A stretch of DNA of 64,000 bases, from the NCBI GenBank assembly GCA_046045965.1, contig JBJOKS010000007.1, positions 112,307 to 176,306 of the forward strand, in the 5' to 3' direction. Positions 1 through 64,000 of the stretch are shown piece by piece. The DNA comes from Cyanobacteriota bacterium. GTDB taxonomy: Bacteria > Cyanobacteriota > Cyanobacteriia > Cyanobacteriales > Nostocaceae. The notes beneath the pieces were generated by a model that saw only the letters and a list, made by a program, of their open reading frames with translations, was not told the origin of the DNA and ran no database searches. Positions within the stretch are counted from its first letter, which is position 1. Each line of letters opens with the position of its first letter. Made by a program: the position numbers and the translations under genes.

Positions 1-3000
1 TCCTGCGATTTACTCACAGGTTTACCAAATCGGCTATTATTTGACGAACTGCTGGCCTTGTCCTTAGTGAATATTCACCAACGGGGCGGGATGTTGGCAG
101 TGTTATGTTTAGATTTGGATCGATTCAAAAGAATTAATGATAGCTTAGGTCATGCCGTGGGCGATCGCCTCTTACAAACCGTAGCCGAACGCATCAAAAG
201 CTGTCTGCGGCCAGGAGATACAGTAGCCCGTTGGGGAGATGACGAATTTACCTTACTACTACCACAAATTAGCTGTGCAGAAGACGCTACCCAAATCGCC
301 CAAAAACTGTTAGATGTTATTGCCCAACCCTTGCAGATAGACAAACAAGAACTGCATATCACTGCTAGTATTGGCATTGCCCTAGCACCCTATGACGGCG
401 AAGAAGCCGAAACTCTCCTCAAACACGCAGATACTACCCTCAACCGCGCCAAACAACAGGGAAAAAATAATTACCTCTTGTATACAGCTACCATGAATGC
501 CACCTCCTTCGAGCGATTGGTATTGGGAAATAACCTTTACAAAGCCCTGGGCAGACAAGAATTACTTCTGCACTACCAACCACAAATAGACCTGAAAACC
601 GGTCAAATTACAGGCATGGAAGCCTTACTGCGCTGGCATCATCCAGACATGGGGCTAGTTTCCCCCGCCCAATTTATCCCCCTAGCCGAAGAAACCGGAT
701 TAATCTGTGATATTGGTGAATGGGTATTACGCACCGCTTGTAAACAAAACCGCCTCTGGCAACTAGCCGGACTCCCACCGCTGCGGGTAGCTGTGAATCT
801 TTCTGCGCGTCAGTTCCAACAACCCAACTTAGTCAAAACCATTACCAAAATTTTACAGGAAACAGAACTAGAACCCCAATATCTAGAACTGGAAATTACA
901 GAAACTTTGTTAATGCAAGACGTAGACTTTACCGTTGCGGCTTTACGGGAACTCCAGGCTTTGGGAATTCACATTTCTATGGATGACTTTGGCACGGGTT
1001 ATTCCTCCCTGAGCTTGTTAATGTATTTTCCGCTGAGTAGTTTGAAAATAGATCAGTCTTTCATCCGCAACTTAAGCAAAAGTTCCAGCAACGCCGCCAT
1101 TATTACCTCTGTAATTTCCTTGGGACACGGACTGAATTTAACCTTGGTGGCTGAAGGAGTAGAAACTTTAGAAGAATTAGAATTTCTGCGTCTGGCTAAC
1201 TGCGATACTGTCCAAGGTTATCTATTAAGTAAACCCCTAAGTGCGGAAGCTGCGACAAAATTCCTCTTAGAAAAATTCCCCCAAGATAGCAAACATCTCC
1301 TCAGTCCCAGCGTTGAATCTCCTCCAGTTAACCCCCTCCCCGCCAATGAACCGCAACGGTTAGCCGCACTGCAAAAATATCAAATTCTGGATACAGCTGA
1401 AGATGCCACCTTTGATGCTCTCACTCGGTTGTCAGCGCGGTTGTGTCAAACTCCTATTGCTTTTATCAGTTTGATAGATGAAAAAAGACAATGGTTTAAG
1501 TCCAAATTGGGTTTAACTATTACAGAAACTCCCAGGGAAATCGCTTTTTGCGCCCACACCATCTGTCAAAATGAGTTGTTAATAGTTGCCGATGCTTTAG
1601 CTGATCCGCGATTTGCAACTAATCCCCTAGTAACATCTCATCCCAAATTGCGTTTTTATGCCGGTGCGCCCTTGGTGACAAATGATGGTTGGGTTTTGGG
1701 TACTCTCTGTGTGGCAGATTATATACCCAGGGAATTAAACCCGGAACAGCAAGAAACACTGAAAATTCTCGCGGGTCAGGTGATGACTAAGTTGGAATTA
1801 CGCCGTCACCAAATTGAAAAACGCCATTTAAAAAAGCAGTTACATCACGTTCATGAATTGAAAGGGCGGCAGCAAGAACTAGCAAACACAATCACTGTAT
1901 ATCAACATAAAGAACAGGAATTGGTTGAGCGTGTCAACTTAGCCCAGTTAGCTTCTCATATTGCTGGTATTCTCGGTCAACATCAAAAGTTATCTGTGTT
2001 GCTGCAAAAGTGTACAGCCATCCTGACGCAACATTTGGATATTGCTTATGCAGGAATCTGGTTACAAAATCCAGTCAGCAAGAAAATGGATTTAGCCGCT
2101 AGTGCGGGATCATCTGTATATTTTTATGCGGCTAATTCCTCCGATCATCTTCCTATCAGTGAGTTTAAGGTCAGTTGGATTGCCCAAAATTCTCAGTTAT
2201 TCCAAACTAATCAAATCCTGAATGAAGCAGATTTGAACGATAGAGAATGGGTGCAACGAGAACAGTTACAGGCTTTTGCTGGCTATCCTTTAGTCCTGGA
2301 TCATTCTGTAGTCGGGGTGATGACAGTATTTAGCCGTCAACCGCTATCCCAGGGGGCTATAGCTCAATTTGTTGCTATTGCTGATGATGTTGCCCGTTGT
2401 GTAGAACACAAACAAACAGAGGAGTTAGTGAAACTGCAAACTCAACGGGAAAGATTAGTTGCCAGTATTACCCAACGCATTCTTCAGTCTTTGGATCTCG
2501 ACGAGATTATGAAGACGACGGTGAAGGAAGTCAGGCAATTTCTGCACACTGACCGGGTAATTATTTACCGCTTTAAGCCAGACTGGACTGGTGTGGTAGC
2601 AATGGAATCTGTGGGTAATGGCTTTAAGCCAATTCTTCGTAGTTTGATTGATGAACCATGTTTTAGAAATGTTTATGTGCCTCAGTATCGCCAAGGTAGA
2701 GTGAGAGCGATTGATGATATTTATACTGCGGGTATAGGTCAGTGTCACTTAGATTTATTGGCTGAGTTTCAGGTCAGAGCTAATTTGGTAGTACCGATCA
2801 TTCAAGGTGAAGAGTTATGGGGTTTGTTAATTGCCCATCATTGTAGTTGTCCGCGTCATTGGCGACAATTGGAAGTTAGCTTGTTGAGTCAGTTGGCTAC
2901 GCAAGTGGCGATCGCAATTAAACAATCTGAATTATATCAACAGGTGCAACGTCAGGCTACAGTCGATGGCTTAACCCAAATTCCCAACCGTCGCCGCTTT

Positions 3001-3456
3001 GATGAATACTTCCAGCAAGTTTGGCAACAGATGGAGGCTATACAAGCACCTCTATCAATCATTCTCTGCGATATCGACTTTTTCAAATTTTACAATGATA
3101 CCTATGGACATCCGGCTGGGGATGATTGTTTGCGACAAGTAGCCGCTGCTATTAACAAAGCCGGAAATCGTCCAGGTGATTTAGTGGCTCGTTATGGCGG
3201 TGAGGAGTTTGTCATTGTGCTGCCAAATACATCTGCATTAGGGGCTGTACAAGTAGCAGAACGCATTCGCGCTGAGGTGAAAGCTTTAGAAATTTCTCAC
3301 GAAAAGTCTCTTGTGAGTCAGTATGTGACTCTCAGTTTAGGAGTTGCTAGTCTTATTCCTGCTGCTAATTCATCTCCTGCTGCTTTAATTGCATCTGCTG
3401 ATGATGCTCTTTATCAGGCTAAAGCTCAAGGACGTGATTGTTTACGGTTGGGTTGA
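1..3456 (+). CDS. Cph2-like multidomain c-di-GMP enzyme/photoreceptor: GGDEF(degenerate)-EAL-GAF-GAF-cyanobacteriochrome GAF-GGDEF; 5' end lies outside the window
   Basis: Frame is open from base 1 (SCDLLTGLPNR). Motifs: RWGDDEF, MEALLRW, DDFGTGYSSL, GAF (REIAFCAHTI), CBCR GAF (DEPCF...CHLDLL...VRANLVVPI), final ARYGGEEF. Confidence 0.9.
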   Translation, partial: SCDLLTGLPNRLLFDELLALSLVNIHQRGGMLAVLCLDLDRFKRINDSLGHAVGDRLLQTVAERIKSCLRPGDTVARWGDDEFTLLLPQISCAEDATQIAQKLLDVIAQPLQIDKQELHITASIGIALAPYDGEEAETLLKHADTTLNRAKQQGKNNYLLYTATMNATSFERLVLGNNLYKALGRQELLLHYQPQIDLKTGQITGMEALLRWHHPDMGLVSPAQFIPLAEETGLICDIGEWVLRTACKQNRLWQLAGLPPLRVAVNLSARQFQQPNLVKTITKILQETELEPQYLELEITETLLMQDVDFTVAALRELQALGIHISMDDFGTGYSSLSLLMYFPLSSLKIDQSFIRNLSKSSSNAAIITSVISLGHGLNLTLVAEGVETLEELEFLRLANCDTVQGYLLSKPLSAEAATKFLLEKFPQDSKHLLSPSVESPPVNPLPANEPQRLAALQKYQILDTAEDATFDALTRLSARLCQTPIAFISLIDEKRQWFKSKLGLTITETPREIAFCAHTICQNELLIVADALADPRFATNPLVTSHPKLRFYAGAPLVTNDGWVLGTLCVADYIPRELNPEQQETLKILAGQVMTKLELRRHQIEKRHLKKQLHHVHELKGRQQELANTITVYQHKEQELVERVNLAQLASHIAGILGQHQKLSVLLQKCTAILTQHLDIAYAGIWLQNPVSKKMDLAASAGSSVYFYAANSSDHLPISEFKVSWIAQNSQLFQTNQILNEADLNDREWVQREQLQAFAGYPLVLDHSVVGVMTVFSRQPLSQGAIAQFVAIADDVARCVEHKQTEELVKLQTQRERLVASITQRILQSLDLDEIMKTTVKEVRQFLHTDRVIIYRFKPDWTGVVAMESVGNGFKPILRSLIDEPCFRNVYVPQYRQGRVRAIDDIYTAGIGQCHLDLLAEFQVRANLVVPIIQGEELWGLLIAHHCSCPRHWRQLEVSLLSQLATQVAIAIKQSELYQQVQRQATVDGLTQIPNRRRFDEYFQQVWQQMEAIQAPLSIILCDIDFFKFYNDTYGHPAGDDCLRQVAAAINKAGNRPGDLVARYGGEEFVIVLPNTSALGAVQVAERIRAEVKALEISHEKSLVSQYVTLSLGVASLIPAANSSPAALIASADDALYQAKAQGRDCLRLG

Positions 3457-3615
3457 GGTGCAGGAGGCAGGGGAGCAGGGGAGCAGGGGAGCAGGGGACG
3501 CAGGGGAAGCAGGGGACGCAGGGGAAGCAGGGGACGCAGGGGAGGCAGGGGGAGGTTAATAACCCAATGACCAATGACCAATTACCAATGACCAATTACC
3601 AATTATCAATTACCA
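3457..3615. repeat. G-rich 9-mer tandem repeats followed by STRR2-like heptamers (CCAATGA/CCAATTA)
   Basis: ggggagcag/ggggaagca/ggggacgca arrays, then ccaatgaccaatgaccaattacc, between convergent genes. Confidence 0.85.
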
Positions 3616-4410
3616 TTAATTACCTGTGAGTTTAACTAAACCAATACCACCAAAATAAAGCCCTAAAACTGCTCCCGCTAACAGACTTTGAGTTAAAGGG
3701 TCAGTAGAAGGAGTGAGAACTGCTCCCAAAACCACTGCAAACATAATTACAAACCGCCAACCAGCCAGCATTTGTGCTGAAGAAACAATACCTAAACTAC
3801 TTAACAATAATTGAATCACTGGAACTTGAAATGCTAACCCAGTGCTAAATAACAACAACAACACAAATTCAAAATATTTTTCAATTGACCACAGTTGTTC
3901 TACCACATCTGCACCGTAGCTGATGAAGAATTGCAACGCTGCGGGAATCAGGAGAAAATAAGCAAATACTAACCCACCCAAAAACAGCACGCTCGAACCC
4001 AAAACCACAGGACCCAACAAACGACGTTCACGACGAGTCAAACCGGGAAGTACAAACTGAGCAATTTGGTAAAGAATAAAAGGACTGGAAAGCACTAAAC
4101 CACTGTAACCAGCTACTTTGAAAGAGACAAAGAAATATTCTCCCGGTGCTAGTTGCAGGAATTTTATACCATGCGCGGGGATTTCCAGTAACTGCACAAG
4201 AGGTTTAACGACAATAAAACAACCGATCACACCCACCGCTACAGCAATTAAAGAATAAAAAATCCGCCATCGCAATTCTTCCAGGTGGTCAGATAAGGAC
4301 ATTTCTACCTCATCTGGTAACTCATCAAGGTTATCAACTGCTGAGTTACCGTATCCTTCCCTTTCAATATCGGGAGAATTGATAGTCTCTATGTCTGGTA
4401 AAGGTGTCAT
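3616..4410 (-). CDS. tatC: Twin-arginine translocase subunit TatC
   Basis: [36 protein letters not shown] motifs; about six TM helices. Confidence 0.95.
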
Positions 4411-4497
4411 GAGTCAATTTTTAGGCAACATTCCTTAACTATTTTATCTGCCAGCGGACTAGCAATAGAGCTTTTTTTGGCTTTGGGGGATTTTTCC

Positions 4498-4665
4498 TTA
4501 CTGTCGTGTCAGGTAATTAGCTGCCTCTTCTAAGGTTTGAATTAAATTTTCTAGCGTATAAATAGATTTATCTTGGTCAGAATTACTGACTTCAGTAGAA
4601 ACTTGTGTTGAGTTCTGGGCTAAACTCTGGCTAATAGTTTGCATTGTCTTTTTACCCTTAGTCAT
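4498..4665 (-). CDS. Small hypothetical protein (55 aa, MTKGKKTMQTISQSLAQ...LIQTLEEAANYLTRQ)
   Basis: Manually translated ATG-to-TAA ORF below the ORF-track cutoff, co-oriented with slt and tatC. Confidence 0.45.
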   Translation of the reverse strand: MTKGKKTMQTISQSLAQNSTQVSTEVSNSDQDKSIYTLENLIQTLEEAANYLTRQ

Positions 4666-4795
4666 TAATATAGGAACTGGTCGAACACTATGGAATTACT
4701 ATAAATGATATACGGATAAAAATACGGAGATTCTCTGATGTTTCATGTAATTTTTAACAGATAACCCCGTGTCTTCACTGTTGCTTTAAAATTAT

Positions 4796-4916
4796 GGTAA
4801 TGGGTAATGGGTAATGGGTAATGGGTAATGGGTAATTTTTATTAACCTCCCCCTGCTTCCCCTGCTCCCCCTGCTTCCCCTGCTTCCCCTGCTTTCTTAA
4901 GAGTCCCCAGTCCCCA
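4796..4916. repeat. Short tandem repeats (GGTAATG)n, (CCCCTGCTT)n and CCCCAGT
   Basis: Arrays visible directly after the slt stop codon. Confidence 0.85.
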
Positions 4917-7106
4917 TCACTGCTGCGGTAATTTGGGCTGTTCGGCTGAGTATTGAGCGACTAAGGCAGAAATAGACGGGTTATATAACCGCAGATAATT
5001 CCAGTAGTTACCAAATACTTGACGGACATAATTTTTGGTTTCACCGAAAGGAATTTCTTCTACAAACTCATCTGGGTCTTGTTTAGGTATGGTTCGCAGC
5101 CATTTGGCAACGTTACCAGGACCTGCATTGTAACTAGCGATCGCTAACATGGAATTATTGCCATATTGCTGATGGGTATGATCCAAATACCACGTACCCA
5201 GCATGATGCTATCATTAGGGTTTTCCAAATTAATGGTTTTTATATCTACATTGATTTGTGGTGCTATCCATGCTGCTGTACTGGGCATTACCTGCATTAA
5301 ACCAGTCGCACCGACTATAGATTTAATCTTTGGTTGAAACATTGACTCTTGCCGCATCAAAGCCGTAACTAGCAGGGGATTAAGTTGGCGTGTAGTAGAC
5401 CATTTTTGGATCTCTTGGAAATAAGGAAACGGATAACGCGCTTGCCAATAGGTGATCTGTTGACTTAAAGCGGCAAATTCTGCTTGTTCTTCTGGTGTTT
5501 CCCGATCTTCCAATTTAGATATCTTGGCAATACCAATCAGATTTTCACCCTTTGCTAACCGCATCAACCCTTCCGTAAATTGTTCAGCTACGCTAGGCTG
5601 ACTGTTATTTTTAAATCCTGTTTCCCACTCATACCAAGCATCTCGATCTTGTCCCAGCAAATACAATTCTTTAAAAGCATCAGAACCCGCTGGAGGTACA
5701 GAACGTTGAGGGGGGATAATTTCTGGATTCATCAACCGTAGGTTATTAAAATCACCTACATTCAAACCCAAAATACTGGCAGAACGCCAAGCATAATAAG
5801 ACTGGGGAAATTGACTCAATACATACTTGTAGGCAGTCCGTGCTTCTTCCTGTTTTCCTAGTATAGCTGCCCATTTACCTACCCAAAACCCTGCTCTGGG
5901 AGCCAAAATACTGTTAGGATTTTCTGTAGCAATTGGTTGCGCCCATTGCCATGCACCTACGTAATCTCCGGCTTTAGCTTTACTCAGAGCGGTTGTCCAG
6001 CGATATTCTGCCGCTTCCCCAGAATTGCTATACTTACCTAACAGTAATTTCCTTGCTGCTGTAGCTGACTGACTATCTTGAAGGGTTTCTAATAGTTTGG
6101 CTTTTTGTACCAGTGCGGTAGGTGCTTGTTTAGGAAACTTATTAATTATTTGGTCAAGATAAGGTATTGCAGCTTTACCAGGAGTGATTTCTGCTAATCT
6201 TAGTAGGGCTGTTCCCGTTTCTTCGGCTGTGGGAAATTGCTGTATCTGTTGTTTATAGATCGCAACCGCCTGATCTCGCTTTTTATCTATTTGTAACCCT
6301 CTAGCGGTGCGGTAGAGATTTTGGGCTGTTTTCGGTGCTTTAGCATAAGCAGTAGCAGCTTTGGCAAATTGATTATTATCCCAATATGCTGAACCAATTA
6401 ATTCCCAGTCTGCGGGTGTGAGTTGAGGCTGTTTCACCAACTGATCTAAAATACCAATAATTCCAGGCTCATCAGCGGCATATTTTACCAAAGTTAATTG
6501 TAACTTGGGTTGATTGGGATTTTCTCTTAAACGTTTACGGATAATTTCCCAAGTGAGGGGATGGGAAGGAAATTGTGCGATCGCTTGCTCATGCAGTTTT
6601 GGCAACCCTATCAAGTATATAGCCTTAACTACCGCTGGGTCGTCAGCATAATCTTTCACCACTTTTTGCCGCAGATCGGAAGCCTTACCCTTTTCACCCA
6701 CAATATCTTGCGCCTGGGCTTGTTTGAGTAAAATATACGGTGCTAAAACCGGATAGTCTTTCTCTAACCCTTCTAGGAGACTCAGGGCTTTTTTCCCTTG
6801 ATCAGTTTCAATATAGTCACTGGCCAACAGATAACGCGCTCTGTGCCGATCTGGTGAAGCGCCTTTTTCCGCAATTTCCGCTAGTTTTGCTGCCCGTTCT
6901 GGTAAAGATTTTGATACCCAATTAAATACAATTGACTGGTATTTATTAGCTTCAGATAATTTTTCAGGCTGACTCTGACTCAAGTTCAACCATTTACTTA
7001 GGGTTTTTCCAGCTTGTGGGGCTGATACCATACCCCCAACTAAAAAGGCACATAGTCCAGCCCCAGCGATCAGATAAATTTGCTTGTTTTGTAGTTTCTT
7101 CAGCAT
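4917..7106 (-). CDS. Soluble lytic murein transglycosylase with TPR repeats
   Basis: MRQESMF, GATGLMQVMP, ASYNAGPG, ETKNYV SLT motifs; N-terminal hydrophobic anchor. Confidence 0.93.
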   Translation of the reverse strand: MLKKLQNKQIYLIAGAGLCAFLVGGMVSAPQAGKTLSKWLNLSQSQPEKLSEANKYQSIVFNWVSKSLPERAAKLAEIAEKGASPDRHRARYLLASDYIETDQGKKALSLLEGLEKDYPVLAPYILLKQAQAQDIVGEKGKASDLRQKVVKDYADDPAVVKAIYLIGLPKLHEQAIAQFPSHPLTWEIIRKRLRENPNQPKLQLTLVKYAADEPGIIGILDQLVKQPQLTPADWELIGSAYWDNNQFAKAATAYAKAPKTAQNLYRTARGLQIDKKRDQAVAIYKQQIQQFPTAEETGTALLRLAEITPGKAAIPYLDQIINKFPKQAPTALVQKAKLLETLQDSQSATAARKLLLGKYSNSGEAAEYRWTTALSKAKAGDYVGAWQWAQPIATENPNSILAPRAGFWVGKWAAILGKQEEARTAYKYVLSQFPQSYYAWRSASILGLNVGDFNNLRLMNPEIIPPQRSVPPAGSDAFKELYLLGQDRDAWYEWETGFKNNSQPSVAEQFTEGLMRLAKGENLIGIAKISKLEDRETPEEQAEFAALSQQITYWQARYPFPYFQEIQKWSTTRQLNPLLVTALMRQESMFQPKIKSIVGATGLMQVMPSTAAWIAPQINVDIKTINLENPNDSIMLGTWYLDHTHQQYGNNSMLAIASYNAGPGNVAKWLRTIPKQDPDEFVEEIPFGETKNYVRQVFGNYWNYLRLYNPSISALVAQYSAEQPKLPQQ

Positions 7107-7197
7107 GGATACCCGCTTTTAGCCTAGCGTCTGGAAAATAAAGATTCCGATCAGTTTCTTGCCACTTTAACACTACTGGCGGGAAATGTTATCACTT

Positions 7198-7677
7198 TTA
7201 AGTTGCATCAGGGAGCTTTCTTGAGAGGTTTTTTTGGTGCTGTGGCGGATAAAAAAGAATATCGCGGTTCAAAACTTGCAAATGTCTGAACAATACCCCT
7301 ATGGGATTGATACCTTGAGCGATTAACCAAATTGACCAAGCAATCAGTTTTAGTGTATTGAAAAATGATGTGCGTGTCAACCATTCATGAAAAGCAACAC
7401 GAGCCTCATCTAAAAGAGGATCATATTCTTTTATGATATATTTATCATGGAACATTGGTGAATTAATACCGTGAATTCCACTTACCTGATGTTTTCCCAT
7501 TTTAATTCTTGGTAAACAGGAAACTTCCAGGTGATATAGGTCATGATAACATAGCCAATCATCGTGTATTTGGATAAAATTGTCTCCTATTTTTACACGG
7601 TCTTTACTAATACAACCAAGCATTTTTTTGATTGATAAATCAATCCAAATTTCTGAAGGAGGAAGAATTTTGTCCAT
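7198..7677 (-). CDS. Hypothetical protein
   Basis: 159-aa ORF with no recognised motif. Confidence 0.6.
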   Translation of the reverse strand: MDKILPPSEIWIDLSIKKMLGCISKDRVKIGDNFIQIHDDWLCYHDLYHLEVSCLPRIKMGKHQVSGIHGINSPMFHDKYIIKEYDPLLDEARVAFHEWLTRTSFFNTLKLIAWSIWLIAQGINPIGVLFRHLQVLNRDILFYPPQHQKNLSRKLPDAT

Positions 7678-7880
7678 AGGGTGATGACAAATTATGTGAA
7701 TTTGGTTAGTAAGCAGGTGTTTCGGGTTGTTAAGCTATACATGAAGGGTTAAGTTAACAGCAACAAGTGTGGGTTAAACAATAAAATTAATTCCCAATTT
7801 AGATGCTGTCAAGTCTATATACAACATCAAATAAAATGGATGTTAAATGTCAATAGCAATAATCAAAAATCCGATGACGA

Positions 7881-8465
7881 CTATTTTGCTAATAACTTAA
7901 AAGAGTCGCAAAAACCACTGATACTTTTAGTTAAATATTTTTGCTTCTGTATGGTAGTTTCTGCACTAACTTGATACAACCTTCTTCCCACCAAAAATAT
8001 TCTCTGTTTGATAATTTTGTCACCTGGTTTAGTATAGTTAACTTCTTTGCCTAAATAATCACCTAAACTAATTTTTTCTTCACTTATTAAAGTGCCTTTT
8101 GCATTCTGTAAAGCTGTTTTTTTACCCGCGTCTATAGCCTGTTCTACCATATTATTACGTTTTAATATATCAATATATTCTTCTGGATAATCAATATAAG
8201 CAACTGTGTATTTCACCTCTTCTTGTTGGCGTTCGACTGTAAATATATGGACTTCCACAGTTCCGTCTTTAGTATTAACTTTTTGTTTTGCTACTGTGGG
8301 TGTACCTGGCATTAAAATACTAAAGCCACCTTCTGGATCAGAAAATATTTTCCAGATAGACTGGGCTATTATTAGTGGCTGATTAGCTGATACAGTTTGG
8401 GTGATGGTGTATCCACTGCCTAAAAAAAAGATTGCCAGGGAGTAAGGGATAATTTGGAATTTCAT
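7881..8465 (-). CDS. Exported hypothetical protein
   Basis: Signal peptide-like N-terminus; W..F.DPEGGFSILMPG..P pattern seen in cyanobacterial exported proteins. Confidence 0.75.
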   Translation of the reverse strand: MKFQIIPYSLAIFFLGSGYTITQTVSANQPLIIAQSIWKIFSDPEGGFSILMPGTPTVAKQKVNTKDGTVEVHIFTVERQQEEVKYTVAYIDYPEEYIDILKRNNMVEQAIDAGKKTALQNAKGTLISEEKISLGDYLGKEVNYTKPGDKIIKQRIFLVGRRLYQVSAETTIQKQKYLTKSISGFCDSFKLLAK

Positions 8466-8538
8466 ATCTCAAATGAGAGTCAACACTTCTGGATGTTAAC
8501 ACCAGGTTGAGAAATTGGTAAATTTTAGTTAGCAAAAT

Positions 8539-9798
8539 TCATAGTTTCCCTAATTCGGGAGTTTTCCCTTTTAAACCAATCATCAATTTGAGTGTAAATA
8601 TTTTCAACATTGGCACTCTTTGCATCAACCATAAACCCAAACGGCGGATGATGACAACTGGTAAGATGTTATTAGAAAATACTCGATCTAATAAATCAGT
8701 GAAACCTAAAATTGCTAAATTTTCTTTTTTTCGCCACTGTTCATATTTTTTGAGAACTGCAATTTTACCAATATCTGCACCGGCTTGGTGTGCTGTTTGG
8801 ATAACTTCTGCTAAAGCTGCTGCGTCACGAATACCTAAATTTAAACCTTGTCCACCAACGGGATGACAGTTGTGTGCTGCATCACCAACTAAAGCTAAAC
8901 GGGGGAGAACATAGCGATCGCTCTGCATGAGTTGTACCTGAAAAATAAAGCGATCGCCTAATAATTCTAATTTACCCATCTGCTCACCATAACGTTTAGT
9001 TAATTCTGCCAAAAATTCCTCATCGCTTAAAGCACACAAAGCTTTTGCTTCTTCATGGGGTGCGGTCCAAACAATTCGGCAACGGTTCCCAGGTAAAGGT
9101 AAAATTGCAAAAGGTCCACTTGTCCAAAATTTCTCATAAGCTGTATAGTTATGAGATTTTTCTGGTCTGACAAAAGCCACTATACAAGATTGCCAATATT
9201 TCCAACCTTTAGTTTTAATACCCGCAGCTTGACGAATTGGTGAGCGTGAACCATCAGCAGCTACTAACAATTTACTGCGAATCGTCCGATTTTCACCATC
9301 AACTTGAATATTAACAGTAACTATATCTTGTTCATTCTGGGTATTTACCACTTCTGCTGGACACAGATAGGTGACATTTTTACAACTCTGCACAAATTCC
9401 TGTAAAGGTTCTAACAGTGCATAATGTTCCGCTACATAACCTAATTCTTGTGTGTCTAAATCAGAAGTTTGAAATTTTACCACATCGGGATAGTCAGCGT
9501 CAGATAAAAACACCTGTCTATATTTAGCGATATTAGGTAGTATTTTATCCCAAATGCCAATTCCTTGGAAAATGCGGGCTGACAGCATATGTACAGCATA
9601 AGCTTGGCCTTTAGCCACTGCTGCTGATGTCTCTCTAGCTTCAATTAGCAGTATACTTAAGCCAGAGTCTTTTAAAGCCGCAGCCAGAGTTAAACCAACA
9701 ATACCACCACCGACAATTACCAAATCATAATCATATCCCCGGTTGTCTGTGGCTATGGGTTGAGGGGTAAGGGTTTGAGTAAGCTGGGTGAGTGACAT
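8539..9798 (-). CDS. FAD-dependent hydroxylase, UbiH/COQ6 family
   Basis: GGGIVG, ADGSRS, GDAAH-CHPVGGQGLNLGIRD motifs; start taken at MSLTQL. Confidence 0.9.
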   Translation of the reverse strand: MSLTQLTQTLTPQPIATDNRGYDYDLVIVGGGIVGLTLAAALKDSGLSILLIEARETSAAVAKGQAYAVHMLSARIFQGIGIWDKILPNIAKYRQVFLSDADYPDVVKFQTSDLDTQELGYVAEHYALLEPLQEFVQSCKNVTYLCPAEVVNTQNEQDIVTVNIQVDGENRTIRSKLLVAADGSRSPIRQAAGIKTKGWKYWQSCIVAFVRPEKSHNYTAYEKFWTSGPFAILPLPGNRCRIVWTAPHEEAKALCALSDEEFLAELTKRYGEQMGKLELLGDRFIFQVQLMQSDRYVLPRLALVGDAAHNCHPVGGQGLNLGIRDAAALAEVIQTAHQAGADIGKIAVLKKYEQWRKKENLAILGFTDLLDRVFSNNILPVVIIRRLGLWLMQRVPMLKIFTLKLMIGLKGKTPELGKL

Positions 9799-10014
9799 TG
9801 TGAAGATAGATGATGGCGTTTTACTTATTATTTTTACGCAAGTCCTTTCATAGAGCAAGGTGAGGCGGAAAATTACTTTTTACAGACAGAAGTAAAAACT
9901 ATTGATACGCAATTTCCCCCTAACTAGTTGTATCAGGGATAAAATAAGATGAAGTGAGAAAAAATCAACTTTCTCTTTCAATACTTTTCGGTTAAGCCCA
10001 AAAAATATCATGAT

Positions 10015-10089
10015 GTAGGTTGGGTTGACGATAGGAAACCCAACATTTACAAGGGTTTGTTGGGTTTCACTTTGTTCAACCCAACCTAC
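10015..10089. repeat. Palindromic REP/MITE-like dispersed repeat
   Basis: gtaggttgggttga ... tcaacccaacctac outer arms with inner gaaacccaac/gttgggtttc arms. Confidence 0.75.
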
Positions 10090-10144
10090 GAAAACTCTTA
10101 ACCGAACAGTATTGCTTTCTCTTTTGTGATTCTTATTAAAAAAA

Positions 10145-10217
10145 CGAGCGCGGAGGGACTCGAACCCCCGACCCACAGGACCGGAACCTGTTGCTCTATC
10201 CACTGAGCCACGCGCCC
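10145..10217 (-). tRNA. trnR: tRNA-Arg(CCG)
   Basis: Reverse complement GGGCGCGTGGCTCAGTGGATAGAGC...ACAGG-TTCCGGT-CCTGT...GGTTCGAGTCC forms a cloverleaf with anticodon CCG. Confidence 0.95.
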
Positions 10218-10269
10218 TTACATATACAACTAAAAGTATAACATACTTTTTGAATTTAATCAGATTAAA

Positions 10270-11484
10270 TTATAAATAATCTGCGGGGTTAACAGGTGAA
10301 CCATTGCGTCTGACTTCAAAGTGCAGGTGGGGACCTGTGGATAAACCTGTAGAACCGACAGCAGCGATCGCTTGTCCTTTTTGTACAGATTGCCCTTCAC
10401 TCACATACAATTCACTACAATGGGCATATAGGGTGGTAATTCCTTTACCATGATCAATAATTAGGGATCTACCATAACCACCATACCAACCCGCAAAAAT
10501 AACTGTTCCTGAATCTGCGGCTCTAATTGTACTACCATAACTAGCGGCAAAATCCAAACCGGCATGAAAACGCCGATAACCGAGTATAGGGTGTATTCTC
10601 CAACCAAAAGGACTGCTGGTGGGTGCATCGCTGGGAAATGCAAAGATCCCAGTACCACGAATCCAAATTTTACTGTTAGCTTTTGCGCGTGCTGCTTGGA
10701 GTGCTTCTCTTTCTTCCCTGGCTTTTTGTTCAGCGATTTTTTGTTGAATTAAACCCGTTAAGTTTTCTGAGTCTTGTTCTAACTGCTTTTGTGCGGCTGC
10801 TAAAGCTAGGCGATCGCTATTTAAACGTTGAATTAATTCTCCCTGAGCTTCCGCTTGAGCTTGAAAATCAGCTTTTTGGGCTAATAACTGCTCTCTAATT
10901 ATAGCAATCACGTTTTTTTGTCTTTCTACTTCCGTTCTCTGCTGAATTAAGAAATTAGCTTGTTCTGCAAGTTTAGATAAAATCCGCTGGTCTGCCTGAT
11001 AAACTAACTTTAACTGATGACGACGACTGATAAAATCACTTAAATTTCGGCTTTGTAACAAAACAGCCAAACCTTGAGAATTTTGCGATCGCTGTAAAAA
11101 TCGTAACCGCGCCACCGTTGCAACTTGCCTTTCTTCATAATTACGCTCTGTTACAGATAAAGCCGCTTCTAATTCTTGGAGGCTTTCCGTAGCCAATTTT
11201 AACCGAGTTTCACTATCTTGGATTTGACTATTAGTAGTTTGTAAATTTTGTGTAATGCCAGTTAAGTGTTTTTGCGCTTCTGTTTGCAGATTTGTTAAGC
11301 GGTTCTTTTCCTGAATTACATTTTGACGCTGCTGCTGGATTTGTTGCTGTTGTTGTTTTAGAGTATCAATTGTTTGTGAGTAAGCTGCATCTAGTGGTAA
11401 AAATACTGAAATACACCAGACAACACAAAAAAATGTCAGCAACAACCACCAGATTCTAATTTTGGGGAAAGATACCGTTTTCAT
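10270..11484 (-). CDS. M23 family peptidase with coiled coil (EnvC-like murein hydrolase activator)
   Basis: Long coiled coil followed by HAGLD, LYAH and STGPHLHFEVR. Confidence 0.92.
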   Translation of the reverse strand: MKTVSFPKIRIWWLLLTFFCVVWCISVFLPLDAAYSQTIDTLKQQQQQIQQQRQNVIQEKNRLTNLQTEAQKHLTGITQNLQTTNSQIQDSETRLKLATESLQELEAALSVTERNYEERQVATVARLRFLQRSQNSQGLAVLLQSRNLSDFISRRHQLKLVYQADQRILSKLAEQANFLIQQRTEVERQKNVIAIIREQLLAQKADFQAQAEAQGELIQRLNSDRLALAAAQKQLEQDSENLTGLIQQKIAEQKAREEREALQAARAKANSKIWIRGTGIFAFPSDAPTSSPFGWRIHPILGYRRFHAGLDFAASYGSTIRAADSGTVIFAGWYGGYGRSLIIDHGKGITTLYAHCSELYVSEGQSVQKGQAIAAVGSTGLSTGPHLHFEVRRNGSPVNPADYL

Positions 11485-11667
11485 CCCGTGATATCAGCCA
11501 AAGAAGTACAAGCATAAACAGTATTATGCCCAAAGTTTGGCAAAAATTAACACCCATAACTATTACTGATGATTTGAATATGAAAACAGGTTCAGGCATT
11601 CTGGTTTTAACCTGAGTCTTACCTGGTTAATGTAAAATTATCACCATTACTCTTAACATTAAAGGTA

Positions 11668-11964
11668 ATGATGAAGACACGCCCAAGAATTTTATTATTT
11701 ACTTTAGTTCTCCCTGGTTTTTCGGTAGTATTAATATCGCTGTATTTTTTTGTTTTAGACTATTCTGCACTGATCAAAGCTGAAAACTATGTAGAACAAT
11801 TAGCAAAAGATAAAACTGCTAATGAAAGAAGTCTACAATTTGCTTATCATCGAGCTTTAGCCCATCGAATTAATGTTTTTGCAGATGCTACTTGGGGATT
11901 ATTAGGTGGTGTAATTACAGCCATAGGTATTCATGGTTTAGTAATATCAAAAGAGAAGGAATAA
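11668..11964 (+). CDS. Small two-TM membrane protein
   Basis: 98-aa ORF with two hydrophobic segments. Confidence 0.65.
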   Translation: MMKTRPRILLFTLVLPGFSVVLISLYFFVLDYSALIKAENYVEQLAKDKTANERSLQFAYHRALAHRINVFADATWGLLGGVITAIGIHGLVISKEKE

Positions 11965-12122
11965 AGAGTGATTTCTGGGAATTTGCCGCAGTCAATTAAA
12001 ATCCTGTAAATCCTCAAATCCTGGACATCCTGATTCTGACAAAATTCAATTATATAACATTGTAACTTTATCAGGAAAAGCGGGCAAGATGCCCGCACTA
12101 CAGAAGATTTAGCTAAGAAGAT

Positions 12123-13442
12123 TTAATTATAAAATGCAGTTTTCCAACTGGCTAAATCTGCTAAGGATCTATCTCGATAACGTCCATATTTTTCGGGTTT
12201 ACTTTTAATTTTCACACCCAAATCTGGGACAATTCCAAAATTAGGTGGCATGGGTTGAAAGTGCTTAGGAGCAGCGGAACTAATAAACTCAAATAATGCC
12301 CCCATCATGGTAGTATTAGGTAACATTAAAGGTTCTTTTCCTAAAGCAATTCTCGCTGCATTTGTTCCCGCTAACCAACCACCGGCAGATGCAGCAGTAT
12401 AACCTTCTGTTCCTATTAATTGTCCTGCTGCTAATAAAGTATGACGTTCCTTAAATTGCAAACTTGGTAACATTAACTGGGGTGCATTTAAAAAAGTATT
12501 ACGGTGCATAACTCCTAATCTGACAAACTCAGCTTTTTCCAAACCAGGAATCATTTGAAAAACTCGTTTTTGTTCACCCCAACGCAAATTAGTTTGAAAA
12601 CCAACCATATTCCAAAGTTGACCTGCTTTATCTTCTTGACGCAATTGAATTACCGCATAGTTACGTTCTCCCGTGCGCGGATCAGATAAACCCACTGGTT
12701 TCAGGGGACCATATCGCATGGTATCTTCTCCCCGTCTTGCCATTTCTTCAATTGGTAAACAAGCTTCAAAAAATTTCGCGGTTTCTCTTTCAAAGTCTTT
12801 TAATTCTGTTTGTTCAGCTTCACAAAGTGCCTGTCTAAATTGTAAATACTGTTCTTTATTCATGGGACAATTGAGATAAGCTGCTTCACCTTTGTCATAG
12901 CGGGAAGCCATAAAAGCAATATCTTTATTAATAGAATCACCGCTAATTATCGGACTAGCTGCATCAAAAAAGTTCAGATATTCCATCCCGGTAAAACGCT
13001 GTAAATCTGCGGATAAATCGGGACTGGTTAACGGTCCAGAAGCTAACACTACAATACCTTCAGGAATTTCTTTAACTTCACCTCTGCGGAAATCAATTAA
13101 AGGATGATTTGCTAAAGTTTGGGTTAAGTCTTCCCCGAATACTCCCCTATCAACTGCTAAAGCGCCTCCTGCGGGTACTGCGTGTTCATCAGCTTTAGAG
13201 ATGATAATAGAACCGAGTTGACGGAGTTCTTCGTGTAATAAACCGGCTGCGCGATCGCTCGCCATAGCCCCGAAAGAGTTACTACAGACCAATTCAGCCA
13301 AATTTTCGGTATGATGGGCAGGGCTGAACCTTTTAGGGCGCATCTCGTGGAGAATTACAGGAACGCCGGCTTGTGCTATTTGCCATGCTGCTTCTGTTCC
13401 TGCAAGTCCGCCGCCAATTACTTGTATGGGTTGTTGTGTCAT
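12123..13442 (-). CDS. trmFO: Folate/FAD-dependent tRNA m5U54 methyltransferase TrmFO (Gid)
   Basis: [41 protein letters not shown]. Confidence 0.96.
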
Positions 13443-13525
13443 AGTTGTTTTTTTAATTACTTGGTTTGGTTAAATATATTTTAAATGTGTTGAAAAAGCC
13501 GCTGCATGGGCATTTTAAGCTTACC

Positions 13526-13876
13526 TCAAAGGGGTAGTTTTGCAATCCGATTAAGCCACTCCTCTGCACTGGATACTGCCCAAATCAGCAATAGTTCGTC
13601 AATAATGACTTCAAGCGGTAATTTACGAGAAACAATGATAACGCCTGTACTTTGCTTGTTGGTAATAAACTGTGCAAACTCTGATGGCATTGTTTTACGA
13701 TCATGGCTGACAAGGATACGCCCCTGCTGTGCAGCAATATTCAATACTTCCGGATCTTTTACACCTTCTAAGCCAGCAACAAAGGCGCTTTGAAAATCAA
13801 TGCTGGGTTCTCGTCGCAGAACTCCCGTTACAATAGACTGATTCAAATCAGCATCGGCTTGATAGCGAATATTCAC
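13526..13876 (-). CDS. DUF5615/PIN-like putative toxin
   Basis: YQADADL, DPEVL..A...GRILVSHD PIN-like motifs; 4-bp overlap with the upstream gene. Confidence 0.8.
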   Translation of the reverse strand: MNIRYQADADLNQSIVTGVLRREPSIDFQSAFVAGLEGVKDPEVLNIAAQQGRILVSHDRKTMPSEFAQFITNKQSTGVIIVSRKLPLEVIIDELLLIWAVSSAEEWLNRIAKLPL

Positions 13877-14202
13877 AATCTCACCTGCTGCCTTGCTGTT
13901 TTCGCTGCCTTGAGTTTGTCATATAAAATAGGATCACTGGTTTCTAGTGGTTGAGGCATAGCATCAAAAGCCGCTTCCTCATCTGCTAAGTAAGTATCAA
14001 TCTCAGCGCGGTTAGCTAGATAAAACGTGATTCCTCCATAAACCTGTTCTAGCGTTAGCAGCGGAAAAGATTGAACGATACTTTCAGGTGATAAGCCTTT
14101 TCGGAAAGCATAGACAATCGAATCTAGAGAAATCCGTGTTCCTTCCACCCAATACCCATCGTTCCGATACTCTACGTAAGTTTTAGCTGCTATAACTGAC
14201 AT
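13873..14202 (-). CDS. DUF433 putative antitoxin
   Basis: GTRISLDSIV...SPESIVQSFPLLTLEQVY pattern. Confidence 0.85.
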   Translation of the reverse strand: MSVIAAKTYVEYRNDGYWVEGTRISLDSIVYAFRKGLSPESIVQSFPLLTLEQVYGGITFYLANRAEIDTYLADEEAAFDAMPQPLETSDPILYDKLKAAKTARQQVRL

Positions 14203-14394
14203 AAATTTACTCGCTTGTCTAGCTATTTATAATCATAAACTGTTTTCTTAACTCTGATTTTGTCAAGTCTTTGTTTTTCTATTTTTTTGATTCTCTCAAA
14301 TATACAGAATCAATGATTTATTTTCTGAAACTTTCGGAAATATATTTTATGTAGATACAACAATTTAATAACACTGTACATCATCTATTCTGAA

Positions 14395-14730
14395 TTAAAA
14401 AACTGCGTATTCTGAATGTTGTCTCAGTGAAGGATAATGAAAACCAATGACAATCTCTTTTTTAGCAATTCCCATTTCTTCTAGTTCTTCACCAACATCA
14501 ATATCTGTGTTATTTTCCTGAAGCCAGATTTTTCCATCTTTGATATCAAAATGGAATATACAGGAATGAATTCGGCGTTTTTTATCCCAACCAGTCCGCA
14601 ATAATAGATAATGATCATTTTCTGTATCAAAGATCAATTGGGTTTCCATATTTTGATCTTTTGAGCCATATTTTGCGTATTGGGTGAGAAATTCTCGCAA
14701 ACATTGGCGATAGTAATTTAGTCTATCCAT
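14395..14730 (-). CDS. xisI: XisI family protein
   Basis: QLIFDTENDHYLL..GW...RIH..IFHFDIKDGKIWLQENNT...IVIGF. Confidence 0.9.
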   Translation of the reverse strand: MDRLNYYRQCLREFLTQYAKYGSKDQNMETQLIFDTENDHYLLLRTGWDKKRRIHSCIFHFDIKDGKIWLQENNTDIDVGEELEEMGIAKKEIVIGFHYPSLRQHSEYAVF

Positions 14731-14762
14731 AATTTTATTACCTCTGTTACTTCATCATTTTA

Positions 14763-16004
14763 TTATTTACCATATCTCTGTTTTATATATTTAATCTCCT
14801 CCCTTAAACCATTAGCATGAATTAACCCAACGTAACCGCGAAATTGACATTTATTTTGTGCATCATAAATAGAAACATGAGGAGTTTGAGCGAGATTATC
14901 TCTGAATCTTAATCTTCCACTTCCATCTACAAATCTAAAATTTTCCGTGATTGGATCAATAGGATTCAAGATTTTCCAAATATTTTGTGTACCTGGAATA
15001 GTTGTTTGTATACTTTCTGTAACTCCATGAACAAGAGTTGTCATACCCGGAACTTTTTCCAATCGCTTAACTACCAAATTAATAATTTTTTCCTCATTAC
15101 CTAAAATATGATCTGTAATCATTTTAGCCGTTTGGGGACAATTCCAATAACCAATATGAGCGTCTGCTGCACCAGCAGCAACAGCACCTAAATCAAGAAC
15201 TTTATTAATAGATGTGATATCACTTACTGTTTTAATACCAGGAAAATTCGCTATTTGACGCACATAACTTTCTAAATTATTTGCATTGTCAATAATAAAT
15301 TTATCTGTAACGCTAATATTAGAATCTTCTTTAATTTCCAAGCTAGAACTAATCGGATAAGCAATCATATCTGAGGAATGAATAATATTTAACCACCGCA
15401 AAGGATATTTAAATGATTGACACTTCAACTTCACTTGTTCAGCAGGAATATCTAAAAGCATATTAAATAAAATTACTGGTGAACCCATTGTAGTAATGCT
15501 TTTGAGTTGTACCTGATTATTAATTAATTCTCTAAACTGAAAAGCTGGATCATTATTTTCAAAGTTATCTGAAAACAACATATCCCATAAAATTACAGTT
15601 CCCATTGAATGGGCAATTATATGTAACTCTTTTTCTTGTGAGTGATTTGTGATCAAATCTTCTAAATGTTCAGCTATGGATTGTCTAATTTTTTTTCCTC
15701 TTTGAAAGTTTAGGTAGGTAAACGCATCACCAACAAAATCAGATATAAACCCTTCTCTTAAATCTTTACCTCTTAAAATATCTTGACTATCAACATAAGG
15801 ATTTTCTTTTTTAAATTTTTCTAAGTCCTCATGAATGAAATTCCAGATTTTACCTTTATTATTTATAATATCTGCATAAAATCCAGAATGAAAATGAGGT
15901 AATTTTTGTCCTCTTTGGGAGAACTCTTTTTGAATTAAGGTTTTTAGAGGTTCTGCAAATTTAGTCTTATATTCTGCAACACCGTGGATAAAAAGTATAA
16001 GCAT
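14763..16004 (-). CDS. Alpha/beta-hydrolase-fold hypothetical protein
   Basis: FIHGV oxyanion-like motif, AHSMG nucleophile elbow, TMGSP, D..AYP, AHIGYW. Confidence 0.75.
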   Translation of the reverse strand: MLILFIHGVAEYKTKFAEPLKTLIQKEFSQRGQKLPHFHSGFYADIINNKGKIWNFIHEDLEKFKKENPYVDSQDILRGKDLREGFISDFVGDAFTYLNFQRGKKIRQSIAEHLEDLITNHSQEKELHIIAHSMGTVILWDMLFSDNFENNDPAFQFRELINNQVQLKSITTMGSPVILFNMLLDIPAEQVKLKCQSFKYPLRWLNIIHSSDMIAYPISSSLEIKEDSNISVTDKFIIDNANNLESYVRQIANFPGIKTVSDITSINKVLDLGAVAAGAADAHIGYWNCPQTAKMITDHILGNEEKIINLVVKRLEKVPGMTTLVHGVTESIQTTIPGTQNIWKILNPIDPITENFRFVDGSGRLRFRDNLAQTPHVSIYDAQNKCQFRGYVGLIHANGLREEIKYIKQRYGK

Positions 16005-16175
16005 TGCTGTATTCTCGTAATAGCAGCATAATTATAATTTGTTTATTTTGAATTAGGAATATATTTACAAAAAACTTAATAAAATTGAGTTTTATTTCTC
16101 GTTCAGAGTCTTTTTTATTTTACTCCTATCTGATCATACAGGTCAGACAAAAAGCCTGACCTAATTATTTAAATT

Positions 16176-17330
16176 CTAAGCACAAAGAGCTAAAATCTGC
16201 TCAACAACTTGCGGGTTAACATCTTTATTTTCCCCCAAAGCTGTCATTCCATGCTTTTCTAAATTCTTGATGACTACTGGAATAGTTTCTACCCCCACAC
16301 CATAATCAGATAACCGAGTCCGCACACCAACAGATTCAAAAAATTCACGAGTTTTATTAATAGCTGTATCTACTCTTTCTGCTTCCGAACCATCAACAAT
16401 ACCCCAAACTCTCTCGGCATATTGTAGGAGTTTTTGCCATTTGCCATCGCGTTTAATTGTCAACGTACTTGGTAACACAATAGCCAAAGTTTGGGCATGA
16501 TCTAAACCATGTAAAGCTGTCAATTCATGACCGATCATGTGAGTAGTCCAATCTTGAGGAACACCCACAGCAATTAACCCATTTAACGCCATTGTTGCTG
16601 ACCAAACTAAATTCGCTCTGGCATCATAATCTGTAGGATCAGCTAAAGTTTTTGGACCTTCTTCAATCAAAGTTTGTAAAATAGATTCAGCCATCCGATC
16701 TTGTAATGGTGCATTTACCGGATAGGTTAAATACTGTTCCATCACATGAGTAAAAGCATCAACTATCCCATTACTAATTTGTCTGGGAGGGAGAGAAAAA
16801 GTTGTTTCTGGATCAAGTACAGAAAATTTAGGAAACACCAAAGGACTAGAAAAATATAACTTTTCTTGGGTTTCCCACTTGGTAACAACTGCGTTTGTAT
16901 TCATTTCCGAACCAGTCGCAGGTAAAGTCAAAACCACACCCATTGGTAAAGCCGCAGTTACCGCTGCACCCTTGGCTAAAATATCCCAAGGATCACCCAC
17001 AAAAGGAACCGCAGCAGCTATAAATTTAGTCCCATCTGCAACAGAACCACCACCCACAGCCAATAAAAAATCAATCCCTTCTGTACGGATCAATTCCACT
17101 GCTGTCATCAAGGTTTCAAAATGGGGGTTGGGTTCAATACCACCAAACTCAAATACATTCCTTCCAGCTAATGCCGATTTTACCTGATCATAAACCCCAT
17201 TGGCTTTAATGCTACCACCGCCATAGGTAATGAGAATTTTCGCATCTGCGGGTATTTCCGCTGCAATGTTGGCGATTTGACCTTTACCAAACAGGATTTT
17301 AACAGGATTGTAAAAAGCAAAGTTTTCCAT
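16176..17330 (-). CDS. Iron-containing NADPH-dependent alcohol/aldehyde dehydrogenase (YqhD-like)
   Basis: YGGGSIK, GGGSVADG, TLPATGSE, THMIGHELTALHGLDHA. Confidence 0.93.
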   Translation of the reverse strand: MENFAFYNPVKILFGKGQIANIAAEIPADAKILITYGGGSIKANGVYDQVKSALAGRNVFEFGGIEPNPHFETLMTAVELIRTEGIDFLLAVGGGSVADGTKFIAAAVPFVGDPWDILAKGAAVTAALPMGVVLTLPATGSEMNTNAVVTKWETQEKLYFSSPLVFPKFSVLDPETTFSLPPRQISNGIVDAFTHVMEQYLTYPVNAPLQDRMAESILQTLIEEGPKTLADPTDYDARANLVWSATMALNGLIAVGVPQDWTTHMIGHELTALHGLDHAQTLAIVLPSTLTIKRDGKWQKLLQYAERVWGIVDGSEAERVDTAINKTREFFESVGVRTRLSDYGVGVETIPVVIKNLEKHGMTALGENKDVNPQVVEQILALCA

Positions 17331-17461
17331 GATTAGTCACACAAGGGAATTAGATAATACCTTGAGTATTGTAATCACTTTTTTAATTTTTGTGTCTATA
17401 TTCACGTAATACACTTTTTTAAGTCCCTTTTTTAAGAGTAATTTAGAGACATCCCAAACAA

Positions 17462-18391
17462 TCAAGATAATTCATCAATAAATGGAGAGATTGCAGCTAC
17501 AAAATCAGCCGTTGATTCATAGGGTAAAACATTTCTTCCTTTAATTTTTATCCCTCTACCTTGAGGTAAACAAGCCAGATAATCAGCCATTCTTTCATCT
17601 GGAGTTTCTTTTTTGCCTTCTTTACTAATAGCTGATGCTGTCTCACCCAAAACTATTAAAGTCGGTTGTTGAATAGCTGCAATATCACTACTATAATCAC
17701 GTTGCCAAAATCTCGCTAAAAAGGAAAATACAGCATAGCGTCCACCCATATTTTGAGCATCTGCTAATAAGGTATTTAACCATTCTTCATCAACAGCATC
17801 ACCAGAAGCAAACAGTTTTTCAGTTGAGAAAGAAACTAAAAATTTGCGGGTGCGTGCATAGCGAAAAAAAGCATTTCCTACAGGTGAATCAAATATATTC
17901 CAAAGTAGTTTTTGTTGCCATTTAGGAGCATTTTTAGTAGTCACACTCCAAGCTGTTGGTCCCGAAAATATCAATCCAGTAATTAAATTTGGTGCTAATT
18001 TGACTAATTCAATTGCTACTGGTGATAAAGCACCCTGTGATATTAAAATTACAGGTTTTTGAACTACGGTTTCTAAAAAGTATTGTAACTGTTTTGCCCA
18101 ATCAATTGGTGTATAAGCTTTTCGTGGTGTATCGCTTTCACCACATCCCAATAAATCGGGATTGTAAATAATATTCCCATGATTAGTATCATCCCATTCA
18201 CGGCAAAATCGCTGCCAAAATTGCCGTGATAAACCTACACCAATGGGATGAATTAATAGTAAAGGAATATCTTCAGGATCAGAATTTACTGGTTGATGCA
18301 CTTCATAAGCACAGCGGTAATTTTCCCAAGTGTAAAACTGGGTAGGGGATGTTGTTATGTCAGAGGAATTAGCTAACATTGGCGATCGCAT
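17462..18391 (-). CDS. Alpha/beta hydrolase fold protein
   Basis: LLIHPIGVG, PDLLGCGESD motifs; start moved downstream to avoid overlap with the SDR gene. Confidence 0.85.
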   Translation of the reverse strand: MRSPMLANSSDITTSPTQFYTWENYRCAYEVHQPVNSDPEDIPLLLIHPIGVGLSRQFWQRFCREWDDTNHGNIIYNPDLLGCGESDTPRKAYTPIDWAKQLQYFLETVVQKPVILISQGALSPVAIELVKLAPNLITGLIFSGPTAWSVTTKNAPKWQQKLLWNIFDSPVGNAFFRYARTRKFLVSFSTEKLFASGDAVDEEWLNTLLADAQNMGGRYAVFSFLARFWQRDYSSDIAAIQQPTLIVLGETASAISKEGKKETPDERMADYLACLPQGRGIKIKGRNVLPYESTADFVAAISPFIDELS

Positions 18392-18408
18392 GAGTCTTTT
18401 AATAGTTA

Positions 18409-19233
18409 CTAAAAGATGATTTGGGGATGAATAAACTTGTATCCTGCATCTTTTATCTTTTGATTCGACACCCACGCATTATATTGGCGGGTACTCTTAT
18501 TTGTTGCATCCCATATCACATTAGGTAAATTATGTTTGGTGAGGACATTATCAATTAATTCTCGACTGGTAAGATGGGCATCATCAACTAAATTATAAAT
18601 ACCTTGTAAGCGGTGATCACGAGCAAATTCTATCGCGCCAACAATATCATGTAAATGCACCCAATTGGTGATATCTTCACCTTTACCGGGTCGGGTTGTA
18701 CCAGCGACTCGTCCAAATATTTTCACCAATTCTCTACCAGGTCCATAAATACCCCCCAAGCGCAAAACACAAACGCGCAGATTTTCATTTTCGGCTGATA
18801 GTAAAACGTCTTCGGTTTTGCGGAGAATCTGAGCATTGAGATTAGCCGGTGCTGGTGGTGTTTCTTCATCTACCCATACACCATTTCTATCACCGTAAAC
18901 GGAATAACTTCCTGTATATATCAATTGGTGAATATGGGGAGAATGTTTCAGTACAGAAACTAAAGTTTTTGCAGTTTCTAGATAAGTTTCTTCATAGGTA
19001 TTTCCACCTTTTGCACCCACGCTTAACAGGACAACATCTTGATTTTGTAATACAGATTTTACAGCTTCATAATCATTGCCTTTAGTGACTATAACTTTTT
19101 GAGCTACTGCTTTGAGTCCATCAACTCGCTCAGGACTCGTTGTGGTTGCAGTCAGCATCAAACTTTGATTTTGCTGCCAATATTGAGAAACTGAATAACC
19201 AACATAACCACACCCAATTATTGCTATATTCAT
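18409..19233 (-). CDS. Atypical SDR / NAD-dependent epimerase-like oxidoreductase
   Basis: GCGYVG Rossmann motif, SVYGD, RLGGIYGPGR, NWVHLHD. Confidence 0.9.
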   Translation of the reverse strand: MNIAIIGCGYVGYSVSQYWQQNQSLMLTATTTSPERVDGLKAVAQKVIVTKGNDYEAVKSVLQNQDVVLLSVGAKGGNTYEETYLETAKTLVSVLKHSPHIHQLIYTGSYSVYGDRNGVWVDEETPPAPANLNAQILRKTEDVLLSAENENLRVCVLRLGGIYGPGRELVKIFGRVAGTTRPGKGEDITNWVHLHDIVGAIEFARDHRLQGIYNLVDDAHLTSRELIDNVLTKHNLPNVIWDATNKSTRQYNAWVSNQKIKDAGYKFIHPQIIF

Positions 19234-19538
19234 GACGATTTAAACACAAAAAATTAAATTACTTTCCAAATGCAAGTTGCCAAAATCGTTAATTACAAGA
19301 ATTGCTAACTAATGACTGTCGCTACTTTCTCCTGAAAAATTAATACTTAAAACTTAAATACCCCTTGGAGAATATTATAAACTCCCCTAAAGTAGCTTCC
19401 CGCAGAACATTTTCAGTTTTCTGTTACAGAAGATACCATTTTTCAGGATTTTTTTGCTCAGGAATATTACTAAGTTTCCCATATTGATTGTAGGTACGGT
19501 TAACTTAGTTCTTAATCTTGTTATCAACTCAGCTTGGT

Positions 19539-20207
19539 TTAGCGATGAATTGCGCCATCAGGCATAATAGCCCCAGTTAGGTTAGCACCTATCAGTTTCA
19601 CCAGCAAACGCTCACCTGAACGAATCCTAGCACCTGTCAAGTCAGCACCCCGTAAGTCAGCACCACTGAGATCCGCACCAATCAAATTAGCCGAACGTAA
19701 ATTTGCTTCTCTCAAATCGGCTAACAACAGGTTCGCTCTAAATAAATTTGCTTCCGATAAATCCGCACCTCGGAGATTAACTTTGTGCATAAAAGTGTCA
19801 CTGAGATTAGAACCGCTTAAATTAGCATAACTCAGGTTTCTGCCAGATAAGTCTCTGTTACTGAGGTTTGCTCGACTAAAATCTTTGCCACTTAAGTCAG
19901 GATTTTGATTTGGCTGTTGATAGTTGGTTTGTGGTTGTTGATAGTAACTCGAAGATGGTTTTTTTTGCTGAGTTGATCTAGCATAATTTACAGTTTGAGA
20001 CTTATCTTTTAAAGAACGTAATTTTTCACGAGCTTCATTCAAGGCTTTGATCTTGTCTTGAGCTTTTTGCTGTAAGCGGTGGTTATCTTTAGGTAGGCGA
20101 TCAGGATGCCAAACAAACACTAAATCTTTGTAAGCCTGGTTTACCTCTTCTAGTGTTGCTCCAGGCTCTAAATCTAAGACTCTGTAGTACCGCTCCAGTT
20201 CGCTCAT
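19539..20207 (-). CDS. DnaJ-domain plus pentapeptide-repeat protein
   Basis: WHPDR J-domain followed by A(N/D)Lxx repeats. Confidence 0.92.
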   Translation of the reverse strand: MSELERYYRVLDLEPGATLEEVNQAYKDLVFVWHPDRLPKDNHRLQQKAQDKIKALNEAREKLRSLKDKSQTVNYARSTQQKKPSSSYYQQPQTNYQQPNQNPDLSGKDFSRANLSNRDLSGRNLSYANLSGSNLSDTFMHKVNLRGADLSEANLFRANLLLADLREANLRSANLIGADLSGADLRGADLTGARIRSGERLLVKLIGANLTGAIMPDGAIHR

Positions 20208-20343
20208 ACGATGTATTGGTGAAAAATCAAATAATATTTAAATTAATTATGAGTGATATCGCCATCTTAGGTACAATGAACTTTGAACAGGGAAGATGGG
20301 GAGAAAATAAATAATTACGAATTACGAATTACGAATTTATTAT

Positions 20344-20841
20344 TCACCTGGTTAAGCCATTTCTCCATTGAGTTATAGCTCGCCAATATGCCCCAATGGG
20401 AATCTGATAAATCTCAATAAAAAGCCAAACTATAATTGCTAAGTGTAACACAAAGGTCAGTAATGTCCAAACATAAGGTATCCAAGACAGTGGAACATCA
20501 GGTTTAGGTGGTAAATAATAAGCTCCTATCCCAATTAAGGTGGTGGGAAAGATCACAAAAGCAATTGCGCCTAATACGTAACCCCAACCTAATTCCACGC
20601 CTTCTAATTGGGCTTGATTCCACTTAAAGCCATTCCAACGCCATACCAGCGGCGGTTGTCTAGCAGGCATTTTGATTTGCTGTGATTCTAAATTGACGGT
20701 AAAAATTTCTTGACAAAAGTCACAGGACATCGCTTCCATTAATGGCATAGAAGAAATTTTACCGATGCGACACACAGGACAGGGGTAATCTTCGTGAAAA
20801 TTTAAAGATGTAGCGAAAATTTTGGAATTGCTCATAATCAA
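20344..20841 (-). CDS. Hypothetical membrane protein with N-terminal zinc-ribbon-like motif
   Basis: CPVC...CDFC and two TM segments. Confidence 0.8.
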   Translation of the reverse strand: MIMSNSKIFATSLNFHEDYPCPVCRIGKISSMPLMEAMSCDFCQEIFTVNLESQQIKMPARQPPLVWRWNGFKWNQAQLEGVELGWGYVLGAIAFVIFPTTLIGIGAYYLPPKPDVPLSWIPYVWTLLTFVLHLAIIVWLFIEIYQIPIGAYWRAITQWRNGLTR

Positions 20842-21419
20842 ACTGGTACTTCTAACAAAATTAATTTTGTTAATGATAAATCAACTAAAAAGCATTAATT
20901 GTCAGATTTTTCACTATTTACCTTGCTATTCATTTTGATGTAGAAGCAGGTTAAGGGGGAAAGGAACAGAAAAAATATGGCTTGCATTTGTAATGAGTCT
21001 ATCGTGTTTTGTCTGTGATCAGCATCCTGGGGGAGATTGATGACCCACTCGTTACAAACCAGTGTTTCTGGAAAGCATCTTAACAGATATACAGATTATA
21101 TACAGATTTATGTTGTTTTGGTAACTATAAATATATACAAATATTACAGCACATTTTATCTGAGTCAGGTACATAAGGGCGGGCAGGATGCCCACCCCAC
21201 AAAGTTGAATTTTGAAGTTTTACTTAAGTTTTAATTTTTAATTTGTAATTGATATTTTTCTGTCTCAAAATCATGTAAAATATACATACAATAGTATCGT
21301 TTAGATGATAAGTTCCATTGCTGCCTATGCCAGCATTTGCTGTTTGACTCCAGAATATCTGCCCTTTTAGGGTAGGGAGTATGTCAAAATTAGATATAGA
21401 TAACTTTTGAGAAAAACCT

Positions 21420-23051
21420 GTGACATCATCTGTATTTGACTCCGAAAGGCTTTTATTTACCCCAGCAACCCCTAAAACTGACGCTATTCCTTTGATTTTC
21501 GCTTTTCCAAATGAGTACACTGTGGGAATAACCAGTCTTGGTTATCAGGTGGTTTGGGCAACTTTAGCTATGCGTGATGATTTACAGGTAAGTCGTTTAT
21601 TTACTGATACTCAGGAACAACTTCCTAGACATCCAGAAATTTTAGGTTTTTCTATGTCTTGGGAATTAGATTATGTGAATATTTTCAATCTTTTGGAATC
21701 TTTACAAATTCCCCTGCGTGCAACTAATAGAACTGAAAATCATCCTCTGGTTTTTGGTGGTGGACCTGTTCTCACAGCTAACCCTGAACCTTTTGCAGAT
21801 TTTTTTGATGTGATTTTATTAGGTGATGGCGAAATTTTATTAGGTAGTTTTATTGAAGCTTATAAGGAAGTTAGAAACGCAACGCGGGAAGTTAAATTAA
21901 AAAGATTAGCACAAGTTCCAGGAATTTATATTCCTAGTTTATATAATATTGAATATTCTAGCAATGATGGTGAGATAAAATCAATTTATCCCATTCATTC
22001 TGATATTACCCCAGTTATTCAAAAGCAAACTTACCGGGGAAATACTCTTTCTGCTTCTACTGTTGTCACAGAAAAAGCAGCATGGGAAAATATTTTTATG
22101 GTGGAAGTGGTGCGGAGTTGTCCCGAAATGTGCCGCTTTTGTTTAGCGAGTTATTTAACTTTACCTTTTAGAACTGCGAGTTTAGAAAGTTCTTTAATTC
22201 CTGCTATTGAACAAGGTTTAAAAGTTACTAACCGTCTGGGTTTATTGGGTGCTTCGGTTACACAACATCCTGAATTTTCGGAATTATTAGATTATATTAG
22301 TCAACCAAAATATGATGATGTGCGGTTGAGTGTTGCTTCTGTGAGAACGAATACGGTAACGGAAAAGTTAGCTGCAACTTTAGCAAAACGTGATACTCGT
22401 TCTTTGACAATTGCTATAGAAAGTGGTTCGGATAAATTACGCCAAATCATCAATAAAAAATTATATAATGAGGAAATTATCCAAGCAGCGATAAATGCAA
22501 AAGCTGGGGGTTTATCAAGTTTAAAATTATATGGCATGGTGGGTATTCCTGGGGAAGAACCAGAAGATTTAGATGCAACGGTAGCAATGATGAAGGCTGT
22601 AAAAAAAGATGCTCCTGGATTGCGGTTAACGCTGGGATGCAGTACATTTGTACCTAAGTCACACACGCCTTTTCAATGGTTTGGGGTAAATAAACAATCT
22701 GAAAAGCGGTTACAATCTTTACAAAAACAGTTAAAACCACAAGGTATAGATTTTCGTCCAGAAAGTTATAATTGGTCTGTTATTCAAGCTTTGTTATCGA
22801 GAGGCGATCGCAGACTCTCTTATCTGTTAGAATTAACTCGTGATTTTGGTGATTCTTTGGGAAGTTATAAACGCGCTTTCAAAGAATTAAAAGGCAAAAT
22901 TCCCGATTTAGATTATTACGTTTATAGTCATTGGTCAACTGAGCAAATTTTGCCTTGGAATCACTTGCAAGGACCATTACCACAGTCTACACTAATAAAG
23001 CATTTGCATGAAGCAATGAGTTATTTTCGCGTTGCTTCCCCTGTCAAATAA
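21420..23051 (+). CDS. Radical SAM protein with B12-binding-like N-terminal domain
   Basis: CPEMCRFC (CX3CX2C); GGPVLTANPEP...GDGE. Confidence 0.92.
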   Translation: MTSSVFDSERLLFTPATPKTDAIPLIFAFPNEYTVGITSLGYQVVWATLAMRDDLQVSRLFTDTQEQLPRHPEILGFSMSWELDYVNIFNLLESLQIPLRATNRTENHPLVFGGGPVLTANPEPFADFFDVILLGDGEILLGSFIEAYKEVRNATREVKLKRLAQVPGIYIPSLYNIEYSSNDGEIKSIYPIHSDITPVIQKQTYRGNTLSASTVVTEKAAWENIFMVEVVRSCPEMCRFCLASYLTLPFRTASLESSLIPAIEQGLKVTNRLGLLGASVTQHPEFSELLDYISQPKYDDVRLSVASVRTNTVTEKLAATLAKRDTRSLTIAIESGSDKLRQIINKKLYNEEIIQAAINAKAGGLSSLKLYGMVGIPGEEPEDLDATVAMMKAVKKDAPGLRLTLGCSTFVPKSHTPFQWFGVNKQSEKRLQSLQKQLKPQGIDFRPESYNWSVIQALLSRGDRRLSYLLELTRDFGDSLGSYKRAFKELKGKIPDLDYYVYSHWSTEQILPWNHLQGPLPQSTLIKHLHEAMSYFRVASPVK

Positions 23052-23078
23052 AAACCAAAAATTCCCCAAGCTTAGATA

Positions 23079-23267
23079 ATGCAAAACACATCAGAATTTT
23101 ATTGTGCTTATTGTGGAGAAGAAAACACAACTTTTATTGATTTTAGTGCAGGAATGATGCAAAATTATATAGAAGATTGTCAAGTTTGCTGTCGTCCCAA
23201 TATTTTGTATGTCAGAATTGATGAAGATACGCTCGATATTGAAATAGACACAGAATATGAAGGTTAA
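23079..23267 (+). CDS. CPXCG-motif cysteine-rich small protein
   Basis: CAYCGE...YIEDCQVCCRP. Confidence 0.85.
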   Translation: MQNTSEFYCAYCGEENTTFIDFSAGMMQNYIEDCQVCCRPNILYVRIDEDTLDIEIDTEYEG

Positions 23268-23286
23268 AGGTTAGGTTTTTCGTTTC

Positions 23287-23736
23287 ATGCTGCACTTTAC
23301 TCATTCTTCCATTATTAATGCACCTGTTGAAATAGTTTGGAAATTCCATGAACGTCCAGATATTTTACAACTACTCACACCACCTTGGCAACCTGTACAA
23401 GTATTGCGTCGAGAAGGTGGACTTGATGAAGGTGCCATAACTGAGTTTAGGTTATTTCTGGGACCTTTACCTTTAACTTGGTTAGCGCGTCACACTGAAT
23501 TTGAAAAATATCGTCTGTTTACTGATGTACAAATATCTGGACCCTTTGAGTCTTGGGTACATCGTCATGAGTTTACAGAAGAAAATGGAAAGACAAAATT
23601 AACTGATAATATTGCTTATTCTCTTCCTGGTGGTGATGGAGTGGAATTTGTTAGCGGTTGGTTAATTCAAGTGCAGTTAGAAGCGATGTTTCGTTATCGG
23701 CATTTTATTACGAAAAGGGAGTGTGAGTCAAAATAA
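23287..23736 (+). CDS. SRPBCC/cyclase family protein
   Basis: APVEIVWKFH...LTPPW, FTDVQISGPFESWVHRHEF. Confidence 0.88.
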   Translation: MLHFTHSSIINAPVEIVWKFHERPDILQLLTPPWQPVQVLRREGGLDEGAITEFRLFLGPLPLTWLARHTEFEKYRLFTDVQISGPFESWVHRHEFTEENGKTKLTDNIAYSLPGGDGVEFVSGWLIQVQLEAMFRYRHFITKRECESK

Positions 23737-23850
23737 TTAATGATTAATTTTCATATTTCTAGTATTTTCGAGATTATGGCATTTGCGCTTTGTTTGTATA
23801 TTCACAATTGATTTTTCGGAACTTTTACAACTGATAACGGAGGAATTATC

Positions 23851-24000
23851 ATGTTAGAAGTTAAGCCACTTTTTCAAAGTTTTGAAGAATATTTAGCTTA
23901 TGATGATGGTTCAGATAAATTATATGAATTATATAATGGAGAGTTAATAGAAATGCCATATGATGACTGTGGTGAGTATCATTTGAAGCAATCATATTAA
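23851..24000 (+). pseudogene. Truncated Uma2-family endonuclease (5' fragment)
   Basis: GGAGG RBS, then [36 protein letters not shown]; family resemblance is lost after about 23958. Confidence 0.7.
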
Positions 24001-24055
24001 AATCTACCCTTTTGTGAAAGGATAGAAAATTTTCTACTGTGAATCTAATTAACAT
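23959..24055 (-). pseudogene. Truncated AAA/ABC-type ATPase (AAA_21-like) 5' fragment
   Basis: MLIRFTVENFLSF...DFNMIAS N-terminus that stops before any Walker A motif. Confidence 0.6.
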
Positions 24056-24122
24056 ATTGCTGAAGATTGAAGTAGCGAAACAATTGCTTTAATCATACTT
24101 GTAAACCAAATTTCACGTTAAA

Positions 24123-24803
24123 TTATTTTATCAATGTTGCTTGCTGTTTATCTGTTAACTCTACATCCACTTCCTTCACAGAAGGTCTTACACACAAATA
24201 AATCAACGCACCAAAAAAGGGAATCATCGCAAATAACCAAAATAATTGATTATCCTTCCAACCCCGTCGCGTCATATCATCAACTAACAAAGTTGGAAAT
24301 AATAAACTCAACATACAAAAATCTAAACTCATTACATGAATAAATCTGCTAGTTTGCCATTGTTGGATATAATCACTCCAATCTCCTTGTAAACCATAAG
24401 CAGCTAAAACACCAGCACCTAAAGTTAATAATATTCCTGTAATACGAGAATCAAATATTTTCAGAAATAGATTTTTTTGCCCTACAAATTCTTGATTTGG
24501 TTCTCTTAAAGCTAAATAAGGTAAAAGCGCAAAAGCCCCAACTGCAAAGGAAGCTGTAGCAAACGGCCAAGCGCGGATTTTTTGCCCTCTTCCATCAATA
24601 AATAATACTGAACTATATATTAAAGGCCAGATACCCATAATATTAAATAAAGCAATTATTACCGGATTAATATCTTGCCAATTTCCTGTAGAGAGATTTT
24701 TAATTAACTCAAAAGTTTCTGGGAAATTATCAGGAGGAGCAAAGAAAAAGGCGTAGGAAACAAATCCTAGCCATAATAAACCAAAAGAGATTTTTCTCAA
24801 CAT
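24123..24803 (-). CDS. Conserved membrane protein (DUF2834-like)
   Basis: Multiple TM helices; GAFALLPYLALR, FIHVMSLDF. Confidence 0.8.
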   Translation of the reverse strand: MLRKISFGLLWLGFVSYAFFFAPPDNFPETFELIKNLSTGNWQDINPVIIALFNIMGIWPLIYSSVLFIDGRGQKIRAWPFATASFAVGAFALLPYLALREPNQEFVGQKNLFLKIFDSRITGILLTLGAGVLAAYGLQGDWSDYIQQWQTSRFIHVMSLDFCMLSLLFPTLLVDDMTRRGWKDNQLFWLFAMIPFFGALIYLCVRPSVKEVDVELTDKQQATLIK

Positions 24804-24815
24804 AATTTACGCAAT

Positions 24816-25901
24816 TTACGCAGTTTGACTAAAAGCTTCTGAAAGATACTCTGCTGCTGCTGCTACAACAGCGATCGCATTTTCATAGTCTAACCGAGTT
24901 GGTCCCAAAACACCTACACTTCCCACCGTTACAGAACCTCGACGATAGCTAGAAGAAATCAAAGAACAAGTCCGAATTGGTTCTAACGGGTTTTCTGCAC
25001 CTATACGCACCGTCACCCTGGGTTTACCCATTTCCTCAATTTCTGGTTCTTCACATATTAACCGCCATAATTGTTCTTGTTCTTCTTCCAGCAGGTGCAT
25101 AATCGTTTGTACTTGCTGTACTTGGGAAAACTCCGGTTGACGCAACACCTCTCCCACACCCCGCACCATAATTTGTGTCGCCGTGGGAGCAACTGCACGT
25201 TGGAGTAATTCTGTCAAGGAACTTTTTAAGAATTCACCATAGCGTTGAAACTCTTGATCTAACTTACTCCAGTCAAGCTGGGCTAATTCCAACAGAGTAC
25301 AACCGCGCAGATGACTATTTAAAAAGTTAGAAACAATTTGTAATTCTCTATCAACTGCTTCTGGATCTGGTTGAGTTGCTGATGATGATGTAAACAGATC
25401 CATTACCTTGGAATGTGTCTCATAACCATCCGTCACTACTATCAGCATAATTTTTCCGGCTTCGACTTGCAAAAGTTGCAAATGTCTTAACTGTGCTGTA
25501 TTAGTTTGAGGCATGGTAATTAAAGTAATGCAGCCGCTTAATGTTGCCAAGATTTGAGCCGCACCTTGTAACAAAGCTTCCAAACTCCAATCATCCCAAT
25601 GTAGGCGCTGTTGTAATGTTGATTCAACCTCTTTAGCTAATATTTCCGACGGTTTCATCAACTTGTCAACATATATACGATAACCCGAATCAGAAGGTAC
25701 TCTCCCCGCAGAAGTGTGTGGTTGGTAAAGTAAGCCCGATTTTTCCAAAACACCCATGACATTGCGGATGGTAGCGGAACTGACACCAAGATCAAATTCC
25801 TCAATTAGAGCTTTGGAACCAACAGGCTCTGCTGTAGCTATATAATGGCGTACAGTTGCCCAAAGTATATGCTGTTGTCGATTTGTCAGCTGGACTTGCA
25901 T
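24816..25901 (-). CDS. hrcA: Heat-inducible transcription repressor HrcA
   Basis: [41 protein letters not shown]. Confidence 0.96.
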
Positions 25902-26236
25902 GGTATATGTTTTACTGAAGGCAAATTTTAAACAAAGGTGGACAAAAATCTTGTGGCTGGAACCGCAAAAAAAGATTAATTATTAGTTAATTCAAGATCG
26001 TAAATTATATATTTATACTATATTAGTTGAGTGCAAAGCTTCCCTTGAGAATTTATTTTGTGCGTGATTAATAATACATCATATCTGTTAGCACAAAAGA
26101 AGATAAATTTTTATCTATTTACTACATTATCTCATAATATTTATTAGCAAAGTTGTATTTTTAAATACAAAATTGTAATTGGATTTCAGTCACATTACTG
26201 ACTAATATCAAGTTGGTAACTGATAAGAATTTGTTA

Positions 26237-26297
26237 CCCCAGTCCCCAGTAAAGAGTCCCCAGTAAAGAGTCCCCAGTCCCCAATCCCTTCCAGTCC
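26237..26297. repeat. STRR1-like CCCCAGT repeats
   Basis: ccccagtccccagt...ccccaat. Confidence 0.8.
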
Positions 26298-26645
26298 CTA
26301 ATACTGAGGAATTGAAGGATCAACTAATATGGAGTAGGCAGCAATGCCACCCCTAATATTTTTAACGTTTGTAAATCCCTGATCTACTAACCACTGACAC
26401 ATCTGAGCAGAACGAATACCGTGATGACATAGCACCATAGTTTCTGCATTGGCATCAAAGCGTGTGGAAATTTCCTGATTCCACTGCTCATATTCACTCA
26501 GCGGAAGGTTGACAAAACCATTGATTTGTGCTAATGCCAGTTCTTGAGGTTCGCGTACATCAATTAATTGTACTTCAGGATCACCTTGTGCTAGGCGTTG
26601 AGCTAGTTGCTGAACGTTAATTTCGCTAAAAGATTGACCAGTCAT
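26298..26645 (-). CDS. Rhodanese-like domain protein
   Basis: LIDVREPQE, LCHHGIRS, GGIAAYS...DPSIPQY. Confidence 0.92.
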   Translation of the reverse strand: MTGQSFSEINVQQLAQRLAQGDPEVQLIDVREPQELALAQINGFVNLPLSEYEQWNQEISTRFDANAETMVLCHHGIRSAQMCQWLVDQGFTNVKNIRGGIAAYSILVDPSIPQY

Positions 26646-26676
26646 GCAGTTTTTCTAAACAATCCTATACTATTTC

Positions 26677-28395
26677 ATGGTGGCAGAAAAGCGAGAAAAT
26701 AGGTTGAATGTGAATAATCAACGCTCCTTCTTTGGTTTCTTGGTAGCTGGTGTTATTGGCCTGCTAATAATTGCTATTGCTGGCTTTTACTGGTTTTTCG
26801 GGAAAAGTCCAGTCAATTTTATTACCTCTACCTCTCAACCAGGGGCAGCAATTTTTGTATCAAAAGTATCACCTGTGATGGTGTCGTTTTTAGTAAATCC
26901 CGAAGGTTTGCAATCAATAGAAAAACAAGGAGAAATTTCTCAACTCAAAAACAGTTTATTGGCAAAAACTAATATAGATTTCAACGATGATATTAAACCT
27001 TGGCTAAATAATGAAATTACATTGGCTGTTACCAGTCAAGATATAGACCGCGACCCAGAAAACGGACTACAACCAGGGTATTTGATGGCACTATCTACAA
27101 ATAACGCTACCAAAAGCCGCGAGTTTGTCGAGTTGTTATTTTCTAAACGGACTTTAGCAGGAACAAATTTAGAAGTTGAACAATACAAAGGTGTGAAATT
27201 ACTTTATGATTTTCCAGAAATAGCAACATCCAAAAAAATCCAACATCCCAAATCTAAAATCCAAAATAGTTTAGCTGGTGCGGTTGTTGATAACTTTGTT
27301 TTGTTTGCTAATGATATCAAAGTAGTGCGAGAAGCTATTAATAATATTCAAGCACCAAACTTGAATTTGAGCAGTTCTCCAGAATATCAAAAAGCTGTCA
27401 AAGAATTACCCAAAAATGCTGTAGCTGTAGCTTTCTTGAATCTGCCGAAAGTAGCACAATGGCAGGGTTTAGAATTGACAGAATCAACCTATAGTAGCCA
27501 AATTCTTTCTTTAGTATTAAATCCCCAAGGATTCTTGGCAGAAAGTACATTTTTAACACAGTCAAAAGTTACTCCTGTATCTACACCATTATCTAAACCT
27601 GTGGGTGCATTGCAGTATATTCCAGAATCAGCAGGTTTAGCAATTGCAGGAGCAAATTTAAGCAATTTACCTAATAGTGATTTAGCCAAACTTTGGCAAC
27701 AAGGAACATCAACTATTTATGGTTCTTCCCAAGAAGCTATTGCTCGTTTGTTGCAACCTTTAGTAGATGTACAAAAAAACTGGAGTTTAAACTTTAGTGA
27801 GGATATTTTTAGTTGGGTAACTGGAGAATATGCCTTAGCAATTTTACCAAATCAATTACCCAATCAAGAAAATATAACTTCTAATTGGGTGTTTGTGGTG
27901 GAAAAATCACCGCAGTTAGAACAAGGAATAGCGAAGTTAAATAGCATTGCTATTAACAACGGTTTTAATGTTAGTTCTCTTAACCTCAATAACCAAAAAA
28001 TAACAGCTTGGACAGAATTAACAACCACTCAAAAACAAGCATCTGTAAATGTTGAGGCAAAAATTAGAGGGACGCATACAAGCGTTGATAATTATGAAAT
28101 TTTCACCTCAGACTTAGGGATAATGGAAGAAATTCTTACCGATCAAGAACATCCTCTGATGGAAAATTCCAACTTTCAGGATAGTATTGCCAGCATCCCC
28201 CAACCCAACCACGGTTATGTATATATTGACTGGAAAAAAAGCCAAGGTTTTTTAGAACGTCAGCAACCTTTACTTAAATTTGTGGAACTGTTGGCTAAAC
28301 CACTATTTGACAATTTGCGATCGCTTACAGTCAGTAGTTATAGCAGTGAACCAGAAACCCTCAAAGGTGGTATCTTCTTCCAAATGGATCACTAA
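26677..28395 (+). CDS. DUF3352-like membrane-anchored protein
   Basis: N-terminal TM helix; DIKPWL..EITLA pattern. Confidence 0.8.
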   Translation: MVAEKRENRLNVNNQRSFFGFLVAGVIGLLIIAIAGFYWFFGKSPVNFITSTSQPGAAIFVSKVSPVMVSFLVNPEGLQSIEKQGEISQLKNSLLAKTNIDFNDDIKPWLNNEITLAVTSQDIDRDPENGLQPGYLMALSTNNATKSREFVELLFSKRTLAGTNLEVEQYKGVKLLYDFPEIATSKKIQHPKSKIQNSLAGAVVDNFVLFANDIKVVREAINNIQAPNLNLSSSPEYQKAVKELPKNAVAVAFLNLPKVAQWQGLELTESTYSSQILSLVLNPQGFLAESTFLTQSKVTPVSTPLSKPVGALQYIPESAGLAIAGANLSNLPNSDLAKLWQQGTSTIYGSSQEAIARLLQPLVDVQKNWSLNFSEDIFSWVTGEYALAILPNQLPNQENITSNWVFVVEKSPQLEQGIAKLNSIAINNGFNVSSLNLNNQKITAWTELTTTQKQASVNVEAKIRGTHTSVDNYEIFTSDLGIMEEILTDQEHPLMENSNFQDSIASIPQPNHGYVYIDWKKSQGFLERQQPLLKFVELLAKPLFDNLRSLTVSSYSSEPETLKGGIFFQMDH

Positions 28396-28543
28396 ACAAG
28401 CACGTTATATCCCCGACTTTTTTGAGTAGTTGGGGATCAGGAAATTTGGATCACCGGAAACAGTGATCACAGCACTACCCATTAGCTATTTTTTTACATA
28501 AGATTAGTATATACAGTTACAAAAAACTATTTGGGATTGCGCT

Positions 28544-29032
28544 ATGAAAAATCGTCGCTTTTGGCTTCAATTTCGGTGTAGCTGGCTGTTAGCTGCAATT
28601 ACTGCTATGATAGCGACACCTTTAGCAGCCCAGACAGCAAATTTTGGAACTTTGAAACTAGCACCAGGTTTTGAACCGGGACAAGGAATGGCATCAGGTT
28701 ATACAGGGGGTTCTTTCTCATTATCCGCCATGAGTAACCGCGATCGCGATAAAAAAGCCTGTATCGGTTTTGGCGATCCCAAACCTGATCACATCCTGGT
28801 TTTAGAAAAAGACTTTGATAAATTGACAATATTAATTAACAGCGGTGGTAAAGATACTACTGTCTTTATTAAAGGACCAGATGATGCAACAATTCGCTGC
28901 GGTGATGATACTGGTAGAAGTAAAGATGCGAGTGTGAGCGATCGCAATTGGAAACAAGGCATTTATCAGCTTTGGGTAGGTACATTTAACCCTGGAGTCA
29001 AACATAACTACACTTTAAAAGTCGAGGAATAG
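28544..29032 (+). CDS. Exported hypothetical protein
   Basis: Signal peptide; C.GF...PDH.L.L, CGDD, G.YQLWVG. Confidence 0.75.
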   Translation: MKNRRFWLQFRCSWLLAAITAMIATPLAAQTANFGTLKLAPGFEPGQGMASGYTGGSFSLSAMSNRDRDKKACIGFGDPKPDHILVLEKDFDKLTILINSGGKDTTVFIKGPDDATIRCGDDTGRSKDASVSDRNWKQGIYQLWVGTFNPGVKHNYTLKVEE

Positions 29033-29157
29033 GTGACAGGTGACAGGTGACAGTGAATAAGCAGGGGAGCAGGGGAGAAGATTTTTCTCAATTACCAATT
29101 ACCAATTAACGATAAAATAGGAAAGTAGCTTGTTTTGCTTTTTGGGTAATATTCTCG

Positions 29158-29910
29158 ATGCTATCTACACTACGCGCCGACTTTCGCATCATCTTTGAAC
29201 GTGATCCAGCAGCCCGGAATTGGTTAGAAGTCTTGTTTTGCTACCCAGGTTTACAAGCCTTAATCTTCCATAGACTAGCTCACTGGCTGCGTGCTATCGG
29301 TATTCCCTTTATCCCCCGTCTAATTTCTCACATCGCTCGGTTTTTAACCGGCATTGAAATTCACCCAGGTGCTGTCATTGGCAAAAGCGTATTTATTGAC
29401 CACGGTATGGGCGTTGTCATTGGTGAGACAGCCATTGTAGGAGACTACGCCCTAATTTATCAAGGCGTTACTCTCGGTGGTACTGGTAAAGAAAGCGGCA
29501 AACGTCACCCTACAGTTGGTGAAAACGTTGTCGTTGGTGCAGGTGCAAAAGTTTTAGGTAATTTGCAAATTGGTAATAATGTCCGCATCGGTGCAGGTTC
29601 AGTAGTGTTAAGAGATGTTCCTTCTAACTGCACAGTTGTAGGCATTCCCGGACGCATTATCTACCGTTCTGGAGTTCGGGTTTCTCCCCTAGAACACAAC
29701 AATTTACCAGACTCAGAAGCAGAAGTAATTCGCACTTTGGTTGACCGCATTGAAGCACTTGAAGAACAAATTCAAAATCTCCAAACTCCCGTAAAAACTC
29801 CGGTTTTAGTCGGTCAATTCATGCAAGAAAATGAATTACCAAAAGAACATAATTTCTGTAATATCAGAGATAAAAAGATTCAGGAATTTTTTGATGGTGC
29901 AGGAATTTAA
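29158..29910 (+). CDS. cysE: Serine O-acetyltransferase
   Basis: [43 protein letters not shown]. Confidence 0.96.
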
Positions 29911-30022
29911 CCAATGTAAGAATTCAGGAGTCAGGAGTCAGAATATTTGTTTGTAGCAGATTTAAACAAATATACAAATCATGAATACAGAATCAATAAC
30001 CAAATACCTCAAACAACAGTGA

Positions 30023-30208
30023 ATTCTATTAAACTGGTATATTCCTATTGGTGGTGAAGAGTGTATTCATGGTGTACCTGCGGGTGCAGATGAAATGATT
30101 GATGCAAAAAATAACTGGACTTTAGGTTGTCCGTCTTTAAAAAATAAAGATGTAGATGAATTATATAAATTTGTCCAGAAAGGTACAGTTGTGGAAATTT
30201 TACCTTAA
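30023..30208 (+). pseudogene. C-terminal remnant of an L,D-transpeptidase (YkuD family)
   Basis: IGGEECIHGVP...NWTLGCPSLKNKDVDELYKFVQKGTVVEILP*; in-frame TGA at 30020 and no start codon ahead of the His motif. Confidence 0.7.
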
Positions 30209-30211
30209 TGT

Positions 30212-30793
30212 TTAAGGATTAATTTCTTGATAATACCAACTTTGATTTTCATCAATTTGATAAAAAGTTCTATTTTGTGGTTCACCCCGCAATTCTAAAT
30301 GATCTACTTCTGTAGGTTCAAGTAATAATAAACAAAAATTTTCTACTGGTTCTATATTATCTGGTGCTGGTGGTGTAAACGCTTCTGGTGTTCTTACTCT
30401 CATCTCACCCGGATCAGGCCAAGCAAATTGTAAACGTGCAGCATCACTTAATTCTTGCCACATTTTCATTCTAGCTGCTTGTAAATGTGGATAAGAATTA
30501 GCAGTAATTAAAATTAATTGTCCAGCAATACGAAATTGTTCTCTAGTGTTGGGAAAATACCAGCAAATTTCTGCTGCTGTTTGTTTTGATATTTGTTCAG
30601 CTTTTGCACTGCGAATATCGGTGATGAATTTTAGCTGGTTTGTATCTTCAACAAAACCACGAAAAACTACAGTGCGGTTTGCAGGTAAACCATTTTCTCG
30701 CACGGTTGCAAGTTGTAAATAACGAGAATAAACCAAACTACGGTTTTTGTGTAAAGCGCGAGTAATTAAACTTCTCCAAGGTGCTAGGGACAT
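30212..30793 (-). CDS. FMN-binding pyridoxamine 5'-phosphate oxidase-like flavoprotein
   Basis: QLATV...PANRTVVFRGF, TDIRSAK, EQFRI.G. Confidence 0.88.
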   Translation of the reverse strand: MSLAPWRSLITRALHKNRSLVYSRYLQLATVRENGLPANRTVVFRGFVEDTNQLKFITDIRSAKAEQISKQTAAEICWYFPNTREQFRIAGQLILITANSYPHLQAARMKMWQELSDAARLQFAWPDPGEMRVRTPEAFTPPAPDNIEPVENFCLLLLEPTEVDHLELRGEPQNRTFYQIDENQSWYYQEINP

Positions 30794-30934
30794 TATTATT
30801 ACTGTAATATTTTTGTAATTTGATTTTGATTTGTTTGTTCTATAAGTATAATTTTAAATCTACTTTTTTTGAGATCCCCGACTTTTATTAATATTGAATT
30901 ATTTTGAAAAGTCGGGGTTTTGATCAGTAATAAA

Positions 30935-31795
30935 TTAATCTTGCACTTGACTTAACCAACTTTGTAAATCTTGTAAACTGGTAAAATCTAACAACGCTTC
31001 CCCAAGATTTTCTAAATTGCTCAAAGATAACTGAGCAATATTATTTTTTGCTTCCTCCGGTAACTCTCCTAAACGTCTATTTAACTGTCGCATAACTAAA
31101 TTTAAAGCACTCTCTTTGAGTCCTTCTTGTCTTCCTTCCTGTCTTCCTTCCTGTTTAATTTCTTGATAAGCGCGACTTCTTTCTAATGAAATTCCTAACA
31201 TGACTTGAACCTCCCGCAAAGTCAGATTTTCAAACCTGTACATCATGATTGTAGTAATCATTTCTAAAATCATCTCATTGGATGAATTTTCTTGATTACT
31301 CTTTGTTAATAAATACCTGGCTGCTGCTGGTGCTTGACTTTCTTTTAAAGTTGTCAGTACCATTAACCCTACCCATACAGGTAATTGTTGAATATCTCCC
31401 AACTCATCTAAATATATTCTATGCACTTGATCGCCATTAAGCAAAGAACGATGAGGAGAAATATCACTTTGTTCTATATTCCGAGATGGATATATTATAA
31501 CCGCTTGCCAGTCACTAAATCTATTACGGTTACGGTAGAAATATAAGTGAGATTCCGCAAATAATCGCTCATACAGTTGTTCATCTTTCTGAAACTGCAC
31601 CTCGCTAAAATAAACCGTACCTTTTGGTTCATTTTCTGGAGGTAAAAAAACGCCATCAATTTCAAATTTAGGTTCTTTCACCGCTACAGAATCAAATTTA
31701 TATAATTCTGCATTTTGGGGTGGGTTTTCCAATAATTGAAATAAGACAGATGGATATTGTTGGAAGAGTTTATAAAAAATAGAGTCTCTACGCAT
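30935..31795 (-). CDS. Rpn/PD-(D/E)xK nuclease-like protein (DUF2887 + DUF4351)
   Basis: MRRDSIFY.LF, IDGVFLP, EVQFQKD, EGRQEG repeats, LE.LGEALLDF. Confidence 0.88.
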   Translation of the reverse strand: MRRDSIFYKLFQQYPSVLFQLLENPPQNAELYKFDSVAVKEPKFEIDGVFLPPENEPKGTVYFSEVQFQKDEQLYERLFAESHLYFYRNRNRFSDWQAVIIYPSRNIEQSDISPHRSLLNGDQVHRIYLDELGDIQQLPVWVGLMVLTTLKESQAPAAARYLLTKSNQENSSNEMILEMITTIMMYRFENLTLREVQVMLGISLERSRAYQEIKQEGRQEGRQEGLKESALNLVMRQLNRRLGELPEEAKNNIAQLSLSNLENLGEALLDFTSLQDLQSWLSQVQD

Positions 31796-31992
31796 TAATT
31801 AAATTCCCGATTTATTTGGTTAATGAAGGCAAGAGGCTGTTTTTGTAACAACAATTAAATATAAAACTGTTGTATATTTGGTGATAATACAGGATATTTT
31901 TAAGTATAAAGTGATTTTAGCAATTTTTCATACTATAAATACTAATAGTTACCTCTACCTGTAGGCATCAAAAATTTTTCAACCGCAGAGCT

Positions 31993-32349
31993 ATGACAAT
32001 CAAAATAAAATTAATGGCTGATTATGGATGCTACCCATTATGGTGGGCTAGTTTTGATAAAGCTGGAGATATTGATCCAGAAACTATGCCATTAAGTGAA
32101 GAAATTATCAGCCGTTTGGAAAAATGGGCAGATATTTATGATGCAAAGTTGAATTGGGAAGATCCTAGTTCATCAGGTTTTTTTACTTTAGAAGCAGAAG
32201 CAGCTTTTGAACAAGAAGGTATTAGTCTATGGAAACAACTGCAAACAGAACTTGCACCTAATTATGAAGTTGTATATTTCAGTGAGCAATTACGTAAAGT
32301 TGTAACAGATATCAATGAATTAGAATCTTTACTGGCTATCAATGCTTAG
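31993..32349 (+). CDS. Hypothetical protein
   Basis: 118-aa ORF (IKLMADYGCYPLWW...). Confidence 0.75.
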   Translation: MTIKIKLMADYGCYPLWWASFDKAGDIDPETMPLSEEIISRLEKWADIYDAKLNWEDPSSSGFFTLEAEAAFEQEGISLWKQLQTELAPNYEVVYFSEQLRKVVTDINELESLLAINA

Positions 32350-32564
32350 TAGTATGATGTATAAGCTTTTTTGATAAAAATGATAGATAAAACTTTGATA
32401 ATTTTCAACCCTGGCGCACAGTCAGAGTTTTATACTTAAACTAAAATAAAGTCATAATTGACACAGAATTAGACATAGCGCAAAGTGGCAAAATGATCAA
32501 TCTTCCATCCTCTAACTACTTGGCGTTATAGTCTTAATTTGTTAGTCAGCAACAAGACCTTATT

Positions 32565-35500
32565 ATGGTTCAAGAACTGGAACGTAAACGCCAGAGTGCA
32601 TCTTTCCCAGAATCTGCTCCAGCAGCCAATCCTGTATTTTTTAGAACTTACAGCCGTCGTACAGAAGCAGGTTTAAGAGAAAGTTATGATCAAGTGTGCG
32701 ATCGCACTCTTAAAGGCTTAGTCGAACTGGGAAAACTCACCCGTGAAGAAGCTGCCCTTTTAGACAAAATGCAGCGCAACATGAAAGCCCTTCCCAGTGG
32801 GCGCTGGATGTGGGTTGGTGGCACAGATTGGTTAACCAAACCCAAAAACTTCTCTGGTGCTTATAACTGCACCTCCACCAACTTGGTAGACTGGAAAGCC
32901 TTCGGTTTAATGATGGACTTGGCCATGATGGGCTGTGGTACAGGTGCTATCATCGAACCACAGTATATTAATCAACTGCCATCTATCCGTAATCACCTAA
33001 ATATAACGATCACAGGTGAAATTGGCAGCACTCCTAAAGAACAACGTCGTGAATTTACACAAACCGATATAGAAGCTAACACCGCTACTATCCACGTTGG
33101 AGACAGCCGGGAAGGTTGGGTAAAATCCTATCAAACCCTGTTAGAACTCTCCACCGATGAACGCTTTACAGGTGACGTTGAAGTAATTGTAGATATTAGC
33201 GACGTGCGCCAATCTGGGGAAACCCTCAAAGGCTTTGGCGGTATGGCTAATCCTGTGAAGTTACCAGGATTGTATCAGCGTTGTGCCTCTATTCTCAATA
33301 AAGCTTTAGGTAGACAATTAAATTCAGTTGAATGCTGTTTGTTAATTGATGAAGCTGCTGTCACAATTGTTGCCGGAAATATCCGTAGAAGCGCGGGTAT
33401 GCGTCAGTTCATTGCAGAAGATGAAAAAGGCGCAACTGCAAAAGATAACCTATGGCAACAAGACGCAGAAGGCAACTGGCGCATAGATCCAGAACGTGAT
33501 TCTTTGCGGATGGCCAACCATAGCCGAGTATTTCACCATAAACCCACTCTAGAAGAATCCATTGCAGCCGTTCAAAAGCAATATTACAGTGGTGAAGGAG
33601 CAATTCAATGGGCTGGTGAAGCAGTTGCTAGAGCTAACATTGATTTACTAACTACACCAGAACTGAAAACAGACTTTTTGCAAGCTTACGATCAAGGAAA
33701 AGCCAAAGAATGGATACAAGAACATCACCCAGATATTGATGCTCAAGAATTAGAACATCGTTTGGGTAGATATGGTTTAAATCCTTGTCATGCAGGTGAT
33801 ACCTTAGTATCTACTAATCAGGGATTAGTACCTATTAAAGATTTAGTTGGTAAACCATTTCAAGCTTTAGTTGACTTGCGTTCTGTAGGATTAGATGGAG
33901 TCAAATTAACTGATGCGATCGCTTTTCCCACAGGAGTACAAACAACTTATCTCATTACCCTAGCAAATGGCCAGCAAATGAGATGTACTGCTGACCATCA
34001 ACATTTTACCAATCACGGATGGGTAGCAACAAAAGACTTAACATCTGAGCATCATATCTATATCCAAAAAGGTGCGGGATCTTTTGGAGAAGGTACAATC
34101 ACAGTTGAACAAGCACAAATGCTGGGGTGGTGGTATGGAGACGGTTATAATGTCATCATCAAACCACAAAAACATGGTAGAAAAGAATCTCACTTTGCTA
34201 AAGGCTTTGTTTTCAATCCACAAGAATATGATTATGCTTACCCAGTAGTTGGTGGAGCAATCAAATCTATTACTGGCGTAGAATATGTCAGAAAACTCCA
34301 CAAAGGAGTATATGAGTTTAGAACTCAATCACCTTTATTAGAGGAGTTTTTTGGAAACTTAGAAATTGAAAATAAAGACATACTCCCAGTTAAATTTCTT
34401 ACCCAATCTCAAGACGTATTAATTGGATTTGTCCAAGGAATTTTTAGTGCTGATGGTACTGTTGAAAAAAGCTGTCGTCGCATTAAATTGGTTAACAAGT
34501 CAAAAGCCCTATTGCAACAAATTCAATTAATTCTTTTGCAATTAGGAATTTTAAGCACAGTGCGTTGTGCAAGAAAACCAGGTTACAGAGGAGTTGTTTA
34601 CACCACTGCTGACGGTACTCAAAAAATTAGTGCTGATAATGGCTCTTATGCTCTTTGCATTCATTCCTTTGGTTACAAGCTATTTCATCAGTTAATAGGT
34701 TTTCCACTGTCACCAGCCAAGGAACAAAGACTAGCAGAATGGGATGCTAAACCTTTGCCAAGTTACACAGCAAAAACTATTAACTCCTGCTTTACTGCTC
34801 AGGTTAATACTGTTGAAGAGTTTGGAGAAGAACCTGTTTATGATCTTCATGTTCCTTTAACTCATTCCTTCATTGCTAATGGTTGTATTACTCACAATTG
34901 TGGAGAAATCATAGGTGCTGATTTTCACTGCGTAAGTGGTGATACCCTGCTCATCACTAAAGATGGAATGCACAAAATTCAGGATATTGTCGATTCTGAA
35001 GTTGAAATTTGGAACGGTAAAAACTGGAGTCAAGTTCAACCATTTAAAACTGGTAGTTCTCGCGTTCTCTATCGCGTGCGCTTTGGAGATGGTTCTTATC
35101 TAGATGCAACTGAGTATCACCGCTTCTTTGTTAAAGATAGATTTGGCAAGAATTACAAAGAAGTGCAAACAAAAGACTTGATGGATACCAGTCATTATGC
35201 TATCCACACAGAACCGTTTACAATTCAGTACGAAGATGGATTAAATGTTGATCTCAACTATGCCTACACTTTAGGAGTAGCTGTTGGAGATGGAACAACC
35301 GATCAAAAAGATCATGCCAAAGTTAGGTTGTATGAAAAGAAAGCTGCTTTAAATCTCTCAGGAAATAAATCTCCTATCAGAGATTACGATTACTTACCAA
35401 CTTTTACAGATGTTACAGATTTAGGTTTTTCTGGAGAATTCTTAAAAAGCCTAAAAACAAATCCAGAAACACTGAACGTCATTGCTAGTTGGAATCGTCA

Positions 35501-38090
35501 AGCAATTTTGCATTTTATCGCTGGTATAGCAGATACAGACGGCTCGAATACAAACAGCAACGGCATCAGAATATATATCTCTGACTATGATCGAGCATAC
35601 CGAGTTCAGTTACTACTAACTAAATGTGGTATTCGTTCATCTGTCAATCTGTGCGCTCATCAAGGGGCAGTCACTAACTATGGCATCAGAAGTAGAGATT
35701 TATACTGCTTGCAAATAACTGACTGTAGCGAGATTCCTTGTCAGCGTTTGGACGTGAGTAAAGGCACAAATGCCAAATATAAAGGTAAATGGCAAGTTGT
35801 AAAAAGTGTTGAACAATTACCAGGATTACATGATACTTACTGCTTTAATGAGCCGGAATATCATAAAGGTGTTTTTGGTAATACCTTAACCGGAAACTGT
35901 AACTTGTCTGAAGTACACTTAAACCAACTTGATCCCGATAACTACAAAGAACAAGAAGAAGCATTTACCGCTGGTGCTTTGTCAGTGGCCGCATTGTTAA
36001 ACCACCATTTTCTTGAACCCCGCTATCAATACAGTCGGGAACTTGATCCCATTGTCGGCGTTTCCTTCACCGGTTTATTTGACTTCTTTGTTCATGCTTT
36101 TGGTGTGGACTGGTTACGCTGGTGGGAGGAAGGAAGACCAGAAACCCCAGAAGGACTGGTTTTCAAACGTGGTGAACAAAAATATCTCAGCAGATGGCGA
36201 GAAATCGTACATAAAGCCGTTTGGGAATATTGCGACAAACACGGAATTAAACGCCCCAACCGCTGTACTACCGTGCAGCCTTCTGGCTGTCTGGATCGCA
36301 CAGCATTGCGGATATTTGATCAAGGATTGCTCTATGCTGATGAATTGATAGCTCCCGGTAGTGGTGAAACCATCAACTTAAACTTAAGCGTGCGTAAAGG
36401 AATTTCTGTTTCTACAGGCATTGCTAATCAACCCCTGCAACTGATTAAAGTAACTTTAAGCAATGGTCGCATCCTCCGCATGACCCCTAATCACCGTCTT
36501 TCCATCAATGGAAATTGGGTTTATGCAGCCGATATGACTTCTGGGATGAAAATTGATTTCAGTCTCGGCGAGTATCAAAATCACCAAGAAGTCTCTTTAC
36601 TCAATATCGATCAATTCGAGTACACACGAGAAGGACGACAATTAGAACTCGGTCATAGTCGCGGGGTTACAGCAACCATCATTAAAACACCAAAAACCAT
36701 GTCTCCTGATTTGTCCTACTTCATTGGGGCATTATTTGGAGATGGTTGCTTGAGTCCTCATAAACACCGCATCCGTTTTTGCAGCAATGATTACACATTA
36801 CTCGAAAGACTGCAAAAAATCGGACAACAACTTTTTGCTTTGAAGGGACAAATTCGCAAATATTCTGACAGAGAAGCTTTTGAACTATCTTTTGCCAGCG
36901 TTCAGCTTTTTAACTGGTTGCAACTGAATGGATTAGCAAAAACAGAAGAAAGCCAAAGCCTCGACAGAATACCCTTAGCAATTCGTTGTTCTTCTAAGCA
37001 AAGCATCCTGTCTTTTTTCTGCGGTTTAATTGACACTGATGGTTGTATTCGTTCTACAGGGAGGATGTCTATTGATAGCGCCAGTGAAAAGTTCCTGCGA
37101 AACCTTCAACAAATTGGTGAAGCGGTGGGTCTGTGTTTCTCAATTTTCCATAACACCCAAGGAGAAAACAAGCAAGGTCAGAAAGATATGTGGGGCTTAT
37201 GTTTGAGTCGGATGTTGTCCCAACCCGATGCCTTAGCTTATTTAAACAGCAATAGCGAAAAAGCTCAAGCTCGTCCTATTCCTTCTCCAAAACGGAGTTT
37301 TAAATTTGAACCTTACACTGTGGCATCTGTAGAGTGGGAAGAAGCTCCCGACTATAGTTACGATTTTGCTGTAGGAGGAATAGACGATAATGACTCTTGG
37401 TACTGGCAGGGAGGAATTAAATCTCACAATACCAAATCTCTTTTAACAGGTGCTAGTTCCGGTTGGCATCCTCCCAAAGCCCAAAGATTCATTCGGCGGA
37501 TCACCTTCCGTAAAAATGACCCAGTAGCATTAGCCTGTATAGACTATGGTTACAACGTCATCCCGTCCCAATCTGACAAAGACGAAAACGGCAACTTACT
37601 CAATGACCCATTTGATCCTCGTTGTACAGAATGGTTAGTAGAAATACCTGTTGCCGTCTCTTGGGCAGATTTACCCGGTGCGGATGTCATTGATGTGTCT
37701 AAGTTCTCTGTATTGGCACAATTAGATTTTGTCATGCAAGTGCAGAAATACTACACCGCTCATAACACTTCAGCAACTTTAGAACTGCGTTCTGAGGAGG
37801 TTGTACCTTTGGGAACACGCATCTATGAAGCCATTCAAAATGATGAAGGTTACATTTCTGCGGCGTTATTAGCGCGGTTTGATGACATTCAAACTTTCCC
37901 CCGCTTACCCTTTGAACCCATAGACAAAGCCACCTATCAGCGTTTGTCTCAAGAAGTCAAAGCCCGACGGAAAACCGATGATTTCTGTGGCGCTTTAAGT
38001 CGTTATGATTTAGGAGAATTAACAGAAGCAGGACCTAGTGGTTGTGACTCTGATAAATGTATGTTCCCTGAACAAGCACCAACATCATAA
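32565..38090 (+). CDS. nrdJ: Class II (adenosylcobalamin-dependent) ribonucleotide reductase with three inteins; about 766 aa after splicing
   Basis: FFRTYSR, AYNC, GNIRRSA; reconstituted GLNP|CGEI, FH|CNLSE and TTVQPSG|TKSLL; C-terminal GCDSDKC. Confidence 0.95.
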   Translation: MVQELERKRQSASFPESAPAANPVFFRTYSRRTEAGLRESYDQVCDRTLKGLVELGKLTREEAALLDKMQRNMKALPSGRWMWVGGTDWLTKPKNFSGAYNCTSTNLVDWKAFGLMMDLAMMGCGTGAIIEPQYINQLPSIRNHLNITITGEIGSTPKEQRREFTQTDIEANTATIHVGDSREGWVKSYQTLLELSTDERFTGDVEVIVDISDVRQSGETLKGFGGMANPVKLPGLYQRCASILNKALGRQLNSVECCLLIDEAAVTIVAGNIRRSAGMRQFIAEDEKGATAKDNLWQQDAEGNWRIDPERDSLRMANHSRVFHHKPTLEESIAAVQKQYYSGEGAIQWAGEAVARANIDLLTTPELKTDFLQAYDQGKAKEWIQEHHPDIDAQELEHRLGRYGLNPCHAGDTLVSTNQGLVPIKDLVGKPFQALVDLRSVGLDGVKLTDAIAFPTGVQTTYLITLANGQQMRCTADHQHFTNHGWVATKDLTSEHHIYIQKGAGSFGEGTITVEQAQMLGWWYGDGYNVIIKPQKHGRKESHFAKGFVFNPQEYDYAYPVVGGAIKSITGVEYVRKLHKGVYEFRTQSPLLEEFFGNLEIENKDILPVKFLTQSQDVLIGFVQGIFSADGTVEKSCRRIKLVNKSKALLQQIQLILLQLGILSTVRCARKPGYRGVVYTTADGTQKISADNGSYALCIHSFGYKLFHQLIGFPLSPAKEQRLAEWDAKPLPSYTAKTINSCFTAQVNTVEEFGEEPVYDLHVPLTHSFIANGCITHNCGEIIGADFHCVSGDTLLITKDGMHKIQDIVDSEVEIWNGKNWSQVQPFKTGSSRVLYRVRFGDGSYLDATEYHRFFVKDRFGKNYKEVQTKDLMDTSHYAIHTEPFTIQYEDGLNVDLNYAYTLGVAVGDGTTDQKDHAKVRLYEKKAALNLSGNKSPIRDYDYLPTFTDVTDLGFSGEFLKSLKTNPETLNVIASWNRQAILHFIAGIADTDGSNTNSNGIRIYISDYDRAYRVQLLLTKCGIRSSVNLCAHQGAVTNYGIRSRDLYCLQITDCSEIPCQRLDVSKGTNAKYKGKWQVVKSVEQLPGLHDTYCFNEPEYHKGVFGNTLTGNCNLSEVHLNQLDPDNYKEQEEAFTAGALSVAALLNHHFLEPRYQYSRELDPIVGVSFTGLFDFFVHAFGVDWLRWWEEGRPETPEGLVFKRGEQKYLSRWREIVHKAVWEYCDKHGIKRPNRCTTVQPSGCLDRTALRIFDQGLLYADELIAPGSGETINLNLSVRKGISVSTGIANQPLQLIKVTLSNGRILRMTPNHRLSINGNWVYAADMTSGMKIDFSLGEYQNHQEVSLLNIDQFEYTREGRQLELGHSRGVTATIIKTPKTMSPDLSYFIGALFGDGCLSPHKHRIRFCSNDYTLLERLQKIGQQLFALKGQIRKYSDREAFELSFASVQLFNWLQLNGLAKTEESQSLDRIPLAIRCSSKQSILSFFCGLIDTDGCIRSTGRMSIDSASEKFLRNLQQIGEAVGLCFSIFHNTQGENKQGQKDMWGLCLSRMLSQPDALAYLNSNSEKAQARPIPSPKRSFKFEPYTVASVEWEEAPDYSYDFAVGGIDDNDSWYWQGGIKSHNTKSLLTGASSGWHPPKAQRFIRRITFRKNDPVALACIDYGYNVIPSQSDKDENGNLLNDPFDPRCTEWLVEIPVAVSWADLPGADVIDVSKFSVLAQLDFVMQVQKYYTAHNTSATLELRSEEVVPLGTRIYEAIQNDEGYISAALLARFDDIQTFPRLPFEPIDKATYQRLSQEVKARRKTDDFCGALSRYDLGELTEAGPSGCDSDKCMFPEQAPTS
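33786..34898 (+). mobile_element. Intein 1 (371 aa) with LAGLIDADG homing endonuclease
   Basis: CHAGDT start, TADH block B, LGWWYGDG and QGIFSADG, ends THN before Cys. Confidence 0.92.
34929..35897 (+). mobile_element. Intein 2 (323 aa) with LAGLIDADG homing endonuclease
   Basis: CVSGDT start, TEYH block B, LGVAVGDG and AGIADTDG, ends TGN before Cys. Confidence 0.9.
36288..37430 (+). mobile_element. Intein 3 (381 aa) with LAGLIDADG homing endonuclease
   Basis: CLDRT start, TPNH block B, IGALFGDG and CGLIDTDG, ends SHN before Thr. Confidence 0.92.
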
Positions 38091-38222
38091 AATCCGTTAA
38101 TTTCTGAAGAATGACGGAAAATATCTCTGTTATCTTCTTTTCTTCGTGTCTTCGTGTCTTCGTGGTTTAATAATTTTTTTACGAACCACAGAGGCACAGA
38201 GGACACAGAGAGAGGAAAAATC

Positions 38223-38345
38223 TTTAACTTACCTTTGGGGGTGAAAGTCCCCTGCTTCTACAAGCAGCGGGTTTTGCGTCGGGGTAAAATCCCCGTTGCC
38301 AAACGTAATTCTACATTCTAAATTCTCAATTCTTCATTCTTTTAA
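38223..38345. repeat. 123-bp structured direct repeat, copy 1
   Basis: Matches 39209-39331 at all but one position. Confidence 0.9.
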
Positions 38346-39175
38346 CAGGTTTTATATTCAATGACATGAGTGGAACTAACCCATTCACCTTTTTCGCTAT
38401 AGCTACGAATTAAACGTTGACGTTCATTTTCTCTGACTAACCAACCTGCTTCCACAAAAAAAGGTTTTCTCCGTTGCAGTTGCAAAGGAACATTACTGGA
38501 AGTTCCATCGGGTAATAACAAAATTTCCCGAATGTTTCCTTCTTTTTCAAAAATTAGTTTATTGCCTTCTATTTTGGCTTGTGAAGTAATGGTTCGGGAT
38601 ACAAAAAATAGCTTTTGTTCTAAATATCCATTACCAATGTCTTTAATTTCTAAAGAACTAGCATAGGTTTCAGATGGTCTCAGGTCTGAATACACTGTAT
38701 GAGCTTGACCTTGCCAATTACCAATTAACTGTTCTACAGTCAGTTGTGGACGTTCGTAAGCATCTGTAGAACTGCGAAATTCCCTAATCAAAGTTAAACT
38801 AATAAAGTTACCTTGTTTGTCATATAATTGCACTAAACGCGATCGCCTATCATTATCTACAAAGCCATATTCTGCTCCGAATTCTGTAAAAGGTGCTAGT
38901 TGCAATGTTCCTTTAGAAAACGCCCCTGTGCTAAAAAAGATGTTCTCTTTTGCTAAAGTACGATATTCCTGTTGATAATCTTGAATAGGAAGACTATCAT
39001 CACCACTAGCATCAAAACGACGTAATCTAAAAAGTACAGCTTGATGATGATCAAAGGCTTCTAAATTTAAAATGCTAGGAGTCGAATCTAATATTTCTCC
39101 ATTGGGGGAAATTTTAGTAAATGAACCACGCCATTCACCTAAATTTTTGAGAAAGTTTTCCCAGTTGCTTGTCAT
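38342..39175 (-). CDS. DUF3598 family protein
   Basis: WENFLKNLGEWRGSFT N-terminus; duplicated beta-barrel pattern. Confidence 0.85.
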   Translation of the reverse strand: MTSNWENFLKNLGEWRGSFTKISPNGEILDSTPSILNLEAFDHHQAVLFRLRRFDASGDDSLPIQDYQQEYRTLAKENIFFSTGAFSKGTLQLAPFTEFGAEYGFVDNDRRSRLVQLYDKQGNFISLTLIREFRSSTDAYERPQLTVEQLIGNWQGQAHTVYSDLRPSETYASSLEIKDIGNGYLEQKLFFVSRTITSQAKIEGNKLIFEKEGNIREILLLPDGTSSNVPLQLQRRKPFFVEAGWLVRENERQRLIRSYSEKGEWVSSTHVIEYKTC

Positions 39176-39208
39176 AATTTAATAGTTGATTAACAAAGAT
39201 TATTTTAT

Positions 39209-39331
39209 TTTAACTTACCTTTGGGGGTGAAAGTCCCCTGCTTCTACAAGCAGCGGGTTGTGCGTCGGGGTAAAATCCCCGTTGCCAAACGTAATTCTAC
39301 ATTCTAAATTCTCAATTCTTCATTCTTTTAA
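39209..39331. repeat. 123-bp structured direct repeat, copy 2
   Basis: Matches 38223-38345. Confidence 0.9.
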
Positions 39332-39494
39332 TGCTGGTTAACAATCAAGGTGAATTATGTTTGATGATGATAAAAATAATCATAACCATCATCCAATTAA
39401 ATATCATCACATCTTTTGCTTGTGTCTTCCTGACCAAAATCTGTTAAGATTGATGAAGATTTAATAATTTTTACAGACATAGTTGGAGAGTGTA

Positions 39495-39713
39495 ATGTTT
39501 ATTACTGAATTATCGCCCCTATTGAAAGAACTTGCCCAGCATCCAGTGTCATTTATGGGCGGGTTTGTCTCCGGTGTACTGCGACTCAACCTAGCTGATG
39601 AACCTGTTAAAACTTGGCTGGACCAACATATCACCCCAGGGGGGTTCTCGAATCCTGGTAATTCAACACAGAACGGAAAACCCTCTGGTCCTCAACAAAT
39701 TTCAATTGATTAA
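39495..39713 (+). CDS. Conserved small cyanobacterial hypothetical protein
   Basis: P.SFMGGFVSGVLRLNL..EPVK.WL...GPQQISID. Confidence 0.8.
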   Translation: MFITELSPLLKELAQHPVSFMGGFVSGVLRLNLADEPVKTWLDQHITPGGFSNPGNSTQNGKPSGPQQISID

Positions 39714-40043
39714 TCCTTTTTAAACCGTTAGCTGTGAACTGTTAACGGTTATAAATATCTGACATTTCTTTAAATTATCCAACAGATATAATTAAATAAT
39801 TATATATTATAATTCTTTGTAAAATCTCATACTTTGGATAATGTCACAATCAGTTATCATAATTAACAGATGCGTATGTTCAGTCTGATGGCAGATTTCG
39901 TGATGGATATAGTCGTCGTTATGGCTCATGTCCTAACATTTTTGCCATCCATGAATCAAAGGCAACTATGCAATGCTTACAATTTGCTTAGTTCCAGTTT
40001 CCCGCTGAACTATCGCTTTTTGTTGAATATTACGTGACTAATA

Positions 40044-40328
40044 ATGACTATCTACGTTGGAAATCTCTCTTACCAAGCGACCGAAGCAGACTTAAAAGCC
40101 GTGTTTGCTGATTATGGCGAGGTTAAAAGAGTTGTTTTACCTACTGACCGCGAAACCGGAAGGATGCGCGGATTTGCTTTTGTTGAGATGATCGAAGATG
40201 CACAAGAAGATGCAGCTATCTCAGAATTGGATGGTGCAGAATGGATGGGTCGTCAACTAAGAGTTAATAAAGCAAAACCCAAAGAAGATGACCGACTACG
40301 ACGTAGTTCGTCTAAAAAAGAATATTAA
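40044..40328 (+). CDS. RRM RNA-binding protein (Rbp family)
   Basis: IYVGNLSY (RNP2) and RGFAFVEM (RNP1). Confidence 0.95.
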   Translation: MTIYVGNLSYQATEADLKAVFADYGEVKRVVLPTDRETGRMRGFAFVEMIEDAQEDAAISELDGAEWMGRQLRVNKAKPKEDDRLRRSSSKKEY

Positions 40329-40726
40329 TAATAGAGAGATTCTATCTTAGCATATTGTTTCTATTTATGCAAGTAAGCGATCGCTCAAATCCTGCTAGAA
40401 ACAATTGAGAATGACACAGAGCTATAAAATTCAGCCAGACTAGTGATACATTTTAGGCCAATGTTAAGACTAGTGGGCTTTTTTTATGACAACGTAACAA
40501 AATGTTGTATGGATGTAAAAAAAAATGGAAGCAGATTTTTGGAAACTGTAGAAAAGTAATTATTTTATATGTAAAATATATAGGCAATCTAGAGTGATTA
40601 TTTTGAAGTAATAATCAGAGTTTATTTATTTCATCTTTTAGTTTTAATACTTATCTGTATTTGGAAACAGGTATTTTTACAAATTACAAATTAAATGTTC
40701 CAACTAAGTACAAAGAACTAAAAACT

Positions 40727-41296
40727 ATGGATGTTCAAGAACTTTTAACTAGATATGCCAGAGGAGAAAGAAGCTTTAACGGTATCGCCTTACCAGCAGC
40801 TAACTTACAAGGAGCTAACTTAGGTGGTATAGACTTTGCTAGAGCAGACCTCAGAGGTGCAAATCTCATCGGTGCTTCTTTGACAGGAGCAAATTTAAGT
40901 AAAGCAAATCTCAGAGGTGCAAAACTAGAAAATGCACATTTATCAGAAGTAATTTTGTGTGGTGCTGATTTAACTCAAGCTGTGCTAACTAATGCTCATC
41001 TGAATGAATCAGACCTCAGTGGAGCTTTATTAACTGGTGCTGACTTGTGTGACGCTAATTTACATCAAGCATCAATAACCGCCGCTAATTTACAAAATGC
41101 AAACTTAAGCGGGGCAAAAATGGGAGGTGTGAGGATGTGGAAAGCAGATTTACAGGGGGCAAATTTAACTGGTGCTGATTTAAGTGAAGCAAATCTGTGT
41201 GAGGTAAATTTGACCAAAGCTAATCTCAATGCCACGGATATGAGTGAGGCTTTTTTAACTGCGGCAATTATGCCAGATGGAAGTCTTCATAGTTAA
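40727..41296 (+). CDS. Pentapeptide repeat protein
   Basis: MDVQELL.RYA.GER.F followed by A(N/D)Lxx repeats. Confidence 0.92.
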   Translation: MDVQELLTRYARGERSFNGIALPAANLQGANLGGIDFARADLRGANLIGASLTGANLSKANLRGAKLENAHLSEVILCGADLTQAVLTNAHLNESDLSGALLTGADLCDANLHQASITAANLQNANLSGAKMGGVRMWKADLQGANLTGADLSEANLCEVNLTKANLNATDMSEAFLTAAIMPDGSLHS

Positions 41297-41333
41297 TCTT
41301 TTCTGAATTTACACCTGTTAACTGAAATCAAAA

Positions 41334-41367
41334 AAAGTAGAGATATTTCATGCAACATCTCTACTTT
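41334..41367. terminator. Hairpin, probable terminator
   Basis: aaagtagagat...atctctacttt after the pentapeptide gene. Confidence 0.55.
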
Positions 41368-41427
41368 GAACTTTTTATTTCATAAATTACACACAAATTC
41401 GGATACATTAGTAGAAAGACGGTATTC

Positions 41428-42948
41428 ATGGGTGCAAAAATGTTAGAATTACAACAAAAACGGGTGGTAGTTGTTGGTGCTGGTTGGGCTGGTTTAGGTG
41501 CAACTTATCATTTAGCTAAACAAGGTTATGATGTCACACTTTTGGAAGCAGGACCCTATCCTGGTGGACTTGTCGCAGGTTGGCAAACCGCTGGAGGAAA
41601 ATCTGTAGAAGCTGGTATTCACGGCTTTTGGTATCCTTACAGAAATATATTTTCTCTGATCAATGAATTAGAAATTAATCCCTTTACAACTTGGACTCGT
41701 TCTGCTCAATATTCCCCCGCAGGTTTGGAAGTTGAATCACCAATTTTTCAAGATTTACCAAGACTACCCACACCTTTAGGAACTTTTATTTACCCTCAAT
41801 TTCAACGTTTACCATTCATTGACAGAATCAGCGCCTTACCGTTACTTTATAGCTTAATTGATTTTGATAATTCTGATGATGCTTGGAAAAGGTATGATTC
41901 AATAACAGCCCGTGAATTGTTTAAAACTTTTGGTGTTTCGGCACGACTTTATAAAGAAGCATTTGAACCAATGTTATTAGTGGGTTTATTTGCCCCTGGT
42001 GAACAATGTTCAGCAGCCGCAACTTTAGGAATGTTATATTATTTTATTCTCGCTCATCAACCTGATTTTGATGTAGTTTGGTGTCGGGGAACAGTAGGAG
42101 AAAAAATCTTCCGTCCTTGGGTACAAAAAATAGAAAAATTAGGTGCAAAAGTTTTAGCTAAACATCGAGTTACAGATGTAATGGTTGATAATAATAACCA
42201 GGTAAAAAGTGTCGTTTGCGGTGATGAAGTGTTTGATGCTGATGCCGTGATTTTTGCTGTTGGTATCACAGGAATGAAGAAAATTGTCGCTAATAGTCCG
42301 AGTTTACAAAATTATGCAGAATTTAGAAACTTGAATAATTTAGGAGCAATTGATGTTTTAGCGACTCGGTTATGGTTTGACAGAAAAATTGATATTCCTC
42401 GTCCTTCTAATGCTTGTTTTGGTTTTGATGAGACTACAGGATGGACATTTTTTGATTTGAATGCTTTACATGATGAATTCAAACTTCAAACAGAAACAGT
42501 AGTTGAAGTTGATTTTTATCACGCTAATCAATTTTTGCATTTAAGTGATGAAGAAATTGTCAAAATAGTTCAAAGTTATTTAGCAACTTGTATTCCAGGA
42601 TTTAAAGAAGCAAAAGTAATTGATAGTAGTGTAATTCGTTTAGGAAATGCCGTTACACATTTTGCACCTGGTAGTTATCGTTATATGTTGCCAGCAAAAA
42701 CGAGTTTTGAAAATGTGTTTATGAGTGGAGATTGGATTATTAATCGTCACGGTTCATGGTCACAGGAAAAAGCTTATGTCACAGGTTTAGAAGCTGCTAA
42801 TTTGGCTATTTCTTATTTACAAGATGGGAAAAAAGCTGATATTTTACCTGTAGAAAAAGATGAACCCCATATACAAATATCAAGAAACTTGAATCAAAGT
42901 ATACGAGATTTAGGAAAATCTATTTTACCTAATTTTTGGTTGCCATAA
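41428..42948 (+). CDS. FAD-dependent oxidoreductase (amine oxidase/carotenoid desaturase-like)
   Basis: VVGAGWAGL, GGLVAGW, EAGIHGFW, GDW...SQEKAYVTG. Confidence 0.88.
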   Translation: MGAKMLELQQKRVVVVGAGWAGLGATYHLAKQGYDVTLLEAGPYPGGLVAGWQTAGGKSVEAGIHGFWYPYRNIFSLINELEINPFTTWTRSAQYSPAGLEVESPIFQDLPRLPTPLGTFIYPQFQRLPFIDRISALPLLYSLIDFDNSDDAWKRYDSITARELFKTFGVSARLYKEAFEPMLLVGLFAPGEQCSAAATLGMLYYFILAHQPDFDVVWCRGTVGEKIFRPWVQKIEKLGAKVLAKHRVTDVMVDNNNQVKSVVCGDEVFDADAVIFAVGITGMKKIVANSPSLQNYAEFRNLNNLGAIDVLATRLWFDRKIDIPRPSNACFGFDETTGWTFFDLNALHDEFKLQTETVVEVDFYHANQFLHLSDEEIVKIVQSYLATCIPGFKEAKVIDSSVIRLGNAVTHFAPGSYRYMLPAKTSFENVFMSGDWIINRHGSWSQEKAYVTGLEAANLAISYLQDGKKADILPVEKDEPHIQISRNLNQSIRDLGKSILPNFWLP

Positions 42949-43029
42949 TTAATAAGTTGTTGTCCATTCAACTTGCACAATTTGGACAGGCAAGATGCCT
43001 GTCCCACAAAAGTTTCATTTACAGCAAAA

Positions 43030-43458
43030 TTAACCCGTACTTTTTCCATCTAGACCTTTTTTAACCCAACTTAAACATTCATTAGGTGAAGAAAATAATT
43101 TGGGTGCGGCAATATTAGTTAATGAGTCTGGTTTGTAATGGTCATAATAACATTTACCATTTTTTTGATAAACAATAATCAAATTATGACGATAAACGTA
43201 GCGTGATTTAAAAAAATCATCTTGACTAACAAATTCTGTATTTACATCAATATGTTCTTTAGCTATATCAATAATATTGATAATACTATTACCATAGATT
43301 GTTGCTGGATTTTCTGAAGCATGAAAACTGCTTTTATGTCCAATTTCTGCCAATAACTTGTAAGAATAAATCTCATAATTATCGAACTTACCAAAAACAA
43401 AAGGAATAATTAGATATCCTTGATATGAGACAGAATTTTCATAAAGAAAACGATTCAT
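43030..43458 (-). CDS. Hypothetical protein
   Basis: 142-aa ORF. Confidence 0.75.
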   Translation of the reverse strand: MNRFLYENSVSYQGYLIIPFVFGKFDNYEIYSYKLLAEIGHKSSFHASENPATIYGNSIINIIDIAKEHIDVNTEFVSQDDFFKSRYVYRHNLIIVYQKNGKCYYDHYKPDSLTNIAAPKLFSSPNECLSWVKKGLDGKSTG

Positions 43459-43508
43459 GGAAATTTCCTGAGAAATTAATGATTTTCAAAAAATCATAGT
43501 TTAAATTA

Positions 43509-44360
43509 TTACCATAAACTAAGTTGTTCAGACTGACTCAAATTATTCCAAGGTAGAGGAGGAACTTCTAAAGCATTTTCTTCTAATAACTTTTGAAAAT
43601 AACGAGCATTATTAGGAGACATATCTTCCGTAGGACAATGCACAAAGAAATAAATTTTTATTCCTGCTTTTAACCACTGCTGAATCTGCGTTACCCATTC
43701 TGCCATAAATGGTTGATTTATTGATAACTGCGGATGAGAAATAAAGCGAATTAAAGTAAAAGGTGCTGTCACACTGAACTGAACAGGTAATTGCGGTTTA
43801 CGGCGTTCTGATGCTAATTGTGGATCATCTTCTCCAGTATAAACAGGGCGAGTATCTAACAAAACCCTACCAACCCCTAAATTTGCTAACAAGGTTGTTA
43901 AATTACTCAGATGGGGTTCTTGAAACCAGTCACCATGTCTCACCTCTAATGCTAAAGGTACATCTTGACGTGGCCATGCTTCCAGAAAAGCCCGCAAATC
44001 ATCAAGTAAAGCAGGTGAGTAACTGGGTGGTAGTTGGGCAAACATTGGACCCAAATGCTTACCTAATGGCCGCATCCTCTCTAAAAATGCTAAAGCGTCA
44101 GGAATATGAGGTTGGAGTAATTTTTGATGGGTAATATCTCGCGGTAACTTTAAGCAAAATTCAAAGCCTGGAGGTGTTTCTGTCGCCCAACGGGTAACGG
44201 TTTCTGCATTAGGTACAGCGTAAAAAGTGGTGTTACCTTCTACCGTGGTGAAGCGACGACTGTAAAGACGTAGGAAGTCCGTGGTGCGAGTTCCTGGGGG
44301 ATAGAGTTCGCCCACCCAACCTTTATATGCCCAAACTGCACAACCGATATAAAAGTTCAC
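43509..44360 (-). CDS. DUF72 family protein
   Basis: IGCAVW.Y..W, VEGNTTFYA.P, QLPPSY, LEVRH. Confidence 0.9.
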   Translation of the reverse strand: MNFYIGCAVWAYKGWVGELYPPGTRTTDFLRLYSRRFTTVEGNTTFYAVPNAETVTRWATETPPGFEFCLKLPRDITHQKLLQPHIPDALAFLERMRPLGKHLGPMFAQLPPSYSPALLDDLRAFLEAWPRQDVPLALEVRHGDWFQEPHLSNLTTLLANLGVGRVLLDTRPVYTGEDDPQLASERRKPQLPVQFSVTAPFTLIRFISHPQLSINQPFMAEWVTQIQQWLKAGIKIYFFVHCPTEDMSPNNARYFQKLLEENALEVPPLPWNNLSQSEQLSLW

Positions 44361-44472
44361 AAAATCAAATGCTTTGGTATATCTTCATCTCTGATTCCTC
44401 AATTGTACAAGTAGCTATGATTAATTCCTGCCACTGCCTGCTAGGATTGTATCAAGATTATATAATTATAAA

Positions 44473-44500
44473 TACCAAATAAATTGGTAGGCTTTTGGTA
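44473..44500. promoter_or_regulatory. Candidate operator: TACCAA-N5-TTGGTA plus an extra TTGGTA half-site
   Basis: Inverted repeat immediately upstream of the RHH-TOBE gene. Confidence 0.4.
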
Positions 44501-44505
44501 AACTT

Positions 44506-44940
44506 ATGCCAAGAAAAGAACAAGGTTGGGTGACATTTCAAACATCAGAAGACGAACGAAAGATTTTAGAAGAGTTCTGTCAGCACTCTCAGCGCACTAA
44601 AACTGAGATTTTGCGGGAATTAGTTCGTAGTCTCCATAAATACTCTTCAGCAGAAAAATCACTACCAACCCCCCAGGAGAAAGCGGAAACTCACACTCCT
44701 GAGATGGAAATTATTAGTCAAAAAAAACCATTAAAAGTTAGTTCGCGCAATGTCTTAAAGGGTGTTGTTAAACGAGTGACTACAGGAACTGTTAATACTG
44801 AAGTGACTTTAGAAATTGTTCACAAAGTTGAGTTAACTTCAATAATTACCAGGGTATCCGCAGAAGAATTAGAATTATTTGAAGGAACAGAAGCTTATGC
44901 TGTGATTAAATCAAATGATATTGTCATTGCTAAAGATTAG
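44506..44940 (+). CDS. RHH-like DNA-binding domain plus TOBE/Mop molybdate-binding domain
   Basis: RTKTEILRELVR, then SSRNVLKG...TSIIT..S.EEL.L..G..AYAVIKS. Confidence 0.88.
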   Translation: MPRKEQGWVTFQTSEDERKILEEFCQHSQRTKTEILRELVRSLHKYSSAEKSLPTPQEKAETHTPEMEIISQKKPLKVSSRNVLKGVVKRVTTGTVNTEVTLEIVHKVELTSIITRVSAEELELFEGTEAYAVIKSNDIVIAKD

Positions 44941-45073
44941 AGAAAGATGCAGATAAACATCCGCTCACGAAAATTCTTGAAAATGGATAAATAAGCTCAT
45001 CCAAATTAGTCGGTTTTAACCGACTTTAGCTATTAGACAGGGAATTGATTCCCTGGCTAAACTTAATGTTAGT

Positions 45074-45355
45074 CTAAGCTTCCACTTTCACACCTTTCCA
45101 AAAGCCAATATAACCTTCAATGTTTTTAGCTTTCTCTTTGGTGTTGGGATAGTACCAAGCTGCATCTTTGTTGACTTGTCCATCTACTTCGATACTGTAG
45201 TAACTAGCAACTCCTTTCCAAAAACAGGTTGTATGAGTATCACTATCCTTAAAATACTGTTTGTTAATGGTTTCTGGAGGGAAGTAATGATTTCCTTCTA
45301 CGACTACGGTTTTGTCGCTTTCGGCTAAAATAGCGCCATTCCAAGTTGCTTTCAT
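45074..45355 (-). CDS. DUF427 family protein
   Basis: VEGNHYFP, C.WKGVASYY, AAWYYP. Confidence 0.9.
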   Translation of the reverse strand: MKATWNGAILAESDKTVVVEGNHYFPPETINKQYFKDSDTHTTCFWKGVASYYSIEVDGQVNKDAAWYYPNTKEKAKNIEGYIGFWKGVKVEA

Positions 45356-45653
45356 AGTGAGGATTGAAAAGAAAGTTAACAATTATTGTTATACCAATAT
45401 ATCGGGAAATTTTCATAATTATTATAAATCATGGTGGTTTTCCTAGAGTTACCCCAACCTAATAGCTATGATTCAGATTCATTATATAAGCATAATGCAG
45501 GATGAATCAAAGCCAGCATCTCGCCTTTTGAAGTATCCTCAACTTTAAAAAAGCTGTAAATATTTAAATCTTTAGCAAAATTAAAAAAATGCTAATTCTT
45601 GGGTCATAGTTATTTCCTATAATTGCTCATTGGTGATAAAATCTTTATTCTCA

Positions 45654-45770
45654 TCCTGTACATCCTAAAATCCTGGAAATTCTGATTCTGACAATTTCAT
45701 CTTCATCCTATATCATCCTTAAATCCTGGAAATACTGATATGGCTTGCGCCACGCTATCAGACAATTTCC
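45654..45770. repeat. Two copies of the ATCCTG-rich dispersed repeat, the second with an 18-bp insertion; a related copy lies at about 12000-12043
   Basis: aatcctggaaattctgattctgacaatttc versus aatcctggaaatactgat[atggcttgcgccacgcta]tcagacaatttc. Confidence 0.7.
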
Positions 45771-45886
45771 CTTCATCCCTGTTTATAATTATAAACACTA
45801 TTCCCTGTTCCTATTTCCCAACATGAGTTAAAATCCTGATATCTTCATAACTACCCATACAGGCATCACCCGCACAGCTATTTACC

Positions 45887-48064
45887 ATGCTTCAGTATCC
45901 CCACCTTGAAAAATACTTAAAACATCACTTTGGTTATGACCAATTTCGCCCCGGACAACGGCAAATTATCGAAGATGCGCTGCAAAATCGGGATTTAATG
46001 GTAGTAATGCCTACGGGTGGAGGTAAATCTTTATGCTTTCAATTACCTGCACTTTTAAAACCAGGTCTAACTGTGGTAGTTTCACCATTGATAGCATTGA
46101 TGCAAGACCAAGTGGAAGCACTGCGAACTAATAATATTTCTGCCACTTTTCTGAATAGTAGTCTCAATACTTATAAAGTTCGCTCTCGTGAAGAAGCGAT
46201 TATGAATGGTAAAATTAAATTACTTTATGTTGCGCCAGAACGCCTTGTTAGTGATAGATTTTTGCCGCTTTTAGATGTAGTTAAAGAAAAAATAGGTATT
46301 GCTAATTTTGCTATTGATGAAGCTCATTGTGTTTCGGAATGGGGACATGATTTTCGTCCTGAATATCGTCAGTTAATTTTACTCAGAAAACGTTATCCCC
46401 AAGTCCCTACTACAGCCCTCACTGCTACCGCTACAGACCGGGTGAGGGCTGATATTATTCAACAATTAGGATTAAAACAACCGAGTATTCACATTGCCAG
46501 TTTTAACCGTCAAAATCTTTATTATGAAGTGCGTCCTAAAAGCAGTCGCTCTTATGCTGAAATATTAGAAATAGTTAGAGAAAATGAAGGTTCAGGAATT
46601 ATTTATTGTTTAACTAGAAAAAAGGTTGATGAACTAACTTTTAAATTGCAAAAAGATAAAGTTGCTGCTTTACCTTATCATGCAGGACTAAGTGATGATG
46701 AAAGATCCAAAAATCAAACTCGATTTATTCGGGATGATGTGCGAATAATGGTAGCGACTATTGCTTTTGGTATGGGTATTAATAAGCCAGATGTGCGGTT
46801 TGTAATTCATTCAGATTTACCTCGAAATTTAGAAAGTTATTATCAAGAATCAGGTCGTGCTGGTAGGGATGATGAACCTTCACGATGTACTTTATTTTTT
46901 AGTTTTGGTGATGTGAAAACTATTGAGTGGAGTATTAATCAAAAAACCGATCCGCAAGAACAATTAATAGCTAAACAGCAACTACGTCAAGTCATAGATT
47001 ATGCTGAAGGAACAGACTGTAGACGCACAATTCAATTAGGTTATTTTGGGGAAAGATTTCCTGGGAATTGTGGAAATTGTGATAATTGTCGTTATCCCAA
47101 ACCTGTGCAAGATTGGACAATTGAAGCGATGAAGTTTTTATCTTGTGTGGCCAGGTGTAAAGAAAGATATGGAATGTTGTATATTATTGATGTGTTGCGA
47201 GGTGGGAAAAATCAAAAAATTATTCTCAATAAACATGATCAATTATCCACTTATGGAATAGGTAAAGATAGAACATTAGATGAATGGCGAATGTTAGGAA
47301 GATCGCTCTTACATCAAGGTTTATTAGAACAAAGTAATGATGGTTACTCAGTTTTAAAACTTAATGCTTTGAGTTGGGAAGTAATGCGAAAACAGCGTAA
47401 CGTTTCTATTGCTGTTCCTGTTGCTCAAAAAATTACTGTAGAAGATGGAAATGCTAAAGCTGCGGAAGTAGAAGTTCTCATGCAAAAATTGCGATCGCTC
47501 CGTAAACAACTAGCTGATGAACAAGCTGTTCCCCCTTATGTCATATTTCATGATTCTACCCTAAAATTAATGGCGCAAGTACAACCAAAAACCTTACATG
47601 AATTTGGTGAACTTTCTGGCGTAGGTAGTCACAAATTAGCCCAATACGGTGATAGATTCTTAGCAGAAATTCAAGCCTATTGTCAACAACAATCTTTACA
47701 AATTCCCAAAAATAATCAAGTTTATCACTCAGCATCTGAACACTACCCATCTGATACAGAATCAACCACATTAGAATTATATCAACAAGGTTTTAGTATT
47801 CAAGAAATTGCCGAAAAACGCAACGTTAAAACCTCGACAGTTATTAAACATTTAACAGATTTAATTGAAAAAAATCAACCTATAGATTTAAATTTATTAG
47901 TACCTTTAGATAGGCAAAAAAAAATCTGGCAAGTCATAGATGTGCTTGGTGATATCAACTTAACACCCATTCGAGAATATTTAGGTGAAAGTTATAGTTT
48001 CGATGAAATTCGTTTAGTTAGAGCCAGATGGCGACGGGAAAAACGCAAAACTGAGTTATCTTGA
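45887..48064 (+). CDS. recQ: ATP-dependent DNA helicase RecQ
   Basis: MPTGGGKSLC, DEAHCVSEWGHDFRP, QESGRAGRD, Zn-binding cysteines, RQC and HRDC domains. Confidence 0.96.
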   Translation: MLQYPHLEKYLKHHFGYDQFRPGQRQIIEDALQNRDLMVVMPTGGGKSLCFQLPALLKPGLTVVVSPLIALMQDQVEALRTNNISATFLNSSLNTYKVRSREEAIMNGKIKLLYVAPERLVSDRFLPLLDVVKEKIGIANFAIDEAHCVSEWGHDFRPEYRQLILLRKRYPQVPTTALTATATDRVRADIIQQLGLKQPSIHIASFNRQNLYYEVRPKSSRSYAEILEIVRENEGSGIIYCLTRKKVDELTFKLQKDKVAALPYHAGLSDDERSKNQTRFIRDDVRIMVATIAFGMGINKPDVRFVIHSDLPRNLESYYQESGRAGRDDEPSRCTLFFSFGDVKTIEWSINQKTDPQEQLIAKQQLRQVIDYAEGTDCRRTIQLGYFGERFPGNCGNCDNCRYPKPVQDWTIEAMKFLSCVARCKERYGMLYIIDVLRGGKNQKIILNKHDQLSTYGIGKDRTLDEWRMLGRSLLHQGLLEQSNDGYSVLKLNALSWEVMRKQRNVSIAVPVAQKITVEDGNAKAAEVEVLMQKLRSLRKQLADEQAVPPYVIFHDSTLKLMAQVQPKTLHEFGELSGVGSHKLAQYGDRFLAEIQAYCQQQSLQIPKNNQVYHSASEHYPSDTESTTLELYQQGFSIQEIAEKRNVKTSTVIKHLTDLIEKNQPIDLNLLVPLDRQKKIWQVIDVLGDINLTPIREYLGESYSFDEIRLVRARWRREKRKTELS

Positions 48065-48158
48065 CTCCCTTGTTCCCTTTCCCCTCTATATCCCCGCTAT
48101 GCCAGCAGGGACTATATTAGTGTCAAGACTTCCCGGAAAAAGTAAAAAATTGAGTCAT

Positions 48159-48413
48159 TTATTCTCCAAAATGAGGAGAACACTGGGAACAAAACTGAGG
48201 GCTAAATTTACAAAATTGGCTCCCAGTGATTGGGTAAACTGTACAATAGGGAAAACTCGTAATAGACCGATTGGTTGTATTCAAACTACAATCTATGAAA
48301 GACGGTTTAGGTTGTTTAGTTTGGCACGATAACAGCATAGATAGAAACTTGGGAAAAGCTAGACAAGAAAAAGCACTGATGACGCTAATTAATACTGCAT
48401 CAATTAAACCCAT
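48159..48413 (-). CDS. Small hypothetical membrane-anchored protein
   Basis: ATG with GGGGTG upstream; hydrophobic N-terminus and Cys-rich tail. Confidence 0.5.
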   Translation of the reverse strand: MGLIDAVLISVISAFSCLAFPKFLSMLLSCQTKQPKPSFIDCSLNTTNRSITSFPYCTVYPITGSQFCKFSPQFCSQCSPHFGE

Positions 48414-48740
48414 GAGTAATCACCCCCTTGAAAAATTAAGCCTTAAGAATTCATAATTCCTAATCAAATAATGTAGAGCAACCTGATGTTTTTGACTTCG
48501 GCCATGAAGTGTTAAAGAATTACAAATTACAAATTATTTGGTTATTGGGTAACGGACACAGTAAAATACATGGAACCATGCACAGCCCAAACCATAGCAT
48601 TGAATCTATATAAATGTAGTTTAGCATAAAGTTTTGTTAATAGAACTGTTGAAGTTGTGTTAGTGTCATATGCAGTCAGGAAAACAAATATTAAATACTG
48701 TTATTAAAAAAACAACAAATTTACTAATTAACTAAGTGCT

Positions 48741-50741
48741 ATGTCAAAAATACAACCACCATCTTCTTTGTTATCTAACGTTACTGAGCGAGAATACCGA
48801 GCATTACAAAGTTTGGTAGATTACACAAATGTGGAGTCGCTGCCAGAAATATGGCCTTTAGCTGCCAGAAAATTTGGTAATACCGTTGCTCTCCATAACC
48901 CCCATGTTAAACCAGAAGTAAAAATTACCTATTCTCAGCTATCAATGCAAATTCAACGATTTGCAGCGGGATTGCAGATATTAGGCGTAAATATGGGCGA
49001 TGATGAAACGTCTAATTACGGTGAACGCATTTCCCTGATAGCAGATAACAGTCCGCGCTGGTTTATTGCCGATCAAGGGATCATGACTGCTGGAGCAGTG
49101 AACGCAGTCCGTAGCGCCCAAGCTGAAAGGGAAGAATTACTGTTTATTATTGCCAATAGTGGCAGTAAGACGCTGGTAGTCGAAGATATCAAGACATTTA
49201 AAAAATTAGAAACAGGTTTACAAGACCTACCCATTAAACTGGTAGTGTTGCTGTCTGACGAAACACCACCCACAGCAGAAAATTATCAAGTGGTGAACTT
49301 TACCCAATTACTAGACATTGGCAGCAACCAAACTTTAGTAGCAAATAAACCAAGCGGCGATACCTTAGCCACCTTAATTTATACTTCTGGGACTACAGGT
49401 AAACCTAAAGGTGTTATGCTTTCTCATAAAAACTTGCTGCACCAAGTCAAAACCTTGGGAACAATAGTACAACCCCAAGCAGGAGATATTGTTCTGAGTA
49501 TTCTGCCGACATGGCATAGTTATGAACGTAGTGGAGAGTATTTTTTACTTTCTCAAGGTTGCACCCAAATTTACACAAATTTACGCTCAGTCAAAGAAGA
49601 TTTAAAGGAATTTAAGCCAAATTTCATGATTGCTGTACCCCGCTTGTGGGAATCAATTTATGAAGGAGTACAAAAGCAATTCCGCAGCCAACCAGCCAAT
49701 AAACAAAAGCTGATTAAATTTTTACTGGACATGAGCCAGAAATATATCACAGCGCGGCGCATTGCCCAGGGATTGAGTTTAGATCACGTTAATGCCTCAG
49801 ATATGGAGCGAATAGGGGCGAAAATAGTAGAATTAGGCTTGTCGCCGTTTCAAGCACTGGGAGAAAAATTAGTTTATGCCAAAGTGCGAGAAGCCACAGG
49901 TGGCAAAATTAAGCAAGTCATTAGCGGTGGTGGGGCGCTACCGCGACACATAGATAACTTCTTTGAAATTATTGGGGTTGAGATTTTACAAGGCTATGGT
50001 TTGACGGAAACCTCACCAGTAACAAACGCCCGTCGTCCGTGGCGAAATTTGCGTGGTTCATCTGGGCAACCAATTCCGGGAACAGAAGTGAAAATAGTTG
50101 ATCCAGAAACTCGTCAGCCCCTACCAGCGGGACAGCGTGGTTTAGTGCTGCTCAAAGGACCACAAATCATGCAAGGCTATTACCAAAATCCCGAAGCGAC
50201 AAAAAAAGTCATAGACGCTGAAGGTTGGTTTGATAGCGGTGATCTGGGTTGGGTGACACCCCAAAACGACTTGGTGCTAACTGGTAGGGCTAAAGATACA
50301 ATTGTCTTGACCAACGGGGAAAATATTGAACCGCAACCGATAGAAGATGCTTGTTTGCGATCGCCATACATTGATCAAATTATGCTGGTAGGACAAGATG
50401 AGCGCAGCATCGGGGCTTTAATAGTTCCCAACCTAGAAGCCTTAGAAAAATGGGCAGAAAGTCAGAATCTAAATTTAAGTACCCCGGAGCAAAATCCTGC
50501 CACAAGCAGTCAAAAAATTGACTTAGAGAGTAAAATAATCCAGGATTTATATCGGCAAGAATTAAATCGGGAAGTAAAAAACCGTCCTGGTTATCGAGCC
50601 GATGACCGCATTGGACCATTCAAACTAATTCAAGAACCCTTTTCCATCGAAAATGGCATGATGACACAAACCTTAAAAATTCGTCGTCACGTCGTCATGG
50701 AACAGTATCGCGATATTATTGACGGAATGTTTGCCAAATAA
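48741..50741 (+). CDS. aas: Long-chain acyl-ACP synthetase / fatty-acid ligase
   Basis: YTSGTTGKPKG, GYGLTET, GDLG, GRAKDTIVL.NGENIEP; typical aas-ylqD-pdhC order. Confidence 0.88.
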   Translation: MSKIQPPSSLLSNVTEREYRALQSLVDYTNVESLPEIWPLAARKFGNTVALHNPHVKPEVKITYSQLSMQIQRFAAGLQILGVNMGDDETSNYGERISLIADNSPRWFIADQGIMTAGAVNAVRSAQAEREELLFIIANSGSKTLVVEDIKTFKKLETGLQDLPIKLVVLLSDETPPTAENYQVVNFTQLLDIGSNQTLVANKPSGDTLATLIYTSGTTGKPKGVMLSHKNLLHQVKTLGTIVQPQAGDIVLSILPTWHSYERSGEYFLLSQGCTQIYTNLRSVKEDLKEFKPNFMIAVPRLWESIYEGVQKQFRSQPANKQKLIKFLLDMSQKYITARRIAQGLSLDHVNASDMERIGAKIVELGLSPFQALGEKLVYAKVREATGGKIKQVISGGGALPRHIDNFFEIIGVEILQGYGLTETSPVTNARRPWRNLRGSSGQPIPGTEVKIVDPETRQPLPAGQRGLVLLKGPQIMQGYYQNPEATKKVIDAEGWFDSGDLGWVTPQNDLVLTGRAKDTIVLTNGENIEPQPIEDACLRSPYIDQIMLVGQDERSIGALIVPNLEALEKWAESQNLNLSTPEQNPATSSQKIDLESKIIQDLYRQELNREVKNRPGYRADDRIGPFKLIQEPFSIENGMMTQTLKIRRHVVMEQYRDIIDGMFAK

Positions 50742-50779
50742 CTCCACTTGCAAACTATCAGAGTGAACGTAAAATTTTT

Positions 50780-51229
50780 ATGGATGTATCCAACCCTCAA
50801 TTGCTTTTAAAGCGCGTCGTTAACGTCAAAGTTATTGTTACTCCTCTTTGGAAAGATGAAGTACAACAACAACTACAAGCTCAAATCAATCAACTAGATC
50901 AACAGCTGCAACAGCTAGACATCGAAGGACAAAGAGCAATAACCGCCATTCAAAAACAGAGTTTACAACCACCAGGACCCCAAACCCTGCAACAAATTGA
51001 TAATATCCAACTTCAGGTTAATCAAAAGAAAAGTGAACTGCTAGAGCAAAAAAATCAACTACTACAAAACCTTCAGCAAGTGCAGTATCTGGAGTTAGAT
51101 CAAGAAGTCAACCAATTTCAAATGGAAGGCTTTTTCCGGGTAGAAACCGGTGATAACTTGATTAGCAAAATGCAAGTTGAAATTGTTCTACGTGATGGCG
51201 TTGTCGAAGAGATCCGTGGCGATGTTTAA
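50780..51229 (+). CDS. YlqD family protein
   Basis: KR.V.VK.IVTP.WK, coiled coil, GDNL..KM. Confidence 0.85.
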   Translation: MDVSNPQLLLKRVVNVKVIVTPLWKDEVQQQLQAQINQLDQQLQQLDIEGQRAITAIQKQSLQPPGPQTLQQIDNIQLQVNQKKSELLEQKNQLLQNLQQVQYLELDQEVNQFQMEGFFRVETGDNLISKMQVEIVLRDGVVEEIRGDV

Positions 51230-51267
51230 AGATGTTTAAAATTTAAAGGGAACAGGGGAGTCAGGAG

Positions 51268-51426
51268 GCAGAAGAAGCAGGGGAAGCAGGGGAAGCAGGG
51301 GAAGCAGGGGAAGCATGGGAAGCAGGGGAAGCATGGGAAGCAGGGGAAGCATGGGAAGAAAAGATTTTTACCCAGTCACCAGTCACCAGTCCCCAGTCCC
51401 CAGTCCCCAGTCCCCAGTCCCCAGTC
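51268..51426. repeat. (GGGGAAGCA)n and STRR1 (CCCCAGT)n tandem repeats
   Basis: Arrays visible directly. Confidence 0.9.
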
Positions 51427-51515
51427 ATTTGCTCTAAAATCCTCGTAGCAAGATACAATTCGATCTGGCAACAGCTGTTAAAGTCCATAAAATTATTGAT
51501 TCTGAAACCACCATT

Positions 51516-52817
51516 ATGAGCATTCATGAAGTATTTATGCCGGCGCTAAGTTCCACCATGACGGAGGGAAAAATAGTCTCTTGGGTGAAGTCGCCAGGGG
51601 ATAAAGTGGAAAAAGGCGAAACAGTGGTGGTTGTCGAGTCAGATAAGGCTGATATGGATGTGGAATCTTTCTATGAGGGATTTCTTGCCCATATCATAGT
51701 TCCTGCTGGTGAAACTGCTCCCATTGGCGCTGCGATCGCTTACGTTGCAGAAACAGAAGCAGAAATAGAAACCGCTAAAGCTATGGCTGGTGGTGGAAGT
51801 GCTGTAGCTGAACCCGTATCCGCACCCGTACCTGTGGCCGCAGCCGTAGCCGCACCTACTACAGCCTCTCAAAATGGCTCTAACCATCGGGAAGATAGGC
51901 TGATAGCTTCACCCCGCGCTCGTAAGTTGGCTAAAGAACTCAGAGTTGATTTAAATAGCCTCAAAGGTAGTGGTCCCTACGGTCGTATCGTCGCCGAAGA
52001 TGTAGAAACTGCTGTTGGTAAAGTTCAGCAACCTACTACCCCTGCTATTACCCCCACTCAACCTGCACCACCTGTACCCGTGGCCGCACCACCAGCACCA
52101 GCAAAACCAGCACCCGCACCCGCCCCAGTTGTTACTGCCGTTCCTGGTCAAGTAGTACCATTAACTACTCTGCAAAATGCGGTGGTACGCAATATGATGG
52201 CCAGCCTATCTGTACCTATATTCCATGTGGGTTACACAATTAGCACTGATGGATTAGATAAACTTTACAAACAAATTAAATCCAAAGGCGTAACCATGAC
52301 GGCGCTATTAGCGAAAGCTGTAGCGGTGACATTACAAAAACATCCATTACTCAATGCCAGCTATTCAGATCAAGGAATTGTACATCATTCCAATATCAAT
52401 ATTTCCGTAGCAGTAGCAATGGATGATGGCGGTTTAATTACTCCCGTGTTACAGAAAGCGGATCAATTAGATATCTATTCTCTATCTCGCAATTGGAAAT
52501 CTTTGGTAGAAAAAGCCAGAGCTAAACAACTACAACCAGAGGAATATAGCACTGGTACATTTACCCTGTCTAATTTGGGGATGTTTGGTGTAGATACATT
52601 TGATGCGATTTTACCACCAGGACAAGGTTCAATTTTAGCGATCGCTGCTGCTCGTCCCCAAGTTGTAGCTACCCCAGATGGTTTATTTGGTGTGCGTCAA
52701 CAAATGAAAGTTAACATCACCTGTGACCATCGTATTATTTACGGCGCTCATGCAGCCGCATTCTTACAAGATTTAGCAAAATTGATTGAAACCAACCCTC
52801 AATCTTTGACACTGTAA
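51516..52817 (+). CDS. pdhC: Pyruvate dehydrogenase E2, dihydrolipoamide acetyltransferase
   Basis: ESDKADM lipoyl site, ASPRARKLA E3-binding domain, DHRIIYG. Confidence 0.96.
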   Translation: MSIHEVFMPALSSTMTEGKIVSWVKSPGDKVEKGETVVVVESDKADMDVESFYEGFLAHIIVPAGETAPIGAAIAYVAETEAEIETAKAMAGGGSAVAEPVSAPVPVAAAVAAPTTASQNGSNHREDRLIASPRARKLAKELRVDLNSLKGSGPYGRIVAEDVETAVGKVQQPTTPAITPTQPAPPVPVAAPPAPAKPAPAPAPVVTAVPGQVVPLTTLQNAVVRNMMASLSVPIFHVGYTISTDGLDKLYKQIKSKGVTMTALLAKAVAVTLQKHPLLNASYSDQGIVHHSNINISVAVAMDDGGLITPVLQKADQLDIYSLSRNWKSLVEKARAKQLQPEEYSTGTFTLSNLGMFGVDTFDAILPPGQGSILAIAAARPQVVATPDGLFGVRQQMKVNITCDHRIIYGAHAAAFLQDLAKLIETNPQSLTL

Positions 52818-52853
52818 GCAAAAACTTTAAAAACTAATAAATCTTAATTTCAG

Positions 52854-52885
52854 ACTTGGAGTTTTTTTAAATTCCAAGTTTTTTT
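52854..52885 (+). terminator. Intrinsic terminator after pdhC
   Basis: acttgga...tccaagt stem followed by a T tract. Confidence 0.6.
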
Positions 52886-53023
52886 ATACAAAAGGACATA
52901 GATCCCCGATTTCTTTTAGAAGTTGGGGATCTGCGTATCGCTATGTAGATGTTAACTGTTATCAATTCAAGTTACTCTGAAAGTGAGTGACATCAGTTGG
53001 TAAAAAAAATCAAACAAAAAAAT

Positions 53024-54748
53024 ATGACAACAGAACATAGTTTAATTCTGGATATAACAACAGTTTTAACCGCTACCGCACTAGGAGGGTTTTTGTCCCA
53101 TCGGTTGCGTCAACCTGTGATACTTGGTTATTTAGTTAGTGGTTTTGCTATTGGACCTTTTGGTTTCAAATTATTAAGCAATGTTGATGATATTAAATCT
53201 TTAGCAGAAATTGGTGTTGCTTTCCTGCTGTTTGCATTGGGTGTAGAATTTTCTTTAGCAGAACTCAAACGAGTTAAAGAAATTGCCATTAAAGGTAGTT
53301 TACTACAAATTGGTTTAACAATTGCCCTAGTAACAATAGTAACCGTCTCCACAGGGTGGGCTTCTGGAATTACAAAAGGCATTTTTTTAGGAGCAGTTTT
53401 ATCTCTTTCTTCCACAGCAATAGTATTAAAAACACTCACAGAAAAGGGTGAAGTTAATACAGTGCATGGGCAAATTATGCTGGCAATATTAATTACTCAA
53501 GATTTAGCTTTGGGTGTAATGTTAGCAATACTTCCGGCTTTGCAAAAACCAGAAAATATTGCCACAGCATTAGGTTTTGCTTTAGTCAAAATTGCACTGT
53601 TTGTAGTAGTTGCAATTATATTTAGTCGTTGGATAGTACCTCGTATTTTAAGCAATATAGCAGCCACAGAAAGCAATGAGTTATTTCTATTAGTTCTAAT
53701 TGCTCTTTGTTTAGGAGTTGCTTTAATAACTGCACATTTAGGTCTTTCCATTGCAATGGGGGCGTTTGTCGCTGGTTTAATGATATCAGAAATTGATTAT
53801 GCTGATCAGGCTTTAGCCAAGATTTTACCCTTGCGAGATACATTTGCAAGTTTGTTTTTTGCATCCATTGGAATGCTCATTGATCCAGCTATTCTCATCA
53901 GCAATTTTGCTATAATTTTAGGACTTGTAACTTTGGTACTGCTGGGTAAAGCAGCAATTATTTTCGGAATTGTTTTGAAATTTGGCTACTCTCTCAAAAA
54001 TGCTATTATAGTCAGTTTGGGAATTAACCAAATTGGTGAATTTTCCTTTGTATTAGCCTTGGTAGGTTTACAATTAGAATTGATATCTCAACAAACCTAT
54101 TCTTTATTGTTAGGAACAACGGCAATTACACTCATCCTCACACCTTTTTCACTCAAAATTGCACCTGTAATTGCAGATAAATTAAATCAAAATCCCTTCC
54201 TAGCGAATTTATTACAAAGATTTTCTGCACCTAAAACCATATCTATGCCAGAAATAATGACTGGTCATGTAGTGGTAGCAGGTTATGGTAGAGTTGGACA
54301 AGTAATTGTCAACATTTTGGAAACTGAAGGATATGCAGTTTTAGTCATTGAAAATAGTGAAGCATCTGTACAAAGATTAAGAATGCGCCAAATTCCTTAT
54401 ATTTTTGGTGATGCAGATTCAGAATTAGTTTTAGAAAAAGCACATTTAGAAACTGCTAAAGCTTTAGCGATCGCACTTCCAGATCCTGCTAGTACCCGTT
54501 TACTTTTAAAAAATGCTTTGACTATTGCACCTAATTTAGATGTCATTGCTCGTTCACACAGTAACAAGGAAATTGATCTTTTAACCCAAATGGGTGCGAA
54601 GGAAGTCGTACAACCTGAATTTGAAGCCGCATTAGAGTTAGGAAATCATTTATTAAAAACTTTGGGAGCAGCAGAAAGTTACATTCAAACTGTGATTAAT
54701 ACTATTCGTAAAGATAGATATTTAAGTGTGAGACCTGATAAAGAATAG
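53024..54748 (+). CDS. CPA2 cation:proton antiporter with TrkA-N domain (KefC-like)
   Basis: LSLSSTAIV, QDLA, GAFVAG, QIGEFSF, GYGRVG. Confidence 0.92.
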   Translation: MTTEHSLILDITTVLTATALGGFLSHRLRQPVILGYLVSGFAIGPFGFKLLSNVDDIKSLAEIGVAFLLFALGVEFSLAELKRVKEIAIKGSLLQIGLTIALVTIVTVSTGWASGITKGIFLGAVLSLSSTAIVLKTLTEKGEVNTVHGQIMLAILITQDLALGVMLAILPALQKPENIATALGFALVKIALFVVVAIIFSRWIVPRILSNIAATESNELFLLVLIALCLGVALITAHLGLSIAMGAFVAGLMISEIDYADQALAKILPLRDTFASLFFASIGMLIDPAILISNFAIILGLVTLVLLGKAAIIFGIVLKFGYSLKNAIIVSLGINQIGEFSFVLALVGLQLELISQQTYSLLLGTTAITLILTPFSLKIAPVIADKLNQNPFLANLLQRFSAPKTISMPEIMTGHVVVAGYGRVGQVIVNILETEGYAVLVIENSEASVQRLRMRQIPYIFGDADSELVLEKAHLETAKALAIALPDPASTRLLLKNALTIAPNLDVIARSHSNKEIDLLTQMGAKEVVQPEFEAALELGNHLLKTLGAAESYIQTVINTIRKDRYLSVRPDKE

Positions 54749-54804
54749 GAGTCAGGAGTAATTAATTACGAATTACGAATTACAAATTATTGGGGAGCAA
54801 GCTT

Positions 54805-54910
54805 CAGGCGACTGGAAGTCACAGCTACACAGGCAAAACCCACCTCCGTGGGTTATTAGTCCACGTAGGTGGACTTGGTTTGTATAGCTGCTATTTCTAA
54901 TAGCCAGGGA
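54805..54910. repeat. Multi-hairpin MITE-like dispersed element
   Basis: cagcta..ca/tgtatagctg outer arms; aacccac..gtgggtt and agtccac..gtggact inner hairpins. Confidence 0.6.
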
Positions 54911-54937
54911 TTTTTTACAAAATTGGGATGCTCCCAA

Positions 54938-55822
54938 TTATTTTACCCTTTCCCCTAACTTATTCCATAATTCCAGAGGAGAAATTAGACTAAGACCTGA
55001 AAATTGACCATCTCCTGTTTCAATTACTATCCATTCTCCACTTTTTAACTGTCCAATATCAACGGCAATGTAAGGAACTTGTAAACGTTGAGAAGCGAGA
55101 ATTGCTAAATTTAATACCTGTTCTTCTTCCGCTGTTGACAATTTACTTAAATCATCTTTACTATCCCAATAATAGCCATATTTGAGAACTTGATGATTAT
55201 AAATAAAACATCTAAATTCTCTGCCCATTGGAAAACCATTAGGAGCAAGGCGTTGATATCTGAGATTGACTAATTTTCTGATAATAATTCGACCTCTTGC
55301 AGCATATTTGAACTTTAATAACTTGGTTGTTAATTCTGTCAATTCTTGTAAATTATTAGCTACACAAGATTTCCAACCTTGCTGTTTTCTAGATTGAATT
55401 GCACCTTTAACAAATACAGGAAATCCTAATAATTCACTAGCTTTAATGCACTCATCTGTTGAAGTAATAATCACACTTTCCGGTGTTAACCCTTGTAGAA
55501 GGGGATAAAACATATCAAATTCCTGTGCTATTTGATGTTGTGAAGGATTATTCAGTAATTTGATTCCCTTGTCTAAAGCTGCTTGGTATATCGCTTGATA
55601 TCGTTCTAATTCTGGGATATATCCTACCCAAATTCCCTGAGTTCCTTCAGCATATTTGGGAATATGCCATAGTGCATTTTCGGCTGTACCACATTCTTGA
55701 AAATCTGAAGGGATATAGTAGACTTTAAAACCCAATAATTGGGCAGTTTCAGTCATTAATTTATTTTCTTTAGCACTGCTAGATCGTTCTTTTTGTTCTG
55801 CTGCTTCACTAATAACAATCAT
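54938..55822 (-). CDS. ATP-grasp domain protein (R2K clade / DUF4343-like)
   Basis: PVFVKG..SRK, REFRCF, YIAVDIGQ...GEWIVIE.GDGQFSG. Confidence 0.8.
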   Translation of the reverse strand: MIVISEAAEQKERSSSAKENKLMTETAQLLGFKVYYIPSDFQECGTAENALWHIPKYAEGTQGIWVGYIPELERYQAIYQAALDKGIKLLNNPSQHQIAQEFDMFYPLLQGLTPESVIITSTDECIKASELLGFPVFVKGAIQSRKQQGWKSCVANNLQELTELTTKLLKFKYAARGRIIIRKLVNLRYQRLAPNGFPMGREFRCFIYNHQVLKYGYYWDSKDDLSKLSTAEEEQVLNLAILASQRLQVPYIAVDIGQLKSGEWIVIETGDGQFSGLSLISPLELWNKLGERVK

Positions 55823-55896
55823 TGTTCTTTTTGGTTTTTGTAAATAAACAAATAACTATAAATATAAATAAAAAAGTGGGCATTGCCCACCCTAAT

Positions 55897-57078
55897 TTAA
55901 CCTTTAACGCACATAACCTGTTTAAGAGTTGCTACCACTTCTACTAAGTCTGCTTGGTTTTCCATGACTTGCTCAATGGGTTTATAAGCGCCGGGAATTT
56001 CATCTAAAACTCCTGCATCTTTACGACATTCTACACCTTTCGTTTGTTCGATTAAATCATCAAGAGTATAGACGTTTTTTGCTTTATTCCTTGACATTAA
56101 ACGGCCTGCACCATGACTACAGGAGCAAAAACTATGAGCATTTCCTTTACCTTTGACAATGAAAGATTTTGCTCCCATTGAACCAGGAATAATGCCATAA
56201 TCTTCTGTTTGAGCGCGGACTGCACCTTTACGAGTGACATAAACATCTTCGCCAAAATGTACTTCTTTTTCGGCGTAGTTGTGATGACAATTTACCTCTA
56301 ATAAAGGTTTAGTTACTTTCCCACCAACTAGATGTTTTTCGACGATTTTTTTAAATCTCGCCATCATCACATCACGGTTAAAAAGTGCGTAATTTTGCGC
56401 CCATTGTAAGTCTTCCCAGTAGGCTTTAAATTCTGGTGTTCCAGCGACAAAATAAGCTAAGTCTGGATCTGGTAATTTCTCACCTGCCATTTTTGCGAGT
56501 TGTTTGGCTGTGTCAATATGACATTGGGCTAATTTATTACCAATGTTTCTGGAACCGGAATGCAACATTAACCAAACTTGGTTTTCTGTATCAAGACAAA
56601 TCTCGATAAAATGATTTCCTCCACCGAGAGAACCCATTTGTTTCATCGCTTTGCTTTCTAAGTCTTGCACTCCCCGATGCAAGTCTTTAAATGAGCGCCA
56701 TTTCTGCCAGTTAGTTACAGCTTTTTCTACTTCTTTATTTTCATTAAATCCTGTAGGAATTGCTGCTTCAATATCGAGGCGAATTTTCTTTAGTTTACCT
56801 TCTAATTGTTCACCTGTAAATGGTGTTTTTATGGCACACATACCGCAACCCAGATCTACGCCGACAGCCGCAGGGATAATGGCTTCTTTGGTGGCAATTA
56901 CTGAACCAACTAACGCTCCTTTTCCTAAGTGAACATCGGGCATTAAGGCAACGTGTTTAAAGACAAATGGCAAAGATGCAACATTCTTGGCCATTTTGGT
57001 TTCATCTGAGCCTAAAGAATGATTTGCCCAAGATAAAACAGGTGATGGGGTGTTAATTCCTAATTGTTCGTAGGGCAT
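55897..57078 (-). CDS. rtcB: RNA ligase RtcB
   Basis: MPDVHLG, VGVDLGCG, GSLGGGNHFIE, HSGSR, HHN, RKGA, PGSMG, SHGAGR. Confidence 0.96.
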   Translation of the reverse strand: MPYEQLGINTPSPVLSWANHSLGSDETKMAKNVASLPFVFKHVALMPDVHLGKGALVGSVIATKEAIIPAAVGVDLGCGMCAIKTPFTGEQLEGKLKKIRLDIEAAIPTGFNENKEVEKAVTNWQKWRSFKDLHRGVQDLESKAMKQMGSLGGGNHFIEICLDTENQVWLMLHSGSRNIGNKLAQCHIDTAKQLAKMAGEKLPDPDLAYFVAGTPEFKAYWEDLQWAQNYALFNRDVMMARFKKIVEKHLVGGKVTKPLLEVNCHHNYAEKEVHFGEDVYVTRKGAVRAQTEDYGIIPGSMGAKSFIVKGKGNAHSFCSCSHGAGRLMSRNKAKNVYTLDDLIEQTKGVECRKDAGVLDEIPGAYKPIEQVMENQADLVEVVATLKQVMCVKG

Positions 57079-57367
57079 AGTAAAAATTCAAAAATACAAA
57101 GTCAAAAGTCAAAAATATTTTAATATTGCAGGTATGTTTTAAATCATAGTTTTAGATTCTCTTAACTCAATACTACAAAAATACTACATTAAATTTTATC
57201 TGTCAACTTGTCAGAATAAAAAACCTAGATCCTCAGCGGATGGGAGAAGTGGGGGTTATTTTCGGCTCTGTGGTAAGATATTTAGGGTTTTGCCAGCATC
57301 AATGCACACCAAAATGGGTAATAATCATTGGTGAGGATATTACTTCTTCAGTTTTTGGCATAGTGGC

Positions 57368-58096
57368 ATGAGTTTAAAGGCAGTTTTATTCGATTTTAAT
57401 GGTGTCATCATCAAAGATGAGCCAATTCACCTACAATTGATAGATGAGATTCTATTGCAGGAAAATTTGCAACCGCAAAAGCTGCATGAACGTCAAGCTT
57501 GTTTGGGAAGGAGCGATCGCGCTTATTTTCAAGACTTGCTCAAAAATCGTGGTAGAGTAGTGACGGAACAATATTTAACTCAGTTGCTACAACGCAAAGC
57601 TGAGGCTTATTTGCTGGAACTGGAGAAGCTGGAAAAACTGCCTTTGTATTCAGGAATAGAAGATTTAATTTTTCAGGTGCGATCGCAACATCTTCAACTC
57701 GGTTTAGTTAGTGGTGCGTTACGTCAAGAAATAGAACCGGTGCTAGAACGTGCCAAACTGATTGAATACTTTCATGTTATTGTCGCAGGTGATGACATCA
57801 ACACCAGTAAACCCCAACCAGAGGGTTATTTGCTGGCTGTAGAGAAATTTAATCAAGCCTACCCAGAATTAAATCTGCAAACTCAGGAATGTTTAGCTAT
57901 TGAAGATACTCCGGCGGGTATTCACGCAGCAAAACGCGCTCAGATGCAAGTAGTGGGAGTTGCGAATACTTACCCGTTTCATATGTTGCAACGTCAAGCT
58001 AACTGGACAGTTGACTATTTGACAGAGTTGGAATTAGAACGGGTACAGGAAATTTTTTTGCAAAAAGATGTGAACAATATAAAGACTGAGTGTTAA
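57368..58096 (+). CDS. HAD-superfamily phosphatase
   Basis: FDFNGVI, KPQPEGY, AIEDTPAG. Confidence 0.9.
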   Translation: MSLKAVLFDFNGVIIKDEPIHLQLIDEILLQENLQPQKLHERQACLGRSDRAYFQDLLKNRGRVVTEQYLTQLLQRKAEAYLLELEKLEKLPLYSGIEDLIFQVRSQHLQLGLVSGALRQEIEPVLERAKLIEYFHVIVAGDDINTSKPQPEGYLLAVEKFNQAYPELNLQTQECLAIEDTPAGIHAAKRAQMQVVGVANTYPFHMLQRQANWTVDYLTELELERVQEIFLQKDVNNIKTEC

Positions 58097-58112
58097 AATA
58101 GGATGTGATCAA

Positions 58113-58185
58113 GGGGAATTAGCTCAGTTGGTAGAGTGCTGCGATCGCACCGCAGAGGTCAGGGGTTCGAGTCTCCTATTCTCCA
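58113..58185 (+). tRNA. trnA: tRNA-Ala(CGC)
   Basis: GGGGAAT/ATTCTCC acceptor stem with G3:U70; CTGCG-ATCGCAC-CGCAG anticodon arm; GGTTCGAGT T-loop. Confidence 0.95.
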
Positions 58186-58276
58186 TTAATCAAACATTTT
58201 GACTATTCTATAGTGTAACATATCTTGTGGGGTGGGCATCTTGCACCCTAACTATATATATTCAAACATACACAAA

Positions 58277-58519
58277 ATGGCAATCAAAAAAAGTGAACTT
58301 TACAGTTCTTTATGGAAAAGTTGCGATAAACTACGGGGAGGAATGGATGCTTCTCAATATAAAAACTATGTCCTAGTTTTATGATTTGTTAAATACGTAT
58401 CTGATAAATATGCAAATGCGGAAGATGCACTTATAGAAATACCCCCAGGGGGCAGTTTTCAGGATATTGTTAACTTAAGTGGTGGTAGAGCAGCCAGTGA
58501 ACCTCCTGGTGGTAAATAA
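58277..58519 (+). pseudogene. hsdM: Type I restriction-modification methyltransferase HsdM, 5' remnant with internal stop and foreign tail
   Basis: MAIKKSELYSSLWKSCDKLRGGMDASQYKNYVLVL*FVKYVSDKY...IEIPPGGSF; TGA at 58382. Confidence 0.85.
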
Positions 58520-58812
58520 AGATAATAGATTTTGCAACATCAGCGAAAACTCAAAAATCGACGATGTGAGTTAACATTCAACACTTCTGTCCTAAATTCA
58601 CTTGAGATAAAACTCTGAAAATTCCATAATGGCTTTTAGAGATAGTTATTTTTTGGCTCTACAGTTGTGCAAACTGTAGGATGAATATCAGCAAAATTGC
58701 GGAATAATAGCGTAGTTAAATGAAGTTTTGATGAAGATGATATTTTCCTCTTGCTTTTGTGTTGATTGTTAAATTACTATACTCATAAGTTACATCCTGA
58801 AAAAAAATTACC

Positions 58813-58971
58813 ATGAAAACCCTTAACTATAGCCAACTCAACCTAGAGCAAAAAGAACAAGTCAACAATTTAATTGCACAAATGGAAGGTCAACAACAAA
58901 ATAGCAACTCTGCTGTTCGCTTTGTTGCTCGTGGTGGTCGGGGTGGTGAGTTTGGTGGTGTCCCTATATAA
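58813..58971 (+). CDS. Putative RiPP-like precursor peptide, 52 aa
   Basis: MKTLNYSQLNLEQKEQVNNLIAQMEGQQQNSNSAVRFVARGGRGGEFGGVPI*; directly upstream of and co-oriented with the HExxH gene. Confidence 0.65.
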   Translation: MKTLNYSQLNLEQKEQVNNLIAQMEGQQQNSNSAVRFVARGGRGGEFGGVPI

Positions 58972-59051
58972 TGAGAAATGCGTTTGATTCAACCATGAAT
59001 TACTTATGGATTAAGTAACTGTTGAAGCTTACGTTGTTTCTCTACAGTCAT

Positions 59052-59087
59052 TTTACCCCTTTCCATTTATGTACGGAGAGGGGTAAA
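59052..59087. terminator. Stem-loop between the precursor-like ORF and the modifying enzyme gene
   Basis: tttacccctttcc...ggagaggggtaaa. Confidence 0.5.
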
Positions 59088-59237
59088 TAAAGTAGAACTT
59101 TGGTGGAGTGAGGTAACTCAGGATTAATGGGTAATTGATAAAGTTCAATATAATTAATGTCATGCCCTTATGACAGGATTTGTGTGTTAATTTGACACCA
59201 ATAATCCGTATAATATGAAAATATCAAAGCAAAGTTA

Positions 59238-62200
59238 TTGTATAAATTTTATAGAGCAAATGTAATGTCAATCCACCCAGATATAGACATGAAAATAGGT
59301 GAACAACAGGATAAAATTGGTCAATCAAGTTTTTTTTGGACTGATACGAAACTATTTGATGATCGTCAAAAGCAGAATATTAATACATTGATTGCTATAG
59401 AACAAGTTCTGATGCGTCACCCTAAATTTGAGGGTTATCAAGAAGACATTGCAGAGATTCAAGAATTTTTAGAAATTTATCATCAAATTGCCACAGAAGC
59501 ATCAGAAAAGTTTACCTTAATCTGGTCAGATCCTTTTGCTTATCACTGGTGTCAATTAGCATTTGATTTAGTCACAGCAACCCTGACCAAGAAATCTTTA
59601 CCCCTTGTTACTCAAGAATATTGTCAGGCAATTCAACAAAAAACTCCCATTCAAGCACTAATTACTCACCTGAATCAGTTTAAGTTATTTGCGGTTGCCT
59701 ATGGTTTTCTGTCTCAGCAAAGTTATCAATTTAAAACTCCTTTAACTTGTCACTTACCACTAGCAATTCCGGGTACATCTCTTTATTTAGAAGGGAAGGG
59801 AAAAATAGAAATTTATGGTATTAACTCGGAAAAATTAGAACTTTTAGTCACAAATAATCAACAACCCCTAGCATTAATCCCAAATGCCACATTAACTGAA
59901 GATAATTTGCAAGTGGGACAATGCCCAACAATTCAACTTCCCAGTCGAGAATTACGATTTCAGCCTTATTGTTTTAATTCTCCAGCTTTTCCAGATGGTC
60001 AAGCAGTTGTTGAAGCAGGAATGACCTATCAGGGGCAATATGTCACCCTGGTAAAAGAGGGATTAACACTGATTGAGCAATATCATCCTCAAACTTTTGA
60101 GCAATTGCATTATTTTATGCAGTTATTGGCTCTCAAACCCGTCAACATTGGAACTTTTACCAACCTCAGTAGCTCAGATTTTTCTGGAGCTTTAATTTGT
60201 AGCGTGATTGAAAATCCCTATAGATTAGCTGATAACTTCATTCACGAATTTCACCACAATCGTCTATTCTTAATTGAACAAAATAATCCCCTGTTGTTGG
60301 AGTCAGTTGAAGACGGTAAAGCTAACAATTTGTATTATTCCCCTTGGCGTTTTGATTTGCGTCCCCTAAGAGGGATTTTCCATGCTATATATGTATATAC
60401 ACCCGTTGCTCAGTTCTGGTTAAATGTTTATCGAGCAAATCCCACGGGGGAACTTTTAGACTTTACCAAAAGCCAACTGATTAAAATTCCTTTACAACTG
60501 CAAATTGGGCTGGAGCAATTACGCAAATACGCGAAATTTACCCCTGTGGGTCAGGATCTTTTTCATGAATTAGAAAAACAACTTGCTCAAATTAAACAAG
60601 ATATTGCTCAACTTCAAATTCCCTTAGATGTTCCAGACTTAGACTTTCAACCAAATGGATCTTTCATTTATAATCTCCGCGCTGGAACAGCCCAATTCTT
60701 AACAGTTAAAGAAGCAATATTAAATCACATCAAGGGTTTTGATTATTTTGAACAAATAGATATTCAATTACAAACAAGTTTAGGTTTAGAGCAATTTTCA
60801 CATAACAGAATAGAAGAAAAAGCACCAGCGATCGCCTATGGGGAAAGATTAACAGGAGATTTTGAGGTTGTATCTTCCCTAGCAGAAACCTTAAAACAAA
60901 AAATTGACAGATTTGGTGACAGCAAACTCATTGATTTAAAGGAAAATCAAGGACTAACTCGCACCTATGGCGACCTTTGGCAACAGTCAACAACCTTACT
61001 TAGTTACTTGCAAGCACAAGGTTTATCTCCTGGGGACTTGATCATCATTCATTTTGAATATTGTCATGATTTTGTAGCAGCGGTTTGGAGTTGTTTTTTA
61101 GGTGGTTTTGTCCCCGTACCAGTGGCAATTTCTCCCTATAGTTCTCATGTATCTGCCCAAAATACTAAACTGCAACAGGTATGGCAAGCATTAGATCATC
61201 CTGTAATTCTCACCACAAAGGATCTGACATCTAAAATTAACAATATTCTTAAAGATTCAACACCCAACTTACTAACTATTGAAAAATCCCCAGAATTTTC
61301 TCCCAGTCAGAATTTTCATTCCCATCAACCTGAAGATTTAGCTCTATTACTCACCAGTTCTGGTACAACAGGTAATCCTAAACTGATTTCTTTTGATGCT
61401 GTCACAGTTCTGAGTCAATTTCTCTCAGAGAATCAGAAATCTCAGTTTTCCGATTGTTTCTTGACTTGGATTCCTTTTGATAATGCGTCAGGATTTGGTA
61501 TCGTCAATCCGACACCAGGTAAAACCCTTTATTTGCCAGCAGAACACTTTTTTGGAAAACCTATACTTTGGTTGGATATTGTTGATCAATACAAAGTGAA
61601 AAAAAGCGTATTGACTAACTTTGCTATGACAAAGATCACAGAGCAAATTCAGCAAATTTCCCAACCTGACTGGGATTTGACCTCTATCCAAACCATTGGT
61701 TTAGGTGCAGAAAAAATAGTTCCTCAAACTTGTCGTTCTTTCTTACAGACTTTACAACCATTAGGATTAGCTTCAGATGTTCTTAATGTTGCCTATGGTC
61801 TTTCTGAAACGGGAGTTGTGGCCAGTAATCGTGAATGGATAACAATGGGTTATGACCAGCGTAACGAACAATTTGTGCAAATTGGTCAGCCTTTACCGGG
61901 TTGTGGAATTCGTATTGTTGATGATGAAAATAATTTACTCAATGAGGGTGAAGTTGGTCATATTCAGATTTGGGGTGTAAACAGAACTGGTGTTTATTAC
62001 AACAATCCAAGGTTAAATAGGACGCTTTTTACAGAAGATGGTTGGCTCAATACTGGAGATTTAGGATTTCTCAATCGCAATTACCTCACTGTGACAGGAC
62101 GAGAAAAGGAGATTGTTATTATCAATGGCAAGAATTATTCCTGTCAAGAAATTGAATTAGTGGTCGAAGCAGTTGGGGGAGTTCAACCTTCTTACACCAT

Positions 62201-63557
62201 TGCTTGTAACATTCGACAAAACAACAGCAATACTGATGAATTAGCTATTTTCTTCCACACATCAACTACAGAAGACAGTCAATTATCCCAATTAGTCAAA
62301 CAAATCCGGGGAAAAGTAACTCAAACCCTGGGCATAAATCCGAATTATATAATTCCTCTTGATCAAGAGGCAATTCCTAGAACTTTAACTGGGAAAATTC
62401 AACGCTTGCAACTCAAACAGCGTTTAGAAAATGGTGAATTTAATACCATAATTGAACGAATTGATGCACTGAACCAAAAAACATTAGAACATACTTATGT
62501 CTCTCCTCGCAATGAATTAGAACGCCAACTAACTCAGATTTGGGAAAACGTTTTGGGAGTCCAACCGATTGGAATTTATAATAATTTCTTCGACTTGGGA
62601 GGACAATCTCTGTTAGCAGTTACACTGTTGGCGGAAATTGAAAAAACTTTTCAGAAAAATTTACCTTTAGATGCTCTGTTTCAAGCCCCAACCGTTGCCA
62701 AACTAGCAAATATTTTATCTCAACAGGAATGGTCTTCATCTTGGTACTCATTAGTGCCGATTCAACCCATAGGTGATAAAATACCCTTGTTCGCTATTCA
62801 TCTTCTTGGTGAAGGTTTAAGTTTTTACCGACCTTTAGCAAATTATCTGGGTTTGAGACAACCAATTTATGGGTTAAGTTATGGATTAGCAGCAAAAACA
62901 GCGAATGACAAAGAAGTTTCTCTACCTCCTACTAAAGATTTAGCTGCTCACTACATTAAAGAAATGCAAGCCTGTCAGCCCCAAGGACCTTATATACTAT
63001 TGGGTGTGTCTAATGGAGGAAATGTAGCCTTTGAAATGGCAAAACAACTTCATGCACAAGGTGAAATAGTTGCCAAATTAATTTTGTTTGATACCGTACA
63101 TCCAAATGTTAAGTTTCCCCCAAACTGGAACAAGATGTCTAGTTTACAAAAATTCACTTTAGATTTGATCCGACACATTAATATTCATTGGGGAAATATT
63201 TTATTATTAGAATCTAAAGAGAGGCTACCTTACTTCCTAGAAAAAGTAAAAATTTTATTAACTAAGTGGCTACCCCAAGTTCCTCAAAAATTATCTATAT
63301 CTAATGTTAATAAAAAGCAAGAAAAAATAAATTCTCCATCTGTACATCCTCAACCCTATATACCAGATTCATATCCGGGTAAAATAACTCTTTTTAAAGC
63401 TAAACATACACCTATAACATCTTCTGATCCTACAAATGGATGGGAAGGTGTAGCTGAAGAAGGGCTTGAGATTTATAATATTCATGGCGCTCATAGTAAG
63501 ATTCTCTCAGAACCTAGTGTACGCATCTTAGCTGAAAAAATGAAGACTTGTCTATAA
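59238..63557 (+). CDS. HExxH-domain (aKG-HExxH-like) / adenylation / carrier / thioesterase fusion protein
   Basis: IHEFHHNRL...YYSPWRFDLRPLRGIFHA; TSSGTTGNPK, YGLSET, TGDLG, PRTLTGKIQR; FFDLGGQSL; GVSNGG...GAH. True start may be ATG 59265 or 59289. Confidence 0.88.
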   Translation: MYKFYRANVMSIHPDIDMKIGEQQDKIGQSSFFWTDTKLFDDRQKQNINTLIAIEQVLMRHPKFEGYQEDIAEIQEFLEIYHQIATEASEKFTLIWSDPFAYHWCQLAFDLVTATLTKKSLPLVTQEYCQAIQQKTPIQALITHLNQFKLFAVAYGFLSQQSYQFKTPLTCHLPLAIPGTSLYLEGKGKIEIYGINSEKLELLVTNNQQPLALIPNATLTEDNLQVGQCPTIQLPSRELRFQPYCFNSPAFPDGQAVVEAGMTYQGQYVTLVKEGLTLIEQYHPQTFEQLHYFMQLLALKPVNIGTFTNLSSSDFSGALICSVIENPYRLADNFIHEFHHNRLFLIEQNNPLLLESVEDGKANNLYYSPWRFDLRPLRGIFHAIYVYTPVAQFWLNVYRANPTGELLDFTKSQLIKIPLQLQIGLEQLRKYAKFTPVGQDLFHELEKQLAQIKQDIAQLQIPLDVPDLDFQPNGSFIYNLRAGTAQFLTVKEAILNHIKGFDYFEQIDIQLQTSLGLEQFSHNRIEEKAPAIAYGERLTGDFEVVSSLAETLKQKIDRFGDSKLIDLKENQGLTRTYGDLWQQSTTLLSYLQAQGLSPGDLIIIHFEYCHDFVAAVWSCFLGGFVPVPVAISPYSSHVSAQNTKLQQVWQALDHPVILTTKDLTSKINNILKDSTPNLLTIEKSPEFSPSQNFHSHQPEDLALLLTSSGTTGNPKLISFDAVTVLSQFLSENQKSQFSDCFLTWIPFDNASGFGIVNPTPGKTLYLPAEHFFGKPILWLDIVDQYKVKKSVLTNFAMTKITEQIQQISQPDWDLTSIQTIGLGAEKIVPQTCRSFLQTLQPLGLASDVLNVAYGLSETGVVASNREWITMGYDQRNEQFVQIGQPLPGCGIRIVDDENNLLNEGEVGHIQIWGVNRTGVYYNNPRLNRTLFTEDGWLNTGDLGFLNRNYLTVTGREKEIVIINGKNYSCQEIELVVEAVGGVQPSYTIACNIRQNNSNTDELAIFFHTSTTEDSQLSQLVKQIRGKVTQTLGINPNYIIPLDQEAIPRTLTGKIQRLQLKQRLENGEFNTIIERIDALNQKTLEHTYVSPRNELERQLTQIWENVLGVQPIGIYNNFFDLGGQSLLAVTLLAEIEKTFQKNLPLDALFQAPTVAKLANILSQQEWSSSWYSLVPIQPIGDKIPLFAIHLLGEGLSFYRPLANYLGLRQPIYGLSYGLAAKTANDKEVSLPPTKDLAAHYIKEMQACQPQGPYILLGVSNGGNVAFEMAKQLHAQGEIVAKLILFDTVHPNVKFPPNWNKMSSLQKFTLDLIRHINIHWGNILLLESKERLPYFLEKVKILLTKWLPQVPQKLSISNVNKKQEKINSPSVHPQPYIPDSYPGKITLFKAKHTPITSSDPTNGWEGVAEEGLEIYNIHGAHSKILSEPSVRILAEKMKTCL

Positions 63558-63566
63558 AACCCAGAA

Positions 63567-63845
63567 GCTAAATGGGAAAAAATCATAGGTGTAAATATTA
63601 ACTAATGGGGAATAAAAACCATGAAAACAAAATAGGGAACTTGCAATATACAAGCTAAACGCATTTGGTTAAATTTAGAACTCGCAAAAAAACCTATTCA
63701 TTGCTTAGAATATTTAATAGTCCATGAAATTACCCACCTGTTAGAACGCACCCATAACGCTAAATTTCAAGCTTTAATGGATCAACTTCTACCAAAGTGG
63801 TGAGAATATAAAAAAGAATTAAATAATTTGTTACCAAAAACGTAA
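63567..63845 (+). pseudogene. M48/YgjP(DUF45)-like metallohydrolase, 3' remnant
   Basis: KWEKIIGV...MKTK*GTCN...RIWLNLELAKKP.HCLEYLIVHEITHLLER; three in-frame stops and one frameshift. Confidence 0.85.
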
Positions 63846-63980
63846 CCAAACCAAACTTGTATTTAGACAATGCCAAACTATCAATAGGGGTTGAATCTCC
63901 CACATATCTTAGTAACTGTTAACTGTTAAAAGTTGACCGTAGATATTAATTGATTGATTTTTTTGAGGAGTGTACATCTC

Positions 63981-64000
63981 ATGTCTAAAAACACCTTATC
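63981..64000 (+). CDS. Probable start of the next gene (partial)
   Basis: GAGGAG RBS followed by ATG at the window edge. Confidence 0.4.

Follow-up and report, generated by a model that had tools for sequence, protein, structure and literature searches.

What does a polypeptide act on, and what would it make, when an oxygenase of the type that modifies ribosomal peptides is joined to an adenylation (A), a carrier (T) and a thioesterase (TE) domain on one chain? Such a gene lies near the end of the cyanobacterial DNA analysed here (the window, 64,000 nt), and our literature searches found no description of an aKG-HExxH enzyme fused to A-T-TE. The features of the cassette are collected in Table 1.

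Architecture and conservation of the fusion enzyme

The ORF (59238..63557, + strand) encodes 1439 aa when counted from a TTG codon; alignment with 10 orthologues places the conserved start at M10 (ATG at 59265). The first-pass annotation had named HEFHH at residues 336–340, a stretch ending in H382, S1124 in GGQS, S1258 in GVSNG and a C-terminal His, and each was located as stated, the H382 stretch being YYSPWRFDLRPLRGIFH at 366–382. The HMM searches that it had proposed returned all four domains above their cut-offs, namely the NCBIfam model TIGR04267 "aKG-HExxH-type peptide beta-hydroxylase" (residues 272–445, profile positions 1–177 of 177, 93.6 bits with a cut-off of 40, E 1.4e-26) and Pfam AMP-binding (residues 566–921, 121.9 bits, cut-off 29.9), PP-binding (1097–1158, 52.2 bits, cut-off 20.8) and Thioesterase (1183–1432, 79.1 bits, cut-off 26.4). 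A Condensation domain, which it had reported as missing, was not detected in the ORF by the Pfam search at E<=0.01. S1124 is invariant across 11 orthologues, as are the TE residues S1258 and D1285 among the orthologues, and H1419, which lies in the C-terminal GAHS of the TE, occurs in every orthologue sequence that reaches that far.

Membership of the N-terminal region in the aKG-HExxH family was borne out by HMM, motifs and predicted fold. Using phmmer, residues ~30–505 align end to end with free-standing HExxH proteins of ~480–500 aa; judged from this alignment, the oxygenase is residues ~30–505 and hence larger than the 177-residue TIGR04267 core. Among 80 aligned family members HEFHH is nearly invariant, and Y, S, P, W, R, R, G and H of the YYSPWRFDLRPLRGIFH stretch are invariant or nearly so. 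The HExxH part matches ChlH (8S5F) in sequence with E 1.9e-16, the YYSPWRFDLRPLRGIFH stretch being alignable, and Foldseek with an AF2 model of the oxygenase part (pLDDT 90.5, pTM 0.91) retrieved only five chains at E<=0.001, these being SjiH (22OB) and four chains of 8S5F (ChlBH HExxH domain). The earlier remark that the family usually accompanies radical SAM maturases is only partly apt, since 143 of the 150 closest representatives are short free-standing proteins. The best identity with a free-standing homologue is 43%.

The first-pass annotation had allowed that the fusion might be unique to this assembly. We found the architecture conserved across genera, in eight protein clusters and at eleven other loci (L004–L009 and L024–L028) from Okeania, Trichodesmium/Dapis, Crocosphaera/Microcystaceae and freshwater metagenomes; AMP-binding, PP-binding and Thioesterase were all present in 8/8 protein matches in the 791–2519-aa length band. 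Contigs of two RNA libraries cover the precursor and enzyme genes, with one RNA-library contig over the precursor gene at 58801–59049, and DNA and RNA-library contigs of other samples span the domain junctions, e.g., X3 (58906–61720) and X5 (58906–63565). That the gene is an assembly chimera, or a functionless relic in decay, might be suspected from its position in a variable island, just 443 bp short of where a contig stops and beside a broken hsdM. However, the recurrence of the fusion in independent clusters and other loci, the open frame with all catalytic residues invariant, the junction-spanning contigs and the confirmation of the contig join by a same-genus genome make this barely credible, and for practical purposes we regard it as refuted.

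The precursor-enzyme pair occupies a variable slot after a tRNA-Ala gene. Same-genus genome G107 keeps HAD-tRNA on one side and SIMPL-SSB-MreB on the other, with 4.2 kb of different genes in between, and same-genus genome G160 has 84% identical DNA at the place of the hsdM remnant, within which a 50-aa ORF (58232–58384) matches Pfam HsdM_N positions 3–28 of 135 (28.6 bits). Since no flanking genes besides the pair were common across lineages in the loci compared, the pair itself is the unit. The earlier statement that the cassette has no radical SAM enzyme, protease, transporter or PPTase holds in the window flanks and in C63, the contig that comes next and shares 127 nt with the window end. 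In the precursor-enzyme spacer of relatives, another palindrome occupies the same relative place as the 13-bp stem-loop.

Table 1. Positions in the window of the features of the cassette and its left edge
Feature	Position	Strand	Basis
tRNA-Ala(CGC), left edge of the variable slot holding the cassette	58113..58185	+	ARAGORN
Type I restriction-modification hsdM remnant, broken frames	58232..58520	+	Pfam HsdM_N match, sequence reading
Precursor-type peptide gene, 52 aa, MKTLNYSQLNLEQKEQVNNLIAQMEGQQQNSNSAVRFVARGGRGGEFGGVPI	58813..58971	+	Homologues upstream of orthologous enzyme genes, alignment, complex model
13-bp stem-loop in precursor-enzyme spacer	59051..59088	+	RNAfold, -20.2 kcal/mol
Fusion enzyme gene, HExxH oxygenase-A-T-TE	59265..63557	+	ORF, domain searches, orthologue alignment
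Full-length aKG-HExxH oxygenase part, residues ~30–505, with N-terminal helical subdomain	59325..60752	+	phmmer, AF2, Foldseek
HEFHH metal motif (H336, E337, H340)	60243..60257	+	Motif position
YYSPWRFDLRPLRGIFH, residues 366–382, last residue H382	60333..60383	+	Motif position
Adenylation domain, residues ~566–1057	60933..62408	+	Pfam/NCBIfam, core motifs
Carrier (thiolation) domain	62526..62711	+	Pfam; Ser1124 attachment site in GGQS (62598–62609)
Type I thioesterase domain (S1258 in GVSNG, D1285, H1419)	62784..63533	+	Pfam, motifs

The upstream precursor-type peptide

Our principal new finding is about the ORF of 52 aa that precedes the enzyme gene. The first-pass annotation had mentioned it as a possible partner; by the comparison of loci it is a co-conserved precursor-type peptide, and complex modelling puts this peptide into the HExxH site. 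Homologues stand upstream of the enzyme gene in 10/10 loci with upstream DNA, in 1–3 copies each (L007 and L008, which lack upstream DNA, are excluded from the count). The peptide consists of a leader (~1–34), an invariant VRFVARG segment (35–41), an invariant G45-E46 and a variable tail; the 17 copies aligned likewise show a conserved leader, VRF[VI]ARG, a variable spacer, invariant GE and a hypervariable tail. Residues L9, Q13, L20, A22, G26, Q27, V35, R36, F37, A39, R40, G41, G45 and E46 are invariant throughout, Gly45-Glu46 being the sole invariant residues within the otherwise hypervariable part, and the C-terminal residue is free to vary (I, N, R, S, L, V, F, G, Q, A). The family had no match in Pfam or NCBIfam.

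When the HExxH part was modelled in complex with the 52-aa peptide and Fe, the score was 0.89 (0.89, 0.89 and 0.87 in three runs; 0.02 for the best of three controls), a mark that 116 of 157 solved complexes attained, as did 2 of 215 mismatched pairs. This score expresses the model's own confidence only, and it was obtained with alignments that we had made ourselves and with a metal ion riding along, both of which lie outside the calibration. The pLDDT of the partner was at least 69, and at least 64% of the contacts were common to the runs. Peptide residues 2–26 contact the N-terminal helices of the enzyme, and residues 34–44 and 46 contact domain residues 328, 331, 361–363 and 373, which are E337, H340, W370–F372 and H382 in ORF numbering. 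As modelled, the leader would thus dock on the N-terminal helices with VRFVARG..E in the HExxH site.

Adenylation domain, thioesterase and possible product

The A domain has the core motifs SSGTTGNPK, YGLSETG, TGDLGF, GREKEIVIINGKNY and PRTLTGKIQR (K1053), together with a clade signature, PFDNASG, and Ala750 at the Asp235-equivalent position. This Ala is aligned with V227 of McyG, which is described as corresponding to GrsA D235 (PMC11253843). The nearest solved relatives are StsA (6ULW/6ULX, alpha-ketoisocaproate-selecting; E 3.7e-96) and McyG (4R0M; E 5.7e-91). The A domains of the fused clade form a separate lineage with a stem branch of 0.53 changes per site (SH-aLRT 100), and this long stem, together with their own invariant P[FLC]DNASG, suggests a changed substrate. 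The top NCBIfam names were FAAL or long-chain ligase models (PRK09192, 199.7 bits); an FAAL identity was rejected because this score is far under the curated cut-off of 600 and solved FAALs, at E about 1e-35, are much remoter than StsA and McyG.

The T-TE of the fusion shares 75–78% identity with its counterpart in free-standing A-T-TE proteins (P0162–P0164, P0160) and 74.6% with the one in a C-A-T-TE module (P0183), and the Trichodesmium/Dapis fusions carry a different T-TE, which shares 85.6% identity with that of P0174, a free-standing A-T-TE. On these identities, the T-TE part is swapped between lineages. Since free-standing A-T-TE proteins and an ordinary C-A-T-TE module have the same T-TE unit or one nearly identical to it, the TE looks generic and not visibly specialised for a peptide acceptor; of a TE that recognises such an acceptor, one might expect lower exchangeability.

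We tentatively favour the reading that the cassette is a minimal two-gene biosynthetic unit in which a leader-bound peptide is oxidised and then O-acylated from the carrier domain. The conserved leader helix would dock on the N-terminal helical subdomain and place the invariant VRFVARG...GE segment in the Fe/2-oxoglutarate HExxH site, where a residue of this segment would be oxidised, most likely by beta-hydroxylation to judge from the family, with Phe37 and Glu46 both guesses for the target. The A domain, for its part, would activate a carboxylic acid other than a standard alpha-amino acid and load it onto Ser1124, steps for which the domains are present; the acyl group may then pass to Ser1258 of the TE and on to the peptide, which is bound to this very chain. 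The likeliest acceptor is the new hydroxyl, which would make the product an O-acylated (depsi-type) ribosomal peptide. Genes in other parts of the genome would provide for leader removal, export and phosphopantetheinylation; a search of the host genome (92.2% complete) found no PPTase. In this O-acylation reading we infer the identity of the acid, the modified residue and the role of the TE. Its "hydroxylate then decorate" logic gains indirect support from group-transferring fusions of HExxH-subfamily relatives, as P0105 and P0128 are fused to GT2 glycosyltransferases and P0027 to a cyanophycin-synthetase/Mur-ligase-like enzyme.

The O-acylation reading is weakened by the fact that aKG-HExxH family members also cut backbones: PflC and PosC are reported to cleave oxidatively before the Ala-Arg of a conserved ARMD motif, of which the Ala is the critical determinant (PMC12636437), and in our peptides Ala39-Arg40 is invariant in 17/17 and lies inside the modelled active site. 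The HExxH domain could, in place of hydroxylation or in addition to it, abstract the alpha-hydrogen of Ala39 in V-A-R-G and cut the backbone, so that the leader leaves as a C-terminal amide and a 2-oxoacyl-capped core is modified elsewhere by A-T-TE, a course that would suit the finding that no cassette examined encodes a protease. We consider it unlikely, as the likeness to ARMD is just two residues long, an N-terminus of the 2-oxoacyl type has no amine that could be acylated, and the six C39-peptidase ABC transporter matches of the host genome could process leaders.

Gly45-Glu46 receive no role from O-acylation alone, and only one of the models considered explains them, a graspetide-like ring made by NRPS machinery: the A domain would activate a carboxylate of the peptide (the Glu46 side chain or the C-terminus), and the TE would close the thioester-bound peptide into a macrolactone on the hydroxyl made by the HExxH domain. 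The carboxylate-activating class of the enzyme fused in P0027 and the changed substrate suggested for the A domain would agree with such a ring. It is nevertheless quite unlikely, as loading of a peptide side chain onto a carrier domain is not known to us from any ANL adenylation domain, the nearest solved A-domain relatives are described as binding small acids, and the freely varying C-terminal residues argue against recognition of the C-terminus. The peptide might also not be the substrate at all; A-T would then load a small acid, the HExxH domain hydroxylate it on the carrier and the TE free a beta-hydroxy acid. Beta-hydroxylases are classically paired with a condensation-less A-T-TE whose TE is hydrolytic, NikP1 (A-T-TE) with NikQ, or BpsD/OxyD/Bhp, reportedly being precedents for on-carrier hydroxylation, and the T-TE unit here is common to ordinary NRPS contexts. 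We hold this to be improbable in view of the precursor gene at every locus with upstream DNA and the whole N-terminal subdomain retained by the HExxH part, the leader dock in the model; moreover, the aKG-HExxH enzymes characterised in the reports cited all act on ribosomal peptides (PMC12636437; PMC13060819; PMC12707348).

Relation to known systems

The product of fusion and precursor is probably a new kind of decorated ribosomal peptide. The oxygenase part shares the family HMM, the HExxH and SPWR..R..H motifs and the predicted fold with the aKG-HExxH oxygenases ChlBH (8S5F), SjiH (22OB), PflC/PosC, BpmH/BipH and PesO. Members of this family are reported to modify leader-bearing ribosomal peptides at His, Asp, Phe, Gln and Pro, in addition to oxidative backbone cleavage (PMC12636437; PMC13060819). 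StsA and McyG, as described, are like the fusion A domain in having a non-Asp residue at the GrsA-D235 position. Unlike it, they belong to assembly lines for depsipeptides or microcystin, in which KR or KS/C domains come next; the fused clade has Asn for His in its own signature, followed by a 3-residue deletion, and its long stem branch. Likeness to FAAL is limited to the best NCBIfam names, which score below cut-off.

Condensation-less A-T-TE enzymes are known as "NRPS-like" from quinone and furanone synthetases and NikP1. The free-standing cyanobacterial A-T-TE proteins (P0162–P0179) have these three domains in identical order, with T-TE units 75–86% identical to those of the fusions, but are without an HExxH domain, and the fused-clade A domain is a well-supported lineage apart from theirs. 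Lipolanthines and goadvionins are ribosomal peptides acylated with fatty-acid, polyketide or carrier-protein machinery, and acylated-RiPP systems of this kind employ separate GNAT-type acyltransferases for N-acylation of amines. Selidamides and lipoavitides are likewise described as ribosomal peptides bearing acyl groups from non-ribosomal machinery (PMC8784127; bioRxiv 10.1101/2023.10.25.564083). In contrast to these systems, the putative transferase here is a TE on the same chain as the oxygenase, A domain and carrier, and the proposed acceptor is a hydroxyl that the enzyme itself would make.

The fusion gene and its oxygenase part

The first-pass annotation had described a gene whose product joins an HExxH domain to adenylation (A), carrier (T) and thioesterase (TE) domains without a condensation domain, and the Pfam calls for the last three, all well above their cut-offs, bore this description out. 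Every motif that it had listed was located at the expected residues: HEFHH at 336–340, YYSPWRFDLRPLRGIFH at 366–382, S1124 (GGQS), S1258 (GVSNG) and H1419; D1285 and K1053, the lysine of A10, are present too. No Condensation domain (PF00668) was detected in the fusion enzyme at E ≤ 0.01 (Pfam), and the same tool was positive for the relative P0183; with no condensation domain, the enzyme is not a canonical NRPS elongation module. Residue numbering follows the first-pass annotation, with codon 1 at 59238; alignment with ten orthologues placed the conserved start at Met10, an ATG at 59265.

Features of the peptide–enzyme cassette (window nucleotide positions, or residues of the fusion enzyme where so marked)
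Feature	Position	Strand	Description	Score
Precursor-type peptide ORF	58813–58971	+	52 aa	
Fusion enzyme ORF	59238–63557	+	open frame, 1439 codons counted from TTG	
TIGR04267, 'aKG-HExxH-type peptide beta-hydroxylase'	residues 272–445		NCBIfam, profile 1–177 of 177	93.6 bits, cut-off 40
AMP-binding, PF00501	residues 566–921		Pfam	121.9 bits, cut-off 29.9
PP-binding, PF00550	residues 1097–1158		Pfam	52.2 bits, cut-off 20.8
Thioesterase, PF00975	residues 1183–1432		Pfam	79.1 bits, cut-off 26.4

Membership of the N-terminal part in the aKG-HExxH family (TIGR04267 / IPR026337), as first suggested from the motifs, was confirmed by the agreement of the HMM match over the whole profile, the motifs and the predicted fold. 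Residues H336, E337, H340, S368–R371, R375, G379 and H382 are invariant across 11 orthologues, and among 80 family members each is either invariant or conserved to 90% or more. A phmmer search with residues 1–540 against 1.84 billion representatives returned 2343 matches at E ≤ 0.001; among the best 150 of these, 143 were proteins of at most 520 residues, and the full-length relatives (~470–520 aa) spanned query residues ~30–505 with identities of up to 38%. Further HExxH relatives with up to 43% identity were identified using a word-indexed search. The N-terminal half of the fusion enzyme is a complete HExxH oxygenase. Its solved relatives by sequence are the HExxH domain of ChlBH (8S5F, E 1.9e-16) and 22NU (E 2.1e-9). 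The AlphaFold2 model of this part, built from 80 aligned sequences, had a mean pLDDT of 90.5 and a pTM of 0.91, and Foldseek matched it to five PDB chains only at E ≤ 0.001, namely SjiH (22OB; E 1.7e-12, TM by target 0.70) and four chains of 8S5F (E 3e-10, TM by target 0.63), the next matches being M1 aminopeptidases at E > 0.1. Papers retrieved under the name SjiH were all unrelated. C-beta hydroxylation of His, Asp, Phe, Gln and Pro is reported for members of the family in passages of one article (PMC13060819), and PflC and PosC perform oxidative backbone cleavage at ARMD (PMC12636437).

Besides the A-T-TE form, six proteins of more than 600 aa were present among the best 150 of the 2343 matches (P0027, P0047, P0055, P0077, P0105 and P0128): three carry an N-terminal DUF6065, two have GT2 glycosyltransferase domains, and the remaining one has Mur-ligase M and C domains behind a cyanophycin-synthetase-like N-terminal domain. 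Judging from these domain arrangements, the joining of an HExxH oxygenase to a group-transferring or carboxylate-activating enzyme is a recurring theme, which fits a strategy of making a handle and then decorating it.

The fusion was sought in other assemblies, as the first-pass annotation had advised, and proved to be real and conserved, with eight protein clusters and eleven loci. A search with the N-terminal part among proteins of 791–2519 residues identified the eight clusters (1274–1444 aa, 62–85% identity), all of which possess AMP-binding, PP-binding and Thioesterase domains; the named sources are Okeania hirsuta, Trichodesmium sp., Crocosphaera sp. and a Microcystaceae cyanobacterium. 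DNA scans localized orthologous loci to Okeania (L004, L005, L008), Dapis (L006), cyanobacterial MAGs (L007, L009) and five metagenome contigs (L024–L028). The fusion gene is rare: of 401 genomes sampled across the phylum, two matched its HExxH part, namely the source genome and one with a weak match of 27%, and the gene is absent from two other genomes of the same genus. Matches to the A-T-TE part were obtained in 27 of 301 genomes of the order, all of them to an A or A-T part inside larger ORFs, and the free-standing A-T-TE protein P0174, used as query, matched 7 of 251 genomes of the family, by the A part only except for the source genome's own gene. None of these searches (401 genomes of the phylum, 301 of the order and 251 of the family) yielded a close free-standing A-T-TE or HExxH locus.

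The precursor-type peptide and its setting

Homologues of the 52-aa ORF were found by tblastn directly upstream of the enzyme gene in 10/10 loci with upstream DNA, a count from which L007 and L008 were left out, both beginning inside the enzyme gene. There are 17 copies in all, one to three in tandem per locus; the loci are partly non-independent (L025 and L026 resemble L006, and L027 resembles L028), still representing at least five lineages. Alignment of the copies revealed that the N-terminal ~34 residues are well conserved and that V35-R36-F37-x-A39-R40-G41 constitutes an invariant motif (VRF[VI]ARG); a spacer of ~1–13 residues is followed by an invariant Gly-Glu and then by Phe, Met or Val, and the tail beyond Gly-Glu varies in both length and sequence. 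RiPP precursors are characterized by a conserved leader, a fixed recognition motif, a variable core and gene multiplicity. Since the copies display each of these features, the 52-aa ORF can be regarded as a co-conserved precursor-type peptide with the attributes of a RiPP precursor. It matched no family in Pfam (E ≤ 0.01) or NCBIfam (E ≤ 0.001), and hence no described leader family such as NHLP or Nif11; the ESM Atlas gave no usable match, and no second copy was found in the source genome. Hydroxylation of a Gln run, as in PflC/PosC, was considered and is not favoured: QQQ is found in most peptides, yet Q27 alone is invariant, and the run is missing from freshwater and Microcystaceae peptides.

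The complex prediction took as input Fe, the HExxH part with its alignment of 80 rows, and the peptide with 16 rows of alignment A3. Three runs scored 0.89, 0.89 and 0.87, and the best of three controls scored 0.02; in a calibration run without user alignments or a riding metal, 116 of 157 solved complexes reached the mark set for this score, as did 2 of 215 mismatched pairs. The partner pLDDT was at least 69, and at least 64% of the contacts were common to the runs. In the models, peptide residues 2–26 pack against the N-terminal helices of the enzyme, and residues 34–44 and 46 contact E337, H340, W370–F372 and H382, among others. Searches of the PDB by sequence and by Foldseek turned up no solved complex of an HExxH-family member with a leader peptide, and it therefore seems unlikely that the docking score merely reproduces a known structure. 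The modelling supports, and does not show, binding of the peptide by the HExxH part with the peptide lying in the oxygenase site. Together with the co-conserved peptide gene, it is indirect evidence for a Fe(II)/2-oxoglutarate-dependent oxidation of a ribosomal precursor by this part.

The spacer between the two genes (58972–59264 in the window) has features of its own. About 45 nt right after the precursor stop are kept across loci (spacers of L004, L005, L006 and L024–L026; alignment A4) and are followed in the window by a strong stem-loop at 59051–59088; the spacers of relatives have a different palindrome, which occurs again ahead of the enzyme gene. These elements may act as an attenuator or stabiliser setting the precursor-to-enzyme ratio. 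A promoter and terminator scan of 58050–59400 gave 11 promoter-like sites, where 6.0 ± 2.5 were expected, and no terminators on the + strand; these counts are not informative.

Nine studies contributed fifteen public runs in which the stretch, or part of it, was detected, and any label that they bear is freshwater, aquatic or sediment; two of the fifteen may be the source sample, and two others are metatranscriptomic libraries containing 0.88 and 0.74 of the sampled words. When contigs of these two libraries were compared over 57300–64000, one from run X4 (58801–59049) covered the precursor gene and two from run X3 (58906–61720 and 61782–63145) extended from the 3' half of the precursor through the enzyme gene with no differences; contigs of this kind cannot prove transcription, transcript ends or levels. 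Two depth values are hints only, given that contig depths cannot rank genes and that an uncovered part proves nothing: the hsdM-remnant bin (58196–58419) had a depth of 0.14 and 0.2 in the RNA libraries versus 6.5 in a DNA run, and the 269-nt precursor contig of X4 had a word depth of 680.6 versus 13.1 for the next contig. Run X5 yielded a variant contig, from a related strain in another sample, that departs from the window most densely in the codons of the peptide core and tail (58935–58968); its indels added and removed three bases in total, with the reading frame kept overall.

Upstream in the window lie genes for a pyruvate dehydrogenase E2, a Kef-type antiporter, an ATP-grasp protein, RtcB and a HAD hydrolase, a tRNA-Ala(CGC) and a broken hsdM. 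The window ends with its contig; the contig that follows, C63, shares 127 nt with this end and leads on to SIMPL, SSB, MreBCD and RibD. In G107, a genome of the same genus, HAD–tRNA and SIMPL–SSB–MreB are found in identical order with 4.2 kb of other genes between them, which confirms the join of the window contig to C63; because the intervening genes differ, the cassette is seen to sit in a variable slot after tRNA-Ala(CGC). The G107 slot (L056, contig C12, 934–5125) contains EAD8-trypsin, EAD8-FGE-sulfatase and DUF4041/T5orf172 genes, which look defence-related. In the source genome the slot carries the broken hsdM (tRNA and remnant together at 58113–58520) plus the cassette, and G160, also of this genus, has hsdM-like DNA there (L057).

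Around nine loci, no accessory gene (protease, transporter, rSAM or PPTase) was common to them. The flanks of the other loci vary by lineage, and a downstream FAD-dependent oxidoreductase is confined to loci of the Dapis/Trichodesmium type (L006 15095–16207, L007 4429–5655 and L025 9092–10201). The precursor and enzyme pair is the whole conserved unit. A C39-peptidase ABC-transporter search gave six matches in the source genome, on other contigs. The 393-aa RtcB (55897–57078, − strand) matched the NCBIfam model of an intein-containing relative in two stretches (843.5 bits, cut-off 1050) and reads as an intein-less version of that relative; an R2K-type ATP-grasp gene (54938–55822, − strand) adjoins it.

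Adenylation, carrier and thioesterase domains

As expected of an NRPS-type adenylation (ANL) domain, the core motifs A3, A5, A7 and A8 and the lysine of A10 were located in the A domain and are invariant in orthologues. The closest PDB chains are those of StsA (6ULW and 6ULX, E 3.7e-96 and 2.7e-95) and McyG (4R0M, E 5.7e-91). Passages of a review describe StsA as the one crystallised A domain that selects an alpha-keto acid, and McyG as crystallised with Phe-AMP and carrying V227 at the position of GrsA D235 (PMC11253843). Ala750, which is invariant in orthologues, aligns with McyG V227 (HMMER alignment), so the A domain is without the canonical anchor for an alpha-amino group. An amino-acid-activating A domain was not supported, in that TIGR01733 scored 108.2 bits versus a cut-off of 317.4 and that no Asp is found at the GrsA-235 position. 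The best-scoring NCBIfam names were those of FAALs or long-chain ligases, with no score above a third of the cut-off (PRK09192, 199.7 versus 600; PRK05850, 119.9 versus 775); the FAAL reading was likewise set aside, StsA and McyG being much nearer than the solved FAALs (only ~1e-35).

A quick IQ-TREE maximum-likelihood tree was inferred from 46 A-domain segments of at least 420 aligned residues (P0001–P0010 and P0160–P0200). The ten fused proteins grouped in a single clade with an SH-aLRT of 100, its stem being long at 0.53 changes per site. P0165 and P0182 are the sisters of this clade, and the free-standing cyanobacterial A-T-TE proteins have their main clade elsewhere in the tree. The motif P[FLC]DNASG is found in the fused clade alone, with PLDH at that place in relatives.

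S1124, the GGxS serine of the carrier domain, is invariant in orthologues. A PPTase (PF01648) was not matched in the source genome, which is 92.2% complete; since every bacterium needs one, the missing match carries no weight. The TE triad S1258, D1285 and H1419 is present, and the PDB relatives of this domain include the TE domains of AB3403, SrfA-C, EntF and Pks13. Compared with the window's protein, the Trichodesmium/Dapis orthologues are 84–85% identical in the HExxH part and 81–82% in the A domain, but just 46–48% in the carrier domain and 31–53% in the TE. The T-TE of these orthologues (the proteins P0004 and P0006 and the gene at L006:10025–14317) is 85.6% identical to that of P0174, a protein named for Okeania sp. 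SIO2B3. The T-TE encoded in the window (62463–63554) is 75–78% identical to that of the free-standing A-T-TE proteins P0162–P0164 and P0160, and 74.6% identical to that of P0183, a C-A-T-TE protein. The drop in identity, together with the matches elsewhere, shows that the T-TE is an exchangeable unit and was replaced by recombination at least once; the TE type is not peculiar to the HExxH-A-T-TE fusion.

Possible chemistry and relation to known systems

The domains with their catalytic residues and the conservation of both fusion and peptide are established, and the docking model is a confident one. We propose that the HExxH part would oxidise a residue within the VRFVARG..GE segment of the precursor, in view of the C-beta hydroxylation reported for the family in passages of PMC13060819, that the A domain would load a non-amino acid onto S1124, and that the TE would pass this acyl group to the peptide, where the newly made hydroxyl is the simplest acceptor. 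This joint reading, which develops the hydroxylate-then-acylate idea of the first-pass annotation, is the one we lean towards, at a little under an even chance. Oxidative cleavage of the backbone in front of Ala39-Arg40, of the kind that PflC and PosC perform at ARMD (PMC12636437), would draw on the same invariant motif and is an unlikely alternative. Slightly further down we place activation of the peptide's own Glu46, or of its C-terminus, followed by TE-mediated ring closure; the Glu of Gly-Glu is invariant.

Hydroxylation of a small acid bound to the carrier, with subsequent hydrolytic release, is improbable. That the fusion is an artefact is very improbable indeed; it recurs in the eight clusters and eleven loci. 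The remaining probability is assigned to chemistry not yet thought of.

Whether the enzyme is the founding member of a new hybrid class, in which a ribosomal peptide held by its leader would be oxidised and then esterified or cyclised in cis by A/carrier/TE chemistry, is in our judgement evenly poised. If so, it would be the first case of RiPP tailoring through a phosphopantetheinyl carrier and TE on the leader-binding enzyme's own polypeptide (~1430 aa), and two genes would suffice for the whole pathway, the peptide cores being hypervariable in nature. Acylated or depsi-type peptides could then be made by a compact and programmable route, since the core is open to change and so, in principle, is the specificity of the A domain; the natural precursor variants already distinguish fixed positions (VRF[VI]ARG, GE) from free ones. 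Full-text literature searches found neither an HExxH oxygenase fused to A-T-TE nor this precursor family described, and the network analysis or supplements of the ChlBH paper (Nature Chemistry, 2024) might mention such fusions. The finding also extends the range of partners known for aKG-HExxH enzymes, a family recognised only recently.

As a rule, ribosomal and non-ribosomal routes to peptides do not mix. To our knowledge, transfer in the few RiPP/NRPS hybrids described is the task of separate transferases; one enzyme that recognises a gene-encoded peptide via its leader and adds an acid chosen by its A domain would be new. The known kinds involved are RiPP tailoring by aKG-HExxH enzymes and the hybrid acylated RiPPs, and there is a real chance that the system, set beside them, is the first of a class of its own.
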